Virus record (IMG/VR): IMGVR_UViG_3300013901_000006
Coordinates: 79,774-143,773 of that record
Strand: one strand, 5' to 3'
DNA: 64,000 bases
DNA from: a virus
Taxonomy: Duplodnaviria; Heunggongvirae; Uroviricota; Caudoviricetes
The notes below the pieces were generated by a model that made no database searches, had not been told where the DNA came from, and saw nothing but the letters and a program-made list of their open reading frames with translations. This document shows positions 1-64,000 of this stretch, one piece after another. The position numbers and the translations under genes are program-made. The number at the start of each line of letters is the position of its first letter. Within the stretch, counting starts at the first letter, position 1.

Positions 1-48
1 TCTAATTCAATATTAGCCATATATTTCCTTTCTCTTCTTTATATTTAT

Positions 49-77
49 ATTATATCATATTAAATGCCAAAAGTCAA
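49..77 (-). promoter_or_regulatory. Sigma70-like promoter TTGACT-17-TATAAT driving a minus-strand gene whose ATG lies at ~20-18
   Basis: On the minus strand: TTGACT (77-72), 17-nt spacer, TATAAT (54-49), then AAAGAAGAGAAAGGAAATATATG. Same cassette seen >20 times in the window. Confidence 0.55.
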
Positions 78-111
78 ATAAAAAAGAGGGATAGAAAATA
101 ATCTATCCCTC
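78..111 (-). terminator. Intrinsic terminator downstream of nrdG (stem GAGGGATAG / CTATCCCTC followed by T-run on minus strand)
   Basis: 9-bp perfect inverted repeat at 86-111, followed on the minus strand by TTTTTTATTT. Sits immediately 3' of the nrdG stop. Confidence 0.6.
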
Positions 112-118
112 TAATAAT

Positions 119-643
119 TTAAACGTCCAAGAGCACAATGTCATTTGCCGCAATTGTCTTTTTTAAATCAATTACTCGTTGATTTGAACTACCTTTAAAA
201 GCCAATGTTAAATCTTTCTTCTCTTGGATAAAAGGACCATCCACAAGAACGTCCGCAAGTTTGAGAATTGGCTCTAGATAATAATCATCTTTATTCTTTT
301 TGATTCTCTCTTGGAGTTGTTCATAAGTATATCCTGTATAAATCCAAATTTTAATATCTTTGCGGACAACCTTGATATTCTCTAAAAGAGATAATAATTC
401 TTTTAGATTAACTGTCTCTAATGGTTCTCCGCCAAGAACTGAAAAACGTTCAATCCATTCCGGTTGAATCGTTTTGAGAATTTTATTCTTTGCATCTGAA
501 TCATATTCATACCCGCTATTAAAATCCCACAGCTCTTGGTTATGGCAATTTTTGCAATGAAAATGACAACCAGATAAAAAGACGCTAGCTCCAATACCAA
601 CGCCATTGCTAATGTCCATTGACCTTATTTGAAAATATCTCAT
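119..643 (-). CDS. nrdG: Anaerobic ribonucleotide reductase activating protein (radical SAM)
   Basis: 174 aa. N-terminal GCHFHCKNCHN matches the CxxxCxxC radical-SAM cluster. Size and position next to nrdD fit. Confidence 0.8.
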   Translation of the reverse strand: MRYFQIRSMDISNGVGIGASVFLSGCHFHCKNCHNQELWDFNSGYEYDSDAKNKILKTIQPEWIERFSVLGGEPLETVNLKELLSLLENIKVVRKDIKIWIYTGYTYEQLQERIKKNKDDYYLEPILKLADVLVDGPFIQEKKDLTLAFKGSSNQRVIDLKKTIAANDIVLLDV

Positions 644-992
644 TTTTCACCAATCTCATGGTCATCGATATGCTTATATCGAGAAGCAATCTCTTGAGTC
701 TTACCATCGTTCCAGAAGTTAACTCCCACATCTTTAATACCCCTATTTTCATAGTATTTCAAAGGGAATAGACTATACCTTTTATTTATATAATTAAAAA
801 TATAAATAATCTCCATTATAGTCGTTGAACGTCTTTCTTATTATATAAGAAATTTCGCTGCGGATTACCTAATATTTGACGATTTTACCTTACCTTGGTC
901 ATTACCCTTGCCACTATTATATCACTATAATAGCTTGGTTGTCAAATCTCTAAAGGTGTTCCCGCAATTTAGAAGATTTTATGTGAGCCTGT

Positions 993-1976
993 TTAATTCG
1001 TTAACCCACAAGTACGTGCAGCGACGTCCATCTTGTCTGTGTCTGTATTACCGCAGTTAGAGCACTCCCACCACGTATTCCCATCGGTGTCTTTATGTAC
1101 ATCAATAGTCTGTGACTCGCCGCAAACGTGGCAATAGGAAGTCTTTGTATTAATCTCACAGTACATGATGTTATTATAAATACATTCTAGAATTGGATAC
1201 AGAACGGAAATATTCTTAGATACATCTGAACTTTCTACGTAACTTAGGCAACCTCCGACAGAATACTTCTGGAATTCGCCTTCAAGTTCAATCTTGGAGA
1301 ATGGGTCAATGGGTTGAGAACTCGGGATGTGATAAGAATTTTCAAAATACTTCTTGTTTCCAAATAGTTTCTTAAACTGGTCTGGATAACGTTCTTTGGT
1401 CTTAATCGCAAACTTGTAACATAATGATTCTGCTGGGGACGCATAAAGCGAATACCCTACGTTCTCTGCTTGTTTCCATTCTTCACACTTGTTTGTCAAG
1501 AACTTGAGAATTCGTAACATCAGCTCTTGTCCGTTTTTGGTGAAATTATCTTCACCAATGAGAATCTTAACTGCTTCGTTTCCTCCATTGTATCCAAGCG
1601 AGACTGTAGCATATCCATTGTGAACTAGCTTGTCTAGAGTCTCGTCTGGATCTAGTCTAGCTAAGGCTCCATCAACCCATAAGATTGGAGCTACGCCAGC
1701 TTTTGTTTTTGAAAGTCTATCAACTCGAACTTTTAGACCTGTGTGACAAATTTCAGCTCGTTCATCCAGTAATCTGAAAAAGATTTCAAGAAGATGTTCT
1801 TGAGATTTATCCCTGTCATATTTAAGTTCTTCTTGTGCGGCGAAAGCTGTATCTGGAAGATTCAGACTAGAAACGCCGCAATTGAATCGTCCATAATATT
1901 TTGGTTTACCATCTTCATCTAAATATGGAGATAGGAAACTTCTACAACCCCATGAATATTCTGTACAAAACGCCAC
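993..1976 (-). CDS. nrdD: Anaerobic ribonucleoside-triphosphate reductase, C-terminal exon (reading frame stays open upstream to ~2021)
   Basis: GCRSFL and GRFNCGVSSLNLP motifs typical of class III RNR. C-terminal Zn-ribbon cysteines and an RTCGL glycyl-radical-like motif. Frame is open upstream of the annotated GTG start. Confidence 0.75.
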   Translation of the reverse strand: MAFCTEYSWGCRSFLSPYLDEDGKPKYYGRFNCGVSSLNLPDTAFAAQEELKYDRDKSQEHLLEIFFRLLDERAEICHTGLKVRVDRLSKTKAGVAPILWVDGALARLDPDETLDKLVHNGYATVSLGYNGGNEAVKILIGEDNFTKNGQELMLRILKFLTNKCEEWKQAENVGYSLYASPAESLCYKFAIKTKERYPDQFKKLFGNKKYFENSYHIPSSQPIDPFSKIELEGEFQKYSVGGCLSYVESSDVSKNISVLYPILECIYNNIMYCEINTKTSYCHVCGESQTIDVHKDTDGNTWWECSNCGNTDTDKMDVAARTCGLTN

Positions 1977-2364
1977 TTTTGTATACGTTCTCTTATGAAC
2001 TGCTATATGTTTACATATAGATTAGACTATATCATATTCTTATTATTATAAGAATTTTTACATTTCGGTTATCTGTCGCTTATAACCTACGTCACATAAG
2101 GACTAGTCGTTAGGCTTTTATAGATATTGAATACTTTTAATCCCTCTGTTTAAATATCCTTTTGTTTTACTATTATAAACAACACCCTGTTCATTGACCA
2201 AATACCATGACCAATTAGGTATCTTTTTCACATATAATCACCTCCACATTTTCAGGAGGTTTCTTCAACATCTATTCTTAGCACGGTAAGTTATCTATAT
2301 TTTTATAGACTTTCTCCGTTTAGAAAAATTTGCTATCAATATCACTATTGAAAGGCACAGTTAA
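1977..2364 (-). mobile_element. Probable ORF-less group I intron interrupting nrdD (boundaries approximate)
   Basis: ~390 nt without an ORF between two halves of nrdD. The upstream exon ends at an in-frame stop. R-like CAGAGGGAUUA and S-like GACUAGUCC elements lie ~45 nt apart on the minus strand. Hairpins consistent with P9/P9.1. T4 nrdD (sunY) group I intron is a precedent. Confidence 0.5.
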
Positions 2365-3567
2365 TTAGTTTATGCAGGGGAAACAATGACCTTCGCCATT
2401 TGCATCTACCTTGATTTGCTTCATCACTTTCTCGCTGATATAATCAGGAGTTAAGCGTTTAGCAGAACATTCAACCGCTTTCTGAGTTACATGCCAGTAT
2501 TTAGTACCTGGCTTATAATTATCCTCTTCAAGAACATATAGTAGCTTAGGAAAAGCCTGAGTAACATATACACCTTGGCGATTCGGCATACCCTTTTCTC
2601 TCTGTTTTAGAAACTCTTTGATAAGAAGAACAAGTTCTTCTTTATATTCTTCTGTTTCGCCGATATACATAAATAAAGAGCAAAAAGGTGCCTGGCCGTT
2701 TAATGTAAACAGCGTTGAAATTTGATAATTAAAAGTTTGTACCGAATCTGCAATTTCTTTTTTTAAATCTGCAAGTGCAAACTTTTCTTTTAGTTCATCT
2801 GAAATATCTTCATTTTTATACTTGTTTTTGAAGATATTGTAACTATCACGAACGAAAGGAGCTAAATGAGTTAGTGTGATGGATTCTCCACCATAAGAAT
2901 TAGCTGCGACACTAGCCATAATCTGCGTAGTTACAGTCATAGCTGTTAAAAGACGATGCGGCTTATTGATGCGCACATTATTAATAACCGTGCCATTTTG
3001 CAGCATATCTTCTAGATTGATAAGGTCACAGTTATGAAGGGTTGATTGTGCCATATAATCCATATCATGTTGATGGCAGATACCAGCATCATGAGCTTCA
3101 ATGACTTTTTTAGGGAAAATATAATTGCGAGCAATATCTGTGCTTGTAATACCAGCTAGATAATCTCGTTGTACCGTAACAAGTTTAGCATTTTTATTGC
3201 TGTTCTCTGTAGCCCAATAACTTTCTGGGTCATTTTTAATCATATCAAGAATTTCAGCGTCATTATGTTTCTGACGCGCGAGTTGGTGCTCATAACGATA
3301 AATCATATAAGATTTAGCGACATGCGGATAATCTTCCATGAGCAATTCTTCAACCGCATCTTGAATCTCTTCAACAGTCATCTCATCATGGAAATATTCC
3401 GCATCTTGAAAATCTTGTGCGACATTTTTTGCTACGGAATGACAATCACTTTGTTCCCATCCAAGAGAATCAGAAACATCACGTGCCGCACGATAGACCG
3501 CATTTTCAATCTTAGACAAATCAAATTTTACTTTGCTTCCATTTCGTTTTGTAATATATCTAGTCAA
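2365..3567 (-). CDS. nrdD: Anaerobic ribonucleoside-triphosphate reductase, N-terminal exon (ATP-cone + N-terminal catalytic half)
   Basis: 400 aa. N-terminal ATP-cone-like region (VKFDLSKIENAVYRAA). Continuous with the downstream NrdD fragment on the same strand. Confidence 0.75.
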   Translation of the reverse strand: MTRYITKRNGSKVKFDLSKIENAVYRAARDVSDSLGWEQSDCHSVAKNVAQDFQDAEYFHDEMTVEEIQDAVEELLMEDYPHVAKSYMIYRYEHQLARQKHNDAEILDMIKNDPESYWATENSNKNAKLVTVQRDYLAGITSTDIARNYIFPKKVIEAHDAGICHQHDMDYMAQSTLHNCDLINLEDMLQNGTVINNVRINKPHRLLTAMTVTTQIMASVAANSYGGESITLTHLAPFVRDSYNIFKNKYKNEDISDELKEKFALADLKKEIADSVQTFNYQISTLFTLNGQAPFCSLFMYIGETEEYKEELVLLIKEFLKQREKGMPNRQGVYVTQAFPKLLYVLEEDNYKPGTKYWHVTQKAVECSAKRLTPDYISEKVMKQIKVDANGEGHCFPCIN

Positions 3568-4498
3568 TACTTAATCCTTTCTCTTGGTGAATAATCTTTA
3601 ACATATCTTCAATATTTGATTGTAAAGGATAACGGTTGATTGATGTAGAACTCGCGGCAAATTCTTGTTTAACCATATCAACATACATTGTGCTTCTACC
3701 ATCTTCGCCCATATAGAACTGCTTGAATTCTTCTGGTGTCATCAAAGATTGTACATCGATTTGCTGTAACGCAAGATTATCAAATGAAATATTCTGGAAC
3801 CATTTCTCTTCAATCATTCGCGGCAGAGTATTTTGGATATATGCTTGATTGGCTTTAATGTCTTCACCAGCTTGCATTAAATAATTTGTTCCACGTCCAA
3901 AGTTTTTATATCCAAGAATCAAGATTTTTAAATTATGGTGCGCCAAAGACTCTAGTTCATCTTTTGTAACAATTCCATTGATTACATGGACAACAATATT
4001 TGAATTATTCTTGGCCGCATCGATAAATTGTTTACTTGCATGATTTAAAGAAATACCGATACCATAAATTAATTTTTTGTCCGATAGCTCTTGAATAAAA
4101 GGAATATTCTGCATAAAATGCGTTTGATTAACAGTAATGGATGGAATAAGTTTTAATTTTCGGCACTTATATAGGAACTCTTCCAGGTCTGGATGTGTCA
4201 TAATGTCTCCACCACCACAAGCTATTTGAGTGTATGGATGAAGTGAATCGATAAAAGACTTAGAAAGTAAATCACCATGCAACCCATCTTTTGTTGACTT
4301 TTCATGGCAATAAGGACACCCTTTATAGCACCTGTTCGTAATTTTAATATCCATTGAATCTGGAAATTTTGGCCGCAATTCATCCTCTTTTGTATAACGA
4401 ATCATTGTACCATCATTTAAATTAAGCATTACTATATAATTACCATTTTTATATTTTACAATATTAATGTTTTTATCCATCATATCCAAAAAGTCCAA
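3560..4498 (-). CDS. Radical SAM domain protein (function unknown)
   Basis: CYKGCPYC matches CxxxCxxC near the N-terminus. 312 aa. Confidence 0.45.
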   Translation of the reverse strand: MDFLDMMDKNINIVKYKNGNYIVMLNLNDGTMIRYTKEDELRPKFPDSMDIKITNRCYKGCPYCHEKSTKDGLHGDLLSKSFIDSLHPYTQIACGGGDIMTHPDLEEFLYKCRKLKLIPSITVNQTHFMQNIPFIQELSDKKLIYGIGISLNHASKQFIDAAKNNSNIVVHVINGIVTKDELESLAHHNLKILILGYKNFGRGTNYLMQAGEDIKANQAYIQNTLPRMIEEKWFQNISFDNLALQQIDVQSLMTPEEFKQFYMGEDGRSTMYVDMVKQEFAASSTSINRYPLQSNIEDMLKIIHQEKGLSID

Positions 4499-4946
4499 AC
4501 GCTATCATTTCATCGCCAGATGGAGAAGTAAATTCTTGTTCATAATATTCTAAATCATACCTACTCTCAAAATCATCATAAGACATAATTCCCAAATCAA
4601 AGCGTGCATCTCTACGCTTTTTGTTAACGTCATATGCATCCTCATTCATTTTATCAAAATAGGCGTCATGAAGCATATTTGTATCAATGGGATGATACCA
4701 TCTATTGTCTTTATACTTCTGCTCATAGATTGGCGCATATTCATCTAATGCATCTTGTACTTCTTCTTCTGTATAGATTTGACTTTGATGTTCTGGTAAT
4801 AATTTTTGAAAATCATTTGAATAGGTATCAACAATATATGCTTCTCCATGACGAAATTTCCTAAATTCATCGCTTGTGCATATATTTAACGTATGCGTTG
4901 AAGATGAATTCGTTTCAAATACACTTGGCCGCACTTGAAAAATCAT
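4473..4946 (-). CDS. Hypothetical acidic protein
   Basis: 157-aa ORF co-oriented with the replication module, overlapping the adjacent gene by a few nt (translational-coupling-like). Confidence 0.35.
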   Translation of the reverse strand: MIFQVRPSVFETNSSSTHTLNICTSDEFRKFRHGEAYIVDTYSNDFQKLLPEHQSQIYTEEEVQDALDEYAPIYEQKYKDNRWYHPIDTNMLHDAYFDKMNEDAYDVNKKRRDARFDLGIMSYDDFESRYDLEYYEQEFTSPSGDEMIAFGLFGYDG

Positions 4947-5021
4947 ATGTTATCCTTTCTGTATAATATAAAAATTCAATTATATGATTATAACTATATT
5001 GTCCATGCATTAAAATGGATA

Positions 5022-5654
5022 TTATTTACACATTAACTCATTTACGCAATATTCAACGTAAAGATTATTCACGATTTTGCATACTGGATTTTTCACTTTT
5101 TTCGTTTTTATCCAAAGATAATTATCATGCGCTCTCGCACCAAGTCCAAACCATACATCAAAGCAATACTTATCTCCGAAATCATTATGGTCGGTCCAAG
5201 CTCTGCGCAAATATTCAAGTTTGAATTTATGCTCACGTTTATACGAACGTATCATTCTGATAATGAATGGAGTATCTAGATATACATAAATAATTGTATA
5301 TCGTCTTCCATATGAACTCAACGAATGAACGCCTTGCGGATTAAGCACGCAAACATTGACACTATTTTTTTTAAAAGAATTGACAGATGTGCCATAGTAC
5401 CAATCACGGAATTTCGCACATTCAAGAAATTCATGGTTACACTTTTTTTGCATAAATTCCATAGAATTTATAAAATGATAATCTTCGCCATCAACTTCTC
5501 CTTCTCTCGGAGGACGTGTGGTATATGATACAACTTTATTTACTGGAACATTCTTAGACTTATAATACTTTACAATTTGATTCTGCGTATAATTTTTTCC
5601 AGATGCAGACTTGCCGCAAATCGCTATTACTATTGGTTTCATTTTACCTCTCAA
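5022..5654 (-). CDS. gmk: Guanylate/(d)NMP kinase
   Basis: P-loop CGKSASGK plus guanylate-kinase signature TTRPPREGEVDGEDYHF. Confidence 0.65.
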   Translation of the reverse strand: MRGKMKPIVIAICGKSASGKNYTQNQIVKYYKSKNVPVNKVVSYTTRPPREGEVDGEDYHFINSMEFMQKKCNHEFLECAKFRDWYYGTSVNSFKKNSVNVCVLNPQGVHSLSSYGRRYTIIYVYLDTPFIIRMIRSYKREHKFKLEYLRRAWTDHNDFGDKYCFDVWFGLGARAHDNYLWIKTKKVKNPVCKIVNNLYVEYCVNELMCK

Positions 5655-5726
5655 TAAAAATATAGGAGTAAACCCTTTCTGTTTACTCCTATATTATATC
5701 AAAATATTATTCAATTGTCAAAAATT

Positions 5727-8700
5727 TTATTCTTCACCATACCGTCTATTTGTCATTTCAATAGTACCATCAGAATTGATTTGAGTGATTTTATATAATT
5801 GATGCGATTTAGTTTTTTTATAACTCTTAGTAAAAAAACTATTCCCTCTACGAATGCCATTACAGACAACTAATGTACCACGTTGAAACCAGCCATTTTC
5901 CATGCGCTTTTTAGTTCCATTTTGGACTTCGCTGATAATACGATTGTATCTAGCAAAATAATCACGGCTGAACTTCACAGTTATTACATCTTTATCAATA
6001 GTGAGAAGGCTAATTGAAGAATGCATATCATCTTTTGCAATAACAGTCCCTGCAATCCTATCGGTTTTATAAATAGGAATTTCAGTGTCGCCACGCTTGA
6101 ACGTATAATCAACTACAGGATTTTGCGGCAAATCGTTAAAAGATACAATATCATACATATTCATTTTTACATGAAATAATTCATGCTCATGGTAATACAT
6201 GCCTAATGATTCCATTTCCCAATGAGAAATCGAACCAGCCGCATATTTATTCCATGCATCTTGGTCCATTTTACCATTTAGTTTATTAAGTAGTTCTTGT
6301 TGATTCTCAATGATATAAGATTTTGCCGTACTCATTACCTTATCATATTCCTTTTTCCATGCTTTTTTGTTAAGACATAATTGGTTATCTATTGGCTCAA
6401 TCATATCTTCATCAAAAAATTTGATAAAGAATTTATAATATACATCATGTAACGCAAAATATTCTGAATTGAATTTACAATCTTTTTTCAAGCCCTTGTT
6501 AAAATTAAAGACTCGCTTTTGGAAAATTAATTCTTTTGGAATTAAATTATTTTCAATTAAAGCATTAAAATTTTGTAAAGTCAATTTCTTTTTAGGGTTG
6601 GTGGTAGTATGAAGATACTTCCGCATAATATCTTCACGTTTACCAAAAGAATCAAAAGCACCAGATTTAATTAATGATACCATGACTATCTTATTAACTT
6701 TTGTCTTTTCTTCAAAATCTTCTAAAGACTTATAAGGGCGGTTTTCAATAATTTCTTGAATAACTTCTCCACCTACCCCATTTAAGGCTTTCATTCCGTA
6801 AATAATTCTATTATGCTCTTCATCTGGTTCAAAGAAATATTGCGACTTGTTAATGTCCACGAGAGACACTTCACATCCGTGTTTAATAATGTCGCATACA
6901 CCTTTGGCAATCTTACCGTAATTGGAAGTGGAATCCTCTTCTAAACCGCTAATTGCTCGTAAATAGGCTGTATTCCAGTATACAGAAGGGTAATAAGTTG
7001 CAAGAAACGCAGCCTGACATGCAATTAAGGAATACGAATATCCATGAATACGTGAGAAGGAATATGACGCCTGCGGCATAATTACGTATTCCCAAATATA
7101 CTCACCCATATGTTTATTTTTGGCTTGACTGAGTATTTTCTGTTTCAATGATGGGATTTCTTTTATCTTCTTTTTGGAAATAATTTTTCTCGCCTGATTA
7201 GACTCTGCAAGAGTGAAATTGCAAGTATCTTTATCCATTAGGATAAGCATTAAAACTTCTTGCGAAGATGGCGCACCATAGTCCGCACCCATATATTTTC
7301 TGAGTACTCGCTGTTCTTCTTCAGAAAAGCCCCAGTCGTCCATTTCTTTCTGCCACTGCTCAGGATGTTTCTTCAAACGCTCATATCTATCAGCTGGTCG
7401 TTCTTTACCGGCTTCTCCGCTGAGTCGCATAAGTGCGTTACATGCTACCAATTCTTCTACCGTTCTTGGAACCAATTGCCGCACAACATTTCCTCCAACA
7501 GCGGTATTAAGTTGAAATAGGGCTAGAATATCGGTAGAATCAATTGCGTCCCATAGTTTGCTATCATCCAGTGGCAGTTTATCAGGATGAACATATTTGT
7601 CATACGCTTGCCGCAAAGTCAAGTCTTTTTCAAAATATCCGTGCTCTTGGAGCATTTGAATACATTGCCCCATAATTGTCATTTGTTGAGTAACAAGAAA
7701 ATCAAGTTTAGTGTCGCCGCAATGTTCACACCATTCAAGTGAATATTGCGTAGAAACAGAGCCATTCGTTGCTTTCATAAAGCAAGCAGTATCATATGGG
7801 TCTTTACCATAAAAGTTCACACCAGAAGCATGAAGACTTCTATTGGTAACAACGCCTTCAATGCCCATCGCCGTTTCCAAAAGACGCGGATATTTTTTTA
7901 CCTCTGCCAGAAACGCTGCATTAGGTTTGCGGCCTTTCTCTTCATTGCCATATACAACGTCATGTAAAGGCCAGATGAACCCTCTTTCAGATGGCACCAT
8001 AGACGAGATGTATTTGGCAACGTCTACATCTATTCCCATACCGCGACAATTGTGTGAAACAATATTATTTAATAGATAATTATGGCTTTTAGTTTCTAAA
8101 CAATATACGTATCCATTATATTCTTTATGAGAAATATCATTAATTTTTATTTTATAATATTTAATATTATTGTAAATTAATGGCTTTTCTGTTTCCCAAT
8201 CATAATTAATTTTATGTAAATATTTACTTTCATATAATGATTGCGCCGTTTTCCCATAAAACATAAGATTATATGTTACGTGTCTGCTTTTATCAAATTT
8301 TCTTTTTTCGGTAATAACAGAACAATTATACCCATTTTGGGCCGCAATTTGCCATAAATCTTGTATTAATTGATATGAAATAGAAGTACTCTTGCTTTCA
8401 TAACTGTTATTTCGTATCCTGCCATAACCGTCGCCATAAAAATGACCGTATAAACAAGCTTTTTTTACACTTAAAGTACTGTTCATAATAAAATATGGAA
8501 TTTGTTTTGTTAAGCTATTTCCAGGGCAAAATTTATTAAACCATCTGCCCAACGGTGTTGAATTAACTTGAATATCAAGCCCTAAACTTTCTTTTTTACT
8601 ATGCAGTGTAATATTGTTTTTTGGAATATTAAAGCATTTATGTACTAAATAAATAATTCTATTTTTTAACCATGTTTCATTTTGATTAATCGTTAAAGTA

Positions 8701-10835
8701 ATACCATGGCAATTATACCCTATATGTCCTTCTGCAAGATATATTCCTATTAATTCGCCTAATTCAACAGTAATTTCAATTTTTTCTGGAATTAATGCAC
8801 AATGTTTTTTAAATGGATTTTGTTCTGCACTAGAAAAATAAAGAAAATTATCTTCATTCTGTTGAGTATCAAAAATCGGAGTTAGTAAAGAGTCTGTCTT
8901 TTTTATTTGGTCTGCACATAGCCATTGAACAGCATTATTTTTAATTGTTGGCAATTCTACTATTTTATATCCATGCGATTTTTTATACCGTATCATTGAA
9001 GAAAAACTATTTCCAGTATATCTGGTATAGTATTTAGCAGCATCTCTAACAGATAAAAACTCTCCTAGAACATTTCCTAACGGGTCAATAAGTTGGCATC
9101 TATTATAATTACAAATACTACCATAAGATTGCTTTTTTCTATGTGTGTAAACTAATAGCTGATGATTATGGGTAACATCAAAATCAAGACCTATTCCAGA
9201 ACAATTAAAGCTATATAATATACCGTTATATGTCCTTTTTGTAGGAGAAACAACTGGTGTTAGACCATAAACATCATACACATAATCTAACGAAGTAATA
9301 TTTTGTATTGCTTTTAGCCCATTTTTTGTATTAATTAAAGTATTTGGCGCTAAACACGCAATTTGGATTGCACTTTTGCTAGAAGCGGTACCAAATGTAC
9401 ATACTTGAACGCACCCTAATGGCCCTCTTTCTTCCCTAATTTTAGAAAAAATGAGCTCTCTTTTTGTAGGGTCAAGGTCGATGTCAATATCGCCAATTTC
9501 TACACGCTCTTTGTTCATATATCGGAACCATGGAGCATTAGTTCTAATAGGGTCTGTCTGGGTAATTCCAAGTAGATAATGATTAAGACCAGACCCGGCG
9601 CTTCCACGTCCCGCGCCTACGCACGAACCGCACTCCCAAAAGAGATCGATATAGTGCTGTAGAAAGATAGGATATGAGAACATACACGTATCTAATTTTT
9701 CACCGATGACCTTCTTTGTATCAGCCTCTTCTTCTAGACGTGAAAGATATTTTTCATTATTTAAGTGCTTCTTTTCCAGTTCATTTTGACAATAATTAAC
9801 CCAATATCTTTCCTGTGGGTTATCTGAATGTGCTAAATAATCAAGTGTAGGATACTTTTTTACATCATAAAAATGATGATTAGACTCTTCTTTTGGATAA
9901 TTAAAAACTTCTACTTGCGGGATTTGCTGCTTTTTAAACAAAGAATACTCTTCAATCTTATCATAGATTTCATTCGTATTCTTTTCTAACTCATAATAAT
10001 CTAAGTCAGTACTTTCGAGATTCTTAATCACTTGTTCTGTTGTTTGAAGAAAAGCATAGTGATAAAAAGAATCTACTTCACGCTCAATATTTTTAGAATT
10101 AAGAAACGCTTTATGAATTGCCCTGTCTTCTTCTTTAAGATAGTGTGCATCTGTAGTTATAATAATCTTGAGATTGAAATACTTTGCCAATGATTTCATG
10201 CGGCGATTGACGATTAATTGCTCTTCTGACTGCGCTGGCTGTACTTCAAGATAAAAATCATTAGGGAATAAGTTTTTACAAAAATTAATGAATTCTGCAA
10301 TCTCTTTGGTAATCTGTTTTGCTAATTCTATATCATGTTCCTGTTCTGCGGTATGCAAACGGAGAATTTGTTTATCTATCTCCGACCCCAAACATGCGGA
10401 ACTGGCAATCAAATGCCCCTTTCCATATTTGAGAATTATTTGTTGCAAATTAGTCTTAAGTGTTGGTACACGTTCGATACCCCGATCAAAGTACGAATGG
10501 AGCCACGCTGTAGAAGAAATTTCCCGCAAGGTTTTATGACCAATTTTATCTTTTGCAATGAGAATAAAATGGTAATATTGTTGGCCTTTATCTAGCGAAT
10601 CGACAAGATAAATTTCATCTCCACGTCCGATTTTAAAATTAGGATTAACCTTTTTAATGTCCTCTTGGATAATATCCAACTCAGGATGGCAGCTAAGACT
10701 CTCATGGTCAGTGATGCAAATGCCAGTAAGTCCAATCTCACATGCACGCTCAACGAGTGCTCTTGGAGATTGTAAAGCGTCTAGTCCGCGTAGATTCGAG
10801 TAGAAAGTGTGCGCGTGGCATTCAAACCTACCCAT
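5727..10835 (-). CDS. dnaE: DNA polymerase III alpha-type replicative polymerase (DnaE/PolC family) containing an intein
   Basis: N-terminal PHP domain (HAHTFYS, GICITDH). Polymerase core motif GRGSAGSGLNHYLLGIT. 1702 aa total, about 1266 aa without the intein. Confidence 0.85.
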   Translation of the reverse strand: MGRFECHAHTFYSNLRGLDALQSPRALVERACEIGLTGICITDHESLSCHPELDIIQEDIKKVNPNFKIGRGDEIYLVDSLDKGQQYYHFILIAKDKIGHKTLREISSTAWLHSYFDRGIERVPTLKTNLQQIILKYGKGHLIASSACLGSEIDKQILRLHTAEQEHDIELAKQITKEIAEFINFCKNLFPNDFYLEVQPAQSEEQLIVNRRMKSLAKYFNLKIIITTDAHYLKEEDRAIHKAFLNSKNIEREVDSFYHYAFLQTTEQVIKNLESTDLDYYELEKNTNEIYDKIEEYSLFKKQQIPQVEVFNYPKEESNHHFYDVKKYPTLDYLAHSDNPQERYWVNYCQNELEKKHLNNEKYLSRLEEEADTKKVIGEKLDTCMFSYPIFLQHYIDLFWECGSCVGAGRGSAGSGLNHYLLGITQTDPIRTNAPWFRYMNKERVEIGDIDIDLDPTKRELIFSKIREERGPLGCVQVCTFGTASSKSAIQIACLAPNTLINTKNGLKAIQNITSLDYVYDVYGLTPVVSPTKRTYNGILYSFNCSGIGLDFDVTHNHQLLVYTHRKKQSYGSICNYNRCQLIDPLGNVLGEFLSVRDAAKYYTRYTGNSFSSMIRYKKSHGYKIVELPTIKNNAVQWLCADQIKKTDSLLTPIFDTQQNEDNFLYFSSAEQNPFKKHCALIPEKIEITVELGELIGIYLAEGHIGYNCHGITLTINQNETWLKNRIIYLVHKCFNIPKNNITLHSKKESLGLDIQVNSTPLGRWFNKFCPGNSLTKQIPYFIMNSTLSVKKACLYGHFYGDGYGRIRNNSYESKSTSISYQLIQDLWQIAAQNGYNCSVITEKRKFDKSRHVTYNLMFYGKTAQSLYESKYLHKINYDWETEKPLIYNNIKYYKIKINDISHKEYNGYVYCLETKSHNYLLNNIVSHNCRGMGIDVDVAKYISSMVPSERGFIWPLHDVVYGNEEKGRKPNAAFLAEVKKYPRLLETAMGIEGVVTNRSLHASGVNFYGKDPYDTACFMKATNGSVSTQYSLEWCEHCGDTKLDFLVTQQMTIMGQCIQMLQEHGYFEKDLTLRQAYDKYVHPDKLPLDDSKLWDAIDSTDILALFQLNTAVGGNVVRQLVPRTVEELVACNALMRLSGEAGKERPADRYERLKKHPEQWQKEMDDWGFSEEEQRVLRKYMGADYGAPSSQEVLMLILMDKDTCNFTLAESNQARKIISKKKIKEIPSLKQKILSQAKNKHMGEYIWEYVIMPQASYSFSRIHGYSYSLIACQAAFLATYYPSVYWNTAYLRAISGLEEDSTSNYGKIAKGVCDIIKHGCEVSLVDINKSQYFFEPDEEHNRIIYGMKALNGVGGEVIQEIIENRPYKSLEDFEEKTKVNKIVMVSLIKSGAFDSFGKREDIMRKYLHTTTNPKKKLTLQNFNALIENNLIPKELIFQKRVFNFNKGLKKDCKFNSEYFALHDVYYKFFIKFFDEDMIEPIDNQLCLNKKAWKKEYDKVMSTAKSYIIENQQELLNKLNGKMDQDAWNKYAAGSISHWEMESLGMYYHEHELFHVKMNMYDIVSFNDLPQNPVVDYTFKRGDTEIPIYKTDRIAGTVIAKDDMHSSISLLTIDKDVITVKFSRDYFARYNRIISEVQNGTKKRMENGWFQRGTLVVCNGIRRGNSFFTKSYKKTKSHQLYKITQINSDGTIEMTNRRYGEE
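8049..9356 (-). mobile_element. Intein with double-motif LAGLIDADG homing endonuclease inside dnaE (aa 494-929)
   Basis: Starts with Cys (CLAPNTL...). Ends ...VSHN followed by extein Cys (CRGMGIDVD). Internal LAGLIDADG blocks IGIYLAEGH and LYGHFYGDGYG. Insertion lies within the conserved FGT..KSAIxxx|RGxG region. Confidence 0.7.
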
Positions 10836-11252
10836 TTATTCTCCCTTTTTCTGTTCCTTTTCAGCACGCTCTTTCGCTTTTTGCTTGCGACGTTTTGCTC
10901 CTGCTTTCTTGCCTTTTTCTTTCACCCAATCAATTTTTTTGTAGTCGTATTTCTCAGACCATTTTTCAAAATCTTCCTGCGTAAAACAATTTACAAGTTC
11001 TGGTACTCCACACTGAATCTCCTTTTTCATATAAGCGCCTTTTTGCCGACCTGTCATTTCATCGGGAAGAACTTCGCCTGTCAGATGTTCGTAATTCAAA
11101 TTCCAATTAAAGCGACTCATTTTACGTGTAGGCATACCTACTTCTGTAGTATAGCGACATTCTTTGTTATAGCAAGTTGAATACCACTTATTGTTCTTTT
11201 TAAAACCATTCACGTTATGCTGCCCGCATACAGGACATTTCGCCATTCGCAT
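10836..11252 (-). CDS. Hypothetical zinc-ribbon protein with basic C-terminal tail
   Basis: CPVCGQH...CYNKEC plus lysine-rich C-terminus. Confidence 0.35.
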   Translation of the reverse strand: MRMAKCPVCGQHNVNGFKKNNKWYSTCYNKECRYTTEVGMPTRKMSRFNWNLNYEHLTGEVLPDEMTGRQKGAYMKKEIQCGVPELVNCFTQEDFEKWSEKYDYKKIDWVKEKGKKAGAKRRKQKAKERAEKEQKKGE

Positions 11253-11608
11253 AAAGTTACTCCTTTCATTTAGGACCTTTTATAAATATATTATAACATA
11301 AAAAAGCCCTCTAGTCAAATAAAACTAAAAGGCTAACGACTTATTTATTAATAATGTGTAAATTCAATTGTATTATCATCATTAGTAAGATGGTCATATA
11401 TATCTTTCTTTTTTAGTTCATCTGTTGGTTTGATGTTATTAGGCTGCTGACGCATAATATCATCCATGTAGCTTTCAACCGTCTCCCAATCACTATAAAT
11501 ATCAATTTTATCAAACTTCTCACGAATAAGACTGTCCACGATAATATCATAACGTACAGCCTTATATACAAGATTCTTCAACTCAGTTTCTTCAATTAAA
11601 AGTTTCAT

Positions 11609-13318
11609 TTAAAATATCCATTCATCTTCATTTTCTTCTAATTCGAAATCATCAATTAAAATTTGCGGCGTAACATTACCCATCCATTCATTTTTGGAAC
11701 ATTTTCCTACAATGGTTAATTTCTTTTCTCCGCTTGTCCATTCCTCAAATTCTTCCCTAGAAGATTTAAATTTCATAATATCTACGCCAGAAGGTAGAGA
11801 AATCTTAATCGTAGGATGTCCTTTGGCTTCACCTAGTAGTTGGACATTAACATTATCTAATGGAATATCCTCAATAACAATTTTAGATTCTGGGATGCCT
11901 TGACCATAGATATTTAATGCGGCAATATCTAGAACCGTTTTAGGATTAACTTGCATATAGTTCCAAATATAGTCTACATAATAGACTGGTTTAAAGTCAA
12001 TTCCTTGGTATTCTTTGTTGGTTACTTTTAGGAACTTATAATAGTTCTCTAAAGGTATCTCAAACCCGAACGCTGAGGTGTGGCCCTGCGCGAAATCTAT
12101 TAGACCAGTATTCTCACAAAGACTTCTCATATCTTCAATAGGACAATAAGAATAGTTACGGGCACTGCCACGTAAATGAATTCCGTCTTCTTCTTCGACT
12201 TCTTGAAGTACCAAAGTTGGGTGTTGATATTTCGCTTGAATTTTATTTGCCGCAAGACCTAAAATGGAACTGGGAATATCATCTTTGCCGCATACACAAA
12301 TGATAATGGCATTATCAGTTAGTTTTTTCTCTTGGATTTGATATTCAAGAAATTCCATAGCTTCATCTTGCAGCTTGGTTTGTCTACGCTTTACACGTTC
12401 GATAACGGTAATTGCCTCTTGCCAAAGAGGAACCTTTTTCCCTTTTTCACCCCTCTTGGATGATAGAACCATTGTATCACATTTATAGTCCAGAAGAGCA
12501 TTCATAAGCAGCCGTTTCTCAACCATCTCACCACTTCTACACATCGCGTTGATATAAGGGGTAATATAAAACGCCCAACTAAGATAATTAGAACCGTTCA
12601 TTTTATTCAACGAAAATTCCTGCTTTTTTACAAATTCACTAATGAATTTATTATGTAAATTAGACGTACCTAGTTTGACAATTGCTCGTGTCTCCTGAGT
12701 AGTATATAACATCATATCGCTTAAGTTACCAAGAGCACATAAATCAATATAATCTTTTGCATAATTAAAATTAAAGAGTTCATCTAACATGCGGCAAAGC
12801 TGCCATGTAATGCCTGCACCGCTGAAATCTTTGTTCGGATAATTGTCCAATTGATTATTTACAACAATAGCATCTTCTGAATACTTCTCACATATATGAT
12901 GGTCAAGGCAGCAAACATCAACGTTATTATCTTTGAGATACTTATGTTGTTCATAATCGTTACTAGAAGAATCCGGTAAGATTAACAAATCTGTTGTATC
13001 AATAATCTCGTCTAAATCTATATCTGCAAGACCATGAGCTTTCCCTTCATGGATGACAATATTGGGCTCTTTTCCACAGATGCGATTAATGTAATTTGCA
13101 ATGATGCTAACGCTCGTGCATCCGTCCACGTCACAGTCCTGTAAGATGGAGATTTTAGAATCCTTCCACATGCAGTGATTACCAATCATAACAGCAGCAT
13201 CTTTAATGTTCCGAAGCAAATGGTAGTCATTGATACTTTCTAATCCCGCATCCAACCACTTTTCTTGTTCTTCTACTGGAATATCTCTATTATATAAAAT
13301 TTGTTGCAGAGGTGTCAA
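11609..13318 (-). CDS. DHH-family phosphoesterase / RecJ-like ssDNA exonuclease
   Basis: DCDVDGCTS (DxD) and CLDHHICE (DHH) motifs. 569 aa. Confidence 0.6.
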   Translation of the reverse strand: MTPLQQILYNRDIPVEEQEKWLDAGLESINDYHLLRNIKDAAVMIGNHCMWKDSKISILQDCDVDGCTSVSIIANYINRICGKEPNIVIHEGKAHGLADIDLDEIIDTTDLLILPDSSSNDYEQHKYLKDNNVDVCCLDHHICEKYSEDAIVVNNQLDNYPNKDFSGAGITWQLCRMLDELFNFNYAKDYIDLCALGNLSDMMLYTTQETRAIVKLGTSNLHNKFISEFVKKQEFSLNKMNGSNYLSWAFYITPYINAMCRSGEMVEKRLLMNALLDYKCDTMVLSSKRGEKGKKVPLWQEAITVIERVKRRQTKLQDEAMEFLEYQIQEKKLTDNAIIICVCGKDDIPSSILGLAANKIQAKYQHPTLVLQEVEEEDGIHLRGSARNYSYCPIEDMRSLCENTGLIDFAQGHTSAFGFEIPLENYYKFLKVTNKEYQGIDFKPVYYVDYIWNYMQVNPKTVLDIAALNIYGQGIPESKIVIEDIPLDNVNVQLLGEAKGHPTIKISLPSGVDIMKFKSSREEFEEWTSGEKKLTIVGKCSKNEWMGNVTPQILIDDFELEENEDEWIF

Positions 13319-13689
13319 GTTATCCAGTGTCGGCTTATATAATTTATAATCTATTTTTCATCAACTCCAAACTCTTTACACATGCATCCAGCCAATGTCT
13401 TAAAACCTAAAATATAAGGATAAATATGTTTATCTTTAATAGCACACTCGGGAGAAACAAAACCAGTTAATTTTACCTCATGCGGCACATATGAATAAAA
13501 ATAATATTTGCAGTATCGACAACGCTTATGTCTGCGGCGATAGTTAAGAGTCTTTAGCTTATCCCTTTTTGTCATCATCTATTACTTCATCCCACCATTC
13601 AGGTTTTACGTCACTTCTATAATGAGTATATTTTTTAATACGCAACCATGTAAAAAAAGATTTGACGCGCCAAGGAAAAGGTACATATT

Positions 13690-14766
13690 TCATAGCATAA
13701 TCCTGTTCTTAAAAAGATACATGAATACATCTTTACCTTGGTCTAATGGACTTGCCTTATAATCAAGAATATTTTCTCTATCAAACAATACAGATATATT
13801 CATATATGGTTTATATTTATTGCCAATCTTGGCAATCTTCTCTTCAACCTTTAAACTTTCCTCAGACCCATATTCAGTAAAATCATGGTCATACGCGAGG
13901 ACTAATTCTTTGCAGCCAACATCTTTCAATAATTTAAATTGATATTTGGACAACGAACTGCCGCATGTTGCTACGCAGATATTATTACCAGTACCATAAT
14001 AGGTCATATAATTCAATACCGCTTTTTCACCCTCGACCACAATAGCGGTTTTTATATCTACAATTCTATCTTTCGCCCAATTAAGACCATATAGATTAAA
14101 ACCAAGAGCATGATTATATAGCTGCCCATGTGCTCTCCAAGGTTTATATTTGCCATATTGCTCTAATTCCTCAATAATCGTGCGCTGCCTGATACCAACG
14201 CATCTATTGTTTTCATCAAAATGAGGAATCAAAATATTGCCGCCAATGGGGTCATAATGAATGTCCGCATAATCACATACCTCTTTAGATATATTTTTCC
14301 AAGAGGAAATAATAGGTTGCGGATAATGGCGGATAATTGATAAATCATATTCAGGTAATTCAATTGAATTATTATTTATCTCTACGTCTTTTTGCTCTTG
14401 GTACCTATTAAAGATTTTCCAATCTTCTATTGTGTCTTCAAGAGTTACAGAATCATCGTCTATTTGAAGATTTAAAAAATTAACTACAAAGTTAATTGCT
14501 TGATTCAGGTCTACGTTTTTTACTTTTTCAATAAGCTCAAAAATATCAAAAACGCCGCACTCTGTATAGCAATTAAACATTTTATTTTCAAAATAATAAT
14601 ATAACTTTTTAGAACCTTCCCCAATACCATTATGGCAAATTGTGCGGGAAATGATGTAATCAGAATACATTTCTGGGTCTGCGCTGAAAAACTCTAATAT
14701 ATTATATACATCTTCTGGCTCAATTGAATCTTTTACTTTATCTTTGTCGTATCCCAATTCCCGCAC
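13690..14766 (-). CDS. DNA primase (DnaG-like: CHC2 zinc finger + Toprim)
   Basis: CHNGIGEGSKKLYYYFENKMFNCYTEC zinc-binding region. Toprim-like VVEGEKAVLNY...ATCGSS. Confidence 0.65.
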   Translation of the reverse strand: MRELGYDKDKVKDSIEPEDVYNILEFFSADPEMYSDYIISRTICHNGIGEGSKKLYYYFENKMFNCYTECGVFDIFELIEKVKNVDLNQAINFVVNFLNLQIDDDSVTLEDTIEDWKIFNRYQEQKDVEINNNSIELPEYDLSIIRHYPQPIISSWKNISKEVCDYADIHYDPIGGNILIPHFDENNRCVGIRQRTIIEELEQYGKYKPWRAHGQLYNHALGFNLYGLNWAKDRIVDIKTAIVVEGEKAVLNYMTYYGTGNNICVATCGSSLSKYQFKLLKDVGCKELVLAYDHDFTEYGSEESLKVEEKIAKIGNKYKPYMNISVLFDRENILDYKASPLDQGKDVFMYLFKNRIML

Positions 14767-15371
14767 CTCCTATTCATTTGGTTTCGTAGGGAAAAAATCT
14801 TTAGGGTCTATCAGTTTATAGAAGAAATCTGTTACAAACAATGTTTTATATCTGCAAGTGCCTTTGTCCGCATACATCCAACAAATAACGCGATTATATT
14901 TCCCTCGTCTGTTCTTATATACACTTTTTTTCATATTCGGAACACCAATGCCTGGGTGAGACGCAAGAATTCCTTCAATATCCTGTATGTCTTCTTCTGT
15001 GCAATCCACCATAATTTCACCAAAATCGATACGGTTTGCAATTGATTTTGCACCAGCTAGCATGGTCTGGTCTAGAATCTTTTCTTGTTTAAAACTCAAC
15101 TTATATAAAGTTCGACTATCTCTTATTACTTATATAAATAAATAAAATTCTATTTCGGTTTTCAAATGATTCGTTTCCTAAAACATTGCTACGTATCAAT
15201 AGTAGCCCTACTTCCCCGCTTTGCAACATAGGGAATAGTCTGTACGTATTACATGTTATTTTTATTAATATGCATGGCCTAAACATATATAGCTAATCAT
15301 ACTTAAGCTGCATCTATTATTAAAATATGATTGAATTTCAGATAAAGTTTTTCCTTCTGCTCTTAACTCTT

Positions 15372-16052
15372 TCATTTTAATAACTTCTTCTGGATTAAAA
15401 CGCCTATGCGCTTTTTACAAATTTCGTCATTAGCGACATTTTTATTTAAAGGGTACTCCCTATCATTATCGTGCCAATTAATACCTTTATTAATTAATGT
15501 AATCGTAGCAGAAGAAACATGATACTCATGTGCTATTTCTTTAAAAGTTTGCTCTCTTCTTACAATTTTTTCTTTAATCTCTTCTGCTTCTTTTTCGGTT
15601 AATTTTGCCTGAGAGTGCCTTTCACGTTTTAATGCAAACGTCTTTTGCCCACCAGATGCTATATTGTATCCATTTTCATTGATGTCAGAATGAAAATTCT
15701 TTATCCAATATTTTTCTCTTTCGTCTAATTCATCTTTTGAGCATTCCTCTAAAATCTCTAAGGAATATCCTTCACCTATATTTTCATATTTAGCCATCGC
15801 TAAATGAACTGGAAGATTCGTGTCTCTACAATTCTTACTTGTATATTTTTCAGGATGCGACGAACGATAATGTCCTCTATATCTATCATATATATCTACA
15901 CTTTGCCCTACATAACTTTTTCCATTCGGAAAAATTATACGATATATTCCGCAAATTCTCTTTCTCATTTTACCTCCTTTCTTTTTTATAATAAATATAT
16001 ATATTAGCCAAAAATATAATAAAAATAACATGTTTTTACACGGGATTGGCAT
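15372..16052 (-). CDS. GIY-YIG homing endonuclease
   Basis: ICGIYRIIFPNGKSYVGQSVDIYDRYRGH at the N-terminus. C-terminal HTH/NUMOD-like region (ATITLINKGINW). Confidence 0.7.
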   Translation of the reverse strand: MPIPCKNMLFLLYFWLIYIFIIKKKGGKMRKRICGIYRIIFPNGKSYVGQSVDIYDRYRGHYRSSHPEKYTSKNCRDTNLPVHLAMAKYENIGEGYSLEILEECSKDELDEREKYWIKNFHSDINENGYNIASGGQKTFALKRERHSQAKLTEKEAEEIKEKIVRREQTFKEIAHEYHVSSATITLINKGINWHDNDREYPLNKNVANDEICKKRIGVLIQKKLLK

Positions 16053-16129
16053 TTAGCTTTCCCCGTTAGCAATTATTATTAATAATTACCCCAATGATGA
16101 ATTGGAAAAAAATTACTGGCAGCTTGTCA

Positions 16130-17380
16130 TTACAACGGTTTACCATTAATTTGGGTATTTGAGAGCATGAAAATATTATTTTCTACCGCAATATCCTTGA
16201 GTTTTGAGGACATTAGAAACAAAATCTGGTCCTCACGGACTCTCATTCCTGTTCCTTGAGAAATCTCTTCAATCATCTTAATAGAAGATGTTAAATAATC
16301 AAATACTACGCATTGAAACGATAGATAATCAGTGCCTCCTTGCTCATTTACTCTTGGATATTTATATTTGCGGATATTGCGTTTAATGCAATTATCAACA
16401 TCTTTAAGACCATAGTTAGGAAGATATTGCATACGAAGTGGCGCATTACTAAGAATCTCCATAGATTTTCTAAGACGCTCTTCTTCCTCAAACGTTAACA
16501 GCTCAGGGTCAAGAATATGGTCTTCTGGAATATTACCGATAAAAGATAGCGCCATGGTTTGTAACTCTTCAATATCTAACTCAACTGAAATATAAAGAGT
16601 AGGGATACGATTATATAACTTCTCCCATTCACCTCTATCATTATAGTATTCGCTACAGGAAAAGAAACATGCATCGGCAACATCGCTTCTTGACTTGCCA
16701 GAACCGCTAGACCCAGAACGTAAATAAAATTTACCCCGCCGAGCGCCCATAGCAATGGCATCTTCATATGCATCGTACATGGCCCATCCGCGTGCTGGCG
16801 TGTGCCGCAAATCATCTATCAATTCGTTAATTCCATCACCAACAAGGACAGAATCAGAATCGTTATTATTCACATAAAAGTCACGAATGAAATAGAATTT
16901 ACTCTCGATGTCATCGGCTAATTGCTCTAAGCTCGTTCGGTCAAAATATTCATCTTGTGATTGCTTTTTACTTAAATCAAGAATATTATCTGGGTCATAA
17001 ATATCTGATACATCTACGCCAATAGAATCATAAGCTCGAAGAAGGGACATTTTCTTTAAGCGATTATAATAATAATCAAAAGCATCTACGTGCGTATCTT
17101 CAAATGTTTGCATCATCCATTTGCGGCCATTGTTAGCTTTATAGATTGCCAAAGACTTCGGCTTATCCTTTAAGTATGGCTCAATTTCTCGGCCTAAATG
17201 GTTCGTTACACCGCTATTGTAAAGATTGTAAAGTGCGCCAAATATCACTTTATGTAAATCATTGCAGAAGTCTTCCTCTGAAAAGAAAAAACGTCCATCA
17301 GAAGCAAGATAGTCTGGCTTATGCATACAGCATCCGATAACCTGAATAGCCGCTTCTGAATCGTAATATTTACTAATCAA
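16130..17380 (-). CDS. Replicative DNA helicase (DnaB-like)
   Basis: DnaB-type N-terminal domain (AIQVIGCCMHKPDYL...VIFGALYNL). RecA-fold Walker A GSSGSGKS. Confidence 0.55.
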   Translation of the reverse strand: MISKYYDSEAAIQVIGCCMHKPDYLASDGRFFFSEEDFCNDLHKVIFGALYNLYNSGVTNHLGREIEPYLKDKPKSLAIYKANNGRKWMMQTFEDTHVDAFDYYYNRLKKMSLLRAYDSIGVDVSDIYDPDNILDLSKKQSQDEYFDRTSLEQLADDIESKFYFIRDFYVNNNDSDSVLVGDGINELIDDLRHTPARGWAMYDAYEDAIAMGARRGKFYLRSGSSGSGKSRSDVADACFFSCSEYYNDRGEWEKLYNRIPTLYISVELDIEELQTMALSFIGNIPEDHILDPELLTFEEEERLRKSMEILSNAPLRMQYLPNYGLKDVDNCIKRNIRKYKYPRVNEQGGTDYLSFQCVVFDYLTSSIKMIEEISQGTGMRVREDQILFLMSSKLKDIAVENNIFMLSNTQINGKPL

Positions 17381-17392
17381 ATATCCTCCTTC

Positions 17393-17932
17393 CTAATCAA
17401 GGTTAAAGCGCTGCTTGGGCCGCAAAATATTTACTGGCCTTGGCCGCACATATACCCTAGGTTTATCATCAATACCTATATCTATATTTTTTGACTTCTC
17501 TTGGTCTGATTTGATTTTTTCCAATCGTTGAAAATAGTTATCAGCATCGGAATAAATAGAATCGACAATCCAAATTCCACCATTTGATTTACTAGGGTCA
17601 TTATGTTTAATATTATACCAATAGTCCAGACTCCTTTCAATCTGCTGGTAAGTCAAGCCATGTTTGATAAGCTGAGATATATTGATACCTATTTTCTTAT
17701 AGTCGGCATATGCGCCTAAGCATTGTGCTGCCAAAGTTATTACACTATCTCGCTCACTCTTGGCTGTTGTTTCTTGATTATTCTTATTATCCCAACAGTT
17801 ATCATGCCAATATCGATTACCATGTTTTGTCCAGTCAAATTCAAAGTCACGGTCAATCATTTGACAGCATCCAGGACATTTTACTAATCTTTGAGCCATA
17901 TACACTCCTATCTTTATAAATATATTATACAA
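17393..17932 (-). CDS. Hypothetical Cys-rich protein
   Basis: CPGCCQ...CWDN zinc-finger-like N-terminus. Own promoter/terminator cassette at 17933-18000. Confidence 0.35.
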   Translation of the reverse strand: MYNIFIKIGVYMAQRLVKCPGCCQMIDRDFEFDWTKHGNRYWHDNCWDNKNNQETTAKSERDSVITLAAQCLGAYADYKKIGINISQLIKHGLTYQQIERSLDYWYNIKHNDPSKSNGGIWIVDSIYSDADNYFQRLEKIKSDQEKSKNIDIGIDDKPRVYVRPRPVNILRPKQRFNLD

Positions 17933-18001
17933 TATTCTAGGAGTATTGTCAAATAAAAAAGAGCCACCTATATTATCTATAAGTGGCTCTTGGATATTAT
18001 T

Positions 18002-19018
18002 TTATTTTACATCTACGCCATTGGCTAGTAGTTCTTTAAGGTCATCGAGAATAAGGACAAGCTGCTCTGACTGTTTAGGCGTACAATCATTAACCTTTTT
18101 GCCAGTACCAAGATATTTATCTGTAATCTCAATAATCTTAGGTGCCCACTTCTCCTTAAATTCTGCTTTGTCTACGCTATGTTGAATCTTTGAGGTTAGT
18201 TCTTTAAATTCAGCACGCATAGAATCAAAATCAGGCGTAGCGGCCACTTCGTGCGCGGTCGTTCGTTCGTCTGTAATATACGCGCCATTATCTTCTTCTG
18301 CCTGTTTGTCGATGGCATCTCCAATTGCTTTTACAAGATTGTCGTAATTAAAGTCAATAGAATTCGGAGTGTATTTAAAACGTGACCCAGCAACGAATCT
18401 AGGAGTTCCACGCATATACAGAACAGTATGTGTGCGGCCATCCTCTTCTTCAACGGGATGCGCGTAACCAATAATGTCACTCATTCGGTCTACAATTAGA
18501 CGCGGACGATTTCCAAGCGTAGGAACAATTTGGTTATATTCGTTTCCATTTTCATCGGTAAATGTTTTATCCTGAGAATGGGAAATCATAACCAGACCAT
18601 AACCCATCTGCGGGATAGAACGAAGACATTCATCGAATTCCTTACTAGTTTGGCTCCACCCACCGCCATACGGAATTTCCCTGATAGTGGAAACACCAGC
18701 CTGATTACAAATGTATTTCTCACATAAATCATAAGCAATATCAGCAGTGTCTACGATAATGTTACTGTAAACGTCGTGTGCTTTCGGGTCTTTAAGCTGC
18801 TTCAGAACCTGTTTAAACTCAGACCATTTATTAATTGGAATAGCTTTTACGCCACCAATCGTAAGGTACCCAGCCTCAAACGCTAGAAGTAACGCTTTTG
18901 GGAACTTGGCAGCTGTACTAGTCTTGCCAGTTTTTGGTTCACCATAAAACATAACGGTGTACCCTTCAAGGGAACGACTAACCTTATGTGGCTCTACACT
19001 AAAAATGTCAATTGCCAT
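18002..19018 (-). CDS. RecA-fold AAA ATPase of the phage Sak4 type (recombination mediator)
   Basis: Walker A YGEPKTGKT at aa 24-32. Single-domain ~340-aa ATPase located between helicase and SSB. Confidence 0.5.
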   Translation of the reverse strand: MAIDIFSVEPHKVSRSLEGYTVMFYGEPKTGKTSTAAKFPKALLLAFEAGYLTIGGVKAIPINKWSEFKQVLKQLKDPKAHDVYSNIIVDTADIAYDLCEKYICNQAGVSTIREIPYGGGWSQTSKEFDECLRSIPQMGYGLVMISHSQDKTFTDENGNEYNQIVPTLGNRPRLIVDRMSDIIGYAHPVEEEDGRTHTVLYMRGTPRFVAGSRFKYTPNSIDFNYDNLVKAIGDAIDKQAEEDNGAYITDERTTAHEVAATPDFDSMRAEFKELTSKIQHSVDKAEFKEKWAPKIIEITDKYLGTGKKVNDCTPKQSEQLVLILDDLKELLANGVDVK

Positions 19019-19411
19019 GTATTTCCTCTTTCTCTAAAAAGTAACTGTAATATAAATTTTAAAAATATCTAAGATGTTACTCTTTAACCAGATAAACTAC
19101 AGTACCACGACGCTTAACATCAACTTGGTCAGCATAAGGACAACCTTCTTTGGAAAGTAGACCCTTGAACCCCTTATAAATAGTCCTAGCCGCACTTTCA
19201 GTCTCGCAATCCATAGACTGTGCTGCATCGTCAGATTTTAGAAAATCTTTAATTGGCTGCTCGTATTTAGATACACGTACATTGAGTTCAAAATCAGTAG
19301 GCACTTCGCTCTTTGTAAAATTAAGTTCCATTATACATCCTTTTCTCTCTATAGGTAGGGGAAACTTTAGTCCCCTACTCTATACTTTTTAATTACTTTT
19401 AAGAAACAAAA

Positions 19412-20365
19412 TTAGAATGGGAGGTCGTCCCAATCATCGTCATCCTCAGTGGTGGTTTCAGTAACCGTTTCAGTTACTTTTGTAGGTGCATTGAAATTCT
19501 GACCGCCATTTTTCTGTGCCTGATAGTCATCATGATTCTTTTTAACTTCTGCAAGATGCTCTTCACGGTCAGCTAGCTTCTGCTTAAACTCCTTCTTGGT
19601 AAGAGTAGATTCATCATCCCACTCATAAGGCTCAACCGCAGCCCAAGTTACATCCCAAGTACGAATATGACGCGTAACCTTATGAACAATGGGATCACCA
19701 AAAGCAGATTCCTCTGTAGTCTCATGGGTGATTGCCTGAGAAACGATATTGCCCTTGATGTGTGTAAACATTGGATTCTTGTTGGAAATCTCCGCATCCA
19801 TGAAGTAATCAATACCACCACGAGAACGAATATTAACATCTACAGGAAGTGCGTCACCACGATAATTAAAGGCATAGCCACGAAGATTTGCGAAATCATC
19901 ACCATCTTCTACCTCACGCTCTGCAACACCTGCAATCAGCATATCAATATCAAAAGTAGCAGGCTCAGCAGAAATATCACCAGTCATAAGATGCATAAAG
20001 CTACCAGATACACGCTTGGGAGAAGCCATTTCACCATCGCGGGTTACAAAATCATTTACATCTACAGAGCCATCGATGCGAACCTTAAGAGCTTCCTTAC
20101 CAATCTTCTCATAGGTATTGCCGCCATCAGAATCAATTAGACCCTGTAGAATCTCATATGCGGGATTTGGCTTACCGCTCTTAAAAGTCTCAGTTACATA
20201 AGGAAAAAATACAGGAACGATATTGGTTGCATCTTCATCTGTGGCAACATTTACCGTACCGTTAATGAAAGGCGTGTTGGTCTTCTTAGAAACACGATTG
20301 GCAAGACGCTCAGTGGAAAAAACATAACCTTCGACATGTACTGCATTGTTAAAACTCATATACAA
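19412..20365 (-). CDS. ssb: Single-stranded DNA-binding protein
   Basis: C-terminal acidic tail EDDDDWDDLPF (canonical SSB DDDIPF-type tip). Located in the replication module. Confidence 0.6.
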   Translation of the reverse strand: MYMSFNNAVHVEGYVFSTERLANRVSKKTNTPFINGTVNVATDEDATNIVPVFFPYVTETFKSGKPNPAYEILQGLIDSDGGNTYEKIGKEALKVRIDGSVDVNDFVTRDGEMASPKRVSGSFMHLMTGDISAEPATFDIDMLIAGVAEREVEDGDDFANLRGYAFNYRGDALPVDVNIRSRGGIDYFMDAEISNKNPMFTHIKGNIVSQAITHETTEESAFGDPIVHKVTRHIRTWDVTWAAVEPYEWDDESTLTKKEFKQKLADREEHLAEVKKNHDDYQAQKNGGQNFNAPTKVTETVTETTTEDDDDWDDLPF

Positions 20366-20423
20366 TCCCTTTCTTTGTTCTTTTTCTAATTCATTAATTG
20401 TAATTATACTATACTTTTATTAT

Positions 20424-21107
20424 CTAGTCAATAACTTTTTTAGGATACTTGCCGCATGACTTATGTTCTAAGCAATAACCGACTTTGTCACATTTGCATA
20501 GATAAAACATGTCACAAATAGTTTTCCATTCGTCAGAATACTCAGATAGCGCAGTAATAATATCACGCATAAGCTGCCTAAATTCCCAATAGGCTCTCAT
20601 ACAAAGACGCTGTTCAGCCATACTCATAAGTGTGCGAGCATTGAATCGACAACTAACAGTTGTTGTCATACCAAGAGGAAGAACCATATTAGCATCCTCT
20701 TGCGGAATTCCACACTCCTGTTGCATATATGTTGTCGCTTCCGCGATAGCTGACATGCAAGAATCATATTTTTCTTTTGCTTTTGGATTCGTCGCAATCT
20801 TAGGAGGAGTCACATAGTCAAAACCTTGATATTTAATATATCGAGTACTTGCCTGTAGACGCGTAGGTGCTCCTCCAATATGAGTATAAAATTGGCGAGC
20901 AGTCCTTGCAGAAAAATCAGAAATCTGCATATAAATTTGAGGATATTCAAGACAACGATAGTGCCCATCCTTTAGGCATTGTAGTCCACGTTTGTAATTT
21001 TGTACATCATCATTAGTATCAGATCCATAGCACAAGCCAGACATTTTTCCAATTAAAACAAGTGGATTTTTTGAAGTTTCATTCATAATAACAATATGAT
21101 TATTCAT
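20424..21107 (-). CDS. thyX: ThyX-like flavin-dependent thymidylate synthase (divergent)
   Basis: Aligns to the ThyX core LEH..F.i..SRa..hQ.vRHR...SQESQRY as LEYPQIYMQISDFSARTARQFYTH...ASTRYIKY. The RHR triad is diverged. Confidence 0.45.
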   Translation of the reverse strand: MNNHIVIMNETSKNPLVLIGKMSGLCYGSDTNDDVQNYKRGLQCLKDGHYRCLEYPQIYMQISDFSARTARQFYTHIGGAPTRLQASTRYIKYQGFDYVTPPKIATNPKAKEKYDSCMSAIAEATTYMQQECGIPQEDANMVLPLGMTTTVSCRFNARTLMSMAEQRLCMRAYWEFRQLMRDIITALSEYSDEWKTICDMFYLCKCDKVGYCLEHKSCGKYPKKVID

Positions 21108-21187
21108 TAATTAATAGCCCCTTAATATATTCTTTATTAATCTTTGTTTTATCCCAATAAGGAATTCTGATAAGTTTTATATTATTT

Positions 21188-21859
21188 TTAAAACAATATT
21201 GATTTTTTAATGTTATCTCTTTCTTTTCGCTTCTCTAGGCTGTCATGATTAAAGAAATGATTTTCTTCAAAATGCTGTTCTCCATCGTATTCAATACAGC
21301 AATTATAGTCCGGTAGATAAAAATCAAAAAGTAAAGGATGTATATAATAACAATCAGAAAAAGAATATTGCGTTATAAATCTAATACTTAATTGTTCAAG
21401 ACTCTTTCGAATTATCCGTTCACCATAAGAACCCAAGTTACATTCGGAACATGTTAAAGTCTTGCCAAAATTAGAAGATAAAATTTCTTTATGATGGCCG
21501 TTTTCACAAACACATTCCCAATACCAAGCATAATTTTTACTTTGTCTATTTATCCTTCGCAATGCTGTCCATGTACCAGATTTCTTCCCAGTCAAATCTT
21601 TATAGCAATATGAATGAATACCATGGTAAAAATCTTTATCTCTTAGACAACCACACGATTTTCTGTTACCACGCATAACGCTATTTATAGTTGATTCAAA
21701 ATAAGTACCGCAAAACGAACATTTAAACAATGCTCTACCGCCTTTAAATCTTTCTATAATTTCAGTGTTATATGGACCAATCTTATCACCAACATTATAT
21801 TTATAATTTTTATTAACACTATAAACGTCAGTTTCTGGCATAATTTCAATTTTTCCCAT
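21188..21859 (-). CDS. Putative homing endonuclease: Zn-ribbon (KSCGC) N-terminus + DUF559/PD-(D/E)XK-like C-terminal nuclease
   Basis: CSFCG...RKSCGCL zinc ribbon. C-terminal FDFYLPDYNCCIEYDGEQH matches the DUF559-type restriction-endonuclease fold. A paralog sits at 53328. Confidence 0.5.
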   Translation of the reverse strand: MGKIEIMPETDVYSVNKNYKYNVGDKIGPYNTEIIERFKGGRALFKCSFCGTYFESTINSVMRGNRKSCGCLRDKDFYHGIHSYCYKDLTGKKSGTWTALRRINRQSKNYAWYWECVCENGHHKEILSSNFGKTLTCSECNLGSYGERIIRKSLEQLSIRFITQYSFSDCYYIHPLLFDFYLPDYNCCIEYDGEQHFEENHFFNHDSLEKRKERDNIKKSILF

Positions 21860-22718
21860 TTATACCTTCCTGACTGTTATATCCAAAATTCACTGCATTG
21901 TACATTTTAATATAATATGCTTCTTTTTCGTCTAGTTCTTCTTTAGGACATTGCTCAACCACTTCAAAAGTAAAAGATTCAAGACCGCAGTCAAGCATTG
22001 CCGCATATAATTTATTGTCTTTTGGGGTTTTCATGCCACAACCGCATCGACAATGCTGAGTAAAACGATTTAAAATATCTACAGATTGTCCAACATAGCA
22101 CATTTGATTATCAATGTTGGTAATCTTATATATGCCGCATACTTTATCAGTTCCAAGTATATTTGTAAAAAGCTCTTTTGCTTTCTTTTGGTAATATGTA
22201 GACCAAATAAGTTTAGATAAAATTTCTGGATTTGTCAAGCGATTTTTAAAAGAGTTAATCACTTCAATATCTTCTTTATCCGCACGAGAAATAACAATAT
22301 GATTATCAGTTGTCTTATTTGAATTTTCTCGCTGTAAGACCTCAACCGCCGCAGATTTCTGTCGTTGCAATTTATCTAATTCATTTTGAAGCTCTTGGAC
22401 TTGTTCAATATATTCAGCTTTATTTTGATTGACCTGAATTTGAAAATCTCTAAGATTAGATAAAATATTTTCTTTTTCAATCTTTTCGAAATCTTTAAAG
22501 CCTTGCTTTTTTTGCTCTTGGACTTCTTTAAGTTCTTTTAGCCTAGCTTTTTCATTTTGAATTTGATATTCAATATGCTCTCGCGCAATGAGGATTTCTT
22601 TATTATTTTCTTTTACAATATTGACTTTGCGGCGAATGCCTGTGTGTACGCCAACTGCATATCCGCATATTGTAATACAGATGACGCACACAAAAGCAAT
22701 AACAATTTGCACTACCAT
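21846..22718 (-). CDS. Membrane-anchored coiled-coil protein with C-terminal GIY-YIG nuclease domain
   Basis: N-terminal hydrophobic helix MVVQIVIAFVCVICITICGYAV. Long heptad-rich region. C-terminal CGIYKITNIDNQMCYVGQSVDILNRFTQH. Confidence 0.55.
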   Translation of the reverse strand: MVVQIVIAFVCVICITICGYAVGVHTGIRRKVNIVKENNKEILIAREHIEYQIQNEKARLKELKEVQEQKKQGFKDFEKIEKENILSNLRDFQIQVNQNKAEYIEQVQELQNELDKLQRQKSAAVEVLQRENSNKTTDNHIVISRADKEDIEVINSFKNRLTNPEILSKLIWSTYYQKKAKELFTNILGTDKVCGIYKITNIDNQMCYVGQSVDILNRFTQHCRCGCGMKTPKDNKLYAAMLDCGLESFTFEVVEQCPKEELDEKEAYYIKMYNAVNFGYNSQEGINGKN

Positions 22719-23023
22719 TTCTGATTATAATGTTTCTCAATAGTCTTACTGGTAGTTTCATCTAGGTCGGCAGTGCGGCCTTTATCAGTTAGACGAATAT
22801 AATTAGTTCCTCCATCTGGTTGAAGCTCGCGCACCGCATATCCACGATTTACAAGTGAAGAGGTAATCATGCAATTTGCCGCGCGCGGCTTCATATCAAG
22901 TCCAGCCGCAATATCCTTGAAAGTTAAATCTTCTCCATCATGGTCACGAAGGAAGCGAACAAGACGTTTAGCATCATGTGAAAATGTTGCTTCTTCTACA
23001 AGAATTGTCTTTTTTAATAGCAT
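22712..23023 (-). CDS. Small winged-helix DNA-binding protein (MarR-like)
   Basis: 103 aa with a predicted HTH around LTFKDIAAGLDM. Confidence 0.3.
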   Translation of the reverse strand: MLLKKTILVEEATFSHDAKRLVRFLRDHDGEDLTFKDIAAGLDMKPRAANCMITSSLVNRGYAVRELQPDGGTNYIRLTDKGRTADLDETTSKTIEKHYNQKW

Positions 23024-23088
23024 CTGATTCCTTTCTTTCTAAAATACTTTATAAGTATTATACCATGGGATATTAAAATAGTCAAGAA

Positions 23089-24123
23089 TTATTTAAAGAT
23101 TTCTTCTAACTTGCAATCGGTAGCTGGCTTGTCCGGTCTAAGCCTATTCAAGTATGGATGGCGGAACGTCTTGGCTTCTTTATCGAGACTCATGCAATTA
23201 ACTTCTACTGTTGTACCGATATATTTATCTGGATTAAGCGCCATAAGGGCTTTCATTTCATCTGTAAGCCCAGAAGACACTCGACCAATAGAGACAAGAT
23301 TACCTGCATTATCATATGCGCCAACTCTAATGGCGCCAGCCCAACCATAGTATGCGGCCTTTGTAATTAGCTTTCCCGCACTATCTTTATATTGCCACGT
23401 ATCAGATTCTTTTCCAGTATATTCATATTCAGGAGGTAGAATCTCGATAATTACAAAATCAATGTCATTCTTTGCCTGTTTGATTTTAAACATGACTTTT
23501 GGCTGTCGTTTACCAGGAGCATAAAGACCATCTTCAACTCGAAAAACCATACCCTCCTCGCCACGTGCAAGCATGTCACTTGTGATTTTATCTAAGTCAA
23601 GATATGCATTATCATAGCACGATGCTACTTCAAGTTCTGGAATTAGATTTGTCCCAATATCAATATGCTCACATAGGTTACTATAACGCCTAGAATAATT
23701 CACTTGATTCATCACATAATCTTCACCATTATATGCAAGAATATCATGCATATAAAAATGAATCTTACCATATTCTCCATACTGTCGTTCAATGGCTTTT
23801 TCAGGAAGAGCACCAAGCACTGACGTTACATTTTTAGATGTGCCATTGGGGTAATAAACTTCTCCAATAATGCATGTACCGTTAGGAAGCTCATTTCTAG
23901 CCCAATCTGCTATATGCGGCACTTTCTCAATATTGTCTGAATAGTATCCTGTCTTCTTTGAAATAGAACGACTATACAGATGTACTTTATTATTGTCTTT
24001 AATTAATTGGCTCCAATATCCGTCTTTCTTGACTGTTCCAATTATTGGAACGTTTTTAAACATTTCCTCATAGTTTTTAGGAGCTTTACCAACAAGCATG
24101 GGCGAATAAATATTCAGTGACAT
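23089..24123 (-). CDS. ATP-dependent DNA ligase
   Basis: Motif I TVKKDGYW (KxDG). 344 aa, T7-ligase-like size. Confidence 0.6.
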   Translation of the reverse strand: MSLNIYSPMLVGKAPKNYEEMFKNVPIIGTVKKDGYWSQLIKDNNKVHLYSRSISKKTGYYSDNIEKVPHIADWARNELPNGTCIIGEVYYPNGTSKNVTSVLGALPEKAIERQYGEYGKIHFYMHDILAYNGEDYVMNQVNYSRRYSNLCEHIDIGTNLIPELEVASCYDNAYLDLDKITSDMLARGEEGMVFRVEDGLYAPGKRQPKVMFKIKQAKNDIDFVIIEILPPEYEYTGKESDTWQYKDSAGKLITKAAYYGWAGAIRVGAYDNAGNLVSIGRVSSGLTDEMKALMALNPDKYIGTTVEVNCMSLDKEAKTFRHPYLNRLRPDKPATDCKLEEIFK

Positions 24124-24152
24124 ATTCCTCCAATAAAAAGAAAAAGGATGGA

Positions 24153-26234
24153 CTAGAGCTTAGTCCCTCGTCCACCCTTATTTGCTATTTTACCTGTAAA
24201 GTTTTGCGGCTCAGTTATTGTCATGGATACAATCTTATCATCATCGTCTAGCTTAATGCCGCACATGCCGCCAGACCTGATACTACTTGCTCGCACACTA
24301 TCTGCCTTAAAACTAATCTCTCTCTTGGAAGAGGTAAGTGTTACGATACACCCATTAGTCTCTTGGATAGATACTATATCCACATCAGTTTTAGCGGCAA
24401 CGATTCCACGCTTATTGCGCACACCTTTAGCAAATTGTTTTCCTTCACACTTTTTAACTTTGCCATCAGCCATAGCAAACATAAGATAAGGCTTACTATC
24501 GCGGAAATAGCTATCGTGCGCATAGATAATTTTTTCATCCTTATCTAAATTAATGATAGCGCCAATTGCTGTACCCTTATCCTTTGGGCCGCACTCTTTA
24601 ATATCCGCAGGTGAAATACGGTAAAACTTACCCTTATTTGAGAATAGAGCAATCATCCTATCTTCTGCAATGCTAAATGCAGCGAAACCGTTATTTTTGA
24701 ATTTAGAAGGAGAAACCTTTTGTAGATAACCAAGAGGATTAAAAACAATTACGAAGTTCCTAATTTCCTTTGAAGCAGAAGACTTGGCTTTCTTTGTCTT
24801 TGTAATCTCCTTTTGGACTACTTTAGTCCGACGAGGAGTACCGTATTTTTTATCCATATCTTTCAGCTTTTTTAAAAATACTTTATCAAGTTCTTTTTTA
24901 TCATTTAAAATTAAATCGCATTTTGCAATAATTTCGTTCTTTTCTGTTAGCTCTTTTTCAATTGATTGCGTATCCAGTTTAGTCAGCTTCATTAACGGCA
25001 TTGAAAGAATTGATTTGATTTGCTTATCTGTAAAGTTAAACTCATTTTTAAGCCCATTTGCCGCATTAGCTTTATTATTTGAACCGCGAATAATCTCAAT
25101 GATTATATCAATATTCGTTAAGGCAAATTTTAATCCCTCTAAGATTTCTTTTCTTTGAGCCGCGAGATTCTTATCATATTCAGCTTCGCGTTTAAGGCAC
25201 TCAAAACAATGAAACAAGTATTCATCAACTGTCTGCTGTAGATTTAATAAAACAGGAGTTTTACTGATAATGCCATTCTGATTGACATTATACTGTGACC
25301 TTAAAGGTGTTGACTGAAATAGCTGCTGCAATACTTTTTCTGCCGCATACCCTCGTTGACATTCTACAACTAAAGCAATGCCATTCTTATCACTCTTATT
25401 ATATACATCTTTAATGCCAATTAAATCTTCTGATTCGATTAGCTCTTTAATCTTTACAATTAAAGGTTCAATGTATACTTGATATGGCATTTCAGTAAAA
25501 GTAATTTCGTTGCCGTCAATAGTATATGTAGCTTCTACAATTACTTTACCTTTTCCAGTTTCATTGATTGAAGATAATTCATCCTTATTGACGATTGTAC
25601 AGCCAGTAGGAAAATCAGGGTAGTATTCCTCTGCTTCAAATTTACCAGTTTTAACGTACTTACCGATTAAGTTAATGGTTTCTTTAAGGTTGTGCGGCAA
25701 CCAATTATTTGCAATTGAAACACCGATACCTTGAGCGCCATTGACAAGAAGTCTAGGAAAATATGATGGTAATACTACTGGCATATATTCATCTTCGCTG
25801 AAATTCAAAACCATTGGAACTGTATTTTTTTCAATTCCATTTAACATGAATTCTTCTGTGATTTTAGAAAGACGCGCTTCTGTATATCGGTCCGCAGCAA
25901 TTGCGTCTCCGCCCAAAATTACGTTACCATTTGCACCATGGAAATCAACCTCTGGTACATTGTTTGTAAAAGGCTGAGACATGCGTGCGAAAGTTTCATA
26001 AATCGCTTGAGTGCCATGAGGCCAGTAGAGCGCCGCAACGCCTCCATCAATCTTTGCCGATTTAACGTGTGGTTTGTCGCTGGTATATTTTTTAGTGTAC
26101 ATTTCCCACAAAATACATCTTTGACCCGGTTTTAATCCATCTTTTACACTTGGAAAAGCCCTGTTACAGTTTACATCATATGAACTATCAATAAAATTTT
26201 GTTGAACAACTTTAACAAGATTTGATTTATTCAA
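24153..26234 (-). CDS. Type II DNA topoisomerase, A-type subunit (GyrA/ParC / T4 gp52-like)
   Basis: PSVKDGLKPGQRCILWEMY (DGLKP motif around the active-site Tyr region). 693 aa. Confidence 0.8.
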   Translation of the reverse strand: MNKSNLVKVVQQNFIDSSYDVNCNRAFPSVKDGLKPGQRCILWEMYTKKYTSDKPHVKSAKIDGGVAALYWPHGTQAIYETFARMSQPFTNNVPEVDFHGANGNVILGGDAIAADRYTEARLSKITEEFMLNGIEKNTVPMVLNFSEDEYMPVVLPSYFPRLLVNGAQGIGVSIANNWLPHNLKETINLIGKYVKTGKFEAEEYYPDFPTGCTIVNKDELSSINETGKGKVIVEATYTIDGNEITFTEMPYQVYIEPLIVKIKELIESEDLIGIKDVYNKSDKNGIALVVECQRGYAAEKVLQQLFQSTPLRSQYNVNQNGIISKTPVLLNLQQTVDEYLFHCFECLKREAEYDKNLAAQRKEILEGLKFALTNIDIIIEIIRGSNNKANAANGLKNEFNFTDKQIKSILSMPLMKLTKLDTQSIEKELTEKNEIIAKCDLILNDKKELDKVFLKKLKDMDKKYGTPRRTKVVQKEITKTKKAKSSASKEIRNFVIVFNPLGYLQKVSPSKFKNNGFAAFSIAEDRMIALFSNKGKFYRISPADIKECGPKDKGTAIGAIINLDKDEKIIYAHDSYFRDSKPYLMFAMADGKVKKCEGKQFAKGVRNKRGIVAAKTDVDIVSIQETNGCIVTLTSSKREISFKADSVRASSIRSGGMCGIKLDDDDKIVSMTITEPQNFTGKIANKGGRGTKL

Positions 26235-26631
26235 TATTCGCTTCCTCCAAATGTTTATTTAAAAATTCTACACGCGGTTCCACCTTTTTACCATATAGGT
26301 CATTAAATAGATTATTTGTTTTATCAATATCTTCAACTGTTAATAAACTAATATTTCTAGTTGAGGGGTCTAATAAGCAGTAAGATAATTCGTCAGCATC
26401 TTGTTCGCCTAACCCTTTCATCCTAGTAATTGCTTTAACGTTGTTTGGATGTTTTTGTTTATATTGCTGTAATGCTATATCATCCTTTAAGTATACATAC
26501 TCATTCTTCTTCGTAATAACTCGGAAGAGTGGAGGTTCAGAACTATATACATGACCATCTAAAATAAGTTCTGGGCAAATATACCAAAAAATATTAAGCA
26601 TTAAGTTTTCAATTGCGAAACCATCAAAATC
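26227..26631 (-). CDS. Type II topoisomerase large (GyrB-like) subunit, exon 2 (C-terminal Toprim tail)
   Basis: The frame upstream of the annotated Met reads DFDGFAIENLMLNIFWYICPELILDGHVYSSEPPLFRV. This is the GyrB DVDGSHIRTLLLTFF...GHVYIAQPPLY block. Confidence 0.7.
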   Translation of the reverse strand, partial: DFDGFAIENLMLNIFWYICPELILDGHVYSSEPPLFRVITKKNEYVYLKDDIALQQYKQKHPNNVKAITRMKGLGEQDADELSYCLLDPSTRNISLLTVEDIDKTNNLFNDLYGKKVEPRVEFLNKHLEEANIE

Positions 26632-27934
26632 CAGTTATTCTTATATTTCTATAAGCCCTGACTATCTCTTATTGTATTTATATACAAGATATTATTTCAA
26701 ACTATGTATCAATAATAGTTTTACTCGCCCGATTCGGCGATAGTCGATACAACCTTATTTGTGAATCCATTTATGAGTTTTTTTAGAATAAATAGGTACA
26801 TTAGTATAAGTTTTTCCAGTTAGCATCTTTTGAAAAGATTCTCTAGAAATACGTTTATCTGTATTTTCATAGATGTCTTTATAATTTTTTGAAACATATT
26901 GCTTTCTAAATTTAAGCACTTCTTCATCAGAATAAGCATTTGTAGTATATCTATTAGAATTATCTTTTACTCTATTAGAGTTTTTTTCTGGTTGCTCTCC
27001 CGGAAAAATCCATTTATTTGTTTTTTTATGAAAATATGGCAAATGCTTATTTGTTCTTCCGCATAATATACCTTGAAATGCTTCATATGTAATAATGTCT
27101 TTATAATCTCCATAAAGCTCTTTTGCCTGCGCTCCTGCGGCATATTTCTTTCTCGCGACCATTATTTGTTCTTCTGTTAATTTAGAAGTAACTTTTACAC
27201 CAGCCATTTTTTTATAATAATTTTTGTTATCTTTAGTATATACTTCTGGCATTATTTCTGCCCAAGTTTTACCTTGCCACACAGCTTGAAAAGTACCAAA
27301 AGTAATCTTATCTTTTACTGATTCATACGCTTCTTTTTGTGTAATAAGTCTTTCATTGTAACACTTACGAATAAACATTACATCAGATACAGATAATTTA
27401 GCTCTTGGATTTTCTTCTCCACGAGAGCCGCAATCTCCACCTCTGTTGCAATTATATCCTTCTTCTACCGCATTAGTTTTATCAATCCAATATGCTTCTA
27501 ATTCATTTAGTTCTTCTACGGAACATTCTTGAAGAACAATCAAAGAGAAGTTTTCCTTCCCATATTTATGTATCGCCCAATCAACAGGAATGTTGCTTTG
27601 CTTATATCTGCTTGGAGAACAATGTTCAACAAATCGTCTATCTATATCATTACTTTGTCCAACATAAAACTTGCCATTTATGTTATTAACTATCTTATAA
27701 ATACCTATCATACTTTACACCTTTCTGTATCTTTGAAAGGCGTTAGATTCACAAAATTTGTCACGGGATTGCCATGTTATAAATATATAATTTAGGTTTC
27801 CCCGTTAGCGCCTATCAACTTGAACACCATCTATATCTAATATGAAAGCTATCATACCACGATTATAATATTTTGTCAAGAAAAATAAGCACCCTATTGA
27901 TTAATAGAAAAATATCACACAGCCAATTTTATTT
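26632..27934 (-). mobile_element. Probable group I intron carrying a GIY-YIG homing endonuclease, inserted in the TDA|DFDG motif of the topoisomerase large subunit
   Basis: Exon 1 ends IITATDA followed by K-stop. Exon 2 resumes in frame with DFDG. The last exon-1 nt is U and the last intron nt is G. Contains the free-standing GIY-YIG ORF 26755-27711. Confidence 0.55.
26755..27711 (-). CDS. GIY-YIG homing endonuclease (intron-encoded)
   Basis: MIGIYKIVNNINGKFYVGQSNDIDRRFVEH. Repeated C-terminal modules typical of HEG DNA-binding regions. Confidence 0.75.
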   Translation of the reverse strand: MIGIYKIVNNINGKFYVGQSNDIDRRFVEHCSPSRYKQSNIPVDWAIHKYGKENFSLIVLQECSVEELNELEAYWIDKTNAVEEGYNCNRGGDCGSRGEENPRAKLSVSDVMFIRKCYNERLITQKEAYESVKDKITFGTFQAVWQGKTWAEIMPEVYTKDNKNYYKKMAGVKVTSKLTEEQIMVARKKYAAGAQAKELYGDYKDIITYEAFQGILCGRTNKHLPYFHKKTNKWIFPGEQPEKNSNRVKDNSNRYTTNAYSDEEVLKFRKQYVSKNYKDIYENTDKRISRESFQKMLTGKTYTNVPIYSKKTHKWIHK

Positions 27935-29440
27935 AGCATCTGTAGCAGTAATAATTTTATCATATCTTAGTTTAGATTTATCATAAATGCATTTTGCATT
28001 TTTAGGATTGAACTCTAAGCCAAGAGCCTGAATTAAATTATTAATTTCTTGATTCTTTATAATGTTTTCTTGTTTTGTTTTTAATACAGAAAGCATTTTT
28101 CCTCTAACTCCATAAACAGCTTGGAACTTAGAATCTCTGCCCGCAACCATATTTGATGATGCGCTTTTGCCTTCTGTCAAATATAACTCGCAAATAGAAC
28201 GGTCTTTTGACCAACAATCGGATAAACTTGTTGGCATTTTTAGGAAATTATTACCACGCTTCTTTTTATTTTTAACCGCTGCGCGAGCTTTCTTCGCTGC
28301 TTCTGCCGCACGTTTAGCAACAATGGCTTTCTCAAGAATGGCTTTTGCATCTGTTGGATTATTATCTAACCACACTTCAAGCTGTTCACCAAAAGTAGAA
28401 GTAAAAGATGTATCTACATCAATAATATCATCTTTAACTTGCGCGTTATATTTAACGCCTTTACTATCGATATTACATACAAGAATTAATCCTTCTTGAA
28501 TTGCCGCACCATCTAGATTCTTTTCTTTGTCTTTAAGAAGATTATTTGCTCTAGCCCATGAATTAAATACGCGGGTTAACGTTGATTTAATCCCTGTAAT
28601 ATGCGGCCCAGACGATGTTAAACCATAATTTACATATGAGACAATCTTAGATTGACTACTGGATGTAAAAGTCATGGCAAGACGAATATTATTCTCATTC
28701 ATCACAAAATGATTTGAAATAATTTCGGTATCATTGCCACGTTTTTCATCTAGCATATCTTCGATACTATCATGTGTTATTTCAATACCATTTAAAACAA
28801 CTTTAAGAGTAGGACAAATACACGTAATATCATTAAAGAACTTTTTGAAATGTGCAATAGACGTTTTATCTGTACCAAAATACTGTCCATCTGGTAGGTA
28901 TTCTACATATGTACCAGAATGTCCTTCATCAATACCAGAATCATGTTTAATGATGATACCATCTTTGAATTCAATCTGTTCGTATTTACCATCACGAACC
29001 GTTCGTGCTTTAAGATACTTTGAAAGAAACGTTACAAGTTTTGCACCCAATCCGTTAAGTCCAAGACTAGACCCTTCATAGACCCCATCATCAGTATATT
29101 TACCAGATGTATTCATAGTATCAAAAGCAGCCTGAAACACAGTCTTACCATCATTACGTTTTTGGTTTACAAGAAAACCTTGCGCATAATCTTGGATTGA
29201 ACATACACCAGTTTTATCATCAATAGATACTTCAATTACGCTGCCATGACCGATATTATGTTCATCTAACGCATTGCTGAATAGTTCCAACATTAACTGA
29301 TTTGGAGTAGATGTGTCGCCGCAGTACATTGATGGACGTTTACGCACATGCTCACGTGGAGTTAGTGATTGAATTGAATCTTCCGTATAAGAATTGCTTT
29401 TTAAGTTACTTCTCAAATTACTCTCCTTTCTTTTATACAA
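27935..29440 (-). CDS. Type II topoisomerase large (GyrB-like / T4 gp39-like) subunit, exon 1 (ATPase + Toprim)
   Basis: SYTEDSIQSLTPREHVRKRPSMYCGDT (GyrB N-terminus). LMLELFSNALDE ATPase lid. Ends ...IITATDA. Confidence 0.8.
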
Positions 29441-29930
29441 GCATTATATCAAATATCATTTATTTTGTCAAATAAAAAAGCGCAAGATAGGTTTTTCTAT
29501 CTTGCGCTTAACCGTAATCTATTCTGATTGATTAACTTGTTTATTTAATTTTTCACGTGTCTTAATCTCATTCTCACAAAAAATATGAAAATTATTTTTC
29601 ATATTCTGATACCTCTTTTGCTCTCGCCTATATTGTTCATTAATCATCTTTGCTTCACGGCAAGCAACATTGAAAGCATCCATACCATCCGCCGCATTCA
29701 TTTCACCAAGAGCAGATACAATATGATTGACTCCCTCAGCTCGTCCCTTCATAACCTTTAGACGCTCTGCGGCCATAGCCAAACGATTCTTATAATCCGC
29801 AATTTCCCAACCAATCCACTTATTGGCATTTTTCTTGTCCTCTTGGTCTGGTGCCGCATAAGAAGTAAACATTCCCCATTTAGACGAACGAGTTACAGTT
29901 GCAACTTTAGTATCATCATCCCAAGAGCAA

Positions 29931-30818
29931 TCAATAATTCGAGAGTGAGCCATTTGCAATTTCCCTTTCTGTATATTTTGTCATAATATTAACTAAAAAA
30001 TTATCTAAAAAGTCATTCGCGGCAATATTTTCTTTAGGTACACCAAAAGTAAAGCTAGGTTTCTCACTTTCAGCATCTTCAATAATAGCTTTCATGTTAT
30101 GCACATATTCATCACAACGTGCTTTTGCTTCTTCTGGTGTTAAGGAAATCCTATAACGCTTAATATCCATCATTTCATCTCGTACTTTATGAGAGTTAAC
30201 GCGAATAGCTTTACTGAAAGGAACGCCTGAGCAATATTTAAAAATGAAATTATATAATCGAATAATATGCTGCAACTCTTTTGCCACATATCCATGCTTT
30301 TCAATCAATTCATGGTTAGCAGGAGAATCATGGCAGATTTTAGATGCTTTTTCACGAGCCATTCCAAGAGAAGAAGCAAGAACCTTATGCGGGTTAAGGT
30401 TGGCAATTTCATCAACTTTAGAACAAAGAAGGTTCCATTCATTTTTATACACAGGGTTTACATAAACGTAATCTGTGCATAAGATTTCAAGGAAATTAAT
30501 ATTGGCCTTGCGGAAAATGCGAAAATAGTCACGAATATCTTTTAATGTACAATGCTCATTATTGGCTAAAACTTCAACTTTGTTAATAGATTTGCGGTCA
30601 ATGAACAAATCATCAAGTTCTGGGAATACAAGCATTTTTGTATCAACATCAGACGATTCATCAAAAAGACCATAATTCATAGAGCCATTTGCCGCACAGA
30701 CGAACATTTCCACTCCATCATATTTATGAGTCTCTTGGACTTCTTTTACATGAGCTTCAACACGTTTCTGAATGTCCCAATCATCTTTATACATATAATT
30801 CTCCTTTCTTTTAGACAA
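29931..30818 (-). CDS. Nucleotidyltransferase-fold protein (minimal NTase, GS-x10-DxD)
   Basis: CAANGSMNYGLFDESSDVD matches [GS]-x9-13-D-x-[DE] of pol-beta superfamily NTases. 295 aa. Immediately downstream of rsr. Confidence 0.5.
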   Translation of the reverse strand: MSKRKENYMYKDDWDIQKRVEAHVKEVQETHKYDGVEMFVCAANGSMNYGLFDESSDVDTKMLVFPELDDLFIDRKSINKVEVLANNEHCTLKDIRDYFRIFRKANINFLEILCTDYVYVNPVYKNEWNLLCSKVDEIANLNPHKVLASSLGMAREKASKICHDSPANHELIEKHGYVAKELQHIIRLYNFIFKYCSGVPFSKAIRVNSHKVRDEMMDIKRYRISLTPEEAKARCDEYVHNMKAIIEDAESEKPSFTFGVPKENIAANDFLDNFLVNIMTKYTEREIANGSLSNY

Positions 30819-30891
30819 TTATATAATATTATATATATTTTGTCAAATAAAAAAGGGAGTCCGAAGACTCCCCATCAAAAGAAAGAAGAAA

Positions 30892-32328
30892 TTAGATTGT
30901 ATACTTTTCCTCGATATAATCAACCAACTCTCCGCCATCTTCAACGTACTTAAGCATCTTAAATACATTGTCGTTGAGCGCGGTCATTAGATGCACATCA
31001 GGATTGTTCGAATTCACAATCTGAGTATGGTAATTTCCAAGGTCAAAGCTATAGAGAGTCGTGCGGCCATAGTTAGCGCAATACTCGTTATAAGAATACA
31101 TTGCCTTATCATATCCCACAGTAGGCCAAAAATATGAACGCTTATCCATTACCTGCATATCAGATACAACAAAAATGCGGTCATAATTCTTATTGCGAAT
31201 CATACCGAAAGCCGGAGCAATATCAGTACCATATCCGCAATGGTCATTATCACACATTTCACGAATAATCTGGAAAGGACCGGAAGCCTTAGCAAACGTC
31301 TTCGTCTTTGCATCGTTACCGAACTTCACAAAGTCACAGTTCCCATTGATATATAGGGCTGCTGCGTAGCAAGCCCCAACTTCCTTGATGGAAAGAGAAG
31401 ACTTGTCGCCATACATACCATCCATGGAGCCAGAAACGTCAAGCATGATAATAGAAGTTCCATCCAACTCAGGCATATTGCCGCAAGCAATACGGAAAGC
31501 GGTATCAAGAGCTGTAATCACTGCCATATTCTGAACACTGAGATTTCGATAGGCCGTATAAATCTGATAAGGGAACACAAGAGACTTGCGGATAGAGACT
31601 TCATTGATAATCTGGTCAACAAGATTCTTCTTGACCCAAACGTCATCAACGTCACTGTGTAGAATGTTGCTGAGATTGCGGATAAGGGCAAGATAACCAA
31701 GTTTATGTCCCTCTACAAGTTCCTTCCAACTAGTGGTACCAGTAGAAATACCAACTTCCCAAGTCTCAGGGGCAGCAAGAGTACCAGCCTTATACTTATC
31801 AATCGTCTCGCTATGAGCATGAGTAATATTGATAAGGTCATACATATTATACTGCTTACCGTTCATCTTATACTTAGCAATCTGATAATCACCAAGAGAA
31901 GAAAGATAATCAGCACAGCCACGAACCAGCGCATGAGAACGCCTGCCGCCAAGCATATCTACAGCTGCAAAAATCTCAGCTGGATCATCCGCGCGATGCA
32001 TGAAATTCTTATAGAACTCACGCTTCTGCTCAAACTTCTCAAAATTCAGGCGAGCTGCGACAAGCTGAGAAGCCGAACGCATACCAAGCTCATTACGCGC
32101 AAACTTAGCGCACTTGGCCGCAAACACAGGACCATAATGCTCAATGATAGCATCAGTCAGCTTGATAAAACGCTCCTGTTGCACATCTGCGGATTCATAG
32201 AAGGTATTACACATCTTAGACGAGAAAAGGAAATTCATCCACTCCTCGACAGGATTCTTTACATAATTAAGCCCACCCTCAAAAGAACGCTCACGAGAGG
32301 GCTTCACATTTTCATTAAACTTTGCCAT
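30892..32328 (-). CDS. rsr: Ro60/Rsr-like protein (TROVE domain + vWA with MIDAS motif)
   Basis: N-terminal SFEGGLNYV / CNTFYES resembles the Ro/Rsr GSDGGTYY region. MIDAS motif LDVSGSMDG at ~aa 300. 478 aa. Confidence 0.6.
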   Translation of the reverse strand: MAKFNENVKPSRERSFEGGLNYVKNPVEEWMNFLFSSKMCNTFYESADVQQERFIKLTDAIIEHYGPVFAAKCAKFARNELGMRSASQLVAARLNFEKFEQKREFYKNFMHRADDPAEIFAAVDMLGGRRSHALVRGCADYLSSLGDYQIAKYKMNGKQYNMYDLINITHAHSETIDKYKAGTLAAPETWEVGISTGTTSWKELVEGHKLGYLALIRNLSNILHSDVDDVWVKKNLVDQIINEVSIRKSLVFPYQIYTAYRNLSVQNMAVITALDTAFRIACGNMPELDGTSIIMLDVSGSMDGMYGDKSSLSIKEVGACYAAALYINGNCDFVKFGNDAKTKTFAKASGPFQIIREMCDNDHCGYGTDIAPAFGMIRNKNYDRIFVVSDMQVMDKRSYFWPTVGYDKAMYSYNEYCANYGRTTLYSFDLGNYHTQIVNSNNPDVHLMTALNDNVFKMLKYVEDGGELVDYIEEKYTI

Positions 32329-32494
32329 AACTACTTCTCTTTCTCTTGGAAGGAAATATACTTATAGGAATTAAATACTGGTATCTATGATTTGAACAAA
32401 AGCACATTTAAGAAGAAAGGATACCTTTATATTTAATTCCTATAGGCATGTTTCCACACCTAAAATAAAATAAAATGAGGAGATGTTAAAAACA

Positions 32495-32600
32495 GTACAC
32501 AAAAGATACCGACCTACCCGACGCAATGTCTGCGAAGGACGGAGTTGAACCGCCTTTCCGCATTTTCAAGGTGAAGTAACTGTTTTTCTATCACTCATTT
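32495..32600 (-). ncRNA. Y-RNA-like tRNA-like small RNA (copy R) with own promoter and terminator, adjacent to rsr
   Basis: 5' box AUGAGUGAUAGAAAAACAGUUACUUC shared with two other copies. T-arm GGCGG-UUCAACU-CCGUC. Terminal helix AAAAACAGU(U)AC / GU-ACUGUUUUU followed by a U-rich tract. Confidence 0.5.
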
Positions 32601-32605
32601 TGTAA

Positions 32606-32634
32606 TTATATTATACAATATAAATTTTTAAAAG
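32606..32634 (-). promoter_or_regulatory. TTGACT-17-TATAAT promoter positioned to start transcription at the 5' box of copy R
   Basis: Minus strand: TTGACT (32634-32629), 17-nt spacer, TATAAT (32611-32606). Predicted +1 at about 32598. Confidence 0.5.
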
Positions 32635-32883
32635 TCAATAAAAATTTTTAAAAGATTTTTATTTTTCTAATATCTTCATCGTCACCTGTATAATCATACC
32701 AAGTGACACACACTAAAAAGAATTCGTTTTCAGGAGATTCAGCCCATTCACAATAACTACGATATGCAATATAGGCTTCATCTAAATCATCCGTTTCTGT
32801 ACTATCTATAACAGTACCATCAGTAATGCAAGCCTGTACAATAAAATCGTAAGGCTCTTCCATTAGAGCAAGAAAATCACCCA

Positions 32884-33678
32884 TTATCCAAATACCTCGT
32901 CATCATTAAATCCTGAATAGTCGATAATTTTAATGCGGCCATCTTTATCATATCCAAAATTTCCATCATGAAAATCAGAGATATTATATTTATTGATAAA
33001 ATCAATAAGCCGTTTTGCCGCATTGATACCATAGTCTGCAATAAAACTAGATAGTTCAACCGAATGCAGTTCACTATATGTGTTATATTTTTTATTGCTC
33101 TTGGCTACAATCTGATTGGCAATATCATTATATTTTTTAATATTATGCTTAGACTTATTATAAGAATATTTACTCTCAACGCGATTAGACACATAAATTG
33201 GAATAAAGCCAACAGTACATAGAAATTGAGTTTTTGCAAACATAGAACTTATTTTATTTTTCTTTGCGATACGATAAAAATATTCTTCTGCTTCGCAATA
33301 ATTTGATTCATCGATAGGAAGTTCACACTTACCATTTGCATGATGATATAAAACAATTTCATCAGTATTAAAATACTCAGGAACGCAATTAGATTCTGCG
33401 GCATCTTTAAAAGAATCTACATCACATTCATTGATGCTGTAATAGCCTTGAAATGGAATTTTGAAAACATAATTAGGATATTCTTCAAAAAATAAAACTA
33501 ATTTTGATACTCCGTTGATAACTTTATCCGCACCAGTCATACGTTTAAAAGTATCATTATAATCGGAAAAATCCTGCTCATTATAATCTCCAAAATATAC
33601 TGTCATAATAGACATTAAATCATCAGACATAGTATTAAAACGAGAATTAATAAAATTACACAATTCTTTTTTATCCAT
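32884..33678 (-). CDS. Protein-kinase-like fold protein (atypical kinase)
   Basis: C-terminal FHDGNFGYDKDGRIKIIDYSGF resembles the catalytic loop HxDxxxxN plus the DFG-like IDYSG of ePK/APH-type kinases. Confidence 0.35.
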   Translation of the reverse strand: MDKKELCNFINSRFNTMSDDLMSIMTVYFGDYNEQDFSDYNDTFKRMTGADKVINGVSKLVLFFEEYPNYVFKIPFQGYYSINECDVDSFKDAAESNCVPEYFNTDEIVLYHHANGKCELPIDESNYCEAEEYFYRIAKKNKISSMFAKTQFLCTVGFIPIYVSNRVESKYSYNKSKHNIKKYNDIANQIVAKSNKKYNTYSELHSVELSSFIADYGINAAKRLIDFINKYNISDFHDGNFGYDKDGRIKIIDYSGFNDDEVFG

Positions 33679-35194
33679 ATATATCCTTTCGTCAATATAT
33701 ATTATAATAAATTAGAATTATATGTGTCAATTTGTTTTTTCTTGGTCCCAATCGCCTTCCCTTGTATATCTAAGACAGTCCCTATTTTACATCTATTAAA
33801 GATAAAATTATTTACTCTATCAAATTCTTCAAAGTTACATTTATACTGACCAAGAGGAATGAAAGGAAGCACTTCGTCTTTTAGATGTGAGTATTCTGCA
33901 TATAAATCTTCATCCATCTTGCGAGTGCAACCCTGTCCCGAATCTTGCGGCACATAGCTACCCAGAGGGCATAGAAGACAGGTGTCGTTGTCACAATCAC
34001 AGCAATGAAAATCAACGTACACATCTATACCTCTTTCCAATGTGCGGCAAAGCATTTCGGATTATAAGGAATCCAGGCCGCATATTGCGGAGGAAGGAAC
34101 ACTCTTAGTTCTGTTGGTTCAGTATTCATTGCGACACCATTAATAATAACCTGTTGCGCATTAGACTGAATTTGAATGTTATACTGTTTCCCATGCTCTA
34201 ACTTATATGTCATATCAGGATAAAGATTGTGATATTCCCAGTCTTCACCTATATATGTATACATGGTTATGCCTTACGAATTTCAAACTTCGCACCATAG
34301 TAGATTTTACCAGACTGAATCTTATCAAGCATATCCTGCGCAGACTTTTTATCTGGAAAAAGCATTGCTTCATCTGATTTAGTTGTCCGCATACCCTTTG
34401 CAGTTAGCATACGAAACTGCTTATCAACAAAAGGCTCCTGAGTGCGCTTACCATAAATACGATACATTAATACTCCCATTCCTCTAAAACATTTTTAAGG
34501 CGAATTTCCTTAGTAAAATTATTGATTGCTTCTACCTCTTGGTCCTCATAATCGTAAAATACTTCTGCAACGTTACCCAACCATACAAAATGCTGGTAAC
34601 CACCTTCATTCACAAGACCAAACAAATCAAAAGTTTTATACTCTGGACGTTCATCTGTGATAGCATCATTGAGTGTCATTTTGTTCTCCTCTAAAGAAGC
34701 TGATTCGCATCACTATATGTGCGGCCGCCTTTAGGAGTCGGCCATTGACTATATGGTACTACTTTTTCCGATTGGTCGCAAGTACATTTATCTGAAAGGC
34801 CGTTATATTTTTCATAATCACTCTTGGTTGCAAGATGCCACTTACCGTCATTCTTCCAATTATATTCTACTTTGATATGAAGTAGTGAAAAAGCATTTTT
34901 AGAACCGATTAAAACATCCTGAACATGCCTATATAGGTCAAGATATTGTTCACGTTCATCTTCACTTTCGGCAGTGATATGTTTCTCATAATGACGATTT
35001 GCAGTTTCCTGTTCATCGTTCATATACTTTTCAATATCACGTTTCTCATATTGATTTAAATTATCATAATTTTCAGGATATTCATCTTGTTCATTAATGT
35101 TTTTAATACGCATAATTTTCCTTTCTTTTAGTATCATATTATCATATAAAAAAGGAGTTGTCAAGAAAAATTTGACAACTCCAACATTATATAT

Positions 35195-36133
35195 TTAGTT
35201 GTTACTATTGGTCAGAATATATTCACGAATAGCCGCTTGCGCCAAACCTTTAATCTTTGCAAGATTAACACTGGTAACCTTCTTCTTACGATAAAAGTCC
35301 CAGAAATTCTCTTCCATAAGCTCGTTCAAAACTTTTTGCATACACATACCGAAGAATTTACCATTGCGGCAATCAATTTCATCCATATCGAGAGCGATAA
35401 GAACTTTATTAACTTCCTTTTCGACAAAAGCAGGCGTACAAAACTTATCTACAAACTCTTTTTCAGTATCATTTTGGTTGACATTGGTCTTCTTAGTGGT
35501 TTTATTATGATGCCATTCATCGCGTACAATTTTAGCAACTTGTGGATTTCCCCACGGGTCACGAAGAACTGGATAAGTTTTAATAACAATACCTTCACCA
35601 ATAATACCAGAAGGAAGATTAAAAGTACAAGAATCTACATACTTATCAACATCATCCCAAGTCATATTATCAATGCGGGCAATGATAGGAACGCAACGAT
35701 GATAAATTTTACTTACTACTGGATACCATACATCATAATCAATATATTCACCGCTGTCAGTATCAAAAACATCAAAGATAAAGAAACCACCTTCAATATA
35801 CTGTTTAATGCTACCGACAAACTTGCGGCCATCCACTCCGCCAAGCCATTCACCATAAATAATATAGCTAGGATTGTCAAGCAACCAATCCTTTAAAGCA
35901 TTGATTTCAGTGTCATTAGAATTTGTAATATAGTATGCAAATCCAGCATTATCCTTCTCAATAGAAATCTCACGGGTACGAGAGCCACACGCAATTTTGC
36001 CCTCATCATCTACCCAAATGCTGGAATTGCTTCCGTCCATTTTCGGCTGAATTAAAACCGACTTACCAATGAAACCCTGAACTTCATTGCGAGTAGAGCG
36101 TTCAAGATGAATGTACTTGTTGAAATGTGACAT
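35195..36133 (-). CDS. RNA ligase, Rnl2-like nucleotidyltransferase
   Basis: Motif I KMDGSN (Rnl2 K-x-[DH]-G-x-N). Motif IV EGIVIK, then a VAKIVRD motif-V-like segment. Confidence 0.5.
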   Translation of the reverse strand: MSHFNKYIHLERSTRNEVQGFIGKSVLIQPKMDGSNSSIWVDDEGKIACGSRTREISIEKDNAGFAYYITNSNDTEINALKDWLLDNPSYIIYGEWLGGVDGRKFVGSIKQYIEGGFFIFDVFDTDSGEYIDYDVWYPVVSKIYHRCVPIIARIDNMTWDDVDKYVDSCTFNLPSGIIGEGIVIKTYPVLRDPWGNPQVAKIVRDEWHHNKTTKKTNVNQNDTEKEFVDKFCTPAFVEKEVNKVLIALDMDEIDCRNGKFFGMCMQKVLNELMEENFWDFYRKKKVTSVNLAKIKGLAQAAIREYILTNSNN

Positions 36134-36139
36134 GTTTTC

Positions 36140-36690
36140 CTCTTTCTCTCTTTCAACAATTACATTATATCATGCATTTTATAAAATTGCAAGAAAAATT
36201 TTTCTTCTCTTTTCTGTTTTCTTATAGTTATTTTTGCGTAGCAAAAATAACGTAATTCTTTTATCTTTTCTCTTCTTTATAATTTTTGCGTCACTGTAAG
36301 TGACGTAAAAGATAAATTAATTTAAAGATAATTTATTTTATAATTATATAAATAATATTATATTTGTCAATATTATTTCTTATTATATATAAAAATTATA
36401 AAGGATAAATAAACTAATTTAAAATAATTAATTAATTACATTAGTTTTACATTAGTTTTACATTATATACTATATATTATATTAATAATATTCTTATTAT
36501 ATATAATCTTATATAATTAGTCTTAAGGGGTAAACCCCTTAACAACCCAGTTATTAATTATAACGTAATTTTTCATTTTGTCAAGAGTTCTGTAAAAAAT
36601 TTTTTATAATAAAATTTATGCTAAAAATATTGTTGACTAATTTAATTTTATAGTTTATAATGTTCTCAACACGCAAACAAAAGAAAGGAA
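36140..36690. other. AT-rich divergent intergenic region with direct repeats and palindromes (regulatory hub / candidate origin)
   Basis: Tandem ACATTAGTTTT x2. Palindromes CGTCACTGTAAGTGACG and TTAAGGGGTAAACCCCTTAA. Several TTGAC-17-TATAAT promoters. Confidence 0.4.
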
Positions 36691-36693
36691 AAT

Positions 36694-37077
36694 ATGGAAC
36701 AGATTACAGCAGAAGCAGCTCGCCGCATTCGACAGCAGAGTGTAGTAGATAAAAAGAAAAAGGAACTGGAAGAAGCTCAAAATATTCCATTTTTTGAAGA
36801 GCTAACTGAGAAAGTAAAAGACGCGGCGTTCAATGGCGAAAGTAATGTACAGATTGGGCCGCATGAATCAGAATATTACCAAGAGATTATCGATAGTGGC
36901 AAGATTGTTCATAGTAAAGAGAAGCAACTTCCGCTAGACTGGAAAAAAGTTTTCAAGGTTTTTGAAGAGTCTCTTGGATATAAAGTTTCAATTGTGCAAT
37001 ATCCTGCGCAATTTCTTAAGTCCAATGGCCTTGATATGGTTACACTCAATATTGAGACTGCAACTGTATATTGGTAG
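36694..37077 (+). CDS. Hypothetical protein, first gene of the plus-strand early block
   Basis: Preceded by TTGACT-17-TATAAT (36636-36664) and an AAGAAAGGAAAATATG RBS. Confidence 0.4.
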   Translation: MEQITAEAARRIRQQSVVDKKKKELEEAQNIPFFEELTEKVKDAAFNGESNVQIGPHESEYYQEIIDSGKIVHSKEKQLPLDWKKVFKVFEESLGYKVSIVQYPAQFLKSNGLDMVTLNIETATVYW

Positions 37078-37083
37078 TAAAAT

Positions 37084-37605
37084 ATGAAGCACACGTTAAT
37101 TATGATGGCAGGCCCTGCGAGTTCAGGAAAATCTGTATTTGCAAAAATCATTAAAGATTCACATGATGATTGCGTTGTAGTTTCATATAAACAGATGGCA
37201 AAAGCAGCACTGGTCGCAAAAGAACCGCAACATTATGTAGATAAGCGATATATCGAAGTATTAAATAATATGCTTGAAACACATGAATATGTAATTGCTG
37301 ATAATTACAATATCAATGCAAATGAACGCAAAAAAATATTTGACAATATAAATATTGATAAATATAATATTATTTGTGTTTGGGTGGAAACGCCTCTTAA
37401 TGTTGCATTGAAGCGAAATGCACAACTAGATGAAAAGTGGCGAAGGTCGGAAGACTCTATAAAGCAAATGTATAAAATTAAAGTATCGCCGCAAGAACAA
37501 GAGCCTTTTAAAAAAGTAATTTTCATTTCAGAGCAAATGAATTATGCTATTGGAACAGATACAATGGAAATTCAAAATATTTTAGATACTCTTAAGGCTC
37601 TATAG
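37084..37605 (+). CDS. Polynucleotide-kinase-like P-loop kinase (T4 Pnk kinase-domain family), copy 1
   Basis: MMAGPASSGKSVFA Walker A. IADNYNINANERKKIF and VWVETPLNVALKRNAQ align to T4 Pnk ISDTNLNPERRLAW / VFDVPWTELVKRNSKRG. Confidence 0.5.
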   Translation: MKHTLIMMAGPASSGKSVFAKIIKDSHDDCVVVSYKQMAKAALVAKEPQHYVDKRYIEVLNNMLETHEYVIADNYNINANERKKIFDNINIDKYNIICVWVETPLNVALKRNAQLDEKWRRSEDSIKQMYKIKVSPQEQEPFKKVIFISEQMNYAIGTDTMEIQNILDTLKAL

Positions 37606-37657
37606 TACTTTGACAATTGAATATTTTATTTTAATTATTATTTAATAAAAGGAAATA

Positions 37658-38578
37658 ATGTTAAAATTTATTTGTATTTTAATTGCGGCAATGTTTATTG
37701 TTAATTTTCTTTGTAGTTTTACTAAAGAATATCGAGAAAGTAATAATGTTGGCATTAATCGAGCCATTTCAGTTGTAATTGCAGTAATTCTAATTGGTAT
37801 TTCATGTGTATATACACAAGACGTAGGCGAAGTTGTTGTACTTCGCTCTATTGGTGGTAGTCTCTCTGGTTACACAAGTGAAGCTGGTTTCCATTTTACT
37901 GCACCATGGAATGATACAATTTCGTTCGATACCCGTAACAATTTAATTAACTTTCATGGTTCAAAAACAGACTACTCTTATGATGGAGGTTCTGCGGAAG
38001 GCCCATATGTAACTGTAAACGATAAGTCTGGCTCCAAGGCGAATGTAGATATACAAGTCAATTACAGTCTAGACTCAAAGACTGCTGAGTATCTATATAC
38101 TGAATACGGAACGCAAGAGAACTTTACTAAGAACTATGCTTCCAATGACCTTCGCTCTGTAGCGCGTGAGGTGTCTGGTCAGTTTGACACAATCACTATG
38201 TTAACTGACCGCTCTCAATATACGAAAGCAGTCCAAAAAGCTCTAGAAAAGAAGTGGAAGAAAATTGGCCTAACTGTTGAGCAAGTCAGTGTGCAAGACA
38301 TTTCTTATGCTAAATCTATTACAGATGCCTATGCTGATTCTCAGGCAGCAGAAGTAGAAAAGGCTAAGGCTCAGAATCAACAAGAAACTGCCAAGATTAA
38401 GGGAGACACTAAAGTAATTGAAGCTACAAAGGAAGCAGAAGCTAATAAAGTCCTTAATGATTCATTAACTGATAATGTTCTTTCTCAGCAATATATTGAA
38501 GCTCTAAAAGAAATGTCTAAGAATGGCAATACTGTAGTAGTCCCACAAGGTTCAACTCCAGTAGTATCAACTAAATAA
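37658..38578 (+). CDS. SPFH (band-7/HflC-K-like) domain membrane protein
   Basis: N-terminal TM helices. VVVLRSIGGSLSGYTSEAGFHFTAPWNDTISFDTRNN matches the SPFH core. Coiled-coil C-terminus. Confidence 0.5.
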   Translation: MLKFICILIAAMFIVNFLCSFTKEYRESNNVGINRAISVVIAVILIGISCVYTQDVGEVVVLRSIGGSLSGYTSEAGFHFTAPWNDTISFDTRNNLINFHGSKTDYSYDGGSAEGPYVTVNDKSGSKANVDIQVNYSLDSKTAEYLYTEYGTQENFTKNYASNDLRSVAREVSGQFDTITMLTDRSQYTKAVQKALEKKWKKIGLTVEQVSVQDISYAKSITDAYADSQAAEVEKAKAQNQQETAKIKGDTKVIEATKEAEANKVLNDSLTDNVLSQQYIEALKEMSKNGNTVVVPQGSTPVVSTK

Positions 38579-38580
38579 CT

Positions 38581-38630
38581 AATAGCCTCAAAGTTTTTCT
38601 TGACTTTGAGGCTATTTTTTTATATACTTA
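38581..38630 (+). terminator. Intrinsic terminator whose loop carries the -35 of the next promoter
   Basis: TAGCCTCAAAGT-tttttcttgac-TTTGAGGCTA then TTTTTTT. TTGACT-17-TATACT is embedded. Confidence 0.6.
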
Positions 38631-38660
38631 TGCTAACAGAATCCAAGAGGAAGAGAGATT

Positions 38661-39044
38661 ATGGATGCAAATGTAGCAATGGTATGTGTCACGGTTATTT
38701 GCGTCGCGGCAATTATAGCTAAATGCTATATGGAACATTTGGCTGAAACTACTCGACGCATTAGGGCGAACGCACCAGAGCACCAACGCAATATCGATAA
38801 CGTTCCATACAATATGAACAATATCTGGAAGAAGAAGTAATGTTTAATATTATTTTATCATTTGCCGCAGGTTTTATAATTGGATATGCGGTGTGTTGTA
38901 TTCTTACTATTGGAAAGGATAACTAATGGCAGATTGCATTTTTGTTGCATATATCCTTGCTGTAATTGGATATGCATATTTTTCATTTAGCCGCAAATTT
39001 GAAAATATTCGATTCAATTTATATCGAATGTATCTTAATTTTTA
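38661..39044 (+). CDS. Cluster of three very small transmembrane peptide ORFs (59, 28 and 39 aa)
   Basis: MDANVAMVCVTVICVAAIIAKCY..., MFNIILSFAAGFIIGYAVCCILTIG..., MADCIFVAYILAVIGYAYFSF.... Each has a plausible RBS. Confidence 0.35.
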
Positions 39045-39538
39045 GTTGACTATTGACTTTATATAAATTATAATATAAACCAATAGAAAGAGGAATTATG
39101 CGTGATATTAATCGTATATATGATATTGTTGTAAAAATTCAAGACATGTGGGAGCACTATTCAGACCAACGTTTAGGTCAACTTATTGAAAATTATCTTG
39201 TAAAAGATGGAGAAGATTTGTTCTATATAGAAGATGAAGAACTTTCTCAACGTTTAACTGATAAACTCTCATGGATTGATTGGTAAAGATGAATATTACA
39301 GTGAAAGATTTTATTGATTGGCTTCGTATGGATACCGCTAATACCGGAAGTATGATTCGCTTTGAAGCATCAAATATTCCGTGCTTAAAGAGTCCAAGCA
39401 TATATTTTAAAGATATTGATGATAATATGACCATTGAATTAGAAAATGCATATGTACATTATTTTCATGTAGAATATAATGAAGATTATAGAATCTTTAC
39501 TTTTGTAATTTATATTTTGTAATTTATGTGGAGTTTTA

Positions 39539-40108
39539 ATGATTACTCAATATTCTCATGGTATCAATACAGAAGCAAATCCAAGCAACAATGTAATTGA
39601 TATTTATAAAAAGTGGAGCGCGGAAGAAGTGCGGGCTAGCCTTCAACCAAATCGTACTCCACTTGTAAATATTTGTCTCAATCTTGACCATGGATTCAAC
39701 GTTGGTTCTATTATTCGAGCATCAAATTGTTTCCTTGCCAAGGAGACTTACGTGGTTGGCCGCAAACGCTTTGACGCTCGTGGAGGTGTTGGATCCAAAA
39801 AATACGAACGCGTATATCATGCAGATACATTAGATGAAGTCCTTGAAGTTCTGCACCCTCTTGGATATACCATTTTTGCCGTAGATAATGTAGAAGAATA
39901 TAATCCGCAGAATATTTTTGATGTTGATATTCCAATGAAGTCTGCTTTCGTATATGGAAGTGAGGGTAATGGTTTGCCAAAAGATGCTATTGACAAATGC
40001 GATGAAATGGTATATATTAGGCAATATGGAAGTATTCGCTCACTAAATGTGGCACAAGCTGCCGCATGTTGTATGATGGAATATTCTAGACGTTATCAAA
40101 TGAGGTAG
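39539..40108 (+). CDS. SpoU/TrmH-family RNA 2'-O-methyltransferase (SPOUT)
   Basis: NICLNLDHGFNVGSIIRASNCF, YGSEGNGLPKDAI, and IRQYGSIRSLNVAQAAACCMMEY match SPOUT motifs I-III. Confidence 0.65.
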   Translation: MITQYSHGINTEANPSNNVIDIYKKWSAEEVRASLQPNRTPLVNICLNLDHGFNVGSIIRASNCFLAKETYVVGRKRFDARGGVGSKKYERVYHADTLDEVLEVLHPLGYTIFAVDNVEEYNPQNIFDVDIPMKSAFVYGSEGNGLPKDAIDKCDEMVYIRQYGSIRSLNVAQAAACCMMEYSRRYQMR

Positions 40109-40377
40109 CTATGAAATGGGAAGATTTATCACCAGAAGCAAGACTATATATTAAATTACAGCCGCATGTTTTTGCTAAGACTACGATTGCATCATTAATT
40201 GCTCTAATGGATAAATCAGTTTCTCTCCAAGAGAAAGCAAATTATATCGACCGTGCGGCAGATATTTTAAAGCTATGCGCAGTTTCAATCAAAAGCCATC
40301 CAGAGTTTGAAATTGTTATTGACAATACTCATAGTACGTAGTATTATATAAAATAAAGATAAGAAAGGATGTTTTAG

Positions 40378-40821
40378 ATGGCTGAGTTGACTAAGAGCGA
40401 CTATAGATACTTTGAAATGGCACATAGGGAAGCTGAAAAATCTACCTATGATACCTTTCATCTTGGATGCGTTCTAGTCTATAAAGGTCACATTATCGGT
40501 CGCGGAAGCAATTCCTCTAAAACTTCACCTATTCAGGCCAAATATAATCAGTTCAGGCAGTTCCGATATGGGCCGCAATTAGTAGCACATAAAAACCATG
40601 CTGAAATCAGCGCTATTAAGAGTGTACCTTATCAGGTAGATAAAGAGACTGATTGGTCAAAGGTTTCATGTTACATTTATCGTATCTCTAAGGGTCGAAA
40701 AAAGAATGTGGGTTTAGCTCGACCTTGTGAGGGATGTTTTCAGGCACTTATCGATAAAGGTATTCGTAACATCTACTATACTACAAATAATGGCTATGCG
40801 TATGAGGAAATTCTTGTATAA
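40378..40821 (+). CDS. CDA-fold deaminase (dCMP/cytidine/tRNA-adenosine deaminase family)
   Basis: HAE...PCEGC zinc-binding signature (HxE, PCxxC). Confidence 0.6.
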   Translation: MAELTKSDYRYFEMAHREAEKSTYDTFHLGCVLVYKGHIIGRGSNSSKTSPIQAKYNQFRQFRYGPQLVAHKNHAEISAIKSVPYQVDKETDWSKVSCYIYRISKGRKKNVGLARPCEGCFQALIDKGIRNIYYTTNNGYAYEEILV

Positions 40822-41236
40822 TGAATATTGTTAGTATTGCTGTAATTATAATTTTTATGTTTTCTGTCTATTGCTATTATAATGGAAAGCGATTTAAATA
40901 ATGAAGTGTATTCTAATTTCAGATAAAGAAATGCAGGATTACCTAAAGCATTTTAATGAATCAAATGGTTCAAATTATAGCTTTGTATGGTGCCCTGAAT
41001 ATTGTAATCTGGTTGATTTTACCAATCATCATCGTCTTGATTATAATAATTCTTTGCAGGCAATTTTATATGAATTTAAATATGATAATATTGAACTTAA
41101 AGCGGTAATTAATCTTGCTATCGAGGAAGGAACTCCTTTAAGCGATGTATGCGGCCTTTATCATGATACTAGCCGCAAAACCTATATTCTTACTTGGAAT
41201 TAAAGCTATTAAGTAGATTCAAACAGTCTACTAAAT

Positions 41237-41311
41237 GGGCCATTAGCTCAGTTGGATTAGAGCCTGAAACTTCTATTTTCAAAGTCGCGCGTTCGAGTCG
41301 CGCATGGCTCA
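41237..41311 (+). tRNA. tRNA-Arg (anticodon TCT)
   Basis: Hand-folded cloverleaf. Acceptor GGGCCAT/ATGGCTC. D arm GCTC-AGTTGGATTA-GAGC. Anticodon stem TGAAA/TTTCA with loop CTTCTAT. T arm GCGCG-TTCGAGT-CGCGC. Confidence 0.75.
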
Positions 41312-41625
41312 CTTAGTAGACTGGCAATCAGTTAGTCTACGTTATTTAAAACAGCATTTTGAAAGGATTTATTGTGAAAATTCGTGATTGGGAAGACTTC
41401 GATGAAGAGGATAACTTTGAAAAATTTTCCCATAAGACAAAACTAATTCGCCAGCGCAAAGATGATACTTACAAAAGTAAGCGTCGTGAGAAGCGTGAGC
41501 GTCAAGAATTTGAAGAAAATGCTGCGAAGGGCGGGGAGTAATTCCTGCCTTTTTTTATTATAAAAAATAGTTGCCATTTGCCGCATAATCATATATAATA
41601 TATTTACCAAAAGAAAGAGGTAAGT

Positions 41626-42561
41626 ATGAATGAAGTAGATATGCTCCGCAATGATTCTCTTGTGCGGGAAAAGGATTTGGGAAACGGAATCTCGTCTTTC
41701 AATTTTTCCAATAAGTGCTTTTGGGATAAGAAGTGGACTACGGAGTCAATCAAGGCTCGCGGATTATTCTGTGATGTTAAAAATAACAATGTTGTTGCAC
41801 GTTCTTATAATAAGTTTTTCAATATTGGAGAGCGTCCTGAGACTGAAATGCGGAATCTTCGTACTACTTTTGCATATCCTGTGCAGGCATATGTGAAGTA
41901 TAATGGTTTTTTGGCAATCGTCTCAGCAGATAAGGATAATCCCGATAAGTTGTTCATCGCATCCAAGAGCACTAATGAAGGCCAGTTTGCGGGATACATT
42001 AAAAACATTATTAACTCTATGTTGAGCGAAGATGCGCAAAAGGATTTTGCAAACACCTTGCATAATCTTAATATCTCTGCTGTGTTTGAGTGTATTGACC
42101 AAGCGCATGACACGCATATTGTAGAATATTTCAGTCCGCATTTAGTTATGCTTGATTGTATTTATAATTCCTTTGAATATAAGCACATGTCATATGAGAA
42201 TATGAGAGAATTTGCATGTAAGTTTGGTTTTTTGTTTAAGGTTCGTTTTTCCATTTTAACAGATTGGGAAGATTTTACAAGTTTTATTGATTGGCATAAG
42301 GATGATAATGGGATTGAAGGATTTGTGTTTGAAGATGCTAATGGGTTCATGGTAAAGTATAAAACTTTATGGTATCGTTACTGGAAGCAGGTGCGTGGCG
42401 TTTTGCAGCAGGTCTGGAACGGACGTGATATTGATTCAATCAAGAATATCAATAACAAGATTAAGCCAGAGCACAAGCAGCCGCTTCTTGATTTCGTAGC
42501 TTCATGCCGCAATCGTGATGCGTGTCCATCAGTAATTGAATTCCGCAACTCTTTATCTTAA
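41626..42561 (+). CDS. RNA ligase of tRNA-ligase (Trl1/KxNG) type
   Basis: Motif I VKYNGF (K-x-N-G). Motif IV IEGFVFE. Motif V VKYKTLWY. 311 aa. Confidence 0.5.
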   Translation: MNEVDMLRNDSLVREKDLGNGISSFNFSNKCFWDKKWTTESIKARGLFCDVKNNNVVARSYNKFFNIGERPETEMRNLRTTFAYPVQAYVKYNGFLAIVSADKDNPDKLFIASKSTNEGQFAGYIKNIINSMLSEDAQKDFANTLHNLNISAVFECIDQAHDTHIVEYFSPHLVMLDCIYNSFEYKHMSYENMREFACKFGFLFKVRFSILTDWEDFTSFIDWHKDDNGIEGFVFEDANGFMVKYKTLWYRYWKQVRGVLQQVWNGRDIDSIKNINNKIKPEHKQPLLDFVASCRNRDACPSVIEFRNSLS

Positions 42562-43108
42562 TTTTAGTTTGACTCTTGGTATAATATATTATATAATATA
42601 ATTGTTCCAAGAGAGGAAAGGAAGTTATATGACTGCTACTTACACTACCGCCGTTCTTCGTCTCGCCAGCTATTACGTGGACAATAAGGATGATATTACC
42701 GGAGATTATATTGATGGGGCAGTTATGACTATCAGTAATGTCTATGGGGTGCGTGACGAGCGCATTCGCCGAGACATGTATAAGATGATTGACATTTTGA
42801 TTGATGGAGAGTAAAATGCTTTCATGGAATTGGGATATTAACAATCCTATTCGGCTTGGTATGGAGGACGAGCATATGCAGGAAAGCGTTTACAAGTGTA
42901 TCCAAGAGTTCGAAAATGAATATATGGGGCATCCATCTTGTGAAGAGTTTGAAGATACCTTGGAGCGCAACGGTATTGACCCGTCTGACATGCCTAATTG
43001 CTATTGGAACGATTTAGCTCAATATCTTTAATTCTATGGGAGATTGTCTATTGACAGTCTCCCTATTTTTTTATATAATATAAAAAGTATATATTGAAAG
43101 GATGATGT

Positions 43109-43921
43109 ATGATTAAACTTGCAATTCCCTTTCAATTGAATGGAGAGTTAAATGATGATGTAAAAGAATTCAATATTCTTTTTTATAAATCTCGAAATTC
43201 AATTGAAGATTTGATTGAATTCGTTCAAGAGTATGAGGATACTCGCATTAATCTGGAATTCCCAGAAGGAATTCATATGCCGACAGTCAAATCAATTAAT
43301 AAAGTCTCTGATAATATTTATATTAAGGTTGCTCCTGCGGATATTCTTAAAGTTGTAGAGCTTAAAGAAAATAATTTTAAATTCTTTTTTAATCAAGATA
43401 TGCCGGTATCAACATACACAGCACTTGATGCCTTTTTCCGCATGGGTGTATCAGACGTATACATTGCAGATGACTTGTGCTATAATTTAACAGAAGTGCG
43501 GCAAATGTGTGAAAGTCATAACGTACAAATGCGGCTAGTCCTTAATAAGATTCCATGCACTACTTTTGACCGTGGAGTTAATCCCAAGAGTCCAATCTAT
43601 ATGCCTAAAGACTTTGAGCTTTTGGATGGATATTTTGATGTATTTGAATTTGAGTGCGGCCTACCGTATGACTGGGCTAAGTTCGATGTTCTATATCGAG
43701 CATGGTTTATCAATCATTATTGGCATGGTCAAATGAGCGAAATAAATGAAGATGTAGACCAGAATTTTCATTGTGACGCAATCCATCCTGATTTTACCCG
43801 CAATAAACTAAATTGTGAACGTAGATGCTGCAAAAGGGTGTCAAATAATTGCCGCAAATGTGAAGATTTTCTTGAGCTTGGTGAAGTATTGAAAGCTAAG
43901 AGAATTCGATTTACAAATTAA
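43109..43921 (+). CDS. Hypothetical protein with Cys-rich C-terminus
   Basis: 270 aa ORF with CERRCCKRVSNNCRKCEDF, behind a terminator-promoter cassette at 43040-43090. Confidence 0.35.
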   Translation: MIKLAIPFQLNGELNDDVKEFNILFYKSRNSIEDLIEFVQEYEDTRINLEFPEGIHMPTVKSINKVSDNIYIKVAPADILKVVELKENNFKFFFNQDMPVSTYTALDAFFRMGVSDVYIADDLCYNLTEVRQMCESHNVQMRLVLNKIPCTTFDRGVNPKSPIYMPKDFELLDGYFDVFEFECGLPYDWAKFDVLYRAWFINHYWHGQMSEINEDVDQNFHCDAIHPDFTRNKLNCERRCCKRVSNNCRKCEDFLELGEVLKAKRIRFTN

Positions 43922-44016
43922 TTGGGCAAATGATTATAAACTTTTGCCCATATTTTTTATAAATATATAAGCAATCGTCTAACTGTCGTATAGGATTTAA
44001 GGAGAATTTTATTCAA

Positions 44017-44796
44017 ATGACAATCATTAAAAACAGGGCAACGAAAGCATTGGCCTATGGTGTATCTATTTTAGCCTTGGCCGGAGTGACAAATGCTTAT
44101 TGCGCTTCAAACGCAAGCGCTATGTCCAACGATGAAATCTTAGCTGCGGCTACTCGTGAAATCAAAGTTGAAACCATGTTCAAATATAAAGAAGATGGAT
44201 ATGATAACGCGCAAAGTTGGCTGGTAGATAAGATTAATATGCAAACCCAGCAGCAAGACCAAGTAACAAGAATCATTCAAGATTATGGAGATTATCTAGA
44301 TTTAAATGAGATTTCTCAAATTCAACAGATTATGGAAAAGCAATCTGTGGCAACTAGTATCTCTGAATTAAAGCAGTATAAAGCTGAACTTGATAAATGG
44401 TCACAGTATGGTGCCGATAAAAAACAAAAAGCACTCCAAGAGAAGAAAGAAGCGGAAGAGCGCGCGGCACAAGAAGCATTAGCGGCAGAGCAGGCAGCAC
44501 AACAGGCCGCAATCGCTCAAAATGTGCAAACTATTTCATATAGTAATACCAATGCAAATACTTCTTACTCTTGGTCTGGTGGCAGCGCGAAAGATTTTAT
44601 CGTAAGCAAAGAAAGTGGCGGTAATTATAATGCTACCAACGGTAGGTTTTTTGGCGCGTATCAGTTAGATATATCCTACCTTAATGGTGATTTATCGCAA
44701 GAAAATCAAGACCGTGTTGCCGAACAATATGTAAACAATAGATATGGCAGTTGGGAAAACGCTGCCGCACATTGGCAGTCTAACGGTTGGTATTAA
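44017..44796 (+). CDS. Secreted protein with C-terminal Rpf/transglycosylase-like domain
   Basis: Signal/TM segment ALAYGVSILALAGVTNAYCAS. Coiled-coil middle. C-terminal SKESGGNYNATNGRFFGAYQLDISY resembles the ESGGN...G..G.YQ lytic-transglycosylase-like fold. Confidence 0.45.
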   Translation: MTIIKNRATKALAYGVSILALAGVTNAYCASNASAMSNDEILAAATREIKVETMFKYKEDGYDNAQSWLVDKINMQTQQQDQVTRIIQDYGDYLDLNEISQIQQIMEKQSVATSISELKQYKAELDKWSQYGADKKQKALQEKKEAEERAAQEALAAEQAAQQAAIAQNVQTISYSNTNANTSYSWSGGSAKDFIVSKESGGNYNATNGRFFGAYQLDISYLNGDLSQENQDRVAEQYVNNRYGSWENAAAHWQSNGWY

Positions 44797-46023
44797 GAAA
44801 GTAGTTGACAATATTTGAAATGTTTGGTAATATATTATTGAAAGTTAAGAAGTGGGCAATTCCAGTAATTGCCGCATTAATCGTTGTGGTTGGGGGCCTA
44901 ACAGTATGGGTTAACACTACCTTCCAAGGTCAACTTTGGTTCGACAAAATGACAAATCAAAGAACTCCACCTCCTGAGAATCACTGTATCAGGGTGTATT
45001 CCGCAGGAGAGCTCGTTGGAGACTATGATGGACATTATTCTGTAGAACAATTTGATGACCACATTGTTCTTATCAATCATGATAAACATGATGATAAAAC
45101 TGAAATCTACGGTGAAACCGCAGTGATTGTAGACGAAGATTAAAAGGAGAAAATTAATGGTTGAATCTTATGGTATGAATTTTAATGCTGCACTAACGCA
45201 GGATAAAGATGGTAAGGTGTCTCTTGGTGTACACGTGACCGATTCGGACGGCCTGGATATTGACAAGAATGAATCTGGCAGCGATATTCCAAAAGTCATT
45301 GAAAATCTTTGCAGTGGTCTGATTAAAGACCTAACAGTTGTATCTAATGGCCGCAAAGCCAAAAAGGAGAAGGAAGATGCGGAGAAGCGTCGTGCGGCCA
45401 AAGCTGAGAAGCAGAAGAAGATTGCAGACCTTAAAGCACAGGCAGAAGCTCTACAAAAAGAGATTGCCGCACTGGAATCTGAAAAAACGTCCTCCACGCC
45501 CAAGACTACAGTGAGTGCTCTAGATTCACTTTCCAAGGACTTTGAATCTCTGCTGGACGATTCAACTATGAAAATTTTCCGCAAGATGCTGTTCTAAAAT
45601 TTATCTTGCAAACCCATATATAAAGTTATATAATATACTTAAAGAAAAGGAAGGAGATACAGGATGTTCGTAGGTGACAAGTTTTATAACATTGATACGG
45701 AACGCGACTTTGACGCTTGCTTGAAAGAGAACGGTTTCGACCCTGCGGAAATTAAAAACTATGCTATCTCCTTCCACGTTTCTAATCGCGCATGTTGCGT
45801 AGAAGGCCTACTTGGTGACGATTGGGCGGAAGTATCTCATGCGATTCAACAGGAGTGTGATGACTTGCGGAATGAGGTGGATAACCTTGAATCTCGTTCT
45901 CGCAAAGGCAATACTCGTGCTGACATTGCTAAACGTCTTAGCACTATTCTTGAGAATATTTATGACCTTGCTTTATCGAATCAAATTTATGACCCCGATG
46001 AACTTTAAGTAATATTTTTTTCT

Positions 46024-46052
46024 TGACAAAAAGGAAAATTAACTATATAATA
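46024..46052 (+). promoter_or_regulatory. Consensus TTGACA-17-TATAAT promoter feeding a ~100-nt transcript ending at the 46120-46165 terminator
   Basis: TTGACA aaaaggaaaattaacta TATAAT. No ORF before the downstream hairpin and T-run. Confidence 0.55.
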
Positions 46053-46119
46053 TATTTGAAATCTTTGGACAAAGATGTATAATTTTGTTGTACAACTTTT
46101 TATATTATATAGTGGTGCT

Positions 46120-46165
46120 AGAGCCTACAGTGTTCCAGAAATATTGTAGGCTCATTTTTCTTTTG
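46120..46165 (+). terminator. Intrinsic terminator (GAGCCTACA...TGTAGGCTC + TTTTTCTTTT)
   Basis: 9-bp perfect stem followed by a T-run. Confidence 0.6.
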
Positions 46166-46170
46166 GCAAA

Positions 46171-46240
46171 GCCAGTTTAGTATAACAGTAATACATCGCT
46201 CTTGTAAAGCGAAGCAGACAGGGCAGCACTGTCAACTGGC
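46171..46240 (+). tRNA. tRNA-Thr (anticodon TGT)-like gene with non-canonical D- and T-loops
   Basis: Perfect acceptor GCCAGTT/AACTGGC + TCCA. D stem GTAT/ATAC. Anticodon stem TCGCT/AGCGA with loop CTTGTAA. T stem GACAG/CTGTC, but the T loop is GGCAGCA and the D loop lacks GG. Confidence 0.45.
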
Positions 46241-46481
46241 TCCAATATTTTAGTATTCTATGAGGATAATATAAAAGGAGATTCGACCACTCCAAGCAAT
46301 GCACTTGTATTATTCTCATAGAGTGCTAACCTTAGACACTCTCCAAGTGATAGTAGAGCGGAATTTGACCCCGTCTGTGCTATCCCAAGTTATAAGCGAT
46401 TCGGGCAGTCGCTATACAAATTTGCCCACTTTAGATTATTAGATAGGCTACATAGGGAGTAGCTACCTCATGGAAAAGTGA

Positions 46482-46537
46482 ATATCCACCACCTGCCTAT
46501 CTATTGTATTTAGTGGATAGGAAAGTGTGGATATATG
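46482..46537 (+). promoter_or_regulatory. Stable hairpin sequestering the RBS and start codon of the HNH endonuclease gene
   Basis: ATATCCAC...CCTATC-loop-GATAGG-AAAGT-GTGGATAT. The 3' arm ends at the ATG (46535). SD-like AGGAAAG lies inside the 3' arm. Confidence 0.5.
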
Positions 46538-47260
46538 CTTAAATGTATTATTTGTGAAAAAGATTTTGTTATTAGACCAAATGGTAAAATGGGCGGGGCA
46601 AATCGTCAAATTTGTTATAATTGCTTGCCTGAAGATATTAGTTCAAAACAAGAAAGACGAAAAGCTACGAATTTTCTTATTAGTCAAAAGCTTCAAAAAG
46701 AAAAAACAAGTCGTGGCTGCGATATTTGTGGTTACAATAGTTGCGGAGCAGCATTAGAGTGGCATCATTATAATAGCGATAAAGATTTTAATCCAAGTGC
46801 TATTCCAGTATGCAATTGGGAAACATTGAAGAAATATCGTAAAGAAACTCAAAAATGTCAATTATTATGTGCAAATTGCCATAGAGAAATACATTATAAA
46901 AAATATTGGGGAAATTTTATTATGCCAATTGATAGTGGCCAAAGTGAAAATTTCAGAAAAGAAGTTTGTGATTATTACAAAGAAAACCTAAACATAAATA
47001 AAACTAGCGTTTATTTCCATAAAAATCGCGAAACAATTAAAAATATTCTGCTGTATTGTGGAGTTAAGATAACTAAAGAAGACAATCATAAATCTGTCAG
47101 TATGATAAATATTAAAACAAATGAAATTATTAAAACATTTTACAGTTTAAATGAAGCTAGTGATTTTTTAAATAAAGGTAAAGGTGGCATTACCCATATA
47201 TCTGATGCTTGTTCCGGGAAAAGAAAGACTGCTTACGGGTACAAATGGCGTTATGAATAA
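46535..47260 (+). CDS. HNH homing endonuclease
   Basis: Zn-ribbon CIICEK...CYNC. HNH core EWHHYNSDKDFN...CANCHREIHYKKY. Confidence 0.7.
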   Translation: MLKCIICEKDFVIRPNGKMGGANRQICYNCLPEDISSKQERRKATNFLISQKLQKEKTSRGCDICGYNSCGAALEWHHYNSDKDFNPSAIPVCNWETLKKYRKETQKCQLLCANCHREIHYKKYWGNFIMPIDSGQSENFRKEVCDYYKENLNINKTSVYFHKNRETIKNILLYCGVKITKEDNHKSVSMINIKTNEIIKTFYSLNEASDFLNKGKGGITHISDACSGKRKTAYGYKWRYE

Positions 47261-47343
47261 TATTTTTCATTTTTACTTTTAAAAATTATTTGACAAATTA
47301 TCAAATAATTTGATATAATATAGTTAACAAAAGGAGAAACACT

Positions 47344-47500
47344 TCTTTTGAACATAGGGTTCCTAAACCAAAAGAATTAGGTGCGGCTTAAGGTTTCAGA
47401 CTACAGATAAAAGAAACTTAGTGATTAAATAAATGATGCGAAAGAACGTCTGAAAAATCACGATTAAAATATGGTTTGCGGTTATCCTAAAACCGCACCT
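47344..47500 (+). ncRNA. Candidate structured small RNA (~160 nt) closed by a 10-bp long-range helix and U-tract
   Basis: UUAGGUGCGG (47374-83) pairs with CCGCACCUAA (47488-97). Internal helices UUUCAGAC/GUCUGAAA and GUGAU/AUCAC. Followed by AAAUUUUUC. Promoter at about 47293-47321. Confidence 0.4.
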
Positions 47501-47857
47501 AAAATTTTTCTTGACTTCTAGTTGAGAATAATGTACAATATATTTAGAAGAAAAGGGGGGAAAAGGATAGTCAACAGTACCATCAACAAACCAGTGACCC
47601 TGCGGCGAATATTAATGAGCCAATACCCATAAGATGTAATATCGAGTACGCTGTTAGGTTGATTAAATTTTTCTTCCAAATAAGTTTAAACGCCAAGAGA
47701 AAGAGGTAAAATGGCACAGTCTATCGAGTCTATGGAGCAGCGTTATCAGATGCTTATTAACCGAAAGGGTAAGAATTCAGAAAATGTAGGCATTATGCGC
47801 AAACTTCGCCGCAAGATTAACAAGGCTAAGTCAGGTATCATTCTTTCTTAATTTTAT

Positions 47858-47980
47858 ATGCGTGATAGGGATTCAGTTACTTCATATCAATAGCAGAGAT
47901 ATAGGCTGTCGGTTCGAATCCGACCATCTACGGATGTAGCTCAACAGGTAGAGCGATGTCATTTTATAGTCTGAATCCAA
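47858..47980 (+). ncRNA. Y-RNA-like tRNA-like RNA, copy A (closing helix + T-arm + acceptor-like hairpin + D-arm)
   Basis: 5' box AUGCGUGAUAGGGAUUCAGUUACUUC. GGAUUCAG (47869-76) pairs with CUGAAUCC (47971-78). Enclosed: GUCGG-UUCGAAU-CCGAC, CUACGGAUGUAG, and GCUC-AACAGGUA-GAGC. Confidence 0.5.
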
Positions 47981-48204
47981 GATTTCCGCATATTTTTTCT
48001 TGACTTTTGGTTATATATATTATATAATATATTTAGTTCAAAGGAGATAACATGAAATACTGCATTTGCCGTGAAAAAACTACGCATTGCCTGTCTATTC
48101 GAGTTGATACTGACTGCTCGCCTGTACGCTTTGATGTACTTTCCATTCATGACACTTTCGAAGAGGCAGATGCGGCACTTCGTTTTTATCTTGATTAATC
48201 TATT

Positions 48205-48290
48205 TTATAGATAGATTAATTTGAACATTCCGCAGCCAGAGCCAATCTGGACCGCCGCATACTTGAAAGGAAGCGGGTTTGAATGTTTTA
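48205..48290 (+). ncRNA. Candidate small structured RNA between a 48-aa ORF and tRNA-Lys
   Basis: Terminal pairing GAACAUUC/GAAUGUUU encloses hairpins CCAGA-gccaat-UCUGG and CCGC-N14-GCGG. Speculative. Confidence 0.25.
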
Positions 48291-48291
48291 T

Positions 48292-48364
48292 GCGCCCTTA
48301 GCTTAGTTGGTAAAGCGGTGGACTCTTAATCCAAAGACCGTCAGTTCGAATCTGACAGGACGCA
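48292..48364 (+). tRNA. tRNA-Lys (anticodon CTT), two non-Watson-Crick pairs
   Basis: Acceptor GCGCCCT/AGGACGC (C4·A69). D GCTT-AGTTGGTA-AAGC. Anticodon stem GTGGA/TCCAA (G27·A43) with loop CTCTTAA. T arm GTCAG-TTCGAAT-CTGAC. Confidence 0.5.
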
Positions 48365-48379
48365 CCTATTTTATTTCGC

Positions 48380-48452
48380 TCGTCTGTAGTTCAGCTGGTA
48401 GAACATTTGGCTGTTAACCAAAATGTCGTAGGTTCGAGTCCTACCGGACGAG
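48380..48452 (+). tRNA. tRNA-Asn (anticodon GTT)
   Basis: Acceptor TCGTCTG/CGGACGA. D GTTC-AGCTGGTA-GAAC. Anticodon stem TTTGG/CCAAA with loop CTGTTAA. T arm GTAGG-TTCGAGT-CCTAC. Confidence 0.7.
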
Positions 48453-48465
48453 CAAAATAAAATAT

Positions 48466-48494
48466 TTGACAAAATCATTTCGGTAGTATATAAT
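48466..48494 (+). promoter_or_regulatory. TTGACA-17-TATAAT promoter for a ~150-nt non-coding transcript
   Basis: TTGACA aaatcatttcggtagta TATAAT. No ORF until 48683. Confidence 0.5.
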
Positions 48495-48499
48495 ATAAA

Positions 48500-48655
48500 T
48501 ATAAAATAACAAGTCTTCAAGAATCTTAACTCATACGGTTTGGCCGTCGATAGAGGAACTACTAAGGACGGGACACCTGAATGCTAGCTAATACAGGGAG
48601 CAGACAGCCAGTATTGTTCTTGATGTAATCGAATGAGCTATCTTGTTGTTTTATA
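48500..48655 (+). ncRNA. Candidate structured small RNA (~150 nt)
   Basis: Ends pair (AUAACAAG / CUUGUUGUUUU) followed by a U-tract. Internal helices CCGUC/GACGG, CUCAU/AUGAG, GCUAGC. Confidence 0.35.
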
Positions 48656-49349
48656 TTTATATTATTGGTCGAAAGGTTTCAAATGAAATTATATCTGAAA
48701 CACTATACTAACAAAATTTTATGGTCAGAGCCAAAAGATGATGATGAAGCATATAAAGATATTCAAAATTGGTTAACAGAACATTATCCAATTAATCATT
48801 ATATGCGGCATTGGGTAGATAATGCTGGTGTTCATTGGATTGATTTTGGTTCGCACACAGATTTCTTTTGCATTGAAGGAGAGTAGGCAATGTCTTACAA
48901 CAAGGAAGAAGATTTGAAGTTGAAATACGCTTATATTCCCGATGATGCGGCAAATGCCCCTGCTTCTAAAAAGAAGAAGCCGTCTCCTAAGAAAGCCAAC
49001 CATAAACATAATTATGATAAAAGTATTATCATCAATTATTATGATAAATATACTGGTAAGTGGACCTATTCATATAGGAATATCTGCACTGTTTGCGGCC
49101 GCATTGGTGATTTTAAAGATAAAGATGGAATCATCGCAAAGACTTTCCCGCACATCGGTACTTGTTGGTTTGGCTTTTCTGTTGCTTTTGGATATAATGC
49201 AGAATTTGAGGAGTTTACCGAATGGTCAAAAACTTGGTATCCTGTAATTGTTTGGAAAGACTATCAGCCTTTATCAGATAAGTTTATTCCTAACGAGTTT
49301 TTTGATGAACTTAAAATCGGAACAGATAAAGTAGATTAATAATGTACCT

Positions 49350-49434
49350 CGGGAGTTGATGGAATTGGCATACATAGCGGCCTCAAAAGCCGTCGGTTAT
49401 TGTAACCATACGAGTTCGAATCTCGTACTCCCGA
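49350..49434 (+). tRNA. tRNA-Leu (anticodon CAA), class II with long variable arm, CCA encoded
   Basis: Acceptor CGGGAGT/ACTCCCG-A-CCA. D loop GAATTGGCATA. Anticodon stem GCGGC/GCCGT with loop CTCAAAA. Variable arm GGTTA-TTG-TAACC. T arm ACGAG-TTCGAAT-CTCGT. Confidence 0.7.
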
Positions 49435-49442
49435 CCAGAACT

Positions 49443-49525
49443 GCTACGGTATCCCATTAAAGACATGGACCGGCCTGTAAAATCGGTACCTTAAGGTTGA
49501 CTAGGAGCGTTACCTAGACGTAGCA
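49443..49525 (+). tRNA. tRNA-Tyr (anticodon GTA)-like class II gene with non-canonical T-loop, CCA encoded
   Basis: Acceptor GCTACGG/ACGTAGC (G7·A66). Anticodon loop CTGTAAA is identical to bacterial tRNA-Tyr. Variable arm ACC-TTAA-GGT. T stem CTAGG/CCTAG but loop AGCGTTA. D loop lacks GG. Confidence 0.4.
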
Positions 49526-49541
49526 CCAATTGTATTTTATA

Positions 49542-49616
49542 ATGCGTGACAGAAAATCAGTTACTTCTATTTTAAAAATAAGATATTGGTTCGATTCCAA
49601 TTACCGCATAAAAACT
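49542..49616 (+). ncRNA. Y-RNA-like tRNA-like RNA, copy B (minimal: closing helix + hairpin + T-arm)
   Basis: 5' box AUGCGUGACAGAAAAUCAGUUACUUC. GAAAAUCAGUU (49552-62) pairs with AACUGAUUUU (49605-14). T-arm AUUGG-UUCGAUU-CCAAU. Confidence 0.45.
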
Positions 49617-49659
49617 GATTTTAGTATTTCCGCGTTTAATTTTTATTCTGGTATGTGAT

Positions 49660-49930
49660 TGAGTTTTAGTTACTTCGAAGATATATATTATGTTTTAAAT
49701 TAATTAAAATTTAAATTAAAAGAACCGGCTTTTACGTCAGACTATAACGGCGTAACAAAAAACTGGTAACTTATACTAAAACTAGTATTTCCATACCTTC
49801 CTCTTTCTCTTGGATAAGTGATTGAACCGCATAGTTACTTCATATTTTTGGTATAATATAATTCAGTCTATGTGATATTATTTCCTTATCTTAAACATTT
49901 TGCGTGATTGGTTCAAGAGATACTTCATAA
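49660..49930 (+). repeat. Three decayed partial copies of the GUGAU...AGUUACUUC 5' box
   Basis: GTGATTGAGTTTTAGTTACTTC (~49657), GTGATTGAACCGCATAGTTACTTCATAT (~49822), TGCGTGATTGGTTCAAGAGATACTTCAT (~49893). None has a following T-arm. Confidence 0.4.
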
Positions 49931-49984
49931 ATATTTTATGACATTTTTTTTTTGCTCTCTCTTGGGCATACTTTCCGCTTTAAT

Positions 49985-50012
49985 AGGGCCTTATGGCCCT
50001 ATTTTTTTTTAT
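49985..50012 (+). terminator. Intrinsic terminator (AGGGCC-ttat-GGCCCT + T9) fused to a TTGACT promoter
   Basis: Hairpin plus T-run directly followed by TTGACT-N17-TATAAT. Confidence 0.6.
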
Positions 50013-50155
50013 TGACTTTATACATACAATATTATATAATATATATAAAGAAAGAGAAAACTCTTATAGTAGCTGTATTGCATCATGTACTAGAGGACTA
50101 TTTGATAATGCATATGGCTATTCTTGGCGATATGTATGACAAGGAGGTGGTGCCA

Positions 50156-50703
50156 ATGTCAATCTGGATTATTTCAGATTCTCATTGAATCAATTTGGTC
50201 ATAAGAATATAATAACGTACTGTAACAAATCTCGTCCTTTCGACACTGTTGAGGATATGAACGAAGCAATTATCAATAGATGGAATGACCGCATTTCTCC
50301 TGATGATATTGTATATCATCTTGGTGATGTTTGTATGGGACAACTTGATACAATCGATAAGTACCTTCCTCGACTGAATGGTCATGTTACTCTCATTAAG
50401 GGGAACCATGACACGAAGGGCCGCATTGCCCGCATCCAAGAGGTTGTCGGTTGGGAAGTCCTCAACATTGAATGTATCCGCTATAATGATATTAACTTTC
50501 TTATGATGCATGAGAAGTCAGAAGACATGCATGGTAATTCTGAGAATGTCATTCTTTACGGTCATGTTCATGACGCTGCGCCGCATGGTTTGCAGCCTGA
50601 TTGGACATACCATGTTGGACTTGATACTAACAACCTAGCTCCTGTCAACCTCCATGATATTTGGATTGATGTCCTAGAGCAGCGAATTAAGACTGGTGAA
50701 TAA
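50156..50703 (+). pseudogene. Calcineurin-like metallophosphoesterase interrupted by an 8-nt insertion just after the DxH motif
   Basis: AAGGAGGTG RBS then MSIWIISDSH-stop. Out of frame it continues NQFGHKNIITYCNKSRPF...GDV...GNHD...GHVHD. Removing TGAATCAA (50186-93) restores ISDSHFGHKNII, the family consensus. Confidence 0.55.
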
Positions 50704-51534
50704 TGGAAGTTAAGCACAAAGTTCAAAGGATTTGCGGCAATTGCCGATATTATTGGCATAAATCATGTTATCGATTTCCGCCGCAAATTGTTTTGGACTA
50801 TGATTATAATGTGAGGACGGTTCACCCTTCGCCGCAGTCAGGAGACAGATGTGGTGAATGGTCTATTCATCCTAAATTGGAGCAAAAATGAAATGCAAGA
50901 AGATTTGTTGGACTTGTAAGTATATGCGTGGCAGATATACCGATTCGTTCTATGGCGGGTCTATTGGAAATTGCGCATATGATTCTGTAATGTTGGGACA
51001 TTTTGATGAATCAAGAGATAATATGCCGCTTAAAAGCGGTGATGATACTTGCGGCAATTGGGCACCAAACGAATATTTTGCATCTATAGATAATTTTTCC
51101 TAAATTTTATCTTGACTCTTGGGTAATTATATTATATAATATAATTAAAGAAGTTGAGAGAGAGGTTTTGGACATGGACTTCAATATCTGCGCTAACTGC
51201 AAGCATTTTCTTACAACTGATTCTGATTATATGTTTGGACATTGTATCAAGGAGTTTGCTGATGCTGGGTTAGACATTCATGAAATCAAGTCTATGATTG
51301 GACCTATTGGTAATATTCTCGGTGATGATTATATGTGTGCGGATGGTGAGCTCAATGATTAACAATAGTTTCGATGGTTGGACGAAAGAGCAACTTGACC
51401 AGTACAATGAACTTTGTATTGACTATCCGCAATGGGCAGTTGACATGCTTATTGACCTCTATGGCCCAAATGAACTTTTTGACGGTATCGTAATGGACCT
51501 TGAAGAGTACTCTTATATGCTTTAATATTGGAAT

Positions 51535-51607
51535 ACCTGTGTAGCACAATTGGTTAGGGCAGTTGACTTATAATCGACCGATGCGGGTTCAAGTCCCGAC
51601 ACAGGTA
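51535..51607 (+). tRNA. tRNA-Ile (anticodon TAT), unusual
   Basis: Perfect acceptor ACCTGTG/CACAGGT. D GCAC-AATTGGTTA-GGGC. Anticodon stem GTTGA/TCGAC with loop CTTATAA. T arm GCGGG-TTCAAGT-CCCGA (G·A at 49-65). Confidence 0.5.
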
Positions 51608-51790
51608 CCCGACATGGGATAGATAACCAGTGGGGAACTGGGTCCGCCTGCTAAGCGGAACGTACTTGTAAATAATAAGTATCCGGGTCGGAACCGGATT
51701 ATCCCGCCAATGTTTATTCCCGCGCCTATACGCGGTGGCTTTCATGGTAGTGCCGAAAACAACCATTGCGGCAGAATAGGCAACACCGCA
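51608..51790 (+). ncRNA. GC-richer structured RNA (~180 nt) between tRNA-Ile and tRNA-Ser
   Basis: Local hairpins CCGC-cugcuaa-GCGG, UCCGG-gucggaa-CCGGA, CGCG-ccuaua-CGCG, UGCGG-N15-CCGCA. Long-range GGGAUA/UAUCCC. No ORF. Confidence 0.4.
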
Positions 51791-51795
51791 TACTT

Positions 51796-51884
51796 GGAGA
51801 GTTGGCCGAGCTGGTCGATGGCACTTGTCCTGAAAACAAGCAGGCGCTGGTAACGTCTCTAGAGTTCGAATCTCTAACTCTCCG
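51796..51884 (+). tRNA. tRNA-Ser (anticodon TGA), class II, CCA encoded
   Basis: Acceptor GGAGAGT/ACTCTCC-G-CCA. D GCC-GAGCTGGTCGAT-GGC. Anticodon stem CTTGT/ACAAG with loop CCTGAAA (C33). Variable arm. T arm TAGAG-TTCGAAT-CTCTA. Confidence 0.7.
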
Positions 51885-51888
51885 CCAT

Positions 51889-51962
51889 GGTCATGTAGCT
51901 CAGTTGGTAGTAGCAGCGGACTGAAAATCTGCGGGTCGCTTGTTCGATTCAAGCCGTGACCA
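51889..51962 (+). tRNA. tRNA-Phe (anticodon GAA), CCA encoded
   Basis: Acceptor GGTCATG/CGTGACC-A-CCA. D GCTC-AGTTGGTAG-TAGC. Anticodon stem GCGGA/TCTGC with loop CTGAAAA. T arm GCTTG-TTCGATT-CAAGC. Confidence 0.75.
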
Positions 51963-51974
51963 CCAATAAATACC

Positions 51975-52010
51975 CTGTAGGGCAACTTCTTTTGAGGTTG
52001 CCCTATTTTT
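51975..52010 (+). terminator. Intrinsic terminator after the tRNA cluster, fused to the next promoter
   Basis: TAGGGCAAC-ttcttttga-GGTTGCCCTA + T7, then TTGACT-17-TATAAT. Confidence 0.65.
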
Positions 52011-52074
52011 TTATTGACTTTTACCGCATAATCATATATAATATATATAAAGAAAGCCAAGAGAAGGAGAAAAG

Positions 52075-52557
52075 ATGGCTACTCTTTATATTCTCGCAGC
52101 TATTCCAGCCGCAGGAAAGACAACTTGGGCGCATGAGCATCATTCTGAGCTTGATGCCAAGATTATCTCGCGCGATAACATTCGTTTCAACTATATGGCA
52201 AATGACCCTGATTTTCTTCCTTCCATGGATTATTTCAAGTATGAGAAGGATGTCGAGCGATGCTTCTATGACCAGATTAATTGGGATTTGTGTGTAAATG
52301 ATATGAACGTCATCGCTGATGCCACTCATATCTCTTGGAAGAGTTTAAAGAAAACTGTTGAGCATTGCGGCAAAAACGCGGACAAGGTTATTCTTGTATA
52401 CTTCAATCGTGGTCTTGATATTGCCTTGCCGCAGAACGCGAAGCGTGATGGCGTTGAGCATGTTCCCGAGGAAGTAATCAAGCGTATGTGGAAGAACCGC
52501 TATCAGCCTGCTCGTGCAAAGGCCGCAGGTCTTGTTGATGAATATATGATTGTGTAG
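52075..52557 (+). CDS. pnk: Polynucleotide 5'-kinase (T4 Pnk kinase-domain homolog), copy 2
   Basis: [22 protein letters not shown] aligns to the T4 Pnk [38 protein letters not shown], and [12 protein letters not shown] match NRDDYRQ, ISDTNL, and VPIDVLRSMYKSM. No phosphatase domain. Confidence 0.65.
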   Translation: [160 protein letters not shown]

Positions 52558-53327
52558 GCAACAAATGGATGATAACGTGAAATATACCTTACGGCAAATC
52601 AAAAAGGCCGCAAAGGAAATGCTGAATCTCAATATGCCTATTGGCTTTGAGTACTGTGTTTACGATATGCCGTTGGCTGATTGCCAAGAAATCTGCCGCA
52701 AACTTGAGAATTTTGGTTTTCATGTTTCTATTGGTCATCGTCTTGGCAGTGAGAATACGATTATAGTAAGAGAGAAAGAGTGAATATGTGTACTTTTAAT
52801 TATCCAGAAAATTACGACCAGTTTACCCAAGAGCAGCAAGATAGCATCCTGAGCTGGTTCAATACTACGAAAGAGATTGAACGTGGGCTGATTTCATATT
52901 CTACCAAGAGTAAGAATGAAAATGAGTTGAAAGCCTTTTCAGACAGGCGTGAGAAATATGAAGTGCGGCTAAGGGCGGCTCAGTCGATTCTGCGTACAAT
53001 GGGCGTGTTCGTTGAATATAATTGGCCTGGACATGAACACGAATATTTCCTAGCCACACGAGCTGACGCAGAGCTGTATCGCAAGGAGCATGAATAATGG
53101 CCGCATGTGTTCATGGCGAAGTGTGCCGCGCATGGATGGAAAGAACTAAACAGAAAGCTCCGTTGAGCAATACATGTCCTTTTAATTGTCCTTTATACGA
53201 GCGCAAACCTTCAATATCGGAATACTGTCCAAATCGGCACGCATATCCTAAAGATATTTTCGGCACGCCTATTTTTTATTGTTAGAAAAGTAATTTATGA
53301 TTGCGAATGACGCACGCACCATAGCAT

Positions 53328-54287
53328 ATGAGTCCATTCATGCAAAGGTGTTTATATATGAAATATGAAGATGGGCATACTTTTGATAGTGGCGTAAAAT
53401 TAATTAAACGATTATATAAAGATGATACTTCGCATTATACATGTCAGTTCCAGTGTCCAAGATGTGGTAATATATTTACTGCTACATTAGCAGACGTAGC
53501 TAGAGGAAGCACAAAATCATGTGGGTGTTTAAGGCGATACAATAGCCTTAAAAGGCATTTGGATGGAGTTGAACGCTATGTCGGAAAACGTTTTGGAAGA
53601 TTAACAGTTCTTTCTGCAACAGATAAAACAAATAATGCTGGAATGCTTATATATAAATGTAAGTGCGACTGCGGGAATACTTGTTGCGTTCCAAGTCAAT
53701 ATTTAGCCAGAGGAATCACAAAATCTTGCGGGTGTCTACAAGCAGAAGTAAAAAAGCAGCATGCCCCAACCAATAAAAAAGATTTAACTGGGCAAAAATT
53801 TGGTTATTTGACAGTCATTAAAGATTCTGGTAAAAGAGATGCTAATGGTACGGTGAAGTGGCAATGTAAATGTGATTGTGGGAATTATCATTTAGTAGCT
53901 ACTACAAATTTGATAAATGGAAATACTGTATCTTGCGGGTGTGTAGTGTCTTATTATGAACGATTAATAGAAGAAATTTTAAAAGAAAGTAAAATTAATT
54001 ATATAGAACAAAAACTTTTAATGGATGTATAAACCCAGAAACAGGATATAAATTAAGATTTGATTTTTATCTGCCGGACTATAATTGTTGTATAGAATAC
54101 GACGGTATACAACATTTTAAACCAGTAGAGTATTTTGGCGGTATTAAAAAATTCAAAAAAGATAAATATAGAGATGCCATAAAAGATAATTTTTGTAGTG
54201 AAAATAACATTAAACTCATTAGAATACCTTACAAAGATAAAAATCTTCTTAATAAAAAATATATTTGTGAATTATTAGATTTTTGAG
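53328..54287 (+). pseudogene. Frameshifted paralog of the 21188-21859 Zn-ribbon + DUF559 homing endonuclease
   Basis: Frame 0 carries repeated KSCGC zinc-ribbon modules and stops at 54030-32. The +2 frame continues FNGCINPETGYKLRFDFYLPDYNCCIEYDGIQHF.... The shift maps to the A-run at 54011-54015. Confidence 0.5.
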
Positions 54288-54592
54288 TTAATTGTGGAGT
54301 GGTAAATTATGTATTTTGTTTTATGCGATTGGGTTACTGACGAAAAAGAATGGTATGAGCAGCGGGGTTCGAAAGTTATCGCTCTAAATACTGCGGCTGA
54401 GGCCCTTGCACTCGCACATAATATCGCTTATCATTACGATACAAGTGAGAAGTATGAGAATCCAGTAAATGTAACTATTTTTTATAATGAAGATGGAGTA
54501 TTTGACGAAGAGGATAATTTCGTTTGCTCTTATATGGGATGTAACAAATATACTAAATGCGGCAAAAAGCTGCATCTATATGCTTAAATTTT

Positions 54593-54620
54593 AAGGGGCC
54601 GCAAGGCTCCTTTTTTATTT
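54593..54620 (+). terminator. Intrinsic terminator (GGGGCC-gcaa-GGCTCC + T6) fused to a TTGACG promoter
   Basis: Hairpin plus T-run, followed by TTGACG-17-TATAAT. Confidence 0.55.
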
Positions 54621-54674
54621 GACGATACCCTTTCAATTTTATATAATATAAATATAGAAAAGAAAGGATGTTGT

Positions 54675-55610
54675 ATGGCAAAAGAGTACGGTTTCCGTCC
54701 TTCCACCATTGATGATTTGAAGGGTCAACCTAAGATTCAAAAAATGCTGCGAGTGTATATTAAAGCAGCTAAAATCAAAGGGGAGTCTTTTCCGCATACC
54801 ATTATCACAGGCCCCAGTGGTTGCGGCAAAAGCGCTACTGCAAATGTTATCGCACATGAGCTTGGATGCAATTTCCGTGCGTATTCCGGTCCTGCTATCA
54901 ACGATATTAAAACTATTCAGACTATTCTTCTATCTATTAAAGAGAATGATATTGTTCTGATTGATGAAGTACACCGTCTAAACAAGAAATTGCAGGAAAT
55001 GCTTTACTTTGCAATGGAGAATTTCCAAGTCGATGCTGAGATTGATGGCCAGACCGCACGTACAGACATTCCGCATTTTACCTTGGTGGCAGCTACTAAT
55101 CTTTATGGTGGATTAAATGACGCTCTTTTGAACCGTTTCCCTATTCAAATGAAACTTGCCGCATACACCCAAGATTCAATGACAGATATTGTAAATAAAA
55201 TCTGCCAAGAGAAGAATATCCAGATTGACCAGAAGAGCGCTCGAATGATTGCGGCCACCACTCGTGGTGTTCCTCGTAATGCAAACTCATACGTTGCCCG
55301 CATCTACGATTTTGCTCTTGTAATGAACGATGGCATCATCACGCCGCAAATCGTTATTGATGGCTTTGATATTATGGGTATCAACAAGTATGGTTTGAAC
55401 CAAGACGATATGGATTATCTAAACTTTCTTGCGGTACAGAGCAAAGCGGTAGGTATTGATACAATTTGTCTTACTCTTGGAGTGGATAAAAATACAGTCC
55501 AGACCAAGATTGAGCCTTATTTGTTGCAAAAAGGCTATATCCAGAAGCAACCGCGAGGTCGTGTAGCTACTGATTCTGGCCGCAAACTTTGCAAAGAAAT
55601 GGCTGAATAA
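54675..55610 (+). CDS. ruvB: RuvB-like AAA+ Holliday-junction branch-migration helicase
   Basis: Collinear with E. coli RuvB: FRPSTIDDLKGQ, YIKAAKIKGES, TGPSGCGKSATANVIAHELG, LIDEVHRL, LYFAMENF, PHFTLVAATN, C-terminal KQPRGRVAT. Confidence 0.75.
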   Translation: MAKEYGFRPSTIDDLKGQPKIQKMLRVYIKAAKIKGESFPHTIITGPSGCGKSATANVIAHELGCNFRAYSGPAINDIKTIQTILLSIKENDIVLIDEVHRLNKKLQEMLYFAMENFQVDAEIDGQTARTDIPHFTLVAATNLYGGLNDALLNRFPIQMKLAAYTQDSMTDIVNKICQEKNIQIDQKSARMIAATTRGVPRNANSYVARIYDFALVMNDGIITPQIVIDGFDIMGINKYGLNQDDMDYLNFLAVQSKAVGIDTICLTLGVDKNTVQTKIEPYLLQKGYIQKQPRGRVATDSGRKLCKEMAE

Positions 55611-57153
55611 TTTTCTTGCTCTTGGTCATAATATGTTATATAATATATTTAGAAAGAGAGAGAGGAAAACAAATGATTGGCGATAAGGTTATGGTTGAGC
55701 AAGCATACGGTATCGTATGCGGTGTAATCTCTGACATTATCTATGATGAAGATTGTGTTGTAATCACTGATACTCGTGGTTGCCGCATCGTTGCAAACTT
55801 CAATGAGATTATCGTTCTTTAGGAGATATTATGTGCAAGTATTGTGATTTCCCTGTCGATAGCAATTCCGCATACATTGATGCAACAGATACATCATGCT
55901 CTGATGGTGGATTCAGCGTAGGGCTGCATCATTCCAACTTTGCAAAAGACTGTGGATATTATATCTTTGGGGAATATTATCCATATGAAGATGAAACTAT
56001 TGACTCTGACCTTGCAAATTCCTTTTCAACACGTAATGGATATTCCCTTGCAATCAACTTTTGTCCGTTCTGTGGAAGGAAACTCAATGTCAACTAAGAT
56101 TTATACGAAGATTCTATCAGCTCTTGAAACGATTGTCTATCAAGAGGGTTGGGTACTCGGTCAATGTTGTTATAATACCAGAAGTGAATTCTATTATCGC
56201 GGATGTAAATTTGTTGTGGTTGTTTGCCCATCGGAAGGACGTGACGTTTTCAAAGTGTATTGTGAATATCATGATGGTAATGACGTAACATATAGTCAGT
56301 TTAGCCGCACATATCTTGGTGAGACTAATGGTGATACAAGCCCTATTCTTACCTTTGCAAATATGCTATTTTCTGATATGGCCCACGAGAGCCGCATCAT
56401 TCGCCGCAAGTTCGATTAATTTTTTCTTGCAATCTATGATATAATATCATATAATATATATAAAGAAAAGGAAGAGATATTAAATCTCCCAAGAGAAAGA
56501 GAAAGTATGCGCTACATGGTTGAATCTGAGCTTTATCAATTTCCCGCATGGAGTGGGGCCAAGTCTCGTCTTGACGATTTGGTAAAGCATCCTGCGGCAT
56601 ATGATATGGTTGCGGGCTACCTTGACATGTGTCAGATGGAAGGCGATGCCTGCGAGCCATGGACTGAAACTGATGTGAATGATTGGCTTTGGTTCGAACT
56701 TGACAACTATCTGTACGAAGAGGGCTTCAAGAACGAAGACGATGAGTGGATTGACGAGGATGATGACTAATGTTTAATCTTTCTATTGGCGATTATTGCA
56801 CTTATTATGGTTTCGCTGGGCAGCATTCACTCGTTAAGATTATTGCTTTTGGATGCGACTATGAATATAACGGATATGTTTGCGTTAAGTTTGTATCCAA
56901 TGGTAATGAGTGCTATGTCCCTGAGAATCAGCTTTGCAAGTATTAAGGAGTATGCATGAAGATTTATCTTATTTGGGATGGTTCGGGTATTATCGGTGGT
57001 TATTCCAGTGAGGGTAAGGCACGTAAAGCACTGAAACAGTATATCATCGACACGGGCGCATGCGAAGAGAAGGATTTTAAAGACAATATGATTGATGACC
57101 TTTCATACGGAATCATCAGTCATCCAATTGACAATCTATGGATTTAAAAAAGG

Positions 57154-57185
57154 AGGGCTTGCGGCCCTCCTTTTTATTTTTCAGA
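57154..57185 (+). terminator. Intrinsic terminator (GGAGGGC-ttgcg-GCCCTCC + T-run)
   Basis: 7-bp GC stem followed by TTTTTATTTTT. Confidence 0.6.
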
Positions 57186-58077
57186 AATCAAAAAACATAG
57201 TTGCGGCCATTGCTATCTTTTTATATAATATATATAAAGAGAAAGGAAGAATCATGAAAAACGCCAATCAGATTTTCAATACCATTGAGACTAGATGTAA
57301 TGCAACGAACTCTATGTATACTTGGTATGTCAATAATAAGGATTATGATGATGACCTTGGGGTTGTTTTTGATGTGCGGGATAAGGCCACACATGATGTC
57401 CTATGTCATTGCGGCATCTTTCCTTTTACAATGTATAGCGATGGAGAAGCATATGGCAATGTAGAGTTTAATTTATGGGATGGATTTGATTTTGTAACGT
57501 TCGATTGTGGAGATTATAAATGTGAAATCGGTAGTATTTATATGAATGATGTCATTGATATGGCGATTAATATTCTTTATCGATAATTTTTTCTTGCGGA
57601 TAGCTTTAATATATTATATAATATATATAAAGAAAAGGGAGAAAGGAACTTTCATGAAGCGCAACGATTACGTTACTTATGTTCACCCTGATACGAAGAA
57701 GGTTATTATCTGCACTGTTGAGGAAATGTACGGCGATGGTCATGTACTTCTCTACGCTGTAGATTCAAATGAAGCGTTTCTGGCTAATATGTATGAGATT
57801 GTTGAGTATTAATTTATGTTTGTCGCAAGTGATTTTATTCAAAATGGTGATATATAAAAGTATGGAATTAAATATTGACGCTAGTCTTATACAATCCCTT
57901 ATAGATAGTCAAGATGGAAAAGCATTTGACATAAGTATTCCCATTGATTCCTATCAGTTTATTGATTGTGCATCGTTGGAACTTCTAAACGATTATATTC
58001 AGTATGGCTATGACGTGTCTATCGATATGTTCAATCATACTATTGATATTAAATATAATGCTTAATGGAGCATAACT

Positions 58078-58398
58078 ATGAATGATTCTACTATTAAAGA
58101 AATTGCAAATCAACTTGGTGTAGCAGTCAATACCGTTGTGCCGCAATATGCTATGAGTCAGTCTATTAAACTATGCGCTTTGATTATTATTATGTTGATT
58201 GTTATTATTGTCAGTATTATTGTTATGAAACATAATTGGCAGAATTTTAAAAACGATTATGGAGATGGTAGACTCATTTTCATTGGTGCAGCTGTAGTAA
58301 CTTGCTTTGCCGTACCTCTTCTTGTATTTTCCATTGCGTCTTTGGTTGCTTGGATTGTCAGCCCTATTGGAATGACTCTTGGAGCATTGACTAGTTAA
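58078..58398 (+). CDS. Small integral membrane protein
   Basis: Two long hydrophobic helices (LCALIIIMLIVIIVSIIVM; IFIGAAVVTCFAVPLLVFSIASLVAWIV). Confidence 0.4.
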   Translation: MNDSTIKEIANQLGVAVNTVVPQYAMSQSIKLCALIIIMLIVIIVSIIVMKHNWQNFKNDYGDGRLIFIGAAVVTCFAVPLLVFSIASLVAWIVSPIGMTLGALTS

Positions 58399-61163
58399 TT
58401 TTTTTCTTGCATCTGGTTTAATTATGTTATATAATATAATTAAAGAAAGAGGAAAAGGAGATTCCAAATGGCTCAGTACATGGTTGCAAACATCGCTTAC
58501 AACACCTTCTATGAGTGCGATGGGAAGTTTGCGGGAATCGTGCGGGATAAGTGCCTTTTCAAGAGTAAGGACCAGCTCCGCAGGATTCTGGATGAGGTTA
58601 AGGCTCATAAGTTGAGCAAGTACCACATGGTCTATGAGGGTTCAATTGAATCCGTTGAGCCGTTTGAGAACTAATTCAGCCAAGAGAAAGAAGAAATAAT
58701 GGATATTTACACTTACTATCACGAGACGGTTATGACGGATGCAGAGTATTATATCGATAATGAACACATCGATACTCGCGTAGATGGCTTTGATGAAGAT
58801 GCGGCTTTCGATGAAATTTTTGACGATATGTGGGCTTCTGATTGGGTGTGCGGTAATGGGTCGGAAAACGGCCATGACGATGTGCTGGTCGTTGTTTCTG
58901 CGGAAGAGATTATGAGTGGTCTTTTGGATAAGGACCTAACCGATAACATCCGCGATGCATATGGCGATGACTATTTTGGCAAGGCAATTGTGGAAAATGT
59001 TATCGGCCAAGGTACAAAGGGTGTGCGTTATCTAGACACCTTGTTCCGCACGACCACCCTTGAAGATATTATCGATGATGTTAAAGATTATTTTCTCAAG
59101 AGCATTCATAAGGAGAATTAATCATGGAAAAGTTTTTTGATGATGATACGTTGGCTAATGATTATGTCAAGAACATTGTAGACCATGCAGCGTATCGTCT
59201 CTTTGAGAACCAGCAGGATTGGCTTTATATGGTCGGTGAGCTTGGTAAAGGGCGCTGGCCGATGCTAAAAGATAATGCCGTTGATTATATCGAGCAGAAG
59301 GTTGAACAGGAATTCCATCTTCTTATTGCTTTTATCACATTTGAGCTTATCAAGATGTATCACGGGCAGGATATTGACCTTAGTGAGAATGTTGCCGCTG
59401 AATATAATGAATGGTTTGGTTATGAACCAGAAGACGAAGGATATATTGAGGGCAAGCCTGACCCTAACGGAGAGAAGGAGTAAAATACATAATGGACGAT
59501 TGTTATATGAACGCCCGCATGAACGAGCTAGCAATCAATATTGATAAGGTGCAGAAGATGGCCGTAGATACAAAGCTATCTGATATTCCATCTATCCATA
59601 AAGATGTACGTACAGCCAAGCAAATGTCACATGCCGCATATACGCTTGCAAGCTCCATCAACGAGGTTGCTTCTAAGATTCAGACAGCAAATATCGGAGG
59701 CCGCACTGTAGACGCTGATATTGACCCTGACTTTGCATATCATGTGTATCCAGCTCTTCAAAATGCATATTCGAAAGGAAAACGCCTACAAGAGCAGCGT
59801 GAGCTGAAAGTCCGCCAAGAGCATAACAAACATATGGATGGGCTTATTCGTGATGTGAAGTTTGACGGCAAGTGGACTATTATCAAATGGTCTGATGGTG
59901 ATATTACACGAGTGAAATGCTCAGATGAAGATGATAATACGCCTGCTGGTGGGTTCAATGCGGCAGTTGCCAAGCATTTCTTCCGTGGTGCATATAATAA
60001 GATTATGCATAAATGGTGTGATTAAATGCTTGATGAAGACGGAAAAGATTGGTGGCTAAATCAAGCCAAAAGAAGCGTTGAAACACTTGATGAAGATGAT
60101 TTCGATAGATTCTTGATGATGTTGGATACAGCGCCAGTAGCAGATGATATTCTGTATGATAAATTCGGTGAAACGTTAGACCTTTGGCCGCAGGAGGACG
60201 AATATGAGTCATGAGTTTGTGAGCAATTTGCGGAATATCGCCACTTTTGCCAATAGTCAAGAGGTAATTAAAGATAAAGAGACGCAAAGTGACTACATCG
60301 ATGAAATCAATCATATCATCACAAAGGCCGCACAGCGAGGAGAATTCTTCTATACATACAATGGTGTGAAAGAAGATATGGTAATGAAACTAGCTATTTA
60401 TTATGATTCTCTTGGTTTTGTTACCAGCGTGCAGAAGGATAGATATAGCGGCTCTTGGTCGCTTTACTTGAATTGGATGTAAATATGAGAGCAGAAGAAG
60501 CTAAGACTATCGCACAAATTGCCGTCCAAGAGAAGCATGAAGCTGAATTGGCTAAGATTGCGGCAAAGCGCAAGGAGATGGATGAACGGCTAGAATATTA
60601 TTGTAATAGTTTAAGCACTTTAATTGAGAATAAGGCTAAAGACGGTAACTTTGATGCGAGGTATCGCATCAATGCTGGAAATTTTGATTCAGAGCATATG
60701 ATTGAACTTTCCGCGCGTCTTGAAGACGATGGCTATGATGTTGATTATAAATTTTTTGAAAAAGGAGAGCGTCGTATTGTTGAACCGGCTCATTGGCTAC
60801 TTTCAATCTCTTGGCGATGATATGTCCGCAGACAATATGCGGAACGTGACTAAAATTGCCCTTGATAATATGAAAGCCAAAAAGAAGAAAGATGAAGAAT
60901 GGCATCAAAAGCTGATGGACAGGCGTGTGCGGCCAGTAATAAAAGTTCTCGAAGAAGAAGTTAAATGTTCGGCGAAAGATGGCAAAACCAGAATCGAGCA
61001 AGAGATTGAAGATTATTATCTAGATTTGCCGCACATGGAAAAAATCAGAGATTATTTTAATGATTTGGGCTATAATGTGATGTTATGGGATACCCATAAT
61101 GGTCCAATCAGTGCTTCTTTTAAGCCTTTAATCTACACAATCAGTATTTCATGGGAGTAAATA

Positions 61164-61403
61164 TGGGTATCGAGACTATCTTAGGAGTTGTAATTGGAAC
61201 TATTGTATGCGCTTCTCTTCTCGTTTTTCTCTTCACTGGCTGGGATGATAGCACGCTCTCAGATGATTTTTAATCTTACATGCGGCCTAGGGCTACTTAT
61301 TGGTCTATATATGGTCGTATGGGGTTTGCATGAGTTCTGGCTGATGTACCAAGAGGAAAAGAAACTAACACATCAGATGAATGGTCGGCATTGGGCTAGT
61401 TAA
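61164..61403 (+). CDS. Two overlapping very small transmembrane peptide ORFs (36 and ~47 aa)
   Basis: MGIETILGVVIGTIVCASLLVFLFTGW... (GGGAG RBS). Then MIFNLTCGLGLLIGLYMVVWGLHEFW... overlapping the first stop. Confidence 0.3.
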
Positions 61404-63049
61404 CACAATATATAGTGTGCGGCCTAGCACAATATATAGTAACACAATATATAGGGTGGGTTAATTAATAGCTCATAAGCACGCGGCTTAACCTTAAGGT
61501 TCAAGTTTAACTTGAAGGTTTGGCCGCGTTATCTTTATATATATTACCAATTATAATACTATAGCCAGTTTATTGAATAATATTAAAACGGAAACGTCGA
61601 GCTTGAATTCGGCAATTAAAAATATAAAACGTATAAGTTTACTTAAAATATAAAATAGGCCCTCTGAGTCCATTCTGTGGGCTTCCAGGGCTATATTTTC
61701 TTCTTGCTTCTGGCTATATAATATTATATAATATTATTAAAGAAAGGGAAGAAAGGAACCTGATATGGGCATGAAGTTCACTCCTGAAACCATCCAGTAC
61801 CTGTTTGATGAGAAGACCCGCGATGCCGCCAATGCAATCAACAGCGGTGAAAAGTCGTGGTTGAAAGCCAAGCCAATTGAAGCTATCGCCGCAGAAGTAA
61901 TTGAATCTGCGGAGAAGGGTGATTTTTGCGCCTATTGGGTTATTTTTAAGGGTAGCGAGAAAGAGGCTATGGAAGCTCGTAAAACGCTTGAAGAGCTTGG
62001 TATGGCTGTTGAAGACTACTACTGGCATGATGATGACGAATATGATACAGCAGGTGGCCGCATGAATGTTTACTTCTCCAACCTTCTGGTGTAAAGATAG
62101 GATTATATTATGGTGATTTGTGCGGCATATGCCAAGAGATTGAAAGATAATGAGCTTACACGATATGAGAAAAAATAGTGAATGTGCATACAATTTGCAG
62201 CATATTCAATACCGCAATAGCCTGTACTGAATGTAAAGACGATTGGCCGCTAGCTATCTCTAGGAAGAGATTCGAGCCGTATCTTTTAAGTGATGATTGG
62301 GCGTGGGTTTCTTCAAGTGTTGTGGATGTTTTTGAAGGTGCTGGATATGATGTTGTAAAGAAGCAAGATAAAATCGTCGTGGACATACATACCCGCTAAA
62401 AGTAAATTCAATTATGAGATGGTATACTGATATGATTTGGACTGATAATATATATAATATTATTGATGATATTATTCCAGAAGTGCGCAAAAATTTACGT
62501 AATCCTCAAAGCGGAAATTATGTGATACGAACAGCTTATAAAAATATGACATTTCAAGAATGCCAAGAGGTTGTTAAGTATTTTCAAGAAAAAGGTTTTG
62601 AATCTATTTGGTATTCAAAAGAGAATGAGCAGCCTATTATCGTAATAAGTTGGGGTTTGCCATACGATATTGATAACATTGATAATATATCTAAATATGA
62701 AATTGAAAATGCCGGTAGTAAGTGGCATCAAATTGTAAAACTACTTGCCGCATATATCAATTATGTATTTTTGTAGTTTTAAAAGTGTTTGTGTTATTCC
62801 CATTGAACATTTGAAATATATTTTGGGCATTGAGAACTTTTCTTATGAAATTTTTATGGCTGCTTCTGACGAATTGAAACAATATTATTCATTAAAATTT
62901 CATTTCGGTTCTTTAGATGACGATGGCTTGAAAAATGATTATATTTTTATTCAGAGAATTGAGAATAGTATGTGCAAAATAAAAAATTGACTGAGATAAA
63001 AATCATAATTGGTATGCCAAGAGAAGAAAAAAGAATAGAAAATGATGAT

Positions 63050-63090
63050 AAACCCGTGCGGCGAATGCCGTGCGGGTTTTTATATAGATG
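63050..63090 (+). terminator. Strong intrinsic terminator (13-bp stem AAACCCGUGCGGC...GCCGUGCGGGUUU + U-run)
   Basis: Long GC-rich hairpin followed by TTTTATAT. Confidence 0.55.
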
Positions 63091-63439
63091 TATGAAAAAG
63101 TTGTGCAAGAGAGTGTAATTTATTCTATGTACTTTTTTGTATATAATGTATAAGATGTATGTAATAAAGATAGGAGAAAAGAATGAATAAACATGTAAAC
63201 ATCGGTATGCCGCAGGAGAAATATGATGAATGGTTTGCGGCGATGCTCACTATGGGATATAGCGATTTTACGCAATTCGTGCGTGATGCTATTCAAGAGA
63301 AAGTGGATAGGAACGCTGTAACTGGATTAACGGTTTTGTCTGCGTTAAAAAGTTAACGGTCTTGTGTGCATTTTGATTATTGTGGCAATCTTATAATTAT
63401 AAAACTCTTGTGGTTACGAAAATAACGGTACAATTCGTT

Positions 63440-63645
63440 TTAACAAAACCGCAGGTAAAATTGGTGCATATTTTTTAACTATCAAAAAGGTCAAAAAAAC
63501 TGCACCAAATATTGAGAAACCGCAGGTAAATTTAGTGCAGTTTTTTTAACCATATGAAACAATAAAAAAACTGCACCATTATTTCTAAAAAGGTTAAAAA
63601 AACTGCACCAAATATGTAAAAAAGGTTAAAAAAACTGCACCACTA
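63440..63645 (+). repeat. Iteron-like array: 4 direct + 2 inverted copies of AAAAAAACTGCACC, plus two ~35-bp AAACCGCAGGTAAA-N-GTGCA repeats
   Basis: Direct copies at ~63493, 63564, 63597, 63628 (22-bp unit AAAAGGTyAAAAAAACTGCACCA). Inverted GGTGCATATTTTTT / AGTGCAGTTTTTTT at ~63462 and ~63535. Upstream of the ORF starting 63698. Confidence 0.55.
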
Positions 63646-64000
63646 GTAAATTATAAGTAAATTATATAAAGTACTTTATATAAAAGAAAGGAATTATATG
63701 AAGCAGTCTAGGATAAGTTTTAATGTTAACGACGATAAGATGCAAAATAAATATTATAATCCTTTAGCCATAGGATTGATTAGTCTTGATGCCCCATTGA
63801 ATAAAGATACTCACACTCGAACATTAAAAGTAAAAGCAGCAAATAAAAAATTGCGTGATATTGGTTTTTCTAAATATCAAATTAAAAAATTCTGGGATTG
63901 CATGGCGCAATTAGAAATACTGCAAATTGACGGTTCAGAATGTATTATTCTGCCAGTTGAAAAAAGATTCGTCGCTATCCCAATAGAGACGGTACGATTC

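What the first reader, a model, noticed from the sequence alone, without database searches (positions are those of the whole stretch)
47858..49930. Dispersed family of YrlA-like RNAs: closing helix + T-arm + acceptor-like hairpin + D-arm in permuted order, sharing a conserved 5' box
Three full copies exist: R at 32495-32600 (minus), A at 47858-47980, B at 49542-49616. They share a ~28-nt 5' box AUG(C/A)GUGAyAGnnnAwnCAGUUACUUC followed 20-30 nt later by a canonical T-arm (GGUUCGAwUCC). In copy A the box's GGAUUCAG pairs with CUGAAUCC ~100 nt downstream. That helix encloses, in order, a T-arm, a CUACGGAUGUAG hairpin, and a D-arm (GCUC-AACAGGUA-GAGC). This is tRNA-like but not foldable as a cloverleaf. 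It matches the permuted tRNA-mimic design described for bacterial YrlA Y RNAs. Copy B is a minimal version, and three decayed 5'-box fragments lie at 49.66-49.93 kb. The box also reads as a conserved mini-ORF (MRDRDSVTSYQ / MRDRKSVTS... / MSDRKTVTSP), but it has no Shine-Dalgarno.
Basis: seen in the sequence. Interest (0 to 1): 0.85.

Follow-up and report, generated by a model that had tools for sequence, protein, structure and literature searches.

The report
Phage Y RNAs partnering Ro60
Six small structured RNAs in this phage genome are divergent relatives of bacterial YrlA "Y RNAs", the partners of the Ro60 protein that the phage also encodes; the kind is known, but this version has its own binding-site signature and forms tandem arrays in a tRNA operon.

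Summary

- **Copies.** The window has six complete copies, not three plus three "decayed fragments": R 32475-32598(-), A 47858-47991, B 49542-49635, C 49651-49796, D 49813-49890, E 49900-49980.
- **Shared base.** P1 (5 bp), bulged U, G-C/A-U, loop, P2 (8-9 bp), UUACUUC, variable insert, P2', ...UUUC, P1'.
- **Covariation.** Both helices covary across 105 distinct elements from about 40 related phage loci.
- **Inserts.** Copy A's insert is a permuted tRNA-like domain (T-arm, capped acceptor hairpin, UA, D-arm, anticodon-stem closure, Levitt pair). B has only a T-arm, R a T-arm plus a hairpin. C-E carry other inserts.
- **Ro60 link.** Copy R lies directly upstream of a TROVE/Ro60 gene (30892-32328, minus). 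In relatives 38-56% identical, 1-4 such RNAs sit in tandem just upstream of that gene.
- **Not a strict member.** Rfam YrlA is the best hit everywhere but reaches only 25-39 bits (threshold 69). The canonical GNCGAA motif is replaced by GUGAUNG.
- **Mini-ORF rejected.** Its ATG is part of covarying P1.

Verdict: a new variant of a known kind. Ro60 binding and expression are inferred, not shown.

The parts
32475..32598 (-). Copy R. P1 ATGAG/CTCAT, 5' loop UGAUAG, P2 AAAAACAG/CUGUUUUU, UUACUUC, and 3' loop AACAUCUC. The insert has a T-arm (32538-32554) and a hairpin (32522-32534) but no clear D-arm.
   Evidence: (MFE z = -2.55)
32610..32638 (-). Sigma-70-type promoter (TTGACT-17-TATAAT, 11/12). 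It places the transcript start a few nt before P1 of copy R. No terminator separates R from the TROVE gene.
30892..32328 (-). TROVE/Ro60 homolog, 478 aa. This is the inferred protein partner of the RNA family.
   Evidence: - Pfam TROVE: 48 bits against a cut-off of 23.
- phrog_850 'RNA-binding protein': E 7.5e-32 over the full length.
- PDB 9KOP/9L5Y (Thermus phage Ro60): E 3e-23.
- D297-x-S299-x-S301 is invariant in the alignment.
47858..47991 (+). Copy A, the full YrlA-type element.

- P1: 47858-47862 with 47987-47991
- 5' loop UGAUAG: 47863-47868
- P2: 47869-47876 with 47971-47978
- UUACUUC: 47877-47883
- Positions 39-43 (GAUAU): 47898-47902
- Variable loop AGGCU: 47903-47907
- T-arm: 47908-47924
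- Acceptor-like hairpin CAUC(UACG)GAUG: 47925-47936
- UA plus D-arm: 47937-47954
- G26 plus positions 27-31 (AUGUC): 47955-47960
- 3' loop AAGAUUUC: 47979-47986
   Evidence: (z = -2.43)
49542..49635 (+). Copy B. It has the base module plus a T-arm only (49585-49601). P1 is ATGCG/CGCGU with a U.G wobble; the 98%-identical relative has CGCAU at the same place.
   Evidence: (z = -2.15)
49651..49796 (+). Copy C. Base module (GUAUG/CAUAC, AGUUUUAG/CUAAAACU) with a 99-nt insert that is not tRNA-like.
   Evidence: (z = -3.82)
49813..49890 (+). Copy D. A minimal element with a 26-nt insert. P1 is GAUAAG/CUUAUC. P2 is imperfect in the window but passes the finder in the 98% relatives L048 and L060.
49900..49980 (+). 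Copy E. P2 is GUUCAAGAG/CUCUUGGGC with two G.U pairs, the junction motif is AUACUUC and the 3' loop is AUACUUUC. P1 is only 3 bp. It is the last element before the operon terminator.
   Evidence: (z = -3.01)
49982..50003 (+). Intrinsic-terminator-like hairpin plus T-run that closes the tRNA / Y-like RNA operon.
48466..48494 (+). 12/12 consensus promoter, the likely start of the transcript that carries two ORFs, tRNA-Leu, the tRNA-Tyr-like gene and copies B-E.
   Evidence: the synteny is conserved in L077
32339..32360 (-). TROVE mRNA leader UAUAUUUCC-UUCCAAGAGAAAG. It repeats the 3' half-motif (UAUUUC|C) of the RNA family beside a small hairpin. Relatives also carry the 5' half-motif GUGAUNN just before the AUG. 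It is a possible self-binding site.
   Evidence: inspection only

Best explanation
These are phage-encoded Y RNAs, the small non-coding RNA partners of the phage's own Ro60 (TROVE) protein.

**Structure.** Each RNA pairs its 5' and 3' ends into a conserved bulged helix. The order is P1, a bulged U, G-C and A-U pairs, an asymmetric loop, then P2, followed by UUACUUC on the 5' side and ...UUUC on the 3' side. I infer that this helix is the Ro60 docking site. It is analogous to the bulged helix of animal Y RNAs and to the GNCGAA stem of bacterial YrlA.

**Apical inserts.** The tip of the helix carries an interchangeable module.
- In copy A, and in the TROVE-adjacent RNA of most relatives, it is a tRNA look-alike: T-arm, capped acceptor stem, D-arm and an anticodon-stem analogue, with no anticodon loop and no CCA end.
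- In B it is a T-arm alone.
- In C-E it is an unrelated short hairpin.

**Proposed action.** By analogy with Rsr-YrlA and with the Thermus phage Ro60-Yrl complex, the base tethers or gates Ro60, and the apical module recruits a second factor. That factor could be a tRNA-binding enzyme or an exonuclease such as host PNPase. Different paralogs would then direct Ro60 to different partners during infection. The setting is an RNA-repair and tRNA gene neighbourhood.

**Shown here:** the fold, its covariation, the tRNA mimicry, and the conserved linkage to TROVE.

**Inferred:** transcription and processing into discrete RNAs, Ro60 binding at the base, and the effector.
For: 1. **Repeat family well above chance.** The window has 5 clean elements plus D, against 0.09 in shuffled windows.
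2. **Structure test from the 5' box alone.** 30 of 60 distinct boxes have a perfect two-helix partner downstream, against 0.19 after shuffling. 23 of them also carry a 3' TTC motif that the search did not use, against 0.0.
3. **Covariation in the base.** All 13 base pairs show compensatory changes, with 31 distinct P1 and 48 distinct P2 sequences.
4. **Independent consensus fold.** RNAalifold on 13 full-type RNAs recovers P1, the bulged U, GA/UC, P2, T-arm, acceptor hairpin and D-arm. 22 of 30 pairs are compensatory.
5. **Selection on RNA, not duplex DNA.** With symmetric acceptance, G.U outnumbers A.C 26 to 7 (p = 0.0013). 53 of 55 boxes in TROVE-oriented loci lie on the TROVE strand. The four minus-strand elements in the later 99:4 count come from DNA-pattern-fetched loci with no gene orientation.
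6. **tRNA-exact geometry.** A 5-nt variable loop, one nucleotide at position 26, and pairing of 39-43 with 27-31 hold in 7 of 8 parsed relatives. The Levitt pair is A15:U48 (12) or G15:C48 (2) in cores that lie inside a base module, with no mismatch.
7. **YrlA is the best Rfam hit.** This holds for the window and for relatives.
8. **TROVE gene next to copy R.** Relatives at 38-56% identity, and MAG contigs, have 1-4 tandem elements within 500 nt upstream of TROVE on the same strand.
9. **Protein-blind co-occurrence.** A DNA-pattern scan of 2.9 million viral contigs returned 10 contigs. 9 of them encode TROVE in the stretch fetched.
10. **Precedent.** YrlA RNAs lie beside Ro60 genes in bacteria and phages (PMC4201824). 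A phage Ro60 binds two upstream Yrl RNAs and host PNPase (PMC12135203).
Against: - There are no expression data and no binding data.
- The Rfam YrlA scores (25-39 bits) are well below the gathering score of 69.
- The published Ro60-contact motif GNCGAAN0-1G is absent and GUGAUNG stands in its place, so the docking site is inferred by position and architecture only.
- Four of the six window copies lack a tRNA-like domain.
- In the closest diverged relatives (about 70% TROVE identity) no element lies next to TROVE. Their elements are 12-17 kb away in the tRNA island.
- Nearly all genomes carrying the family belong to one phage clade, so co-occurrence with TROVE could partly reflect shared descent.
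- The base alignment used for the pair counts was assembled from elements selected for pairing. One search is therefore not an independent test; and one search are the fairer ones.
Confidence: 0.8

Rival explanations
1. They are RNA processing or stability elements of the polycistronic tRNA operon and of the TROVE mRNA. In this reading they are conserved stem-loops cut or bound by a nuclease (RNase III-type or RNase E/Y-type sites, as in T7 early mRNAs), and have no dedicated role with Ro60.
For: - Copies B-E lie head to tail inside one promoter-to-terminator unit, directly after two tRNA genes. They must therefore be cut out of a longer transcript.
- Copy R lies between a promoter and the TROVE ORF with no terminator.
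- The irregular helix with a conserved internal loop is the general shape of such sites (my own knowledge).
Against: - A processing site does not need a tRNA-exact apical domain with a covarying Levitt pair.
- YrlA is the best Rfam match.
- The elements keep their place next to TROVE in diverged genomes whose neighbouring genes differ.
- A protein-blind DNA scan returns almost only TROVE-encoding contigs.
Confidence: 0.08
2. They are tRNA-derived decoys or substrates that act without Ro60. They could be baits for host anticodon nucleases or other tRNA-targeting defences, or guides and substrates for the phage's own RNA ligases, kinase or methyltransferase.
For: - The neighbourhood holds an Rnl2-like ligase, a P-loop polynucleotide-kinase-like protein, a SpoU/TrmH-type methyltransferase, an Rnl1-type ligase and 8 tRNA genes.
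- Phage RNA repair as a counter-defence is well documented (PMC7824862).
Against: - The tRNA-like forms lack an anticodon loop, which is the target of anticodon nucleases.
- Most family members have no tRNA-like part at all (22 of 105 have a T-loop), yet all keep the base module. The conserved function therefore resides in the base.
- The base is what tracks the TROVE gene.
Confidence: 0.07
3. They are DNA-level repeats: miniature inverted-repeat mobile elements, recombination sites, or duplicated promoter/terminator DNA. Under this reading the palindromes matter as DNA.
For: - P1 and P2 are inverted repeats.
- Copy number varies from 1 to 7 between close relatives. Some arrays look recombined, with chimeric P1 ends.
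- Copy D's insert contains a TGGTATAAT -10-like string.
Against: - The helices change sequence freely while staying paired.
- G.U outnumbers A.C 26 to 7, which a duplex-DNA palindrome would not show.
- The elements show a strong strand bias relative to neighbouring genes.
- The unpaired motifs (UGAU, UUACUUC, UUUC) are asymmetric and conserved.
Confidence: 0.03
4. The 5' box encodes a conserved micro-peptide (MRDRDSVTSYQ and similar).
For: Copies A, B and R begin with ATG and read through the box in one frame.
Against: - The ATG is the first three bases of helix P1, which covaries with its 3' partner. Only 4 of 31 distinct P1 sequences start with ATG.
- Copies C, D and E in the same window have GUAUG, AUAAG and UUGCG.
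- There is no Shine-Dalgarno sequence.
- Sequence downstream of the box is not conserved in any frame.
Confidence: 0.01

Closest known systems
YrlA (Rfam RF02553), the bacterial and phage Y RNA-like tRNA mimics of Chen et al. 2014 (PMC4201824). Structure: Wang et al. 2018 (bioRxiv 10.1101/312249).
   Same: - It is encoded beside a Ro60/TROVE gene.
- The 5' and 3' ends pair into a two-helix stem with an asymmetric internal loop.
- A conserved YUAY (here UUAC) follows the second helix.
- The apical domain runs T-arm, variable-length capped acceptor stem, UA, D-arm, and is closed by an anticodon-stem analogue.
- The D-arm is UAGCUCA..GGUAGAGC.
- The Levitt pair is A15:U48 or G15:C48.
- There is no anticodon loop and no CCA end.
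   Different: - The score is 25-39 bits against a gathering score of 69.
- The 5' motif is GUGAUNG, not GNCGAAN0-1G.
- The 3' strand carries a conserved ...AUUUC|C.
- UUACUUC is invariant over 7 nt.
- Each genome has up to 7 paralogs, most of them without a tRNA-like domain.
- The arrays are embedded in a tRNA operon.
Yrl1 and Yrl2 of Thermus phage phiLo, with phiRo60 (PMC12135203; PDB 9KOP, 9L5Y)
   Same: - It is a phage-encoded Ro60 with two Y-like RNAs in tandem directly upstream of the gene.
- The layout is stem, bulge, stem.
- This protein is the best solved-structure match of the window protein (E 3e-23).
   Different: - The phiLo RNAs were identified through a CGAA motif, which is absent here.
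- The proteins share only about 25% identity.
- No tRNA-operon arrays are reported for phiLo.
Metazoan Y RNAs and D. radiodurans Yrn1
   Same: - The Ro60 site is a terminal helix with a single bulged pyrimidine on the 5' strand, followed by G and A (animal GGUC-C-GA; here NNNNG-U-GA).
- The other end of the RNA is a modular effector-binding region.
- Each genome has several paralogs.
   Different: - There is no detectable sequence homology, and no Rfam Y_RNA hit at E <= 5.
- The resemblance of the bulged helix is by eye and from my own knowledge of Stein et al. 2005 and Green et al. 1998. It has not been tested.
The bacterial rsr-yrlBA-rtcBA RNA repair operon (PMC7790460)
   Same: Ro60 and Y RNAs are linked on the genome to RNA ligase and RNA end-healing genes and to tRNA metabolism.
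   Different: - The ligases here are ATP-dependent Rnl1 and Rnl2 types, not RtcB.
- No RtcR-type regulator was seen.

Membership tests
YrlA (RF02553) | Encoded adjacent to a Ro60/TROVE gene | tested here: met
   - Copy R ends 147 nt upstream of the TROVE start codon on the same strand.
- Relatives carry 1-4 elements within 500 nt upstream.
- Copies A-E are 15-18 kb away.
- The 70%-identity group has none next to TROVE.
YrlA (RF02553) | tRNA-like domain in permuted order: T stem-loop, acceptor-like stem-loop of variable sequence, UA, D stem-loop, closed by an anticodon-stem analogue | tested here: met
   - Copy A meets it, as do about 15 relatives.
- Copies B-E do not.
- Copy R meets it only in part (T-arm and hairpin, no D-arm).
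YrlA (RF02553) | tRNA tertiary-interaction nucleotides, including a Levitt pair that is G15:C48 or A15:U48 | tested here: met
   - Copy A has U8, A14, A15, G18, G19, A21, U54-U55-C56, A58 and U48.
- Cores that lie inside a base module give 12 A:U and 2 G:C with no mismatch.
- The A:C cases in that output are adjacent true tRNA genes.
YrlA (RF02553) | 5' motif GNCGAAN0-1G, the proposed Ro60 contact | tested here: not met
   - The invariant motif is G-UGA-Y-N-R, for example GUGAUGG or GUGAUAG.
- The distant relative L053 has AGCGCAG in two of its three elements, which looks intermediate.
YrlA (RF02553) | Conserved YUAY after the stem, at the start of the V region (the kink-forming UA) | tested here: met
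   UUAC or AUAC of UUACUUC directly follows the 5' strand of P2 in all 105 elements. It aligns with CUA in the Rfam consensus.
YrlA (RF02553) | Score at or above Rfam's gathering threshold of 69 bits | tested here: not met
   31.8 bits for copy A; 39 and 25.2 bits for relatives.
YrlA (RF02553) | Bound by Ro60, and modified by TruB or DusA in vivo | not testable with these tools
   This needs RIP, EMSA and modification mapping.
Y RNA (functional class) | 5' and 3' ends pair into a conserved bulged helix that docks Ro60, with a second variable module for effectors | tested here: inconclusive
   The architecture is predicted and covaries. That it docks Ro60 is inferred from gene linkage only.
Ro60 / TROVE protein | TROVE domain above Pfam's threshold, plus a C-terminal vWA-type MIDAS motif (DxSxS) | tested here: met
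   - Pfam PF05731: 48 bits against a cut-off of 23.
- D297, S299 and S301 are invariant in 10 homologs.
- Best solved-structure match is the phage Ro60 structures, E 3e-23.

The most novel reading that the evidence does not exclude
The conserved base may be a general display scaffold. On it, this phage clade would swap apical RNA modules (a full tRNA mimic, a T-arm alone, a tRNA in standard order, or unrelated hairpins) to give one Ro60 ring several specificities.

Ro60 would also sense the pool of these RNAs through a miniature copy of the same site in its own mRNA leader, which would amount to translational autoregulation.

Because the arrays sit inside tRNA operons directly after tRNA genes, they could also be a living example of the proposed birth of Y RNAs from multimeric tRNA transcripts.
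Probability: 0.2. Interest if true: 0.75.

Novelty: new variant of a known kind. Interest (0 to 1): 0.5.

Why it matters
**What is already known.** Ro60-Y RNA particles are conserved from bacteria to humans and are a major lupus and Sjogren autoantigen. What the bacterial and phage versions do is still largely open.

**What this clade adds.**
- It is a large, uncultivated clade of roughly 140-kb gut phages, probably infecting Bacillota. More than 1000 Ro60 homologs turned up.
- Its Y RNAs escape the current Rfam model.
- It shows which parts of the Ro60-docking helix are truly constrained: a bulged pyrimidine followed by GA, YUAY, and a pyrimidine-rich 3' strand.
- It shows that the effector module is freely exchangeable on a fixed base.
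- It ties Y RNAs physically to tRNA operons and to RNA-repair genes.

**Practical use.** The motif defined here could seed a new covariance model, which would improve annotation of phage and gut metagenomes.

**Limit.** The concept itself, a phage Ro60 with tRNA-like Y RNAs, has been published since 2014. This extends it and does not open a new category.

Tried and rejected
- **Megablast.** The 6-kb RNA island found nothing in 50,697 phage records, so there is no annotated close relative.
- **First box pattern.** It had the wrong spacing and missed the copies. Corrected.
- **First element finder.** It was too lax for AT-rich DNA: 40 control hits against 78 real. I replaced it with strict and box-only tests.
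- **70% group, minus-strand box hits.** These matches 1.3-3.5 kb from TROVE proved to be chance matches inside coding sequence.
- **Covariance model.** MAFFT shifted the 3' half of the short elements (A4), so I built no model and used a structure-aware scan with shuffled controls.
- **Generic 'permuted tRNA core' regex.** It also caught adjacent true tRNA genes that share an acceptor sequence. Those were excluded from the Levitt count.
- **NCBI names.** Three homologs are only 'hypothetical protein', so no host or taxon name came from that route.
- **Permuted tRNA gene idea.** I considered that copy A is a circularly permuted tRNA gene matured by the phage RNA ligases. I rejected it because the acceptor hairpin is 4-9 bp and varies in length, there is no anticodon loop, and the ends are locked in the conserved base.
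- **k-turn or box C/D reading of GUGAUGA.** Rejected, because the 3' strand has no GA/CUGA partner.
- **Other intergenic stretches.** 48205-48291 and 48500-48649 do not fold better than shuffles (z = -0.9 and -0.25).


Full report
**1. What is in the sequence**

The window is AT-rich (35.6% GC) and phage-like, and has no close match among annotated phages.

Reading further 3' shows that every copy is closed by two nested helices with conserved unpaired motifs. The layout is:

- P1, 5 bp, with a G-C top pair
- 5' loop UGAYNR
- P2, 8-9 bp
- UUACUUC
- a variable insert
- P2'
- a 3' loop of about 8 nt ending in UUUC
- P1'

The three '5'-box fragments' at 49.66-49.93 kb have this full architecture too. 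The window therefore holds six elements:

| Copy | Coordinates | Note |
|---|---|---|
| R | 32475-32598 (-) | T-arm plus a hairpin |
| A | 47858-47991 | full tRNA-like insert |
| B | 49542-49635 | T-arm only |
| C | 49651-49796 | 99-nt insert, not tRNA-like |
| D | 49813-49890 | P2 imperfect here, clean in the 98% relative |
| E | 49900-49980 | P1 only 3 bp |

Shuffled windows give 0.09 such elements. MFE folds recover P1, a bulged U, GA/UC pairs and P2 in A, B, D, E and R; in C the MFE keeps P1, the bulged U and GA/UC but pairs the P2 strand with an alternative AU-rich partner. The z-scores run from -1.2 to -3.8.

**2. The protein next door**

The 478-aa ORF at 30892-32328 (-) lies 147 nt downstream of copy R on the same strand.

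- It has a TROVE domain (48 bits against a cut-off of 23).
- It matches phrog_850 'RNA-binding protein' over its full length.
- Its best solved-structure match is the Ro60 of Thermus phage phiLo (E 3e-23). That protein is known to bind two upstream Y-like RNAs and host PNPase (PMC12135203).
- A DxSxS MIDAS motif is invariant among homologs.

Copy R has an 11/12 promoter that ends about 12 nt before P1, and no terminator before the ORF.

**3. Relatives**

The protein has more than 1000 homologs, mostly on metagenomic contigs of about 140 kb. I fetched 45 viral loci, 28 loci anchored on the Rnl1-type ligase, 13 loci from a protein-blind DNA pattern and 4 MAG loci.

- In phages with 38-56% TROVE identity, and in 'uncultured Bacilli' MAG contigs, 1-4 elements sit in tandem within 500 nt upstream of TROVE on the same strand.
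- In the 70%-identity group none lies next to TROVE. Arrays of 4-7 elements occupy the position syntenic with the window's A and B-E. They come after tRNA-Leu and a tRNA-Tyr-like gene and before a terminator.
- The protein-blind pattern scan of 2.9 million viral contigs returned 10 contigs. Nine of them encode TROVE in the stretch fetched.

**4. Is the structure real?**

- Starting from the 5' box alone, 30 of 60 distinct boxes have a perfect P1 plus P2 partner downstream (0.19 after shuffling). 23 of them also end the 3' loop in TTC, a motif the search did not use (0.0 after shuffling).
- On a fixed-register base alignment, all 13 pairs show changes on both sides. That alignment was selected for pairing, so it illustrates the result and does not prove it.
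- RNAalifold on 13 full-type RNAs, given no model, predicts P1, the bulged U, G-C/A-U, P2, T-arm, acceptor hairpin and D-arm. 22 of 30 pairs are compensatory.
- Across 105 distinct elements there are 31 distinct P1 and 48 distinct P2 sequences.
- When G.U and A.C are accepted on equal terms, G.U outnumbers A.C 26 to 7 (p = 0.0013). In loci oriented by TROVE, 53 of 55 boxes lie on the gene's strand; of 103 non-window elements, 99 read as plus-strand, and the four minus-strand cases are all in pattern-fetched loci with no gene orientation. The pairing is therefore selected in RNA of one strand and not in duplex DNA.
- Between the window and its 98% sibling, the one substitution in B's P1' (CGCAU to CGCGU) keeps the pair as U.G.

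**5. The inserts**

The inserts run from 15 to 207 nt; in the 105-element set they run from 15 to 146 nt with a median of 37.

Copy A's insert matches tRNA position by position:

- 39-43 GAUAU
- a 5-nt variable loop AGGCU
- T-arm GUCGG-UUCGAAU-CCGAC
- a 4-bp acceptor stem capped by a UACG tetraloop
- U8-A9
- D-arm GCUC-AACAGGUA-GAGC
- G26
- 27-31 AUGUC

The 39-43 with 27-31 closure, in exactly this register, holds in 7 of 8 parsed relatives, and the sequences differ. The Levitt pair is A15:U48 (12) or G15:C48 (2) in cores that lie inside a base module. This is the criterion Chen et al. used for YrlA (PMC4201824).

The acceptor-like hairpin varies from 4 to 9 bp and once carries a 142-nt insertion. 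B keeps only a T-arm, R keeps a T-arm and a hairpin, and C-E have unrelated inserts. At the syntenic position of A, the 70% group has the same base with a different insert that is not tRNA-like. The base is constant and the tip is exchangeable.

**6. Comparison with the known family**

YrlA RNAs beside Ro60 genes were reported in more than 250 bacteria and phages in 2014 (PMC4201824). The crystal structure shows a tRNA L-shape with a capped acceptor stem, no anticodon loop, and a conserved UA kink (bioRxiv 10.1101/312249).

- Shared features: linkage to Ro60, the permuted tRNA-like domain, UA before the D-arm, the D-arm sequence, the Levitt pair, YUAY after the stem (here UUAC), and a two-helix terminal stem with an asymmetric loop.
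- Not shared: the Rfam score (25-39 bits against 69) and the GNCGAAN0-1G motif (here GUGAUNG).
- A very distant relative (L053, 25% TROVE identity) keeps UUACUUC and CUUUUUC but has AGCGCAG in two of its three 5' loops. This looks like a bridge to the canonical motif.
- By eye, the predicted 'stem, bulged pyrimidine, GA' resembles the animal Ro60 site GGUC-C-GA. That comparison rests on my memory of Stein et al. 2005 and is a lead, not a test.

**7. Mechanism**

My best-supported reading, at confidence 0.8, is that these are Y RNAs of the phage Ro60. The base would dock the protein and the insert would recruit a second factor. The genomic setting is RNA repair: an Rnl2-like ligase, a P-loop kinase, a SpoU methyltransferase, an Rnl1-type ligase and tRNAs. 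This parallels the bacterial rsr-yrlBA-rtcBA operon (PMC7790460) and the phage RNA-repair theme (PMC7824862).

Transcription, processing, Ro60 binding and the effector are all inferred. The rivals are weaker, for the reasons given in their entries: processing sites, Ro60-independent decoys, DNA repeats and a micro-ORF. The micro-ORF is excluded because its ATG is part of covarying P1.

**8. Verdict**

It is a new variant of a known kind: a clade-wide Y RNA family that Rfam misses, with its own docking-site signature, modular tips and tRNA-operon arrays. I score interest at 0.5.

Noticed in passing
window 49443-49528 (+): An unannotated tRNA-Tyr(GUA)-like gene with an encoded CCA lies between tRNA-Leu and copy B. 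ARAGORN and Rfam both miss it.

- 17 distinct versions in relatives show compensatory changes in the acceptor and anticodon stems.
- The D-loop (UAAAGAC) lacks G18-G19.
- The T-loop is RGCGKUA, not UUCRANY. The usual elbow contacts therefore seem to be replaced.
   Followed up: partly
window 32339-32360 (-); L004 9955-9995; L034, L035, L037, L025 upstream of TROVE: TROVE mRNA leaders carry a miniature, circularly permuted copy of the family's internal loop (UUUUC|C, small hairpin, G|UGAUNN) ending a few nt before the AUG. In other relatives the last tandem element abuts the Shine-Dalgarno sequence. This suggests that Ro60 autoregulates its own translation.
   Followed up: partly
L027 9634-9765; L036 2111-2241: Two elements carry a tRNA-like insert in the ordinary gene order (acceptor, D-arm, anticodon arm, T-arm, acceptor) inside the same conserved base. 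The scaffold can therefore also hold an unpermuted tRNA.
   Followed up: no
L028 9405-9658: A full-type element whose acceptor-like hairpin carries a 142-nt insertion. The otherwise identical element in L027 has a 27-nt hairpin.
   Followed up: no
window 750-1078 (-) and 2003-2109 (-): A group I intron scores above Rfam's threshold (56.3 bits), and a second match is weaker (27.6 bits). They lie within and between the two halves of an anaerobic ribonucleotide reductase (NrdD) gene, which is split into ORFs 993-1976 and 2365-3567.
   Followed up: no
window 46171-46241 (+): A tRNA called by Rfam (44.9 bits) but not by ARAGORN.
   Followed up: no
window 35195-36133 (-), 37084-37605, 39539-40108, 41626-42561 (+): An RNA repair and modification gene set lies around the Ro60 locus: an Rnl2-like RNA ligase, a P-loop kinase with weak similarity to the tRNA-ligase kinase domain, a SpoU/TrmH-type methyltransferase, and a T4 Rnl1-type RNA ligase.
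   Followed up: partly
window 49849-49857 (+), inside copy D: The 26-nt insert of copy D contains TGGTATAAT, an extended -10-like string. It may be an internal promoter or may be a coincidence in AT-rich sequence.
   Followed up: no
L061 13012-13181: [quoted passage not shown] ARAGORN calls only the second (tRNA-Asn). This is the kind of dimeric tRNA arrangement proposed as the ancestor of YrlA (bioRxiv 10.1101/312249).
   Followed up: partly
L053 11940-12410: In a GC-richer phage whose TROVE is only 25% identical, three elements follow the TROVE gene and are interleaved with a tRNA. Two have AGCGCAG and one has UGUGACAG in the 5' loop. All three keep UUACUUC or AUACUUC and CUUUUUC.
   Followed up: partly
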